Source: Octopus bimaculoides (taxonomy: Eukaryota). Taken from it: DNA of 64,000 nucleotides. Made by a program: the position numbers and the translations under genes. The DNA lies in contig NC_069004.1 in assembly GCF_001194135.2 (NCBI RefSeq), positions 979,610 to 1,043,609 on the forward strand. Direction: 5' to 3'. The notes beneath the pieces are model-generated. The model was given only the letters and a program-made list of their open reading frames with translations, was not told the DNA's origin and ran no database searches. Shown piece after piece: positions 1 through 64,000 of this stretch. Positions within the stretch are counted from its first letter, which is position 1; the number at the start of each line of letters is the position of its first letter.

Positions 1-304
1 GGGGGGGGGGGAGAGAAACACTAGTTCTGATAGCAGTCCAATGTGTATGCATATTTATATCCATATCGTAGATTTTTTGTCCCAGTGGTCATCTTTGTCA
101 CTCGTCTCCAACGATGGAATTGAACCAAGCCACAATTGCTTCTTCTGTCTTCTCTGCACACAGCCATCAACAATGTGCATGAGCACATAAGACAAATACA
201 TGCACACATACAAACACATGCGCGCACACACACATACACACGTTGACATTAGATTCCACTGGGGTGAGGTCTTTCATTTTTTTTTTGTTTTTGTTTATTT
301 TTTT

Positions 305-342
<38 letters not shown>

Positions 343-430
343 TCCAGTTGGTAGTAAAGGAGACTGTGTTGAATAGGACTATTTCTCAAGTCATCAGGTC
401 TACTTCGTCAGCAGCTAATGTCCACTCGGC

Positions 431-1767
431 TTAATCATCATCGTCATCTTCAGATTCTTCTTCAGCTTGTTCCAACCATGTCAGCCACTGATTGACCTAC
501 AACAGAACAACAAAAATGAAAAGAAAGAACGAAAAAGAGAAACAAAAAATGTGAGCTCAGAAAGACAAAGCAAATTCAAAATTACTCAAAAGAGCCAAAA
601 ATAAAAAAAAGAATAAAAGGCTAAGTTAATTACCTGAAAGAGGGCCTTTCCTTTGCCAGGGTATTCATCATTGATATCTTCCTTCCATTTTAGGAATGCT
701 TCCTCTTCAATAATCTCCATATCGTAGAAATGCATAAAGAATCGCCGTAACATATCTGCAAGAAAATTAAAGAAAATAAGAAAAAAAAATCACAGAAATC
801 ACTTTCCATATTGATTTCGTCTTTTAGGTCAATATTTCTTAATTTCTGCAAGGGCATGTGTGGCTAAGAAGTTAGCTTCCCAACAACATGGTTTCAGGTT
901 CAGCCCTATTGCATGACACCTTAAGCAAGTGTCTTCAATTATAGCCCTGGACCAATCAAAGCCTCGGGTGGATTCGGCAGAAATCCATTGTCTCCAGGTT
1001 TTGCTCAATGGTTTATAACCAATGGCCTTACTACAGCATCATTTGTTTGTGAAGTCCACTATAAAAGCATTTCCAGGCTTCACTGTGTTGTGTGATCACT
1101 TCACTTGTTTACAGGTGGGAGTTGGCCACAGGAAGAGGATCTGTCCAGACATTCCCCTCTGACCCATGCAAGCATGAAAAAGTAGATGTGATGATAAAAT
1201 AGACAAAACCTCAAAACAAAATAAAACCTCAACATTTAGACTCTTGTACGGCTAAAATCAACTTTACATCAAACATGGAATAAATTGTAAGCAATGACTT
1301 ACTTTTTGGAAACTGGTTGATATAACAAAACACCTGAGATGCATATAGGGCAACAACTTGAAGGTCTATGTGGTCATGAAGAAATTGCTGAAGGACAACC
1401 TACAAAAAAAAAAAGGGGACAACAATGATTAGTTTACTTTCATGAGTAAAATACATTCCAGAAACCTTAAAATTTAAATGACGCTGAGTATATTGTTTAA
1501 TCTGAAACTATTTTCGAAATCTTATTTTCTCTCTCTCTCTTGACAGGATTTGAAACAAGAACAAAAATCAGAGTTTATCATTCAAATGTTTGCCCTCACT
1601 GATATTAGAGCTAATTAAATACAATTGGAGAAAACAAAAAGAAGAGAAATCTTACTTTTAGTTTATCCAACATGTCTTTTTCTTTCTCAACCAAATGTTT
1701 TTCTGGTGGTATACTGGGGTCACAATTTTCTGATAATGTTGATGCCTTTGTAATATATTTTAGAATG
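431..1767 (-). CDS. EIF4G2: EIF4G2 W2-domain exons 1767-1656, 1399-1303, 755-634 and 496-431
   Basis: LQVVALYASQVFCY..FPK, FYDMEIIEEEAFLKWKED, GKALFQVNQWLTWLEQAEEE and an acidic tail; stop TAA at 433-431. Confidence 0.96.
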
Positions 1768-4700
1768 CTGAAAATAAAATTTAAAAAAATATTGTAAATA
1801 TATTTGGGAAACAGTTACAATCATCAATTGCAACAATTTAAAAAAAAAGGAGAGAGAAGAGCTGCTTTCAAATAGCAATTATTAATCTTATCTGAAATTA
1901 CTGTACAAAGATTACTACAGACAATGAGATTAAGTTTTTTAATATTCTCTTTAGAGAACTTTGGAAGAAAAATTATTCACCATTAGCAAAACCGAATAAT
2001 TTGTTCACAAAGACTGAAGGGAAAGATTTTATGTTAAATTCTCCTGTGAAACATTTTCAATCATTCTTTTACTTGTCATTGGACTGCAACCAAGCTGGAG
2101 CACTGCCTTGAGGGGGTTTAGTCCAATAAATTGCCCCCAGGACTTACTCTCTGCCTGATACATATTCTAGCAGTCACTTTGTGCCAAACCATTTACTGAA
2201 ATGTAAACAAACTGATGCCAGTTGTCAAATGGTGGGTAGGGCAAACACAGTTGCATATGCATACACACAGACACACACAAAGCTTCCAGTTTCTCGCTAC
2301 CAACATTCACTCACAGGGGGTGCTGAACCCCAAGACTATGAGGTTGCAAAGCGAACTTGTTAACCACACAACTATGCCTGTGACAATTGTGGAACAAGAT
2401 CACCTTGTGAGAAACACTCTAGGTGTATTTTAAATAGAGAGAAATTAAAAAAAAAAAAAGATATTAAAACAATGTCTTCTAACCTTGTGGTAAGAATATT
2501 AACAAAACCAGGGCTTTGGTGCAGGTCATTCTGCACTTTGTCCTTGATCCATTTAAAAATTGCTGTGGCACTGGGGTCAGTCTGGATTTGTTTCCAAAGT
2601 TCAGATTGAATACGGAGAAGAGGAAATAGAAAGCTAAGACCCCTGTCTTCTAAAATCTCCATCATTTTCTCTTTACTCTGGTCGTTTTCTTGGTTGAGAG
2701 AGGAAGAAGAAAAAAGAGTATCTGGAGTCAAAAGTACGCAACATCACCATAAGTTTATAATTCTCATTTCACTGAGAACTAAATGAAATAAACTTCTTGA
2801 AACTAGGCTTCTTAATAAACCATTGTCCTCAATAAATGAACTAGAACATATTTGAAATGTAAAGTATTAAATATCAAGCATTATAAGATTCTATTTGAGA
2901 CAGAAAAAGAGAAACAAGCCACTGAGAGGATTGCATACCATACAACTGATTGTATACTAGACACTCAGTAAATTCTAAAGTGCACCCTGCCATTTCAATA
3001 CACAGAATGCCTTATTATAACAAACATAACATGGTGACCTCTCTCGTGGTACAAAAGTGTATAAGTACCATGATAAGTAATAATAATAATATATGGTTCA
3101 GACGGTTGTCTTTTCTGTCTTGAATATCTTAATGTATAAAAGAATTTACACATTAATCATAATGAATTAAGTAAAATAATTTCATGATCATAAAATAGAT
3201 TCATTATATAAAAATCTAAATTACAACTTGAAAATTTCAACCAACAAAAGGAAAAAAAACAAACAAAAAAACCGAAAAAACCCAAACCGTTTGGCCTTAC
3301 CAGGTAACATGTCTTGCAGGTTTATCTTACTTTCATTGAAGACATTCACTAGCCATTCTTTGTCCTTCTGCTTGTGCATTTGTTGTAGAGAAATAAGGAA
3401 GAGTGGATAGTGGGCTCCTTTGTCCAAAACTTCAGCGAGATCCGATAGGCTGATAACATTCCCTCCTATCGCATGCGCTGCATAACTGGCCACATAGGAT
3501 TTAATCAATGGAACGTCAGTCTCCAGTTCTTGAAGTTTCTCAAGCAGGCTGCGGTAAGCCTACAACAGACATCATAAAATACAATCAACATGTGCACAAA
3601 AAAAAAAAAAAAAAAAAATTGATAAAAAGCCATAAGAATAAAGCATTCTTTCACAAAATGACAAATTCTTGACATTTTTACTAAAATGTTAGAAACTTTC
3701 AAACATTTTAGTAAAAATGTCAAGAATTTGTCATTTTGNNNNNNNNNNNNNNNNNNNNNNNNNNNNNNNNNNNNNNNNNNNNNNNNNNNNNTATTAAACA
3801 TTTTATGAAGCGAGAGGTTTTTTGTGGATAAAACTATAAACCATGTAAGTAATAACATCCTTCATTTATGGTGGTAATAATGATTTTATAAATGTAAACA
3901 TTAAACAGCTTGAAAAATATTAATCTTTACTTACTCCCATAAAAGTTTCTGATGTTACAAGGTTTTCTGGTTTCATGCCAACTATAAGATTCATGACTTT
4001 CTCTCTTTCAGTATCTGGAAAATAAAGTGAAAACTTCTTTTAAAACATTAAACAAGGGAAGCACATTCAACCTTTCAATGTCCAGCTTATCGTTGGTTTA
4101 CATTGTTTTCAGCTAATTGTGCATTACCTATCTTATAGCTTCCAAGATTTCAATGATATAATTGTTTATATTTAGAGTGACATTGTAGAGTAGTTGTGAG
4201 AGGTAATCCCTTGCTTTCAACAATTACAATTAATATAGTTATTGTAGCTATCGTTAGAAATACAATTATAAATACTCACCCGATTTGTCCACATTGTTTA
4301 ACATCATTTTGTAAATGCTATCGGAGATAAACCTGAAATTAAATTTATATAAACTTAATATTTTCTTTTTTTTTTTTTATGGTGAAATGTAATAGGAACA
4401 GATTTTAGAACAAACACCAAATTTATTGACAAACAATTACAAACGAACTTAGCTAGAATCAAACAATTATGTACAAGAGTTATAAATAAGCCAGGACTTG
4501 GAATAAATCTTGTGAAGAATTTAAATTACAAACAGGTCACCACCAGCACTCTACCCAGTCTTTTGTCCTCCTTTATACTCTTTACATCAACACAAAAGTT
4601 TAAGTCTGGTTATAAATTGGGTAATATATACCATGTATATCGCTTTTACAGCAAGACACCAATTCCTGACCCTCCACCCCATACTCTAAACCCCTCATCA

Positions 4701-7700
4701 CCTGTCATACAAGTGACTTGGTGACCTCACTGGTATCAGTGCCATGCAAAAACCATCCACTACCCACTGTAAAGTGGTTGGCACAGAAACCAGGACAAAG
4801 CAGACACAGGAGCGTGATAGCTTCTTTCAAACCATCCAACTGGAATGAAACAGTAATGCAAAAAGATTCCCTCCGCTGATCAAATGACAATATAAAGGAA
4901 GCCTGTGCGAGTGACGCTACATGAATGGTGAAGGACAAAGACCCAAATATAGCAGTGCATTAATATCAATTTATTCTAGATTAATTAACAGATTAAACGC
5001 TCCTAATTAGATAATCCATCAATAATTAGTAGGTTATAAAAATCAACATGTATACTTACTTATTTGGAGCATTCAAATCTTTAATTGCACTGGTTGCTAC
5101 TTGAACATCTCCAGAATTAAAGTAATCATCAAGTAAGGAAGTCTTCAAAAGGAGAAATGAAACAATATTTACTGATGTAAAGAACAAACAAAGCAAGCAA
5201 CAGAAATATTTACACAATTATTCCACACGTTTTCTTACACTATGTGGTGTAAGTTTTCTTAAATATACATTTATTTCTATTCACTTCTATTCGCGAAAAG
5301 TTCTATGTCCCAAGTCTCCAAGCTAACCATTTCCTTGGCTTATATACTTTTTGAACATCAGAATTTTTTCAAAATGACCAAATTTTTTCAAAATGACCAA
5401 ATTTTCAGCCATAATACAATTATGTCTGCTTTGGTTTCTAAAATCAATTACAACAACTATTACAGGTTATGGTGTGTGTGTGTGGTAGCTTTATAAATTT
5501 GTGAGTGAATACCTTCAGATGTGGATAAAATCACTGGTCTCTGACCTACAACACAGCTCTTGCTTATGGCTACCAGAAGTCAGCAAGCAAAACCAACAAC
5601 CATTTTACATACAGTTTTATAATTATTACATAACCACAACAAAAACAATTTCTAAACTAATATTACTGAGGCTGTGCAATATAGAAGTCAAAAATGCTAG
5701 ATAATGAAAAGAAAACTTACCATGCTGTTTTCAAGCTCCTTTTTGGTAAGTGGTGCTTTTTTGACTGATTTAGATTTTTCTGGATTAGCTTGCTTGATGG
5801 TAATTTGAGGCTGAAAATTTAATGAGATATCATTTAAATACATATCTACACTGATATAAATAGATGCATATGAAGAATGACAAATAAAAACAATGAAATA
5901 ATAAAGCTTAAAATAAATTATAAAGCTAGGTGCAGGCATGGCTGCATGGTTAAGAAGTTCAGTTTCCAACCACAGGGTTTTGGGTTCAGTCCTACAGCAT
6001 GGCAACTTGAGGAAAGTGTTTTAGTATAGCCTCAGATTGACCCAAAACTTGTGGATCAATTTGGTAGACAGATAGTGAAAGAAGCCCAGTGTGTGTTGGG
6101 TTGGCAACAAGAAGAGCCTCTGGCCATAGAAAATCTGCCTCAACAAATTCCATCCTACCCATGTTAAGTATAGAATTTTGCATATTCCATGAAAGGCCAG
6201 AACAGGTTCTCCAGCCAAAACTTAATATTTGATGCTGATACAAGAGTGGCAGTACTTTCAGCTTAATTCTGACCTCAACTGCACAAAATGGAATCAAAAT
6301 TCTCCGTATTTGTGCTTATGATGTGTCAATACAGATTACCTAAACATTAAGAGTTTAAAATGTTAATCCAAATTCTTGCCTGCTTGTTTATCAAGTGTGG
6401 ATTAGGATTTGATCCCATGTCATATAATGGAGGCTGGAAAGTTGTTTGTGGCGTCCCAATCAAAGGACGAACAGGCTTAGACAGCATGTTTGGCACTGAT
6501 GGACGTAACATGTTAAATGGCTTGTATGGTCGAAGGTTGATGTCTTCAGGTCCTGAGTTTGGTTTTTCCGGTACAACTGGTGGCTGCATGTTCATTCGCA
6601 TAAATCTTTGCGGCAAATCTCTTCCAGGTGCTGAAAAGGCTGGCAAGAGAATGAAAATATTTAAATTAAATATTCCTTCACTTTTGTAATCATTATCTGA
6701 TACAGATGAAAAAAATCTGAAGAGACATTTATTATTATTCTTAAGAAGGGCTGATTATATGCAAAACACATGCGAAATATATTTTCTAAGTGCAATCTTC
6801 AGTGTGATCAGTAAATATCTGATTGAACAAAGGGAAAGTATTTTACATTTAAGCATTTTACCTGGCGTGCTCACCCCCTTTAATAATAATACTACAAGTG
6901 GCTTGTTAAATAAAATAGGCGAAAGAAACTGACCTGGTGTCCTTTGCACAGAGCTTAAAGGCGGCTGTGCCAATAATGGTGATTGCATTGGTGCCAATGG
7001 AAGAGATTGGTGGTTTTGTTGAGTTTGAAACATCGGTGGTGTTGATGTTTGTTGTGGGTTGACTCGTCTGGTAGATCTGGGGCTGGTACCTGTACCAACA
7101 CCACCCATTCCAAATCCAATGCTGTTTCCAACTGGACCACCCGCACTATTGTCTTGCATGCGTCTATTGTTGAACTGATTGGAAAAGTTACCTACAAAGA
7201 AAATGACAGGAATGTCTGCAAGATTAATATTTGCTTTCTTCCATTGTTTATTAGTTGAATGAAACCCTAATTTACAGAGAAATGTTTATTTTTGTTTATT
7301 TTGCGATTTGCATCATTTAGCATAGTACAAGAAAAGAAAACCAATGTGAAACCATATATGATTCTAAGATACAAACTTCTTGTTTTTAAAGCGATTCAAA
7401 TTAAAAACTATCAAGATTTCAGATTAATTCACGTTCCATACACCAACTTGATTTTTTTTTTTAATAAGGACAAAAACGTTTTACTAAATTCCTCATTATT
7501 TTCAAAATCAAGTGAAACAAAGTCTACATATTTCAACAAAAATATGAGAACAAAACGGTTTAAGAAACGTTTTGTAATCTCACTAAACTGGCCAGACAGG
7601 TTCACAAAGAAGATTCCAAGTCGACACCATTTGTAAGACAGTGACATTTGTTTAAAATCAAAGCACAATGCCAAGACAAGGAGACACTTATGCACACACG

Positions 7701-10700
7701 TCCCTATACACAATGGGCTTCTTGACAGTCCCTGTCAAGCAGATTCATTGTCAAAGCACTTGTTAGCCCAGGGTTACAACAAAAGAAACTTGCCCAAAGT
7801 GCAATGCAATGGGACTGAGCTTGAAACCACGTGGTTGTTGTAAAATGGACATCTTAACCACACAACCATGCCTACTTTGGTCCTCACTCATCAGTTTCTG
7901 CCTCTCAGCAAAGAAAAAAGAAAAGACCCACATTGAAGTAAGACAATCAAGGCTACAAATATAATAAAACAGCTGGAACGCTGTCATTGGATAATATTAA
8001 TTTTAAATACATGGTATCAAAATGATGCCAAGAAAAATTTGAATAATCTCACATTCGAAAAAGGGAAATCCACTCACCTGGTGTTGGCTGACTACCTCTC
8101 CTGCCCATATTCATAGAATAACCGGACAAAAATCCATCTGCTTGAATTACACCTGGCCCAGTACCAATGTTATCTACAAGAGAAAACATGTCCAAAATGA
8201 GCAATTTTTCTCCACCATTACGATACGGAACACCTGAATCAGAATAAACAAAACTAAAGAGTCAATAGGCTTTTAGTTATGAGAATGACTAATTGGGTCA
8301 GCAGCTCTTAAAAATTTTGGAAAAAGGAGGAAGAGGAGAAAACATTAATTCCATTCTCCTTCTAGATTAATCAATGCTGTCTTTTACCACTATCTGACAT
8401 GTTTACAACCTCAGAAATTAAATGATTTGGTTAAAAATCCACTAAATGTATTATTTATGATCTTAGTTCATTTGAAAATCAGTCAGGGTCACTGTTCTTA
8501 AAAGGCTAAACATTCCAAGAACACAAAGTTAACACCAAAAGCATTTACCTGGTGAAATCACTAATTTTAGTAACACAATTTACATTATTAGATATCTTTG
8601 TTAAACATATTCCAGATTTGTTATACTTACTAAGCAATCCAGTAGGGGCAGCACTGAATATGTCTGCCAATCCCCCTCTGTGGCATGGTCCCATATTTCC
8701 GTTCATCATGCGTGATCCAAACAAACCACCAGTAGGCCCACCAGTACGCCCCGATCCATCTGGAAGACCAAGGTATATTCCAAACTCCTAGGGAAAAAGT
8801 TAGAAAGGGAAATATAAAACTAAAGATACATAACATCAGAACATTTCAATACTTGGGTGGGGTGAAATATTTTATCCCAGAAATAATATTGATTCTGTTG
8901 CCTTTTTTGTTTGTTCCTAACTGCACATTATTTTTCAAAACTTTGGGTTAGGTTACGTCTTCAGAATCATCTATATATGTAGCTAAAGAGAGCTCAAAGT
9001 CCCATGTTTTCTCAAGACAAGTATATAAATAAAGGAGAAGTAACTCCTGCCTTAAGATTCATTCAGTTATTTTTTCATTATAACAAGCAGAATTTGCTCA
9101 ACTTTCTTATTGCTTTTATAATTTCCAAATTAGGTTTACAAGAGACAGATTGTTAAGTCATTAAAATGAGAGTTCAAATTTATTACTAGACACAGCAATT
9201 CTCAATTATATCATTATTTATTTATTTTACTTTTTTAATAANNNNNNNNNNNNNNNNNNNNNNNNNNNNNNNNNNNNNNNNNNNNNNNNNNNNNNNNNNN
9301 NNNNNNNNNNNNNNNNNNNNNNNNNNNNNNNNNNNNNNNNNNNNNNNNNNNNNNNNNNNNNNNNNNNNNNNNNNNNNNNNNNNNNNNNNNNNNNNNNNNN
9401 NNNNNNNNNNNNNNNNNNNNNNNNNNNNNNNNNNNNNNNNNNNNNNNNNNNNNNNNNNNNNNNNNNNNNNNNNNNNNNNNNNNNNNNNNNNNNNNNNNNN
9501 NNNNNNNNNNNNNNNNNNNNNNNNNNNNNNNNNNNNNNNNNNNNNNNNNNNNNNNNNNNNNNNNNNNNNNNNNNNNNNNNNNNNNNNNNNNNNNNNNNNN
9601 NNNNNNNNNNNNNNNNNNNNNNNNNNNNNNNNNNNNNNNNNNNNNNNNNNNNNNNNNNNNNNNNNNNNNNNNNNNNNNNNNNNNNNNNNNNNNNNNNNNN
9701 NNNNNNNNNNNNNNNNNNNNNNNNNNNNNNNNNNNNNNNNNNNNNNNNNNNNNNNNNNNNAAAAAAAAAAAAAAAAAAAAAAGTTAATATATATAAGTAA
9801 AGGCGTTACAGACAGATGATTCTCCATTAGCTACAAATTAACATATTTTTAATTTCCGGTAAAAAAATCTAACATCATTAGGTTCCCTAATTAACTATCT
9901 ACAAATAACAGTTTCAAAACTATTGAAATAGAGAGTGGGTATATTGAAAGAGTTTTCTCACTATCTCATAGTCCTGACCATATTAAGTTAATTATAAATG
10001 TTAGTTCTATTAACCTAGAATGGAGTTAGTTAATATAGCCAAAATTTAGTATCAAGTAAGGACCCAGCACTCAAATTTCTTACGTTGGATTTTCGGTGAC
10101 AACTAGAAGAGATTATATTAGAAGTCAACACAAGATTATTGATAACAATATACAAGGAAGATGATCCATTTTGCAGCAGTATGGTAATCAGAAACAGTAG
10201 AAATATAAAGAAAAAGAACAATAATTACCTTAGCCTCAAGAGAGTCAAGGCGTCGGCCTACAGTACGGATTATCTGGCACAAACACTCCAAGTCCTCAGC
10301 CATATCTTTAACGGGGACGTTTTTCTTCTTTTCCAGAAGCTGCTTGATGCATTTGTGCAAAATGCCCTCGTGCAGCATCTCCAGTTTGCCAAGTTCACCT
10401 GCAATTCATTTATATTAAGATATCATTACTTTTATTCACTTGTTGTTGACATATTTAGTATAAAAGTATTTATTAATATGAAGATGTTTGTTACAGCCAA
10501 TCTAATTATCTCATTTGATCTTGCACTTAATTGACAGTAATTAGAAAAAGTGGGTTACCAAAATAAAATAGAAAAACTTTTTTTGAATTTTTATTAGTTA
10601 ACCTAAAAAGCTTGAGGCCCATGATGATGCAGGGGCTATGAGTTAAGGGTCTTGAGCTCAAAATCATTAGACTGCAGATTGCTTCTCGCACCAGACAATA

Positions 10701-13700
10701 TGCTGTGGCTTTGAGCAAGATAAAGCACTTCCACTTTACATTGCTTCAGTCCATTCGGCTAAAACTGAATACCAGCAATTGGATGTGGGGAGCAACAAGT
10801 AGGCATCCTATTAGGGGGAGGGAGTGAAGTTGTGCTCTCAAGGCTACGGAAACTAGAATAGGCTCCAGTTTAATGGACCCAGAGGTACAAACTGGTTCAC
10901 AGCTTAATATAAACACATTACTTGTAAAAGGGGATCCATCAATCCATTTACAAAACAGAAAACCACACATAATACGATTTTAAACAGAGAATAAAATATT
11001 AATGGAGTTTAAATTTTTTGTTTTTTTATACAACCAAGAACAAACACATTTTACTTAAGCAAAACGTGATAAATAAATATGAAATATTTCAACTAACCAA
11101 TAAATTTGATGTTGCCCAGCATTTTCTGTTTAGCCAGATGGTATTGCTCTGCTTCATCATCATTGAGGGGGCCATCTTTCTTATCAAATGCTGAAAATAA
11201 ATAACTTTCAAATTAACAAAATGCATCTTTAAAATGATGGTTGGGATGAAAGACAGGATATATAAATGTTATCAGACATTTGGGTCTCATATTCCAATGT
11301 CAGCTTAGGCGTGGTTTCTATAGCTAGACGACCCTACCTAAAGCCACATCTCAAATTCTATTTAACCAACCAGAGAAAAATTTGAAAAGTCAAAAATTAT
11401 AATCTCTCACATTTTAAATACAAACACACACAATGTAAAAAAAAAAGAAAAAAAGTTGCTTACCTTCGGTAGCACGGGATCGGTTTTCAAATTCATCCTG
11501 GCACTTATTTAAGAGTAGACGTCGAAAAGTCTAAAAATATTAATGCAAAACAAAGTTACAGAAGCAAACTAAACCAACATTAGTCATAACAATTATTAGA
11601 ATTTGTGAAAACTATCGAAAGCAACAAACTTTGAATGATAGACTTTAGATGTATTTTAAATATGAAAAAGAAAATTATTATTTAAAAATAATGATTTAAT
11701 AAAGAACAGGAGGATAGAAGAGAACGAAAATGAGAGTAAAACTTACAATAGTTTTAGAGGAAGAGTGATCAAAATTTGGAGCGTCCTTACAAAGACGGTG
11801 ACATAGCTGTGCATAAAGTGAACTATATTTTGGCTCATCTAAGGCTTTTTCGAAGATCTGTAAAAATCAAAGAGAAGTGGGTTATTTTTCTAACTGATCT
11901 TGTCTAACATGAAAAGAAAAATAAACAAAATAGATTTCAATGCTTTTTTTTTCTTTTTTTAAATCCAGCATTGACAAAGATAACACAGACAAAATTCTTT
12001 CAGAATCTGAAGTAATCGGAACCAATTCACAATGGTAATTATCTGAAAATCTGAGTTTTAAAAAACACATTAAGTTTGTCGTATTTGTGAACCTTAAAAA
12101 AATAAATTTGTATTCACCGAATTCAAATAAATTTAAGCATTTTCTACTTTAAAATAATTACATATGGTTATGTAATCCCACACCTACAAGATTGGAATAA
12201 ATTCATTAAAAAAATATTTTTTTTTACATATATTGTTAGTGTTATTCATTCCAAAGGCCAGAAGTAGGAGGGGATAGAGCAGTAGTAGTAGTTCATTGTT
12301 ACTGTACGTCTACATCATACCTTGAAAACAGTCCACTAATTCAGTTCACACTGAATAAACCAAGATATAAACTGCTTTTTTAATTTCTTTAATCCTAACA
12401 ACAGCCCCACAGCCCTATGCTTCCATTTTTTTAAAATAAATCTCAATTCAACAAAGTAACATTAAATCTGACATTAAAACTGAAAACTTTTTTTTTTTCT
12501 TTAACAAATAGTCAATGTTAATCCAGTTATTTTAAGCTAGATTAAGTTTTAAGCTTTTTTTAAAAAAAACAATCTGATTAAGTAACAAGAATTTTAAAAT
12601 CCATTTCCTTTTATTTCTTCGGTCAATGTTCTAAATTATTTTTCATCCATTTCCATGCTATTAGCAGGAACAGAATTTAAACCACTTGGACAATGTTCAT
12701 ACAAATACGTTTAAACTTGGGATCTTCCATTAATCATTGAATCATCTAGAATAGGCATCTTTTGATTAACAAGAAGGCAAGTAATCTGCACTGCTCCAGG
12801 ATAAAACTGATTAGAGCTAGTTTTCGTAACTAGTGACTACATGATCAAGTAGCACAGCAATTGTGCCAGTGTGAAAACTTGCTTCTCAATCAAACAGCTT
12901 TTATCTATTTCCACCTGTCCATGCCAACCTATCTACTCTGAAGTGTGTTGATGTGTAAAACATTCCATCACAAATTTATAAGAACATACTACAAAGTTAT
13001 GTTTCAAACACCATTTTAAAGTTTATTTCACTAAATTCTCATTAAATTCTTTATAATTTCCAAAATTATCTGAAAAACAATATTAAAAATACAAGAAGAA
13101 TTACATTCAAATTCAAGAAACAAAAAAAAAAATCTATAATTAAACAAATACATTTGTCCTTACCAGAAGAATAATTCCCTTAAGGATGAGCTGGGAGTCA
13201 ATACCAACATTTAGAAGCTCCAAACTTAACTTATCAAACTTCTCCGGAGTAAGTTTATTGAGAATTCTACAAAAATAAAAAATAAAAATTTTTTGTTTGT
13301 AAAATTACATTTAGTAATTAACTATTCAATCAAGTAAAACAGTCAGAACCAATTTGACTCTTTAGCATTCAGATTATTGTCAAATGTAATGCTTCTTTAT
13401 ATATATTGTTTTGAATTAATCATGCATTATCTTATAATCTTATAGCCTCAAGATTTCAACTATATGATTAATCATTTTTAGTATGACATTATAAGGGTAG
13501 GATCTGGCTAGTTCGAGCCAAATGAGACCAGATTAAATGCTGAAGTGTTAAAGCAGATTTTCAAATATCAAGTTTTATCTTGCTTCTCCCTTCAAAATCA
13601 CTCAAAGAGATGAAATATAGAAAAAAAATCCTTTTTCTATTGCTTAAAAAAAGGTATTAAAATTTAATTAACCGCAAGGGTGTATCCACCACAATTTCCC

Positions 13701-15134
13701 ATCCTGAATCTACAGTCACAATTTTATTCCATCAATATTCCACAAATGCCCCTTTTGATGTCATTTATGTTGAAACATATTGTCTTTGTTTCAATTAATG
13801 AAGAATTTATTAAAATAATTGTGTTGTTATTGAGCTAGTGTTTGGAATATAAATTAACATGAAATCTTGGTGCAATATTTTAATTTACATCATTTTAAAA
13901 ACAAAGAATTTGTATCATGGAACTAAAGATGGCTTCAAGCAGGTTAATATGCTGCAACCACATTCTTATAGTTTACAATTCCTATTAGCATTTTGACACA
14001 TCATTTAAGATATAATTAAAATAGAAAAGGTCATTTAATGACATAAATATAAACAATAGACTTAATAATTGTCAATATCTAAGTTAACAATCCAAATATT
14101 TTTAATTTTCCAAAGATTTTAGATAAATTTGTTGCAACGAGCTGCGCTCTGATTTCAAATTCCATTGAGGTCAACTTCACCTTTTAACCTTTTGGGATTG
14201 AAACAAAAGCATTAACCCAGGGCATTGGATTGGCAGAATGGTTTTGGTATCTGTGTCAGCCCTGTGTTGTTCCAACAACTTTTGTGATGACACTGGTGCC
14301 AAATTGTGTGATCTGTCCAAGTTGGTGGCCTTTCCCTTACATTAAATACTGATATTGTGGAGAGTGGAAACTTGTATACATATAGGCAACACTGCTTCAG
14401 TCTCATGTTTGGTTTTGTCACAAGCACGTAATTTTTTATTCTATTTTATACATAGCCTTTCTCCAGTATCTCACTGACTCAAATACTTTCTGGAAGATCA
14501 TTTGCCAGTGACTAAATACAGCTTTAAATTATATACTGTTCCAGAAAAGACCTATCATGATGACAGCAGACTTAAAAAGTATAAATTTTCCTTTTCTTTC
14601 CCTTATGCATTCACAACAAATATATTTTCACACATTGAGTTGAGTTAAAATATAAAGAACCTCTACTCAGAAAAAAAAAACAAAAGTGGGTGACGATTGT
14701 AAATTTTAACTTTCGTTTACATAATGCAAGTCATCAAACATACCCTCTGGCCTTACGGAATATCAGATCATTTTTCTCATCAACTGAAAGACCATCTCGT
14801 TGTTTACTAGGTGGATTCCATCTGAAAAATAGGAAGATTCATTGTTTTTTTAAAAAAGTAAACAAACAAAAAAAAAACAACACTCTTTCATTCAGTCAGA
14901 GAGTTGTGTAGAGAGAATGGTTTCTGTATGGTTCAACAGGAACCAATGAATTGTTACTGCCAATGTTATGACTCCTCTGTCTGAAGACATATTGGTAACC
15001 AAGCAAAAGTCTGAAGACTAAATATCGTAAAGTCTGGATTAAACAAATCCAGAGGAACCAAAAAGGATTTTCATAAAAACTCACCGTCCTCCGGAGCGTC
15101 GGGAAACACCACCCTCTTCTTTATGTCCGTCCAG
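431..15134 (-). CDS. EIF4G2: Eukaryotic translation initiation factor 4 gamma 2 (DAP5/p97/NAT1), spliced CDS with a predicted CUG start
   Basis: Exons (minus): 15134-15085, 14821-14744, 13266-13164, 11857-11747, 11530-11464, 11190-11098, 10398-10229, [N gap 9242-9760], 8787-8631, 8173-8078, 7191-6934, 6630-6380, 5810-5721, 5142-5060, 4332-4280, 4014-3935, 3559-3301, 2688-2484, 1767-1656, 1399-1303, 755-634, 496-431. All phases are compatible. The peptide shows MIF4G (FRKARGILNKLTPEKFDKLSLELLNVG...KMLGNIKFIGELGKL), MA3 (LLDDYFNSGD...YPLFLISLQQ) and W2 (EEAFLKWKED...VNQWLTWLEQAEEESEDDDDD*). It lacks the long eIF4E/PABP-binding N-terminus of eIF4G1/3, as expected for DAP5. Confidence 0.96.
2484..5142 (-). 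CDS. EIF4G2: EIF4G2 MA3-domain exons 5142-5060, 4332-4280, 4014-3935, 3559-3301 and 2688-2484
   Basis: TSLLDDYFNSGD, DVPLIKSYVA, HYPLFLISLQQ, KMMEILEDRGLSFLFPLL, IFKWIKD; canonical splice sites. Confidence 0.95.
5721..8787 (-). CDS. EIF4G2: EIF4G2 Gly/Pro-rich linker exons 8787-8631, 8173-8078, 7191-6934, 6630-6380 and 5810-5721
   Basis: Contains GGLADIF and IGTGPGVIQ, both DAP5-like linker motifs. Phases 0-1-1-1-0-0 are consistent; the 6380 donor is GC. Confidence 0.88.
5930..6230 (+). mobile_element. Representative of the dominant tRNA-derived SINE family; other copies near 855-985(+), 7680-7875(-), 27630-28010(+), 36280-36365(-), 38990-39140(+), 40740-40865(-), 43420-43561(-), 43935-44095(+), 61580-61740(+)
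   Basis: Recurrent ggcatggctgtgtggttaagaag...ggttcagtccca...gggcaagtgtcttct...gaccaaagcc...gaaactgaaagaagcc. Confidence 0.85.
10229..10398 (-). CDS. EIF4G2: EIF4G2 MIF4G exon GELGKLEMLHEGILHKCIKQLL...RLDSLEAK
   Basis: ORF 10136..10378 plus splice sites; EDLECLCQIIRTVGRRLD is the conserved eIF4G motif. Confidence 0.96.
11098..11857 (-). CDS. EIF4G2: EIF4G2 MIF4G exons 11857-11747, 11530-11464 and 11190-11098
   Basis: IFEKALDEPKYSSLYAQLCHRL / TFRRLLLNKCQDEFENR / KQKMLGNIKFIG; canonical splice sites with consistent phases. Confidence 0.96.
13164..13266 (-). CDS. EIF4G2: EIF4G2 MIF4G exon ILNKLTPEKFDKLSLELLNVGIDSQLILKGIILL
   Basis: Signature eIF4G ILNKLTPEKF motif; AG/GTAAG boundaries. Confidence 0.97.
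14744..14821 (-). CDS. EIF4G2: EIF4G2 exon WNPPSKQRDGLSVDEKNDLIFRKARG
   Basis: AG/GT boundaries, phase 2-2; matches the W(V/N)P...FRKxRG start of MIF4G. Confidence 0.93.
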
Positions 15135-15200
15135 TATGCTGCTTGTTGTTGGAAGGAAACACCAACGTGCAGTTGAGATAATTTAAAAAAAAAATTTACC
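15085..15200 (-). CDS. EIF4G2: EIF4G2 first coding exon (5' UTR part 15200-15135, CUG at 15134-15132)
   Basis: Acceptor tctttctttcag at 15201 and donor GTGAGT at 15084. In-frame TAA at 15185-15183. Translation from CTG: (M)DGHKEEGGVSRRSGGR. Confidence 0.85.
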
Positions 15201-18200
15201 CTGAAAGAAAGATATTTGAAAATAGATTTTTAACTAAGAGTTAGATGCTAACAGAAACTGAAAAATCATTTAAATGCACAATATATAAATACAACAAAAC
15301 AAGGTGTGACCTTATCAACCCTTTAGCATTCAGATCACTTGGTCAAATGTAATGTTTATTTATTCACATAGCTTTGAATTAATCATGCATTATCTCATAG
15401 CTTTTTGAGATTTCAGTGATGTGATTGTGTATTTTTAGAATGACATTGTAGAGTAGATATGAAAGGCCAGGCAGGATCTAACCAGTTCAAACATAAAACA
15501 AAATATTTAGACCCGATTTGGCCAGCTTGTAAATCACATTGCAACAATCTTTTACATTCCCTAACTGGTAATTACCAAATTTTTAATTCATCACTTATAA
15601 ACAATAATGAAATTAAAAAAAGTTTCAAGAAACAATACTGGTAGCAAAAGGTTTCTGTGAAACAGTCCTAAATTAGCTGGAAACCAACACTGTGTTTACT
15701 ATTATAACTCTTTTTAAACATTCAAGAATATATCTCCAACTCGTAATAAATAGCAAAGTTAAGAAGTGGTCATTGCCATTATCAATACATTTTTCATTTC
15801 TTTACCTCATCCTAAACAAATGTGAAGGATCTGTAAACTCAAATAACAGCTTATGTTCTTGAGATATTCTTCAGCAACATGTTGAACCACAGCTGTTATT
15901 AAATGAAAATGCAGCCAGATTTGTCTCAAAAGACATACTAAGTGCTTTGTTCAAGAATAAAGTTCATTCATATTGCATGCATGCTAAGAGGAAATTTTGA
16001 AAGCCATGGTGCAAACATTTTGTCACGGCTCAACTTATTAGAAAGACTTAATTAAACCAAAACATTAGCTATAACACTAAAATGCCGATTTACATGTCAG
16101 TGGACTGGGTCCATACAAAGCAGATATCGAAACAAGAAATCCTTCTTAAGTTGATGTTTTAGCAAATCACAAAACTGGCTAAGCATACATAAAATCTGAA
16201 TTCAAATTCACAAGACCAGCACTCAACATTAATTTCATTATTCCTATTATTAGATTCATTTAATAAATTCAATTAAAAATCATTAAACTGAATGTTGTAC
16301 ATTACCTGATCTAACTACTCCAAATATCGATAGAATTTTATCTAAAATGTCTTTTGTATAAATTTTCTAGTTTAAACTTTTGGAACTTACCTCTAGAATT
16401 GAAAGCTATTACATTCATGGTTTATCTTGGAATTTTTAATAAATACAGATTCCTTTTGATTAGAGAGAAAACTCTTGGAGAAAGTCATGTAGTGGCTTAT
16501 ACAACTTAAACCACTGGATATTTTAACAGTATTGAAAGGATAAGAGCAGGACTTACCCAATGCTTCTATAGCTTTGGTCATGTTAGCTACATAACACATT
16601 ATAGACATTAGGTCTGGACAATCAAAACTCCAGAAACAATCCCTTACCCTTCCCCTCTTGTTGCTAATACAACAGAACTTGTTACAATAAGACAGTGTAT
16701 AATGTATAGTCATGTTTCTACTTGCAAATGAAAGAATGGAATTATTCTATGACTACTCTATTATTTTTGTATATATTATTCTTGTTGTTTGATATCTATC
16801 GACCATTAATGCTGGTAGATTTCCTTTATTCCTTCAAGTTGGAGCAGAGGGTGAGAATATGATCATTACAGAATTAGAAATACTAATTATCTCTTTCATA
16901 AATTAATTAGGGGAATCGTTTTCATAGCATCTCTTAAATACACTTTGGTAAAAGAGCATTATGAAAAGCAACTAACAAAACTTCCTGGATATATAAAGAT
17001 TAGCAATATGACACCCAAGGTGTGTGTGTGGGGGTTTATATATAAGTGAGAGAGATCATGGGCTGAACCAACCCTATTTTATATATAAAAGTGTACTTCC
17101 TGAGGCTTCTTTAGGAAGAAGAAAGCCATTCTAATTTTAAAGTATGAAATAAATGAGAAGTAAATCTTCCCTCTGAGTGGATACCAGTCTATTTTTAGGC
17201 AATATTCCCAGAAGAGGTGTTTCTCAAAGTGTGTAGAATTAAGTGAACTTCTCAAACACACCTTAAAATACCTGCAGTGGATTTCAATGAACACATACAG
17301 GAAAAAATTATTTCAGGAGTTCTTCTTTGAGCAACAAGTCCAGCACTATACTAGTAAAACAGGTATAGATTATTTTCATCCAAGACAAAAGTATAATTGA
17401 GAGTTTCTATTCCCAAAACCAAAAAAAAAACTGAGGATCAAAATGGTTACAAGTAATCCTCAGTAATACTCATAATCTACTATAATCCACAGCTTATCTT
17501 GTTAGTGTTGTTGAGGTGGGCATAATTTCTCTAGTAAAATACACTCTGTACATCCATGTAAAGTAGTTGGTGATAGGAAAGGCATCCAGTCACAGAAAAC
17601 ATTCTAAAAATGGAACGAGGGAGAGAAGTGTCTGACACTATTGGTGGAGGTAACTTCAAATGAAAACCTAATTCCATGATAACTTGTAGAATCAAAATCA
17701 ACACGGAACAGAGAGGCTTATTTGCTCAGTGGTAAATTGAATGCAGATTGGGAGTGGCTTGGTTTGAACCCAGATTGGGGGTGCCTTGGTGCCATTCCTA
17801 CCATATGTCACCAGTATTTTCTTCAAACTAGAGAAAGCAGAGTTAGATGCCCTTGCTCAATAACACTGGCTAAATCTGAATTTATGGCAATATAATAGCC
17901 CAGCACCTTAAATTGTACTCCAGGGAAGTGAATAGACAACTGTAGGGACCAAGAGTGAAACTTGGGTTACAAGCCCATATGGGTTCTTAGCATCAGGTAA
18001 TCACACCTTAACTGCAAGTGGAAAATAAAAGACCAAGTAAAAGTTCCTAACATCAATGGCATCCATTATTAATCTTGTCTAACTGGTTCCACTGGAGCTA
18101 CAGACATACAATAATCATGATATATAAGAAGTAGTTTATTAATAAATCAGTTGACACAGTCACTGTAAGAGTACACTAGAAATAAAGACAAGAGAAGCCA

Positions 18201-18919
18201 CGAGAATAGGAAAAGATCTTAATAGATCATCTGTCAATGTTTGAACATGTTTTTATGTTAGCACGCATTAACGAAGTCTACTGACGAAATGTCATCCCTC
18301 CAATCAATGTTTTGTCAACTTCTCTGCTACGAGACACTGTATCTGGACTGCTAACTCACAGCCAGATATATATTTATCCCAGTGCAGAAAGACCTCCCCC
18401 TATGCTCGCCTGTCATGATACGACCAGTGGTGGTTGAACTCATTTGAATTTTTTAAATTTCAAGTCCAGCAGTCAACAAATGTGTGAGCTCTAAAAAAAC
18501 AAACAAACAAGGTGACTCATCACTGCTATGGTGGAATGTGTGAGGTCAAAATAGTCTCTGGAAATGGTGCCATCATCCTCTCTCGAGACACAGAATTCAC
18601 AAGGCCACACATATACACATATATAAACAACATATGTAAACAAACTTTTATTTTGTTTTTAAAAGTGTCACGTGTATATTGTATTATACAGACAAAAAGG
18701 TAATATTTCAAACGCATGATAGCCATAAAAAGATTGGGTATTATTATTCTTATAAGACAGAAAAAAGTTGTCCCACCATGGCTGTTGGCAACTTTTTTCC
18801 ATCTTAAAAGGGTAATAATACCCAATCGTTCTGCTGTTTGCATGGTTATAATGCAACTGAAATATTACCTTCTTGTCTGTATAATATGAAATATGTGTGT
18901 ATGTGTGTGTGTGTGTGTA

Positions 18920-18970
<51 letters not shown>

Positions 18971-20405
18971 CAATAATGAAAGTGACTCTATAGAAGCTGC
19001 ATTGAGTATTAGTGCACATGCAGGTAAGTGTGTAAATTCGTAGCCATTTCTACCTTGGCCAGCACAATAATTATGTACAAGTGTCGGTTTGTTTCCCTCC
19101 TGTGCATACTAATGGCTATTTTTTTTTTTTGTTACATAGGTTATATGCTCTAATATTGGACTATTTTGTATAGTCAACATATGGTGAAGACTTGTTTTTA
19201 CACTATAGAAAATAGTCCCCTGTAATGGAAAAAAAAAGGGGGCATTAGTATGCATGGGAAACAAGCGCCCACCCACACACACATTGATTATGCCATGTAC
19301 TCTACACATATATTACTGAGTACTTTATTTTTGCTCAAGTAAATCCATTCACAGTGAATGTGCATGTGCACATAAATTGACGGTGGCAAAGTTATGGAAA
19401 GATTTGGGCAGCAAAAAAACTGAATACATTGATGGCAGAGAAAGAGGAGATTGCAATGTGTGAGCAGCTGAAAATATTCCCTCAAAATAAAACCTAGGCC
19501 TATAATTATTTAGTTGGTGCACATATCTGTTAAACCTATGGAAATTGAACCGGTGTGTATGTTAATAAGGCATTGAAACAGAACGGATCTCCCCAGACAC
19601 AACAATATATATTGAATTTCACCACAGACATTTAATCATTTAAATTGTTATCCAATACATAAGACATAATACTCATGCACACACCCACATGCATAGAAGG
19701 TATACAGGTAAACACACCTACCTAAACAAAAACATCTTGACCGCATGTGACTTAAAGACCCCTTGTGCTTTTCTCCTGTGAGCAACACACACTTCATCCT
19801 AGATCAACGACTTCCTTACCATAGCAAAGTGTTGTGCTGCTCCTCAGGTCGGCCCTCCATGAGGAACTGCACCCACCCCACACTCCTTGTGTTAGCAGTG
19901 GCATCAATGGCTTCTGTTGTTCTGTACTTTTATTTGGAAGGTAAATATGACAGGAGTCTGGAGTCTTTCAAAAATGCAAAAGAACATCTTCCCTCTTTAG
20001 GATCCAGTCCACTGATGCAGACTTGCCCTTCCCCAGATCATCTTAAAACCTGTTGAGTACCCCCGAGCAGTTTTAGTAGGCTTTGTCAGATTCCCTCTGC
20101 TCGGACTTACTCTCTTGCCTCCTTCTTTACCATCAAGACTTCCTGCCAACATTCTTCGCATCAATGGGAAATTGTTCCCTGGAGAAGTGAGCTGACAGCT
20201 GAATTTCTGGCCTTGGCTCTTCTCATCTCCCTCTCTTGAACCCACCAACTGGCACGACACGAACGTCACATCTGAACTTGGAACCGTGCGACTGGGAAGC
20301 AAACTGCTTATCACACAACTACGTCTGCGCTTACAACATTTTTCATACAATCTACAACACCTTCAAATTTACAAAGATGTACTTTTGGTGCACTTTTCTC
20401 CCATA

Positions 20406-20610
20406 TGGCATAGTGGTTAAGAGCGCAGACTACTAACCCCAAGATTCCGAGTTCGATTCCAAGCAGTGACCTGAATAATAACAACATCGAAAAATACCTT
20501 AGGAATGAGAACCCCAGTTCGAAATTTCCCCAAGACACCTGATGAAGGCTGGAGGGTATATCAGCCGAAACGATGTGTTAACAACAAACAAGATGAGGAC
20601 AAATGTAAAT
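20406..20610 (+). mobile_element. tRNA-derived SINE with a Penelope-type hammerhead-like tail (copy 1)
   Basis: A box TGGCATAGTGG (20406-20416), B box AGTTCGATTCC (20450-20460), tail GACAC-CTGATGA-A-GGCTG..CAGCC-GAAA-CGAT-GTGTT (20534-20579). Confidence 0.75.
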
Positions 20611-21409
20611 CCCTCGTCTCTTAAATATAGACCTGTATTGAATAATTTCTATCCAGAAGTTCTAAATTGTCTTTTTTTATTATTATTTTGATATACGCAA
20701 GCCACACGTAAATAACTCCTTCTGTCCAGCAAACGTTTACACATGGCTTCGATTTTTTCGTATGACTGGTATGACTCAACTCAACTGCTAGTTATCCACA
20801 GGTTGTATTAGTAAGACCATTAAAATAGCTAAAATTTATGTCATTCTTCACACAAAGGCCACCAGATACTTGGAGCCAACAATGTCGCTCGGCCAATAAT
20901 CACATGAAAAACTAAATAAATTTTCCGAAAATTACAACCTGCCGTCTTCAAAAAAATGCAGAAGGATACAATACCCGGATAAAGTCAAGAATGGTAAAAT
21001 CTTGAACGATTTTGATCATAATATAAAACCTTCTCGGGTGAGGGATGGCCTAAATTCTAACCAGGTCAATATCTTGTTTATGTAACATTTACGGAAGTGG
21101 TCACTGACTTCACACACACAAATGTCGACAAATAAACAAAACAACCCGAAAGGTTTTGGCATTCTTTCGATTAAAGTTGCAATCATCGAAAGAAAGCCAA
21201 GGTTTTTTGGTTTTCGTTTTTTGGACGTGTGACCGATGAATTTTCAATTGCGCAGGCAAGTTAGAATTATGAAGCCACACTCAAACTTCGGAATTCTAGA
21301 ACTACAAAAGAATATCTGAAATCTCAATACAAAGAAGTCTGGCACAAAAGTTTAAAACAAAGACGCAAAAGAATATCGAATTGAAAATGATTTTGCGCGC
21401 GCGTGTGTG

Positions 21410-21558
21410 TAGGGTGACCGTAAAATCTAGATACATAGAGGCGGAAATGGTTATTTTCAATAATTTTATGCAACTACGGAAGAAGAAGAAAAAAATTACC
21501 GAAAAAAAAGGAATATTAGTGATATAATCCCATGTATCCAGACTTTATGGTCATCCTG
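21410..21558. mobile_element. MITE with 27-bp imperfect terminal inverted repeats (hAT-like ends)
   Basis: TAGGGTGACCGTAAAATCTAGATACAT versus the reverse complement of the right end, CAGGATGACCATAAAGTCTGGATACAT (22/27). No clean target-site duplication found. Confidence 0.6.
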
Positions 21559-22349
21559 TGTAGGCAAGAATTAAACAATGTAATCAATCCTTGAAAAAAA
21601 AAAAAAAAGACTTGACAACGCATATATTTGTAAGCACGTGACGTAAAAAGCTGTATTCGATGGAAAGAAGAGAATATGTTTTCAGCTGAACAACAAAACC
21701 ACCACCACCATCATCATCATCATCGCATTCAAAGTGAAATACTTAGAAAAGGAGATAACGATTGGTTTCATGTAATGTAGACATCAAAGAAAATTCGGTT
21801 TAAAAGCTGGAGAGAAAGACCAGGATGTGCGGAACTGCAGCCAAGCTTATAAAGCTTCTAGTATCCACTCCCAACTAACATTGAAAAATGGCAAAATCCT
21901 GACACTAGGGATCGCTAGATTTTCCATCTCCAAATTATAACCATTATTGCTACTATACTGGAAATTTTCATAATCTTAGTTTAGCAAAGGAGGGGACACG
22001 AGAGAGAGATGTGATGGTGAATGAAATTATTTAATAAAGACACGTGTGTTTATGTCTTCAAATACTTATGAATAGAAAATTATGACGAAGACGGAAGTGA
22101 AGGAGTGCTTGGCAGCTCGAAGCTGACGGGAGTGGTGGAAATGGATTCTCGAAGCTTCACAAACATACGCACACAACATTCTTAAAACGGTTCACGATAA
22201 GATTACAGCCGATTTGATAGACATGTTTTCCGTTTAGATTCAATATATTCGTGTTAATAAAACTGAAATACTAGCGAAAACTTTTCAAACAAATACTAAA
22301 ATTTTATTAGGACTCATTAATTATTCTAGAAACGAAAACCAGCATTAGA

Positions 22350-22385
<36 letters not shown>

Positions 22386-23868
22386 NNNNNNNNNNTATAT
22401 ATATAAATAAAATGATGGCAAGAACAGTTTTAAATTTCAATTTCGATTTCATTTATGAAGCAGTGCGTGCGTGCGTGTAGACGAAGATAGAACCGAGACA
22501 TTGACCACATTCTCAGTGTGTATGTGTTGTGTGTGGGGGAACCACAAGATCGTAGTTCACAGAAGTAATTTTTTTACGATAACTTTTAATTCTTTTAAGG
22601 GAATCTCGAAACAGCAAGAACCATATTTGGGCCCGTAAACTGAATCGACATTATCAGATTTTTTTTTTTTTTCCTTCTTAAATTATCACCACTGAATATT
22701 AATATATGCAATCAGTTTGCTAAAATAGCCTACATGTCTTCGAAATTCTAACAATATTATTTCCTTCAAGAATTGAAAAGTTCTCAAAACTTCTGGGAGG
22801 AACATCGTCACCGCTTCGAGATAATGTGAGGCAACAAGCGAAATCTATATCGTCCACTCTTCTGCAACTAAATCGTATGATTGATTTGTGTAAAAATACA
22901 TTTGACTTCGTTGGCCTTACACAGGTTATCGATGGCCACCTACACATACATACACATGGGTCCACCTACTTGTGTCATATATTCTCAGTAAAAACATCTG
23001 TTAATTCTTCGAGCCCATAACTGATTGTTTTATTCCATATGACCCACACGCTGGTGAATCAATATGCAATGAGCTTAAGAGAAAAGATTCTATCAGAGCA
23101 GTAGTCCCACCGCCCCTTGGTGGAACCGCGAATCATAGGATGCGATCTCACACCTCCTTAACATTTTAAAATTAAAATACAACGTACCACTTGCATATTA
23201 AAACACTACGAATAACTACAACCATTTGACAGACTTTGAAATAAAAAAAAAGGGGGGGGTTGAGACAGGTTACAAGATAAACCAAGGATATAAAGAGACA
23301 GCTCGTTGTTTTGACAAGTTTCATTCAAGACATTTCTGAAGAAATATGGTTTTGGTAATATATTAAAAAAACAAAAACGGTTAGTTATATCATGTTTGAC
23401 TACAACTGGAAACGATCCTATTGTGCAAATTAAGGGAAACAAGACTTAAGATTAGGAAGAGTAGGGATTCCAGGATAATACTTCCTAGAACGAGGGTAAT
23501 ATACTGTGGAAGATGGGGGGGGGGCAGTATAGATAAGATGTAGGTCAATGCTTTAGCAAGAAAATTATTCACATACAAAAGAATTTTCGCAATAAAATCT
23601 AATACGATTATCTTTATAGCGATACTGGTTACCGTAGTAAAAAAAACAAAAAAACACCCATTCGTTTATTAAAACATGCTATTTCTTAAATATAAATAAT
23701 TGCAAATTAAATATTCTTGTCTTAGTGAATGAAATAAATTTTCGGTAGATTTTTGGTTTTCAGCAGAGTCGACGAGACGGAATCCTGAAAGTGTTTGGTA
23801 AACGATGTGAAGTGGTAAAATAGTTCTTTAAGTCTGAGAACCAGCTAGCACCATAGCTATAGACTTAC

Positions 23869-23909
23869 TCCAAGTGACTGTGAAGCACTGTTACGACTAC
23901 TGCTACCCC
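23869..23909 (-). other. Candidate 41-nt EIF4G2 5' UTR exon
   Basis: Acceptor ctttttctatttaacag at 23910 and donor GGA|GTAAGT at 23868; no ATG inside. Confidence 0.3.
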
Positions 23910-24800
23910 CTGTTAAATAGAAAAAGCACTCGATGAGTGCCAACTTTCCCACGACTTACTACTTCGAAGCTCGTGCAGCACATATATATTTCTAATTTAC
24001 TTCAAATAAACCGGTTTTAAGTAATTAATAAAAAGACAACAAAACAGATGGTATCGTTCGGAGCAGATTCAGTCTTCTACTTTAATTTTAAAAATTAGAG
24101 AAAATTATTAATATTTAAAAATATAGTATGGAATGGGATGTGCATTGGGAAAATGAATAAAGAATATCTAGATATTGAAATTGAAAGGTCTCGTCGCCAA
24201 TCTACGAATGTTTAACAAGAGAGAGGCTTTTGATAAGAGATGGATCATTTGTATTTCACAGATCACAAGCACTGCGGAATAAATTAGAAATCTACACAAT
24301 TAGCCCCTTAAAGTCAGCGATGAAGGGGCAAAGGGGAGAAAAAAAAAGGGGGGGAATAGGACTGACAGAAGAGAATTATTTAAAGTGTATCATGATAGAT
24401 GGAAAAGAGAGGTAGTAGTCTTAATATGCAGAGGGCAACTAGCAGCTAAGAGGAGGAGGAAAGCCGTTAGCAGTCGCCATAGTGTACCTGCTACAGCTTG
24501 GTTGAGGAATTAATATTTAAATACTAGCCGGGTCATTCTCTTTCTGGTTTTTTTTTTTCCTATTCCCCCACCATCGGTTGAAACTATTTCATTTCAATGA
24601 TGGCCGGAAGGGCACCAATACGGTTTTAAAAAAAAGGCACGATCGTCACAATATCTCATTTAAATTCGTGTCCTTTATATTAGAAAGCTGTGAAGCCTTG
24701 TATCGAAATCAATCTGAAAACTGGAAAGTAATAATCACACACGGCTCTATTATCTATCAATCTTTCTACACCTAATTGTCTTCTATCTCATACATACATA

Positions 24801-24835
<35 letters not shown>

Positions 24836-25974
24836 CACACAAAGATATAGATACATCTATCTTTTTCTCTATCTCTCCCCACACGTGACCAGATGACCAA
24901 ACTTTCAACTATTCTTTCAATTCTAATCTCAACGTAATAAATATAACAAATAACCACACTACATGTATATCTTTCTTTATTTTATTTTTTCACAGAAACC
25001 TACATAATCCCACAGATTCACACATATATACATACATATTTCTCACAAATGCTGTCCAAAAAAATCAAGATATTTAGAGGGAGGGGTCATGCGATGGAAT
25101 AAAGGAACGGCAATGTATGAAAAGAACATTTTAAAGTAAAATCCAGTTGTTTCAAACGATCGAGAGAGCTTCCAAGATTCTAGATTTTTTTTCTTTTTAA
25201 ATATCTAAAGAAAAACTGATTTTTGCACAACCAGTAAGACACAAAATATATGAAAAATTTAGTTACAAATCGCTTATTTTATCCGAAAGCTGGAAAGTAT
25301 AGCGATATCTATATACACTATACATGTGTGTATGTGTATATATATATATATATATAATTACACGATATACATACATGCACAAATGTGTATATTACTCCAT
25401 AGCTATATACATATATCTATAAGGACATTAGACAAGCATGTACATTACATACAGTATGAGTACATTATGTATTACAGGATATATACGTACATACACAAAT
25501 ATGTATATCACACACACACATTATACAGGCGTGTAGATCACACACACATATATCTATATATATGTGTATATATAGATATATATGTGTGTATAATGAAAGG
25601 GAGTAATGATTGTGAGGGATGATGGCGGCCAGTTAGTCTCAACTGGTGTCTTTTTAATTACACACCAACCATGTATATTATATATATATATATATCTGTG
25701 CGTGTGTGTGTATATATGTGTGTATATAATGAAAGGGAGTAGCGATTGCTGGTGATGATGGCGGCTAGAGTTAAAAGTCTCTCAACTGGTGTCTTCTAAT
25801 TCCACGCCAGCCATCAGCTGAAAACATTTTAAGGACGACACCACGGAGCAGTGGCCAAGAATTAACCAATATTTCTTAATCATTTTTCTCTTTTTACCCC
25901 CAATAACATCGATATTGAAACGAATAAATAAACCTAGAGATATTAAAAAAAAGATAAGAATTATAAGGGCTTAC

Positions 25975-26071
25975 CTTTAATTAAAAAAAAAAAAGAATCG
26001 GTGCTCGTTAAATAATAATAATAATACTAATCAGTGTGGGGGGTTTTTAAGCTGGCAAATCCATTATCTCA
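25975..26071 (-). other. Candidate EIF4G2 5' UTR exon carrying a short uORF (MDLPA*)
   Basis: CAG acceptor at 26072 after a long T tract; donor AAG|GTAAGC at 25974; ATG at 26064 in the context ATAATGG. Confidence 0.4.
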
Positions 26072-26076
26072 CTGCA

Positions 26077-26094
26077 GCAGTGCATCACGGGAGG
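26077..26094 (-). promoter_or_regulatory. Staf/ZNF143-like binding site 1
   Basis: CCTCCCGTGATGCACTGC versus the Staf consensus YYWCCCRNMATSCMYYRCR. Confidence 0.5.
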
Positions 26095-26103
26095 AACGGG
26101 GAA

Positions 26104-26138
<35 letters not shown>

Positions 26139-26332
26139 CGAAACCTCCTTGGACAGACAACCCTCTCTTTTCAGCAAAATCGGAGTTTTAAGGATTTTCT
26201 TCTTTTTTTTTAATAACTCTTGTAAGCTATTAGTATTAAATAATGTTTGGGATTTTTATGGGAATGAAGAGAAAATATTTCTGACTTTAAAAAATTAAAT
26301 TTGTTCCGTTTTTGCTGTATGAAATTATAAGA

Positions 26333-26350
26333 GCAAAGCATCACGGGAGA
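26333..26350 (-). promoter_or_regulatory. Staf/ZNF143-like binding site 2
   Basis: TCTCCCGTGATGCTTTGC; shares the exact 12-mer CTCCCGTGATGC with site 1. Confidence 0.45.
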
Positions 26351-26899
26351 CAAGCCAACCGCTGTTTCCCATCCAAACACTTATTTTTACTATTAAAAAA
26401 ATTATTATTTTTTTAATATGAAATATATTTTAAAAAACGACTTTATATTTAAATTTTCACTTTAACTATTTTCTTGTTATGTTACCAGGAAGGTGATATC
26501 GATATTAGATTTTATTTCTTGAAAGGAAATCGAAATCAGATTTATATTTTTTTGGTTGTTCATTATTTAAAAAGGAAATTAACAACGCCATGAAATTAAC
26601 GAAGACAGTGACGGGAGTTGTTTTTAAATATATAAAATATTTCTGTGTTTTATAACAAACCGATGTAGCATACAGAGCTATCGTGAATAATTCAGATTTA
26701 TGTAAGAAGGTTTAGGATGAATAAAAATAGATTTTTGATGAAGAAAAAAACGATTTTCTGAAGAAAGTTGTGGCTGCAAAGGGAGGCAACTTGGGTGAGA
26801 AGAGAAAGAGAAATTGAAGAAAACATTTCGTTTTGAAATCAAAAATAACCTTATAAGCATATTAAATACGAGATTTGATTAGTGAAGACAATTACTTAC

Positions 26900-27046
26900 A
26901 AGCTTGGCTCATCAAAAGAGACAACAGGGAGGTATTTGAATGTGTAGTCCGGGCGTAAAAATTTCTCGGAAGGAGAGCCAGGCCCCCCGACTTGCCAGTA
27001 AAAATGGCTGGGCTGCTTCGCTTAAGATGGCGGCCACGGGAAAGAG
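26900..27046 (-). promoter_or_regulatory. EIF4G2: Probable EIF4G2 non-coding first exon and core promoter (TCT/TOP start, YY1 site)
   Basis: Minus strand reads CTCTTTCCCGTGGCCGCCATCTT from 27046. YY1 consensus AAGATGGCGGCC at 27024-27035 (plus). Locally GC/CpG-rich. Perfect donor GTAAGT at 26899-26894. Linkage to EIF4G2 is inferred from orientation and the absence of another gene. Confidence 0.62.
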
Positions 27047-28336
27047 TTGGGGAAGGCGGTGGAGTGCGGTAGGCGTACAACAAGGCGACTCCTACTCTCT
27101 TTCACGTTTAACGTCTCCAAATTTAGCATTTGAAATTTAATTAACTCACTCATAAATCTCATAAATGAAATACAGGTTTTTCCCGGACAATTAATATGGC
27201 TTAAAAATATACAGATCCTAAAATTTACTTCAGTTCGGTAATATTGGACAGAAAAAATTTAGAGGAGTAAAAAATTAATTACATTAAATGATACATATTT
27301 CAAATTTAATTTGAATAATAATAACAACAACAACAACAATAATAATAATAATAATAATAATAATGATGATGATGATGATGATACTTCCTTTTCTTTGATA
27401 AAAATAATTGTTACTAATATAGGCACAAGGCCAGTAATTTTGAGAGGAGGGGGGGTTTGTCAGTTATATCAGTCACAATATTTGACTGGTACTTTGTTTT
27501 GTTGAACCCAGAAGGATGTAAAGCAAAGCTAACTTTGGCAAGATTTGAACTGAGAGAGTACCCAAACAAATACTTGCAAAGTTTTTTTTTTTTTTCCAGT
27601 GTTCTAATGATTCTACCAAATAACATTTGACACTGGCATGGTTATGTGGTTAAAAAGCTTCCTTTGCAACCACTTGGTCTCACGTTCAGTCCCACTGTGC
27701 AGCACCCAGAGCAAATGTTTTCAACTGTAACCTTGGACCAACCAATGCCTTGTGAATGAATATTGTAGATTGGAAACTGTGTGGAAGCCCATCATATATA
27801 CAAATGTGTGTGTGTATCATTGTATTTGTCCAACACCTCTCCCATCCCCACTTGACAGCCAGTGTTAGTTTGTTTACATCTCTGTAACTTAGAGGTAAAA
27901 GCAACCAATAGAATAAGAACCAAACTTAAAAATAAATACTGGGGTCATTTTATTGAATGAAACCCTTCAAAGTGGTGTCCCAGCAGGGTTGCATTCTAAT
28001 GGCTGAAATACACCACACACTTAAATATATATGTCTGTATCTATGACCCTGCGTCTATCTTTTATCTTTTACTAAAAAGATAGACACGGGGTCATAGATA
28101 CAGACATACAAATAAGTGTGTCATGTGTTTATAACATTTAACTATCTAAACAAAAAAATATATTCGAAACAATGGCCATCTTGAACACTGACATGTTTCC
28201 AGAATTCAGAGCCTCACAAACGAGATGACAAGGAACCAACTTCTGGTAATTCATTGTGCTTGAGAAGATATATGAAGCTAAATGAAATCATAGCCAGGCA
28301 TAATGTCATGTCCTTTACAGTCATGCCTCCCACCTG

Positions 28337-28371
<35 letters not shown>

Positions 28372-28769
28372 TACACAGAATCTGGTGGTCTGCGGACCGG
28401 TGCCAGTCCGTGAGCCATCAGCTGCCGGTAAATGGTGAGTTTCCAGAAAACAAAGAGACATTATAAAATGCTTATGTAATATTGTATTATTTGTTTACAA
28501 AATAAATATAAGATAAAAAAAATTGTCAACTTTTATTATATTCATTATATATATTGTTTCTGGTATAAATTAATATTACTAAGAAATGGCACATTGGGGA
28601 AAAAAAAAACTACCAGTACACCACATCAGATAGTTTGAGAAGCACTATGTACCAGTAACTTTGCAGTTTGACAAAAGAGACTGATAGAATAAGAACCAGA
28701 CTTTAAAAAGTAAGTACCGGTGCCGATTTGTTCAACTAAATGCTCCAGTATGGCTGCAGTTAAATGACT

Positions 28770-29085
28770 ACTACAGGCTCGATCATAAATCTGTCTGAAA
28801 ATGACTTTGACATTTTTATTTTCTCAGCCTGACAAGCAGTGGAGCCTGGGTAGGAAGCTGACAACGCCAAGCTGCAGCTGGAGAAGGTGCCACAGCATGT
28901 AGCATCCCAGATGAGAAACCTTCTGCCATGGAACAGGAAAATTTGTCGTACCATCTCTGGCCTTCTGCTGTCTCCTCAGTCTAACCCTAACCCTAACCCT
29001 AACCCTAACCCTAACCCCACTGGTTTGAGCTGGGGTGGGAAGCCTGCAGTGTCTGGGCCAGGTTTTATGAACATTATGATACACT
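28770..29085 (-). mobile_element. Degenerate non-LTR retrotransposon fragment (restriction-like endonuclease region, CRE/NeSL/R2-superfamily type)
   Basis: Decayed translation DTAGFPPQLKPVGL...D*GDSRRP...LIWDATCCGTF...PGSTACQAEKIKMSK...DRFMIEPV resembles the LEPxGL-RxDGRRPDG-PW-WDAT motif series. Confidence 0.65.
28981..29018 (-). repeat. Interstitial telomeric repeat, 6 x GGGTTA
   Basis: Plus strand reads ctaa(ccctaa)5cccc. Confidence 0.95.
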
Positions 29086-29559
29086 AAAGGTATCAGTCTG
29101 TGTATCATCATCATCATCATTGTTTAACGTCCACTTTCCATGCTGGCATGGGTTGGATGGTTTGACTGAAGACTGGCGAGCCACGAGGCTGCACTAGACT
29201 CCAATCTGATCTCATATGGTTTCTACAGCTGGATGCCCTTCCTAACACCAACCACTCCGAGAGTGTAGTGGGTGCTTTTTATGTGCCGGGAAAATATTCT
29301 TTAACTAAATTCATCATTTTCAAAATTTATTAAAACAGTATCAACGTATTTCAACGGAAATAAGATAACGAAAAGGAGATGACCCAAGAAAATATGGAAA
29401 GAGGTAGCAACATCGGAATAATAACAAGCTGTAAGAAGAATGATAATAGACCAAAACTGTAAACCTGTTCAAAATAACTGACTGGAGTTCACCAAAATCC
29501 AAGTAACATTGTGGGTAGAGATGATGACAACAACAGGATTTTTGCTCAGTATATAGCAT

Positions 29560-30020
29560 AACTTCAGCTACCTAGGTGACTTCATCAACGATGGAGATCA
29601 GTGCTTGAAAAACATACAAAACAAGATAAGGACAACGTTGTGTGGTAATGAGACAAAAGTGCTAAATGCACATTATGAGTGAAGGTTGGAGAAAAATGGA
29701 TTAAGCATCCTTCACTGGACAAAGGATGAAGCACAGATGGACTGAGAGAAAAATTAAGCATAAGAGGAACCAGATGTAGTGTGCAAGAGAGATGAAGGCA
29801 CTGGTATGGATGTGTAATGTGTATGGAAGATAACAGTTGAGTAAAGAAGTTCCAGGAGGTTCAAGTGGAAGGAAACAGTGGGAGAGGAATGGATGGAAGT
29901 TGGTGAAAGTTGATCTCAAGAGGCTGAATTCTCATAAAGGAGTTTACAGATGAAAAAGGAACAGGATGCTGTGTTTAACAAGACCCATTCAACCTATGCA
30001 AACATGGAAAAGCTGACGTA
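29560..30020 (+). mobile_element. RTE-like LINE 3' fragment, decayed
   Basis: FSYLGD..., LREKLSIRG.RCSVQER.., W YG.V, and VEGNSGRG motifs with stops and frameshifts. Confidence 0.65.
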
Positions 30021-30199
30021 AAAGTGGCTGGTGGTGGCGGTGACAACGACGACGACACGGAGGAGGAGGAGGAGGGTATACACAAAGCTACAGGAAATAA
30101 GATGTAGATTCACCACTGGTACTTAATTTATCGACTCCAAAAGGACCTCGGCAGAATTTGAACTCAGAACATAAAGAATGATGATGATGATGATGATGA

Positions 30200-30575
30200 T
30201 GATGAGCATTCAGAGAGCGTAAATCTCTGCCAAGGCAACACGAACGTCCTCTAAACGATTAACCAGAGATGATGTTTAAAATGAGAATATCTGAAATAAA
30301 CTTGACTGCTCTCACAAACGAGAATACTAAAAATGAACCCGACTGCTCTCAAAAATTAAGTTAAAAGAAAAACGGAAAAATAATCTAGAATTCTTGTCTG
30401 GTACCAGATCAATCCCAAAATCTAATCAGTTTGAGCCAGTCACGAGGCCAAACATTGCTGAAAGTTTCATCCGAATCCATCCAGCGGTTCTTGAGATATC
30501 TTGTCCACGGACTTCAAACAAATGCAACTGGAAACAATACCTCCGCCTTCGCGAAGGTGGAGGTAATAATCCTTT
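30200..30575 (+). mobile_element. Non-autonomous repeat ending in a GC-rich hairpin (Helitron/HINE-like)
   Basis: Terminal stem-loop TACCTCCGCCTTC-GC-GAAGGTGGAGGTA at 30538-30565; class assignment is an inference. Confidence 0.4.
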
Positions 30576-30579
30576 TTAT

Positions 30580-31240
30580 TATAGGCACAAAGCCTGAAAT
30601 TTTGACGGGAGCAAGTTGATTATATCGACCTCTGCTCAACTGCTGGATATTTCATCGACCCTCAGAGGATAAAAATGCACTCGACCTTGGTGGAATTTGA
30701 ACTCAGAATGTAAAGAGTCAAAAGAAATGCTTCTAAGTATTTCCTCTGGCGTGCTAACAATTCAGCCTGTTTTATGCCTTAATAATAATAATAATAAAAA
30801 AAAAAAAACCTTTTTTTTTATAAGGCAGCAAGATGGCAGAGTCGTTAGCGCACCAGGCAAAATGGTTAATGGGATTTCGTCCGTCCTTATGTTCCTGAGA
30901 TCAAATTCTGCTAAAGTTGACTCTGCCTTTCCCCCTTTTGGGGTCGATAAATTAAGCACCTGTTGAATACTGAGGTTGACGTAATTAACTTTACTCCGCC
31001 CCCGAAATTGCTGGCCTTGTGCTAAAATTTGAAACCAGTATTAATTCTTTCTACTCCAGGCATAAGGCCTGGAATTTTGGTGAAGGGGCTAGTTGATTAG
31101 ATTGACCCCCAGTACTTTAGTAGTGCTTATTTCATCGACCCCGAAAGGATGAAAGGCAAAGTCAACCTCAGTGGAATTTGAACTCAGGACGTAAAGAGCA
31201 GGAACAAATGCCGTTAAGCATTTTGTCCAGCGTGCTAATA
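30580..31240. mobile_element. Cluster of a second SINE-like family; other copies near 27420-27560, 30110-30180, 37060-37230, 45100-45230, 46120-46450, 62230-62400
   Basis: Recurrent ggcacaaggcc..atcgacccc..ggatgaaaggcaaagtcgacctc..ggaatttgaactcag in both orientations. Confidence 0.75.
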
Positions 31241-32059
31241 ATTTTTTTAAAAAAATGACAAATCCATATATTTGTAGGCGTCGGAGATAACCGATTAAGC
31301 TGACTCCAGTCTATAACAGGTACACGTTTTAATCGCCCCCATGCCGCGATTAAAATTATCACAATGTATTTTTAATGCCAACGCATCACCGCGTTTGCTG
31401 CTTCCCACTCTAAAGATAGTCCGATAATGAAAGGAGACGGAGCTTCACATTTTTGTGTGTCCAAGTCACATGCATTGTCAATGTAACTTGTCATCGTCTT
31501 GAGGGTTCGGCGAAAGAATGACTCCACTGGTTACGGCACCCACTCACCTAGAACTATTTCTTAATCAAATAGGAAGTATTACCTCATTCCAAGGAAAATA
31601 TATTAGCTTTAATCATCTTTAGATAATAACAGCCATTCATAGCTTTATTGTTTGCAGTATTAAGTCATTTACATATCAATATAAGCGTTGTCTTAGTTAA
31701 AAAACATCCTATTTCGTAAGTATCTAGGATACATATACACACACATACATAAATACACATACATGCACAAGTACACACAGCTACATACATAATGCGCGCA
31801 CACACACGCACGTTGCTAGGTTGAGACGTTTAATTATATAGAAGTAGTACTTGAAGTTTTATATCTTATGTCTTTTCTGACGTAAAAAGCCGTAAACTAA
31901 ACCAAGATTTAAGTTAATCGGTTAGTCATTATATCCATAAAAAAAAAGTGTAAAGTTTTCATACATTTTATTTCCCATTGTTTAACGGTTCAGGAAAATG
32001 AAATTAAAATAACTCAATATCTATGAAAATATTTCTACCTCCAAACGCTTTTAAATGTT

Positions 32060-32640
<581 letters not shown>

Positions 32641-33599
32641 TTAAATTTTAGTTTGAATTTAATTCTAAATATTTTTGTGTAGAAAAATTTTCAAAGGATT
32701 ATTAAAAAAAAAAAGTTTACTAATGATGACCTTCTGTCGGCAAAAAGGAATTTATAAAATTCGAAAGGGTACCTTAATTTTCGATTAAATGACGGGATTA
32801 ACTAAAATAAATTAGAAATCGCTAATTGAGCTGCTATCATAGGACAAATATCGTTTAAAATAGTGCCTCGTAATTTAATAAAACTCAAATAAATTATAGA
32901 TCCTTTTTAATTAAGATTTCTGTAACTTCATCGTTTAATACATGCACACACACACACACACGCACATATACATACGTACACACGTATGCACATACGTGTG
33001 TGTATACATACACACACACAGACATATGTTAAGGTTTGTTCCTTAGATTAAACATGATGTACAATAACCGGATTTGAACTAGCTAGCAGTTTTTTCTTAA
33101 ATAAGTTATTTAAACACGTTCACGTGAATATTATTGCTAAATGAAAAAAAAGACATTGTCGGAAATGCATTTATTAAAAATATAGATTTAATATTAAGTT
33201 CAGCAGTAAATGGACGACAAAGAGATAAGCAGAAAATACGAAATGAAACATGCCTAAAAAATTACTTTTAAATATAACTATCAACGTCTCTATAATATAA
33301 TTAGCTCAAAATAACTGAATAATAAACAAAGGAAAATAAAATGAAATATTTATATATAATAAAAATGTATGATCATTTTTTTTTGTTTACTCCGTCACTG
33401 CCATCAACACGAATGCTGACGAGGCTCGGGAACGTGCATTATAAATGCTTATTAACCGATCGACTATAATGAAATCAAACATCAAAACTTCCATTCTAAG
33501 AATTTCCCCCTTGTTATCTTTTAGATAAACATTTCGCTAAATGAATATGGAAATCCGTATGGCAAGTTAAATGGTTTATCGCTTGGGAATTATTGAATT

Positions 33600-33719
33600 T
33601 GAAGCGGTCAGATTGCTTATTGAAGTGAGCGAATGTGTTGTTTTATGCTGGTTCCGTGTCCGCATGGTGTGGAGGTCGCAGTGTTGCATGGCGGTCTAGG
33701 TGGGTGCCAGGATCTTTGG
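33600..33719 (+). promoter_or_regulatory. ZNF143: Probable ZNF143 non-coding first exon (start approximate)
   Basis: GC/CpG-richer patch with an ATGGCG core near 33688, ending in TTGG|GTAAGT at 33720. The next acceptor, cattcacag, is at 38692. Confidence 0.55.
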
Positions 33720-36669
33720 GTAAGTTTTTCCCAGTGTTCCATTCACGACGTTCGTTGCCAGTCGCCTTTTTGCATGCGAAAACAAGGGCGTTGCTAGTTT
33801 TCTCTTGCTTTCAATTTCTCTCCTTTCACATCCAAACAGCTCTCTCTCTCTTCTCACTTTATCTTAAACCCAATGACCATTTTCTCACTAGCATCTCTCT
33901 AATCTCTCCACAAATATTTCCTGTGTCCGCCCTACAACAACTCTTCACAACACACTGTGTCTCTCTTTATTTCATCTCTAAACATTTATCCAACATGGAC
34001 AATTTATTCTATTAGTTCTAAATACTCCCACTTCTCAACCGTTTCCTCTTATGTCTCTTAATTTATTTTTACCTGACGCACATGCTCTATAAATACTTGA
34101 TGGCTTTTTCTTTAATTTCCCATATAATAATACATAATCTCTTATTTCTCACTAGATTCTCTTCCAGATCATACGACTACACGTGTGAAATTCTTTCCAC
34201 AAACGAAAAACAACAGCATACAGCTGATGCCGAAATTAAACATATTATTATTATTCTTTTACACAAGTTCCTTCTAATATCGCTGGATCTCGATTTTCCA
34301 AAGTCCAGATATCAGCAGTTTTCAATTATTTTCTTTCCTTTATTGCTACAAACGATCTTGGCCGCGAATTCCTCTCACTTAAAAAGTCAAGTAACATTCT
34401 ATGATGTACAGCTAGCAAACCGTGGTTCGATTCCTGCAGGTTCCATGTTTCAGTTTCCTGGTTCTTGTTCTTTAACCACATTCGTTTACAGTGTTGTAAT
34501 AATGCATTCATTCATTAGGATTTTGCGTCGATTCTTAACTGCCTTGATTAATTAATTATTTTCTTGTTAAATTAAAACATCATTTACGTTGACTGCAATC
34601 ATTCTAAAACATTTTTAGATTGATAAAAGTTTCCTAATATTTATTGCTCATGCGTTTCCTGGTATTTTATTAAAATAAAACTACACGCAACTAAAACTAG
34701 TAATAGCATTAATTAAATAATGGTAGTGCTGGTTAAAAGTAATTAGAAGTGCATATACAATTAATTAATCGTGCATATTTCTTAAAATCTATTCTCGTCA
34801 TGTATATGTGTCTTTGTGTTTGTCCCCCCCTACCCCATGACAACCGGCGTTGGTTTGTTTAGGTACCCGTAACCCTAGCGGTTCGGCAAAAGACACTAAT
34901 AGTATAAGTCCTATAGTATAAGCACGTTTGTCAGAATTATATCATCATTCTCTGCCCCCTCCCTCCTCTCTCTTTTCCAACCATCTATAAAAGTTGATCT
35001 TTACCCATTTCTCAATCGATTATTGGGAGTTGATAAAAGTTTTGAATATTGGTAAAGAACTGAAGCTGATTTATTTATAAATAATATTATTTTCTGTTGT
35101 CCCTTATCAAACTTGGTAAATGCCAATGCACGAAACTTTCTGTCCTTGAGTCACTCTGTAACTTCTGCCGATTAATAATAAATATCTATCTATCTATATA
35201 TATATATATATTCATATGTACTCATGTTCTGGGTTCTATTTTCCTGTTTGTATCGTCAAACCTATATAAATAATATATATCGATTTAGAGAGAGCTTATA
35301 AAAAGCCCTTCCTTTTAGCTTATCAGTGTAACTATGATAACAGAAGCTCTCACACAAACCTCTTGACATCCAGTGCACCAGACAACACGAGATGATCCTT
35401 AATACAATGAAATTAGTTACGTATTTAAATTTTCTCAATTTTTATCATTAGTAATCACAACTATACAGTATTTCATTTAGCCCCAGGTCAGATGTGATTG
35501 GGCAGACAAACCTATGACCAAAACCCATTCCATTCTATTTCACTCTTTATCCATTTTTCTTTATTTTTTTGTGTGTGTGTGTTTGTTTGTTACACAGTCG
35601 TGTATCTAGGACATTGGTATCTAACGTGCTGCCACTTTTAAAGATGGCAGAGTGGAGACTTAGCTGCTATTTATAGCAGGTCGAGGTCTCCCTCGTTGGC
35701 AGAATGTAAGGGTGTTTACTACTCTTGGTGTTGGTGGTGATATCGAAGAAATAAAAATTTTCAATTGTTTAATGTAGATTTTTTTTTTCTTAAACTGTGC
35801 TTCACAAAATTTACATTTTTTTTTTAATTATTAAGACATTTAATTAAATTCTACGTGAAGAAATAAAAATTTTGTGTAACAAAAAAAAAAAAAGCAACCA
35901 AAAAGAGAGAAGGTTTGCACAGCCAAAAGACTGCTCCAAACTTTAAAAGTTTTAGAGCATATATTTTTCTCTTACTCCAATTATGCATTCCCAAAATAAC
36001 ATCCTAGTTACTCCTGTATATATTCTTTTATAAGAAAAGTATTCAAGAAATGGCTTTCTTTTGTTTTATTTGTGTATATAAAAAGCGTTCCAGCCATGAC
36101 AATCTCGTATTTTTGTATATCTAGGACTGCACGGACATCTTCTAGACAAAATAAAAGGACAGTTGGGTATAATTTAAAGGAAATTTGGCTGCTTTTTCTA
36201 GCGGGTCGAGCGACCACCTAATGCCTCCTTATTGACTTGCCTAACATAACTCACAAAGCAATAGTTGGCCCAAGGAAGAATGTCGAATCCAAGACGCTGC
36301 GCTGTGGGACTGAACCTGAAGCCACATGGTTGCAAAGTGAGCTTTTTGGCCACATGGCTATGCCTATAATTTTGAATAATAAATTGAACTGACAATGGCC
36401 ACTTGTGACGATTCCTTGTTGCTTTAGTCTCCACTTCTGTCTAAAAATGGGATGAGACCATTCCATCTTATTTTCAAATAATATTGTGATATCTTGAAGA
36501 AAATTTGGCTGCTATTTTTAGCAAGTTTATCAAACTCAACAACAATTAGTAGGAAAATTGATGTCTTCTAGAATAAATATGGTTTTGAGAAGGAATTTTG
36601 AAAAAAGTTTTGATGATTATTGATCATGTGACATTTTGAGTTTGCAATCATTCCCGAAATGTTTATGGT

Positions 36670-36805
36670 ATACCTTAGGAATGAGAAGCCAGGTTCGAAA
36701 TTTCCCCAAGAGACCTGATGAAGGCTGGAGGGTATATCAGCTGAAACGTTGTGTTAACAACAAACAAGATGAGGACAAATATCCATCAAATGTAAATAAT
36801 GTATG
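36670..36805 (+). mobile_element. Same SINE family, 5'-truncated, with hammerhead-like tail (copy 2)
   Basis: Near-identical to 20495-20605; GAGAC-CTGATGA-A-GGCTG..CAGCT-GAAA-CGTT-GTGTT at 36710-36755. Confidence 0.75.
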
Positions 36806-38085
36806 AACAAGGGATACAGATAATACAGGTACCCCCCATACACACACATGTACTTACTAAACATAGACACATACAATAGGAATCCAAAATACAAAATGGC
36901 TGATCGTTAGTAAGGAGGGACACACAAATAAGAAAGAAGAAAGCAAGGGACCACTGATGAGGTCACAGAAGTGTGACGAAAGAACTCTGGCCGAAATACG
37001 ATCAGAGTGATCAGTTACAAAGTAAACATATTGATTTTGAATTTGAGAGAGGATTAAGTTGATTACATCGACCACCCCAGTGGTCAAGTGGTCCTTAGTT
37101 TATCAATCCTGAAAGGATGAAAGGCAAAGTTGACCTCGGCAGAATTTTAACTGCGAATTAAAGATGGAGAAAATGCTGCTAAGTATTTTGTCTGGTTTCC
37201 TAACAATTCTGTGAGCTTGCCATCTTTAATGTCAGCATCATATTGCCATTTTGGTTAGCTCGTATCAAGCAAAGCTGGGAAATAACAATATTTGTACACT
37301 GGGTGGTGTCACGTAAAAGTGCCTGGGCGGCACCATGTAAAAGCACCTGTGTGGTGCCACGTAAAAGCATCCAACACACTCTGTAAAGTGGTTGGCATGT
37401 TAGGAAGGGCATCCAGCTGTAGAAACCATGCCAGATCAGACTGGAACCTGGTGCAGCCCCCCTCCCACAGCTTGCTAGCTCTAGTCACACTGTCCAACCC
37501 ATGCCAGCATGGACAATGGACATTAAATGATGGTGATGATGATGATAGGTATGTGCACGCACACTCAAACACACGGTTTCCATAGTTCCATCCTCATCAA
37601 CACCTAGATATTGCTGTCTTGAGTGCTGGGCCTCATTGGGCCAGTTATCTGGTGTCCATGGTGCACAAGTGACCTCGATTGCAACACCCCTGCCAAACTG
37701 GATGCCAGTCCGTTACAGAGTTACTCATTTACAGTTGAGTGATCTGGAGCAACAGAAACACAATGCACCGCTTGGTCTGGGAATTGAAACCATGATCTTG
37801 TGATCATGAATGCAACACCTGAACAACTAGACCATAGATCTCTCCTATCAAATTTACTCTCAATGTGTCAGTTTGACCAGAATTGTAGTAGAAGAAACTT
37901 GCCTAAGGTGGCTCACAGTGAATCATAAACTCATGCCTGCGCGTGTATGAATTATAATTAATTGAGAATTAATATGGACAAAATGGTGAAACAGTATATA
38001 AAGGTGGTGCTCCAGCATGGCCACAGTCAAAATGACTGAAACAAGTAAAAGAAAAAATATGTGTATATATATATATGTATATATT

Positions 38086-38118
<33 letters not shown>

Positions 38119-38729
38119 TATGTAGTCATTGGTCATGGACACTCAGAAAATTACCATTAGTTTCAGGTCTATTATTGCTCTCAGCAATATAGGCAACTCA
38201 ACAGACCTGCTGGCTGGAAGCACATAACCTCATTACTAATGGAGGTAAGAATACAGTCTTGGTCAGCATGGTGGTGAAACAAACTCCTGAAATGAAGATC
38301 AACAATTCCCAAACTTATTTTGTCAGTCACTCTACAGAGTGGTTGGCATGCCCATCACAGGAGGCCCTTCAAGATCTGTGAGGTTAATATAGTTGATATA
38401 CTTCATGAACAACTACAGAAGAAACATGGGCAGGGAGAGAATACCACTTGGATGGTTTTCTGCAGAGAAAGGGTTAAGCATTAATCCTTTAGCGTTCAGA
38501 TTTTCCCCTCCCTCAAAATTTCAGGCCTTGTGCCTTTAGTAGAAAGGATCATTATACAGAGATATAAATCATCAAGCTCTTTGATCTACATATATATTGT
38601 AATTTTACATTGATTTGTAATCAGTGTTTACTCAATTTGGTTTCCATTCATCAAGATTTTTTTTATTCACCCATTTTGTGTTTCATTCACAGTTGATAAT
38701 TTTCTTAAAGGAATTTTGGATCTGAATTG

Positions 38730-51335
<12,606 letters not shown>

Positions 51336-51819
51336 AATTCAGAGAAAAGACAAAGAAAAAGGTGAAAGCTATTTTAATTTAAACCAACAAAACTCCTCCA
51401 CCCTTGCACTGTTTTACTGTTTGAAAGGGAAGAAGATATTTACGGAAAGGTCAGAGCAGACAGGACAAAAACTCAACACAACAACAATGGACACACATTT
51501 GTTGAACTGCTAAATTTTGTTTATCACAGTTTCTTCTTTAAATTTACCATCTTCATTCTGTGTCTCTTTTTTAACGAAGACGGTTAATGCAAAATACACA
51601 GAATCTGAAATCAATACTTTTTAATTTGATTGATTAATTTGATATATTGATTGAGCAGAAAAGGAATGACAGTATTAATATAAGTTGATATATATATATA
51701 TACATACATATATATATANNNNNNNNNNNNNNNNNNNNNNNNNNNNNNNNNNNNNNNNNNNNNNNNNNNNNNNNNNNNNNNNNNNNNNNNNNNNNNNNNN
51801 NNNNNNNNNNNNNNNNNNA

Positions 51820-52235
51820 GTAAAGAACGAATGGACGAACGAACGAACGTACGAAATAAGGAACGAACGAAAGAAGAAACGAAATAACGAACGAATGATA
51901 TAACGAAGGAGCGAAAGAAATAATGAACTAACGAACGTTCGAGCGAAATAACGAGCGAAATAAGGAAAGAACGATATAACGAAAGAACGTTCCTTCTTTC
52001 TTTCTTTCGTAAGTTCTTTCGTTCATTCGTTTGTACGTTAGCTCGTTCGTTAAATGACGGACGAACGAACGAAATAAATAAGGAAGGAACGAACGAAATT
52101 ACAAACGAAAGAACGAACTATCGAACGAACGTTCGTTATTTCGTTCATTCGGTCGTTCGTTATTTCATACGTTTGTTCACTAATTCGATCGTTATTTCGG
52201 TCGTTCGTTAGTTATGTTGTTCGTTATTTTGTACG
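51820..52235. repeat. Degenerate (GAAC)n/(GTTC)n repeat in four alternating-orientation blocks
   Basis: Strand switches at AACGTT (51986-51991 and 52128-52133) and near 52050. Confidence 0.9.
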
Positions 52236-55200
52236 TTTATTTATTTATATATATATATATTTATTTATACATATATATATATTTACTTATATATATATAT
52301 ATATATATTTACTTATATATATATATATATNNNNNNNNNNNNNNNNNNNNNNNNNNNNNNNNNNNNNNNNNNNNNNNNNNNNNNNNNNNNNNNNNNNNNN
52401 NNNNNNNNNNNNNNNNNNNNNNNNNNNNNNNNNNNNNNNNNNNNNNNNNNNNNNNNNNNNNNNNNNNNNNNNNNNNNNNNNNNNNNNNNNNNNNNNNNNN
52501 NNNNNNNNNNNNNNNNNNNNNNNNNNNNNNNNNNNNNNNNNNNNNNNNNNNNNNNNNNNNNNNNNNNNNNNNNNNNNNNNNNNNNNNNNNNNNNNNNNNN
52601 NNNNNNNNNNNNNNNNNNNNNNNNNNNNNNNNNNNNNNNNNNNNNNNNNNNNNNNNNNNNNNNNNNNNNNNNNNNNNNNNNNNNNNNNNNNNNNNNNNNN
52701 NNNNNNNNNNNNNNNNNNNNNNNNNNNNNNNNNNNNNNNNNNNNNNNNNNNNNNNNNNNNNNNNNNNNNNNNNNNNNNNNNNNNNNNNNNNNNNNNNNNN
52801 NNNNNNNNNNNNNNNNNNNNNNNNNNNNNNNNNNNNNTATATATATAAAATCATATATGCTCTTTTACTTGTTTCAGTTATTTGATGCAGCCATGCTGGA
52901 GCACCGCCTTTATAGTCGAGCAAATCGACCCCAGAGCTTATTCTTTGTAAGCCTAGTACTTATTGTATCGGTCTTATTTTGAGGCATTGTAGGGTAAGTG
53001 TGAGAGGCTGGATTTGGACAGTGTTAACGTAAAATAAGTAGAATATTTGGGCCGGTTGAAATGCTAGAGAGTTGATGACTGAAACAAGGAAGAAAAGTAA
53101 TTGAAAATTTCAAAGAAAACAAAATAGACATGAATCTGTTTGATGAATAGTTTATTCAATAATTAGGCAACGTTTGACTAAACAATATAGATTTCCATTT
53201 GGCATACAGTGAGCAGAGTGAGAGCATAGCAGAGAGAGAGAGAGAGATCAGAATGACAAACTGCAATAAATTTAGACAAAAATATGATAATATTGAAGGT
53301 TCAACAATAATTGTTTGACACAGAAAATCAATTTGTATAAAATAATAGCATGGAGACATGACAAAATGAAGGTGCAGGACACTTAACATGGTAGCCATGT
53401 GCATGCACGCATGCACGCTGGATTTCAAAAGCATTTTAATGTTAGAACTCAAAAAATGCATTTCTGTAATTAATTCAAGTAATATATATATATTTTTTTC
53501 CCTCCTGATTGTTAATTTGAATTAAACTTAAATTGGTTGTTATTAGAATAATTACTGTGACTATTTAATTAAAGAAATTTCTAAGTCTCACTGTCTCAAG
53601 TAAGATAACTTAAGAACTGACTGAAAAACGAAACACTGCTGCCAAAAGACAGGCAATGTAAATGCAAATAAATTTAGTATCAAGATAATGTTTTTTAAGG
53701 TTTGTAATCTTTATTTTCGAATAACTTATGATGCCCCAACTCCACAAATACAGAATATATATTACATGCAACACACAGAAATATACTCTTCCATGCACAT
53801 ACAAGTGATGGGTGCATGTATGGCACATGTATATGCATGCATACATTTTTATATATATACATACATATATGCGTGTGTACATATATATACATACATCGTA
53901 TTTTACATACCTATCTCATAAATTTAGGACAATATACAAAAAGAAAAATAAGCATTTTTGTCTTCTTGTTTTTTTTTGTTGTTCAGGGGGGGGGGGTTTA
54001 AATATGTGATGAAAAAATATTTAAAGAGAAAGAAATCTACATTAGTCATGTTTTTATTTGCACTTTTTTTTCTTCTCACTCGATTGTAGATTTGTTTGTT
54101 TGTTTTTGTTTAACCTAAGAATATGTCAGACATGCCACCAGGGGGTTTGCTAACTCTGGTACTTGAACGCTTGGGACGATCATCATCATACTGAGCACCT
54201 GGAAAAGAAATTGAAGACATATATCAAACAAAGTCGTAAGAATCTGAATCGTTTTTGGTCCCAGAAGAAATGCATTTAAAATTAAAAATGAAAAAAACAG
54301 AAAAACAAAGAAAATCACATCTTGATCCTTGTGCTTGAGAAATTTGGCACTAAAAATCAAAAGTAAAGGAATAATTAAAAAGAAAATGAAAAAGAAATGA
54401 TGCAATGTTTTAAATGAAAGCCTAAACTCTATAGTCTACAAATTTCCCCATAGAATGTGTTTTCTTTAAGTACTTCCAATTCTTTACATTTTCAATTTTT
54501 AGCTTTAAAAATAACTAAAAGATTAAATTACTTATCCTAAATATTTAGAAAACAATTACAGTAAAAATTAATTCATTTTATTATTTAATTATTAGTAGAA
54601 GTAGAAAGGAGTAGTCAAAAAGGGGGGAAACCATTATTAGGGACATAAGAAGGAGTGGAAGCATTAATAGGCATTTAAGAAGTTGGGGGGGAATGCTCCA
54701 ACCAATATCATAAACAAGCAATCTCATGAAGAGAGTGAAATGTGGTTGAATGGATGAAACTTAAACGAAATTAGCATCGTCTTTCTTTTTCCATATTTAT
54801 TTTCAGTATAATTATAATTAGATTCAATTTAATCTAGAAATTAATGAACCTGATTATAACTGAGGGATATAAGAGACTGAGACATTTAGAGTTTTGCCTC
54901 TGGTCCCCCTTCTCTCATACTTTTGCCCCTCATCTCCTAGTCCAAACTTTCCCCCTTGGGGTTCCATAATCTTGCAAACTGTATGACGCCTTCACTTATG
55001 ACTTACTTGGTAACCTCACTGTGTAGCTTTGTACCAGAATTATCATAATTATCATGATTTTGTGTGTGTGTGTGTGTGTAACACAGTCGTATACATAACC
55101 AACCTTTGCTTACAATTGAAAAACCAAAAAATTTAAGCTAGAAGTAGTGAAGAGAAGAACCAACCCATAGCCTACCAAGAAAGAAAAATAAAAAGCCTGA

Positions 55201-56734
55201 ACTAAAAATATTGAAGAATTAGAAAATAAGACATCCAAAACAGATGTTGGTGACTTCATATTAAATTGGGACGTTTCAGGTGTGATCCAAAATGATCTTC
55301 AGTAGTTTATTTATTTACAAACTTAAGATAAACCTACACAAAAAATGCAAGGTGATGTAGCTACATGAGATTAATGACTGGTGATGTGAGATGTCCAAAA
55401 TGAATATCTAAAATGGTGTGTATACATAATTTAGGGACTAGAAGACACATATGTTGAATAGGAAGAAATAAAGAAAGAAAATAGAATATTGACCCAGGAA
55501 ATAATATATAAACCTACAGACAATTTGAAATATTGTAAAGCTTTGGTAAGGAAAGTATAAGATCTTCAATAGTATGAAGAGAATGCCCTAATGTACCAAT
55601 ATGTCAAAGTCAGGATAAAGAGTTCAGTTAGAAAATCTTGAAATAGTGGGAAACATTTAGATTACAGGTTAAAGAATAACAGGTTTAATTTATAGCTCCA
55701 TCTTAATCAACAGTAACTTAACGATATGATTTCTAAAAAAGGACAAAATGGTTATATATATAATCTTAAGACTAGAAATTTTAAGACCTTTGAAATAAGC
55801 AAAAAGAATAAACAAATATATATATACTTTGCATTTTCTTCCTTATTCCTCAAATTCAAACTTCTAATCCTACCAAATATTATGAAGAAATGATTATCTC
55901 CCTTGTACTTAATGGCCATTAGGGGACACCATGTATATCAATATGTAATTTATCTAATAGCATGTTAAATAGTGAAGTCTAGAGGAACAATAGACAAAAT
56001 CATTGTTTAGTGATGAGCAACGTCTTGGTAACATAGATACCTAATGTGTCAAGGGCGAACCATTAATATTTAAAATGTCCATTTTGTGTGGTGGATAGGT
56101 TGTGAAAAAGATAAATTATTGATAGCAGTTTCAATGTTTGAAATTTATAGAAGTAGCATCAATTTTTAATCCTTTGTATACTGTTGGATAAATACTTTCA
56201 GCAAGGGTCAGCTGTTTTGATTAAGTCTATTTCAGTAGCTCTAGTGTGCTCTTGCAGAGCGATATCCTCCATAGCATTGTACACAGATAAAAAAGATTAC
56301 TATGGAAAAAACAAAGGAGTCAAAAGTATATGCTGACATTTAGGTGTTGGTAATCTTGAACAGTATCTGTTTTAGGTGGGGGAGGGGATTCAAGGGTGGT
56401 CTAGCTGAAGATAAATAAACAAATAAGCTTACCTCTAAATATAGTTAACGATACCTTTCAGGTTTTTACAACAGTTTTTTTTCTCCTTCCTTTTCTTGTG
56501 AGCTAGAATTAAGAATGTATCTGACCACTTCCCTATATAACTTCAATTGATATGGTCAGTTTACTGCCCTGAATTATTCTAACATAGGAAAACTAAATAA
56601 TATTAAAACAGGCAAGAATTGACAACAAAAGTAAAATGATAACAAGACTCTAGAATCAAAATGGTGAAAAACATTTTCAGTTAAGAGCTAAACTATAAAA
56701 TAATATTTGCATTCTAGATGTCATTTACATTGGT

Positions 56735-56957
56735 TTAAGCCTTCACCATTCAGATTATCAAATGTTTTGCTTAGTTTTTCACATTGTTTTGAACCAATCA
56801 CATATTATCTTGAAACTTCAAGATTTCAACAATGTGAATGTTTATTTTTAGAATGACATTGTAGGGTAGGAATGAGTGGCTGAATCAGGTCACTTTTAAC
56901 ATAAAACAGGGAGACTATTTTGGCTGGATGTGACCAGTTTAAATACTAAAGGGTTAA
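56735..56957. mobile_element. piggyBac-like MITE (TTAA...AAAGGGTTAA); relatives near 4068-4210, 13340-13560, 15316-15530, 52980-53060 and 61040-61120
   Basis: Shared body (cattcagatt..tcaaatg..gaatgacattgtagggtag..gagaggctggatct) and CCCTTTAG/CTAAAGGG ends with TTAA. Confidence 0.6.
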
Positions 56958-59900
56958 AATTTAATTATCAACTTGAAATGATCATTTCCTAGACATATTT
57001 CCTAAAGCCACCCCACTCCCAATAATCTTGGCTTCTCTTTCTCTCACAATCTTGGAGGCATTGTCCTTCTTCGCGGGACAAAGGCATAAGAATAAAAGGG
57101 AGGGGGAAACAACAGAAGAGGATAACTACTGTAGATTGCCTTCATAGCAGTTGATTCCCACCCAAAACCAAGTATCAAGAGGTAAAACCACAATAACATT
57201 AAGAATGGAAGCCTAATACAGATTAAATACAATGGTAAGATTGATAGGTAGGCGGGAGGAGATTAAAAAAATAATTCCAAATGTGAAATTTCTCCAGTCA
57301 CAATAATCAGTTTGGTACATGAAAAGGTCCAAAAAATTCATATAAGAAAGAAAGAAAGAAAAAAAGGAAAAACAAAATAAAGAAAAAAGTTTTTTTTTTT
57401 TTCAGTCAACAAAAATAACTTTGGAAAAAAGCGCATGCATATTTCTATAAGGCCTAAAAGACATTTGCATAAACCTGTTGTGTGGTTAACTGGAGAACCA
57501 AACGAAGCCAATCAGCAACAAAATTGAACACCAAAAGAATGGAAAAAAAAGAAAAAGAAAAACAACTACATATCATTNNNNNNNNNNNNNNNNNNNNNNN
57601 NNNNNNNNNNNNNNNNNNNNNNNNNNNNNNNNNNNNNNNNNNNNNNNNNNNNNNNNNNNNNNNNNNNNNNNNNNNNNNNNNNNNNNNNNNNNNNNNNNNN
57701 NNNNNNNNNNNNNNNNNNNNNNNNNNNNNNNNNNNNNNNNNNNNNNNNNNNNNNNNNNNNNNNNNNNNNNNNNNNNNNNNNNNNNNNNNNNNNNNNNNNN
57801 NNNNNNNNNNNNNNNNNNNNNNNNNNNNNNNNNNNNNNNNNNNNNNNNNNNNNNNNNNNNNNNNNNNNNNNNNNNNNNNNNNNNNNNNNNNNNNNNNNNN
57901 NNNNNNNNNNNNNNNNNNNNNNNNNNNNNNNNNNNNNNNNNNNNNNNNNNNNNNNNNNNNNNNNNNNNNNNNNNNNNNNNNNNNNNNNNNNNNNNNNNNN
58001 NNNNNNNNNNNNNNNNNNNNNNNNNNNNNNNNNNNNNNNNNNNNNNNNNNNNNNNNNNNNNNNNNNNNNNNNNNNNNNNNNNNNNNNNNNNNNNNNNNNN
58101 NNNNNNNNNNNNNNNNNNNNNNNNNNNNNNNNNNNNNNNNNNNNNNNNNNNNNNNNNNNNNNNNNNNNNNNNNNNNNNNNNNNNNNNNNNNNNNNNNNNN
58201 NNNNNNNNNNNNNNNNNNGTGCTTAAAAGCAAAATTAGGTGAAACACAGAAAAAGCCGACACAAAATCAAACATTTGATAAACAATGAATGACCGACATG
58301 AGCTGAGGATATAGAAACAGTAGTGAGAGGGAGAGAGAGAGAGAGAGGGAGAGAGAGAGGGAGAGAGAGAGAGAGAGAGAGAGAGATAAAAACTTGTTGA
58401 GACAAGAGAAGGATAAGAAAAAGGAAGATCGGAGCAAAACCACCCAAGATTGAAAGGCTGTAGTTCAATCAGAGGCAACAAGATTGAAATAGAAATTATA
58501 TTGGGATAAAATTGCAGATTTAGGGAATTGGAGTAAAATTACATTTGGCTGCTGCTTTTGTCCATTCATTTTTCCATGCCGACATGGGTGGAGTGGTTTT
58601 TATTAGAGCAAGCATATTTATACAGCATAACTGAAAGCCACTCAACCATAAAGTAAGAGTAGAATTTGTTGCCAGTCAGGCAGGAAGAATGTGCCTTGTC
58701 CAGACACATAATTGCAACAGCTAAGGTGAGGAATTCTGTAGTGCTTTCATTTTGCAGCCATTGTTCCAAATAAATAAATGTCAATATAGAAACCGTTTTT
58801 ATATATTTATTCAATATCATCCATGCAGTCCAGTCAATGCTTGGCATATCAGACGGCTTATATACATTAAGTATGATACATAGATGGCAATTTTAATTTA
58901 ATACTGCTTCAATTTCATACATAGGGCAGCTATTCACAACATCAGTGAACATTTTATTCACTGTTTCCCATACCAGAGGTAACAAATTCTCATCTGGCTA
59001 GGAGTATGCACCATTTTAAGGTCCAAAAAGGGTCAAATTGCAGTTGGCTTTCTCACTTGCCACTGCCCAAACGGATTTTCATCCTTCTCCAATGTTTCTT
59101 GTATTCCTGACATAGATGTCTACAAGAGATATTATATCTCAGGATAAGCAGTACAGTAACTGGCCTATTAACAGTGTACATACATTAAATATGACACAGA
59201 TGGCTATTTCAAAAGTCATCAGGACTTTATTAACATTTAATTATATTTAATTAAAACACATAAGCAGTTTACTAATTAAACAAATATAATTATGAAAGGA
59301 ATAAAATTTTTTTTGCAACTACAATGTTAAATGTTTTCTTAGGATGGCAAACTCTACATTGAATCTGTAGAAAAATTCACCCTAATTTGAAGCAATTTGC
59401 ATTAAATTTCATTTTGGAACCTTTTGATTCTTATCTGTTAGTAGCATCTTCTCTAATTATATAAATTCACATGGTTCGGTAAGAAAAAAGAAAAAAAAAA
59501 ATCACACAAAACCCCTGAAACTTGACAAACTTGTTGCATTAGTTTATATTTCATGTCTTGATAAGGTTTAAATAGATGCTGCTAAAATGGAAGATGAGGT
59601 TTGGTTTATTGTTGATTTCATAATATCTTTTTAAAATGTAGGGGTAGGGAGTACATTTACTGCTTTACAGTAAACAACAAATGTATATGCATGTGAATAT
59701 AGAGGATGTTCGAAGATTTTTCCAGTGACACAGTAAGAAATGCAAGTGCCAGGTCCTGGAGCCATCTTGAGGTCACCATTGGTGGAAGCTAAGGGCAGCT
59801 ACTTTCAGTAAACTGTCATCTCTCAACCATAATCTTGATATTTTTTAATTTTTTAAAATACTTTTATTTTTGGATGGGATAATGTATTTTCTTTCCCTTT

Positions 59901-61765
59901 CACAGCCTGAATACAGCGTATATATGTGTGTGTATATACAAGTAAAAAAGAGACAGAAACAAATGCATGAAGGAGTATAAATCACAGGAAATCGATAAAA
60001 GTGTCACTCAGAGATATTTATAATAGTTGTTATGTAGAAATAGACAAAAGGGAAGTCCATAATACTGATATGATGTATTTTGGTAGATAGAAGGTGAAGC
60101 CTTTAAAAACAGGCTTTGGATGGCCCTGCGTACCTGACAACAAATGCCAACAATTCCATTCGTAAGCTCCATTATGATACTAGGACACCCCTTTCCTTGT
60201 GGGACCTGTAGTACTTATTAGTATAGCAACTGACTTAAGTTGTTGATTGGTCAAAAGGGTGATGAATGTAGGCACAGGCTCAGTAGTTGATTGGTCCAAA
60301 ATGTTATGACATAAGCACATGTATTGATGACAGAGCATTTGGGTGAATGTTGTATCAGTTAACTGGTCTGCAAAGGTGACGATGTAGGCAATGCTGTTGA
60401 TGTCAGCCAGGACCAGACAAAGCATTGTTGTTCACAAATGCAAACCATGAATCTAAGGAATTACTGACACACCTTAATATAGCCATGAAATATGTATTAC
60501 AATATATCATCATCATCGATATGAGAAATTCATTCAGAACAAATTAATCATTTATTTCTAATTATAACAATTCAACAGATCAACGTGTACCCAAGGAATT
60601 CATTTAATCATATAAACTTTAAGAGTCAATTAGTCGAACTCTTTGCCTCAGAACATCGACATTTGAGATTATCATTAAGAACAGTTAAAGGAACACAACA
60701 ATTAAAAAAGAAAACGAAGTAATCTTTAATTTTCCTTCTGACAATTTACAGAAGAAGACAGGCTAGAATTAAGCTAAAAACATAAATAATTTCAGCTGAA
60801 ACCAAAACCAGATGCCAGGATGTGAAGTAAATGAACATCAAGGTTAACCATAAATTTGATTTAATTTAATTTCATGGAGCATCAAGAGTAACTTGCTTGA
60901 GGCTACCAAGTACAGTTAGAAATTACATGTAGAAAGATGAAAGGAATAGAAATGGCTCAACTGAAGATCAAATATATGACAGAAAACCAATTAACAAGGA
61001 GCTAATTAGCATTCTATGTTACTCAAATAATGACTATCCAACCCTTTAGCATTCAGATTTCTCTGTCAAGTGTAATGCTTATTTATTTTTAGGATGACAT
61101 TGCAGAGTAGGTGTGAGAGGCTGGATCTAGCTAGTTTAAATTCTAAATGATTAATCAGTAGTGATGATGATGGTTGTGATGACTTAAACATTATAATTCT
61201 TTAGAATTTAGAAAGATTGTTCTTTTGATATTTAGTGCGTTATGAGAGAGACTATTTGTGGTTGTTCCTAGACAAGCTGAGGATATCCTTAACGTGATTA
61301 TTATTATAAAGGGGGAGGAAATGTTCTTTACTAAATTCTGATATTTACTTCAGGGCTTATGAGTTTATAAGGATTGCTAACCGTCTCTTAATGTATCTAG
61401 ACAGACACATACAGGCAACTCTACACATAGACACAGTAACATATCCACACTAACAACAAATACATACACAGCTACAGAGGAACACACAGACAGAATGTTC
61501 CTGCATAAACAAAATAAAGGCAACAACAGAATGGGAAAAGTTTAGGCTTTGACACAATATTGTTTCATTTTTGATATACGGGTATGGCTGTGTGGTTAAG
61601 AAGTTAGCTTCCCAACCACATGGTTTCAAGTTCAATCTCATTATGCAGCACCTTAGGCAAGTGTGCTTTATTGTAGCTCTGGGCCAACCAAAGCTTTGCA
61701 AGTAGATTTGATACAGGGAAACTAAAAGAAACCAATTGTGTGTGTATTTGTCTATTTACATAAAT

Positions 61766-61798
<33 letters not shown>

Positions 61799-62634
61799 TG
61801 CATGCATATGTGTGTGTTGGCATTTGTGTTTCTTTGAAAATTGCTGAACAACAAGCAGTGACATAGTTGTCTGTCTATAAGCTCTGCATTTCCCATACAT
61901 GTGGAATAAGAGATCCCTTGCTTGAAAAACAGATAAGGGTTAGCAACAGAGAGAGCATTTGACAGAAAACCATGCCTCAGTAATATATATTATTTGTCTA
62001 GCCCATTCCAGCAAGGGAAAATGGGTGTAAAAACGTACTTCAAAGTACAATTTAATTTACAATTTTGGAGGACAACATTCAAGAGGGAATATGCACTGTC
62101 TAGTTTGGTTCATTGATTTTTTACAAACAACACGAATAGCGACCAAATTTGTGACTAGGGACAATGAAGATGATGCTTCTCAAAAGGACAGGTTTCTGTT
62201 GACTGAAGGGAAAGCAAAGCTTTCAAATTTTGGCACAAGGCCAGCAATTTCGGGGAAGGAGGTAAGTCACTTACATTGACCCCCAGTGTTCAGCTGGTAC
62301 TTCATTTACTGACCCCAAAAGCACAAAAGGCAAAGCCGACCTCAGTGGAATTTGAACACAAATGAAAGGCAGCTAAGCGTTTTGCCCAGCATGCTGCCTT
62401 ATTTCTTTTTAATATTAGAATATGACGGAGATTTGCCAATATATTTAATATAGCTTCCCTTTTCTTTAAAGGTGACATGGCTTCTATTTCTAGCAAGCTA
62501 TATGTCCATGTACAGGCTCACTCGTTAGCTTGTTTTATAGCCTTTACTGTAAGATACCAACGATCCATCCTGCAGTGAATATGACACGTGGAGATGAATA
62601 GGTTTTGAAAGATTTTGTAACGTAGGAGTGATAA

Positions 62635-63065
62635 ACATTGTAACACATTGCGACTGAACAAGAATATCTTGTCATAGAAGAAACATTGTAACAAAAATTC
62701 TTGTAACTTAAAAAACATAACTTAACACATTTGTAACATAACAGGTTAACAAGCAATGAAACCTAACAAAATATATTGTAACATAACAAACTGTAACCCA
62801 AGAAACATTGTAACAAACACTGTAACATAGCAACAAAGAAATTGCAACATAAAAAGTGTAACAACATTAATGTGCCAACAAATAATGTAACACACAGCCT
62901 AAAAAATATTGTAATCTGACAAGTAACATAAGATTGTAACATAGCAATGCAACAAACATTGAAAGATAAATACTGTAACAAACATTGTGACACAAGAAAC
63001 AAGTGTAACAAACCTTATAAAGTAACAAGAAACATTGTAACATAAGAAACACTTGTTATGTTACA
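62635..63065 (+). repeat. Degenerate minisatellite with an ACATTGTAAC core
   Basis: More than 15 variants of (a)acattgtaac(a) at irregular spacing of about 10-25 bp. Confidence 0.85.
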
Positions 63066-63176
63066 AAGTATTTGAATTCAGCAATAAAATTACAAAATAT
63101 AAACTAACAAGGAATAAAACTGGATTTAACGATAAACTACATCATAGTTTGAAATACTAATGGTGACTGCCTGCTT

Positions 63177-63406
63177 AACCTTTTTGGCACCATATTTCTG
63201 TGGATATACGCTGCCTTGCTTACAGTTAATTAAAAAAACAACAAAGAATTTAGTAAAATATCTGTGTCATTATTAGGCTGACAGTTTGGAACTGAAATGA
63301 ATATGACATCTTGATGGGTGGTTTTAAGTTAGATCAGTTTAAAACTGGGAGCTTGTATTGTAGAAGCAGGGACTGTCTCAGGCAGTTGGTATCAAAAGGG
63401 TCAATG
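63177..63406. mobile_element. Second piggyBac-like MITE family; relatives near 40449-40670 and 46893-47020
   Basis: Ends ttaacctttttggcacc ... ggtatcaaaagggtcaa. Confidence 0.45.
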
Positions 63407-64000
63407 CAGTTTGACCATCTGGTTTGGTGTACTTTCTTGATATAAAGTCATCCACCCCCAACTAATTACCCAGAGACGAAAATTGTCCAAGTTATTTAAG
63501 AAACCACCTTGACAAACTAACATCAACCATATCATAAATTGTGTCTAAATTTTGGCACAAAGCCACCTTAGGGATTGATAACACACAGAGGCAGTTTAGA
63601 CACCAGATTGTCTTTCTTGTTTGCTTTCAGCATAAAAGCTTTGTTCACATATGGACCTCAAACTTTCCCAAAACCGTCTGAAAACCCCCACATAACCATT
63701 TTTGTCCACAATGCAGAAATACAAACTCACAACACGTGTGGAACTGAAACCAACAAGCATTCTCTAAATAATGGCTCATCCAAAACTCTGTTATCTCATT
63801 TTATTGTCTGATGATAGCCTCAGCTACTTGCCAAACTCTATGTCCTTCCTCACAAAATATATTATTTTATTCTTTTACTAGTTTCAGCTCAAGTGCTGCA
63901 GCCATGCTGGAGCACGGCCATTAACTTCTCCAAAACCACAATTCTGTCCATATTTTTCTCTAACAGCTAATATACAATACTTCAACTTAACATTAATCAA

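Follow-up and report, generated by a model that had tools for sequence, protein, structure and literature searches.

Where does translation of eIF4G2 begin in an octopus, if the reading frame holds no AUG ahead of the conserved part of the protein? Among cellular mRNAs, that of eIF4G2 is the textbook case of a sole start codon other than AUG, and its invertebrate start sites are unassigned in the literature. The question is raised by the window analysed here, a stretch of 64,000 nucleotides that is 100% identical, N gaps included, to Octopus bimaculoides GCA_001194135.2 CM046624.1, which bears out the cephalopod source of this DNA proposed in an earlier note. Its minus strand carries the gene for eIF4G2, also called DAP5, NAT1 or p97. 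Searches by tblastn with human eIF4G2 and with a mollusc transcript located the exons in collinear order between 15134 and about 434, and an N gap at 9242-9760 hides at least one exon. The best named matches were eIF4G2 of Octopus, Argonauta and Sepia, and the domains PF02854, PF02847 and PF02020 (MIF4G, MA3 and W2) follow one another in that order; with its high similarity to known eIF4G2, the predicted product can be assigned to eIF4G2/DAP5/NAT1. Only about 43 residues stand ahead of ILNKLTPEKF of the MIF4G domain, and a TAA at 15185-15183 closes the frame. The predicted protein would thus begin shortly before MIF4G, with no eIF4E- or PABP-binding N-terminal region.

When the exons 15200-15085, 14821-14744, 13266-13164, 11857-11747, 11530-11464 and 11190-11098 are joined, the first in-frame AUG is codon 160 (11122-11120), within the MIF4G domain, where the earlier note had placed it. 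As the sole in-frame AUG it could be taken for the start, which would give a factor without the first half of the MIF4G domain. We consider this extremely improbable: the 159 codons upstream are open, and the protein is highly conserved from octopus to human, including the eIF4A-binding N-terminal half of MIF4G. The same Met is also the first in-frame Met of vertebrate eIF4G2, for which a GUG start is known, and several out-of-frame AUGs precede codon 160. One of these forms the first three bases (14821-14819) of the second coding exon, (R)WNPPSKQRDGLSVDEKNDLIFRKARG (14821-14744, minus strand, by tblastn and direct reading); once spliced it has an A-3/G+4 context, and it opens a 4-codon ORF (MEST, then a stop). 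Ribosomes skipping the CUG proposed below would meet this AUG at the start of the next exon and would therefore not get to the AUG of codon 160, so that the truncated factor would not be the default product.

The conserved N-terminus is encoded upstream by a 116-nt exon (15200-15085, minus strand), read directly, in which the 5' leader ends and codons 1-17 of eIF4G2 follow. It lies between an acceptor AG at 15202-15201 (tttctttcag/GGTAAA, the slash here and below marking an exon boundary) and a donor GT at 15084-15083 (CG/gtgagt). From the acceptor to the proposed start it reads GGT AAA TTT TTT TTT TAA ATT ATC TCA ACT GCA CGT TGG TGT TTC CTT CCA ACA ACA AGC AGC ATA, and from there to the donor CTG GAC GGA CAT AAA GAA GAG GGT GGT GTT TCC CGA CGC TCC GGA GGA CG/gtgagt. 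The leader holds a U10 run (15194-15185), the in-frame TAA stop 17 codons 5' of the CUG, an in-frame AUU (15182-15180) and AUC (15179-15177), and an in-frame AUA (15137-15135) directly 5' of the CUG. Between 15200 and the CTG all three frames are free of ATG, as they are in the exon as a whole. The proposed CUG start (15134-15132) stands in the context AGC AUA CUG G, with A at -3 and G at +4, and is followed by codons 2-17 (DGHKEEGGVSRRSGGR..., 15131-15085), among which GGT GGT GTT TCC are kept even at third positions. This direct minus-strand reading agrees with the earlier note, which had described a stop that bars read-through from any upstream AUG, ATT and ATC directly after it, and the CTG in strong context. 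The first base of the TAA is the final T of the run and its AA lies just beyond, so an error in the length of the run cannot remove it. It is kept in Argonauta, whose deposited partial CDS starts at the codon directly after the TAA.

Whether this stop is part of the mature mRNA depends on the acceptor. Similarity between Octopus and Argonauta starts exactly at the acceptor, cag/GGTAAA, and stops at the donor (97% over 15209-15079), and no further conservation between the two was found in the 10 kb upstream of the acceptor. The CUG exon has the same boundaries in Argonauta and Sepia. A cuttlefish transcript (L003), mapped on Sepia pharaonis genome sequence (L006), uses the homologous acceptor cag/AATAAA: it joins a 5'UTR exon (L006 10269-10793) to cag/AATAAA-T17-AATTATC, the homologue of 15200. 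The internal AAG/CAG, whose use as acceptor would by the earlier note have spoken against the CUG, is not used by this transcript. The presence of the stop and the near-cognate codon in one exon of the mature mRNA is seen in cuttlefish by comparing transcript with genome, and is suggested for octopus by the boundaries conserved with Argonauta. A homologue of Sepia exon A was sought in the window and in the Argonauta upstream sequence, which gave low-complexity matches only, and the 5'-most octopus exon was not found there. The protein database held no octopus transcript-derived ORF reaching the leader, and two exact-pattern scans of JGI metagenome contigs, for the leader and for the start region, gave no match.

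The public gene models are at odds with this reading. Two O. bimaculoides RefSeq releases (XP_014783479.1 and XP_052832445.1) and one of O. sinensis (XP_036368997.1) share a form in which an upstream AUG exon reads through the leader (MTKAIEALV/ISTARW…, AUG at 16581), and an O. vulgaris model reads MVVKKSAEF/ILDGH… by way of the internal CAG acceptor at 15141-15139. For the RefSeq form there is an exon piece with a good donor, ATG ACC AAA GCT ATA GAA GCA TTG G/gtaagt (16581-16557, minus strand), and an AG after a pyrimidine stretch is present at 15141-15139. However, in-frame joining of the piece (…EALV/ISTARW) requires an exon starting at 15181, behind an AA (15183-15182) instead of an AG, and skips the conserved canonical AG 19 nt upstream; a canonical splice giving this junction was sought in the window and none was found. 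Joined to the canonical acceptor at 15200, the piece yields only a 9-codon upstream ORF, MTKAIEALG and a stop. A search of the 10 kb upstream in Argonauta did not recover the AUG exon, the cuttlefish transcript lacks it, and the exon does not lie in AUG-depleted surroundings (6 AUGs against 5.9 expected in the 300 nt upstream of its donor). As to the O. vulgaris form, conservation is equal 5' and 3' of the internal CAG, the cuttlefish transcript has no splice there, and the N-terminal peptide matches a stretch near 39899 of the window, which may be a cephalopod SINE. An upstream AUG spliced in frame into the leader thus appears to us highly unlikely.

Across RefSeq, UniProt and INSDC there are at least five mutually inconsistent N-termini, five public models of one cephalopod gene giving five different ones, which is the pattern expected of pipelines made to find an AUG. 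The earlier note had predicted that automated annotation would truncate about 159 residues; instead, upstream AUG exons were added in RefSeq, UniProt and O. vulgaris, the Sepia model reads into intron sequence, and the Argonauta CDS was left 5'-partial. The public N-termini of cephalopod eIF4G2 are probably wrong, being partly built on a non-AG acceptor, a retained intron or a putatively repeat-derived exon, and their correction to a non-AUG start would be due.

The start region was aligned across cephalopods, other molluscs and further invertebrates, an alignment of this kind having been suggested in the earlier note as a check on the CUG. The codon aligned with the octopus CTG is CTG in all eight lophotrochozoan-type sequences (the cephalopods Octopus, Argonauta and Sepia, and five others, L001, L008, L009, L010 and L011), in the context A(A/G)C AU(A/U) CUG GAC, and ACG in all three chelicerate-type transcripts (L002, L012 and L013). 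A-3/G+4 and an upstream in-frame stop were present in all 11 aligned sequences, and in 10 of the 11 the stretch from that stop to the aligned codon is free of in-frame AUGs, the exception being L011. Taken by source, no in-frame AUG follows the stop in the window, in Argonauta, in Sepia (transcript and genome-derived mRNA) and in seven of eight other invertebrate transcripts, again excepting L011. Just 18-38% of the Leu codons in these coding sequences are CTG; that every lophotrochozoan-type sequence examined nevertheless has CTG at the aligned position is more than chance. ACG accounts for 0 of the 43 Thr codons in L012. At the protein level, the alignment of (M)DGHKEEGGVSR with vertebrate MESAIAEGGASR (P0004, P0184) is gapless and in the register that had been proposed, both having a start, six residues and then GG[AV]SR. 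On alignment, the octopus CUG is accordingly a candidate near-cognate start that shares its position with the proven vertebrate GUG and has a purine at -3 and G at +4, a strong Kozak context, and the frame as read here has no in-frame AUG from the nearest upstream stop to the conserved N-terminus.

Conservation at the nucleotide level is concentrated around this codon. Octopus and cuttlefish share 98% identity over about 100 nt around the CUG, compared with 71% for third codon positions elsewhere (in well-aligned coding exons, octopus and Sepia differ at 29% of third positions). No other segment of the gene is as conserved in this comparison as the CUG exon, with 97% against 72-94% in the other exons. 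The 47-nt AUG-free leader from the U run to the CUG (15181-15135) is near-invariant among cephalopods, with a single mismatch in 47 nt between octopus and Sepia, and the first 50 coding nt also have one mismatch. AUGs are depleted in the leaders of the transcripts examined, which contain 13 where 36.8 would be expected; the Sepia leader, 589 nt long, has 1 against 10.7 expected.

Such a leader could itself be translated in part. The AUU (15182), AUC (15179) and AUA (15137) are in frame and 3' of the stop, and initiation at one of them would add up to 16 residues (IISTARWCFLPTTSSI), replacing the CUG or producing a minor isoform. Of three leader substitutions seen in cephalopods, two would leave the residue unchanged in the eIF4G2 frame (Argonauta ATT>ATA, at the octopus AUU of 15182-15180, and Sepia ACA>ACC), and three bivalve-type transcripts have indels 5' of the CUG in multiples of three, bivalve-type transcripts also having another conserved CUG in frame, 6-8 codons further 5'; the synonymous substitutions and three-nucleotide indels leave room for some initiation further upstream. 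However, AUU, AUC and AUA rank among the weakest near-cognates, and for the AUA position +4 is a C. The one mismatch in 47 nt compares with about 5.5 expected for coding sequence, a conservation far beyond the coding expectation, and O. sinensis has a non-synonymous leader change (ITTARW against ISTARW). Across molluscs, residues -2 and -3 are Ser, Asn or Ile while the nucleotides A-6, A-3 and U-2 are fixed, and between classes conservation begins at the CUG, the upstream sequence not being alignable. The T run counts 10 T in Argonauta, 17 T in the Sepia genome and 16 T in one Sepia transcript, so that the upstream frame in Sepia hangs on its length; this length does not change in steps of three, an argument against reading of the upstream sequence in the eIF4G2 frame. 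We therefore regard a near-cognate start 5' of the CUG as unlikely.

RNA structure was also considered. No stable fold was predicted in the 116-nt exon, which folds worse than shuffled sequence (z = +1.68); RNAalifold on nine species returned only a weak 5-bp helix without compensatory change, the folds of -10 to +80 vary from species to species, and an Rfam scan of the whole window gave no match. A hand-tested helix of +21 to +27 with +60 to +66 was paired in 87% of cells, against 52-67% in slid controls, with one pair changed on both sides, most pairs barely varying and the chelicerate rows fitting poorly, and we treat it as a lead only. As a separate matter, conservation of the upstream pseudo-peptide (SSI/SNI) was considered as proof of translation and rejected, because the same is seen upstream of the proven vertebrate GUG, where read-through models show an equal effect (…CQAAK/VES…).

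The best explanation of these observations, and in our view a likely one, is that octopus eIF4G2 has no usable AUG and starts at the conserved CUG at 15134-15132, which is what the known non-AUG start of the gene in other animals would lead one to expect. The conserved acceptor, the upstream stop and the common register of CTG, ACG and GUG all support this start, which had been the central proposal of the earlier note. The mature mRNA would enter its coding part via the acceptor at 15200, the 43S complex would scan an AUG-free, weakly structured, U-rich leader, and initiation with Met-tRNAi would take place at the near-cognate CUG, assisted by A-3/G+4 and the extended conserved flanks. We infer from the sequence that the CUG would be decoded with insertion of Met, the product beginning M-D-G-H-K-E-E-G-G-V-S-R. 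By analogy with the vertebrate GUG, such a start could also have a regulatory consequence, rendering eIF4G2 output sensitive to the stringency factors eIF1, eIF5 and 5MP. If the CUG start is true, an N-terminal (Ac-)MDGHK or MDGHKEEGGVSR is expected, as against WCFLPTTSSILDGHK for an upstream start, MTKAIEALVISTAR or MVVKKSAEFILDGHK.

A wider reading can be offered tentatively, and we would stop somewhat short of favouring it. The eIF4G2 start may have been kept at one alignable near-cognate position, never AUG, since before the split of protostomes and deuterostomes, with clade switches between CUG (molluscs and relatives), ACG (chelicerate-type arthropods) and GUG (deuterostomes). The cephalopod block of about 100 nt (-47 to +50, with its synonymous sites conserved) may then be a cis element beyond Kozak, perhaps including a downstream helix that pairs GGGUGGU (+21 to +27) with (A)CCACC(C/U) and renders non-AUG initiation efficient. 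If true, this would answer the published remark on unassignable invertebrate start sites. A specific, testable mollusc CUG, alignable with ACG and GUG, in any case leads to a concrete evolutionary question, namely why it is never AUG for eIF4G2.

The closest known system is vertebrate EIF4G2/NAT1/DAP5, whose GUG start is experimentally established (PMC5714202, Tang et al. 2017; PMC9945437), GUG initiation having been reported by Takahashi et al. 2005 (Genomics 85:360) as cited in PMC9945437 and PMC9977666. The genes are orthologous, and the proposed CUG and the GUG fall together in the alignment, six residues ahead of GG[AV]SR; shared too are A-3/G+4, the MIF4G Met as first in-frame AUG, and a leader with few or short upstream ORFs. 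Both also have unusually conserved start flanks, those of the cephalopod CUG mirroring the notably conserved surroundings of the vertebrate GUG (PMC9945437). They differ in the codon (GUG versus CUG), in the enhancer-like sequence before it (rGCCGCC versus A(A/G)C AUH) and in having a C-rich tract rather than a U run, and the vertebrate start is experimentally proven whereas the mollusc start is proposed from sequence.

Non-AUG starts are also reported for two invertebrate orthologues that lack a usable AUG, dNAT1 of Drosophila and NAT1 of Halocynthia roretzi (Takahashi et al. 2005, as cited in PMC9977666). The earlier note had taken a CUG start of Drosophila NAT1 as established, but reviews leave the exact non-AUG codon imprecise (PMC9945437); the cephalopod and mollusc alignment, by contrast, lets one codon be proposed. 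For the same phenomenon in the same phylum, Smirnova et al. (PMC6573783, 2019) stated that AUG is used by no known eIF4G2 mRNA and that the site in Mollusca was not unambiguously assignable. Conserved non-AUG initiation of eIF4G2 and the AUG-less state of Mollusca were therefore already on record, and the earlier note had implied more novelty than there is. What is new here is the codon assignment, a candidate CUG that does not vary among cephalopod, bivalve-type and gastropod-type sequences and can be aligned with the GUG and ACG of other clades, together with the annotation errors. Exclusive CUG starts are known in mammals, for example, for GTF3A, R3HCC1 and BAG1 (PMC5714202), which are unrelated to eIF4G2 and likewise have a near-cognate CUG in the context (A/G)xxCUGG as sole start. 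In GTF3A the CUG took the place of an AUG as a novelty of mammals; the non-AUG state of eIF4G2, by contrast, appears to be ancestral.

On the minus strand the CUG exon can be read directly from its acceptor (tttctttcag^GGTAAA, splice junctions being marked ^), which places its start at 15200. It opens GGT AAA TTT TTT TTT TAA ATT ATC TCA ACT GCA CGT TGG, continues TGT TTC CTT CCA ACA ACA AGC AGC ATA CTG GAC GGA CAT AAA and closes GAA GAG GGT GGT GTT TCC CGA CGC TCC GGA GGA CG^gtgagt, the donor following 15085. This reading contains an in-frame TAA (15185-15183), the near-cognates ATT and ATC (15182-15177) and a CTG with A at -3 and G at +4 (15134-15132); the exon start, near-cognates and CTG context given in an earlier note are exact, and its in-frame stop upstream of the CTG is borne out. 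Because the TAA takes its T from the end of the T run, with AA following, a homopolymer-length error would be unable to remove it. No ATG was found in any frame from 15200 to the CTG. When the following minus-strand exons (14821-14744, 13266-13164, 11857-11747, 11530-11464 and 11190-11098) are joined in frame, Met first appears at residue 160 (11122-11120), as had also been claimed. Translation beginning at this codon-160 AUG would throw away 159 conserved residues, and we consider it extremely improbable.

A collinear eIF4G2 gene was found by tblastn from the CUG exon down to ~434, using a mollusc transcript and human eIF4G2, the latter serving as a probe only. The full-length query matched XP_014783479.1 (Octopus bimaculoides) best. 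Its newer version, XP_052832445.1, comes from a genomic stretch (GCA_001194135.2, CM046624.1) that agrees with the window at 100%, even in its N gaps; the window is thus from O. bimaculoides, a cephalopod as the earlier note had it. Two assembly gaps lie within the gene, at 3739-3791 and at 9242-9760. The latter hides the exon or exons for WMDKYF...RIRFMLQD, which both O. sinensis and O. vulgaris have; here XP_052832445.1 instead runs into intron, at ~10228 (…SLEAKVIIVLFLYISTV).

The boundary at 15200 was judged by two comparisons, one with the Argonauta hians genome and the other between a cuttlefish transcript and the Sepia pharaonis genome. Both Argonauta haplotigs carry the exon as cag^GGTAAA-T10-AAATAATCTCAACTGCACG...GGAGGACG^gtcagt, with 97% similarity to the window over 15209-15079 that ends at either exon edge, and no further Argonauta-octopus conservation was found in the 10 kb upstream. 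The cuttlefish Logan transcript L003, which maps to the S. pharaonis locus L006 at 95-100%, splices a 5'UTR exon (L006 10269-10793, donor TG^gtaagt), 508 nt or longer, to the CUG exon (L006 19839-19960; ...tttcag^AATAAA-T17-AATTATCTCAACTGCACG...). The Sepia acceptor used by L003 is the positional homologue of octopus 15200, and the internal AAG/CAG, proposed beforehand as an acceptor that would speak against it, is unused in this transcript. A counterpart of the Sepia 5'UTR exon was looked for in the window and upstream of the Argonauta exon; the matches were of low complexity only, and neither the first exon nor the promoter of the octopus gene was found. The Sepia U run has 16 T in L003 (525-540), and 17 T in the genome (L006 19845-19861) and in another transcript-derived ORF (P0245). 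This one-T difference decides between an open and a closed upstream leader in the eIF4G2 frame, so the frame 5' of the run is evidently without selection.

Public gene models begin the protein elsewhere. In RefSeq an AUG in an upstream exon is spliced in frame to the leader, twice for O. bimaculoides (MTKAIEALV^ISTARW...) and once for O. sinensis (MTKAVEALV^ITTARW...), and the AUG piece, at 16581-16557, has a good donor. However, reading it in frame needs an exon start at 15181, preceded by AA and not AG, and with the conserved acceptor at 15200 the piece gives MTKAIEALG and a stop only. We sought the derivation of the MTKAIEALV^ISTARW model and found none. The UniProt models (MNYQK^WNPP...) bypass the CUG exon: they start at ATG 28254 and use a weak donor (GTTGGT). 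The O. vulgaris model CAI9739996.1 (MVVKKSAEF^ILDGH...) takes the internal CAG acceptor, and its peptide VVKKSA matches the window at ~39899, in a minus-strand stretch (~39740-39930; …ggctacgtggttaagaagtcagcttcacaaccatatggtc…) that we take to resemble an abundant cephalopod SINE. For Argonauta the deposited CDS is 5'-partial and opens with the codon directly after the stop, and the S. pharaonis model extends 5' of the CUG exon (MHSFFKIF...FFFFFLIISTARW), its ATG (L006 10001) lying before the exon that the transcript supports as 5'UTR. That a gene so highly conserved has five N-termini incompatible with one another is the pattern expected from forced-AUG pipelines, and a start in an upstream AUG exon seems quite unlikely.

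The aligned codon was then read from fetched transcripts and genomes (n=11), Logan and JGI taxa being assigned by similarity only. It is CTG, in the context A(A/G)C AU(A/U) CUG GAC, in Octopus, Argonauta, Sepia and the transcripts L001, L008, L009, L010 and L011, which are bivalve-, gastropod- or other lophotrochozoan-type by protein similarity to named species. It is ACG (ACA/AAG ACG GAC G) in L002 (222), L012 (260) and L013 (179), chelicerate-type by similarity, L012 matching a protein of the scorpion Centruroides. All 11 sequences have A-3/G+4 and an in-frame upstream stop, and 10/11 have no in-frame ATG between that stop and the aligned codon. A cross-species alignment, which the earlier note suggested for cephalopods and other molluscs, thus keeps a near-cognate and an upstream stop throughout, with CTG in 8/11 and ACG in 3/11. 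The proposed register with the vertebrate N-terminus also holds, (M)DGHKEEGGVSR aligning to MESAIAEGGASR with zero gaps; the same position in vertebrates is an experimentally proven GUG (PMC5714202, PMC9945437). An ordinary Leu or Thr codon would be expected to drift at its third position. In these coding sequences 18-38% of the Leu codons are CTG, the product of these shares over six lineages being ~2e-4 if lineages are independent, which is only roughly true, and ACG is 0/43 of the other Thr codons in L012. The encoded residue differs by clade (L, T, V), yet every codon seen is a single change away from AUG, which at the level of sequence is the signature expected for a start codon.

Two variations were seen upstream of this codon. 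L011 (290-322; JGI metatranscriptome 3300018911, eIF4G2) has an in-frame AUG in weak context (UGC AUG G), 10 codons 5' of the conserved CUG with no intervening stop, and is possibly an exception to the published statement that eIF4G2 mRNAs lack a usable AUG. In the bivalve-type L001, L008 and L009 a second in-frame CUG (CUG UUR) precedes the main one by 6-8 codons (~20-25 nt), with indels between them in multiples of 3 nt; it could be an alternative upstream start in bivalve-type mRNAs.

In well-aligned coding exons, octopus and Sepia agree at 94% of first, 98% of second and 71% of third codon positions. The CUG exon has the highest nucleotide conservation among the gene pieces, with one mismatch in the 47-nt leader from U run to CUG and one in the first 50 coding nt. 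Window 15085-15181 and L003 543-639 show 2 differences in ~100 nt, against 29% at third positions of other exons, which indicates constraint beyond protein coding. GGT GGT G(C/T)T TC is near-invariant in nine species, third positions too, and the surroundings of the vertebrate GUG are likewise described as conserved in the review literature (PMC9945437). Perhaps the upstream AUU, AUC or AUA starts translation, as a replacement for the CUG or as a minor start: among the cephalopod leader substitutions, two are silent in the eIF4G2 frame, and bivalve-type leader indels are multiples of three. These codons are weak, however, leader conservation exceeds that of coding sequence, O. sinensis has a non-synonymous leader change, and read-through models of vertebrates show the same 'pseudo-peptide' conservation 5' of their proven GUG (...CQAAK-VES...). 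We therefore regard these near-cognates as unlikely starts and favour the CUG at 15134-15132.

No stable fold of the exon was found, and it folds less well than shuffled sequences; RNAalifold gave no structure with covariation. For a hand-defined helix between +21 to +27 and +60 to +66, 87% of cells in 9 species are paired, versus 52-67% in slid controls, but its columns are nearly invariant. Such a possible downstream helix (GGGUGGU with ACCACCC) would begin 17 nt past the start codon, its 5' arm at 15114-15108. The exon bearing the usual 3' arm, at +60 to +66 in other molluscs, is lost in octopus, which has CCACCU (exon 2, 14814-14809) at near-equal distance. A 10-nt sequence, UGGUGUUUCC on the mRNA strand, forms an exact direct repeat at 15155-15164 and 15102-15111, with a copy on either side of the CUG and 53 nt apart; the repeat is found in Argonauta and Sepia too, and by a rough estimate its chance expectation in 116 nt is ~0.006.

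AUGs are depleted in the leaders (13 observed versus 36.8 expected; in Sepia 1 versus 10.7), which fits an mRNA obliged to bring scanning ribosomes to a weak codon. Cap-dependent scanning would cross an AUG-poor, poorly structured leader, and Met-tRNAi would recognise the near-cognate CUG, assisted by the extended favourable context. Ribosomes leaking past it would meet not an in-frame AUG but the one at 14821-14819, which is out of frame, has A-3/G+4 once spliced and opens a 4-codon ORF (MEST and a stop). This first AUG 3' of the CUG arises from the codons CGA UGG of a conserved Arg-Trp where exons 1 and 2 join; in Sepia and L001, too, the motif yields an equivalent AUG out of frame. In human cells, in NAT1 context, GUG reaches ~30% of AUG efficiency and CUG nearly the AUG level, and non-AUG initiation is increased by eIF5 and decreased by 5MP (PMC5714202). 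By analogy, we infer that this logic of context, eIF5 and 5MP would carry over to the octopus CUG.

In the cuttlefish an additional 138-nt exon, in frame, precedes the WNPPS exon (L003 640-777, L006 31444-31583; DERPPQLS…RWIPPSTLKRD…LRTVRG) and looks like a partial duplicate of it. A single copy is present in other molluscs; the window intron compared was 15084-14822. Octopus and Argonauta are without the first, 138-nt-type exon, and their N-terminus is therefore 46 residues shorter. Elsewhere, plus-strand exons at 47860-49000 belong to a C2H2 zinc-finger gene that resembles ZNF143/Staf, for which a PDB sequence search gave generic zinc-finger matches only.

Knowledge of conserved non-AUG initiation of eIF4G2 goes back to 2005 and covers vertebrates, Halocynthia and Drosophila (PMC9977666). 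The earlier note had taken a CUG start of Drosophila NAT1 as established; this does not stand, as PMC9945437 calls the Drosophila codon undetermined. According to PMC6573783, eIF4G2 is known to use AUG in zero organisms, and the site in Mollusca is not unambiguously assignable. The conserved non-AUG start is thus already known and octopus adds another case. What appears new, from sequence comparison, is the specific codon, CUG, for cephalopods and seemingly for molluscs generally; also new are the annotation errors and the clade-wise pattern of CUG, ACG and GUG.
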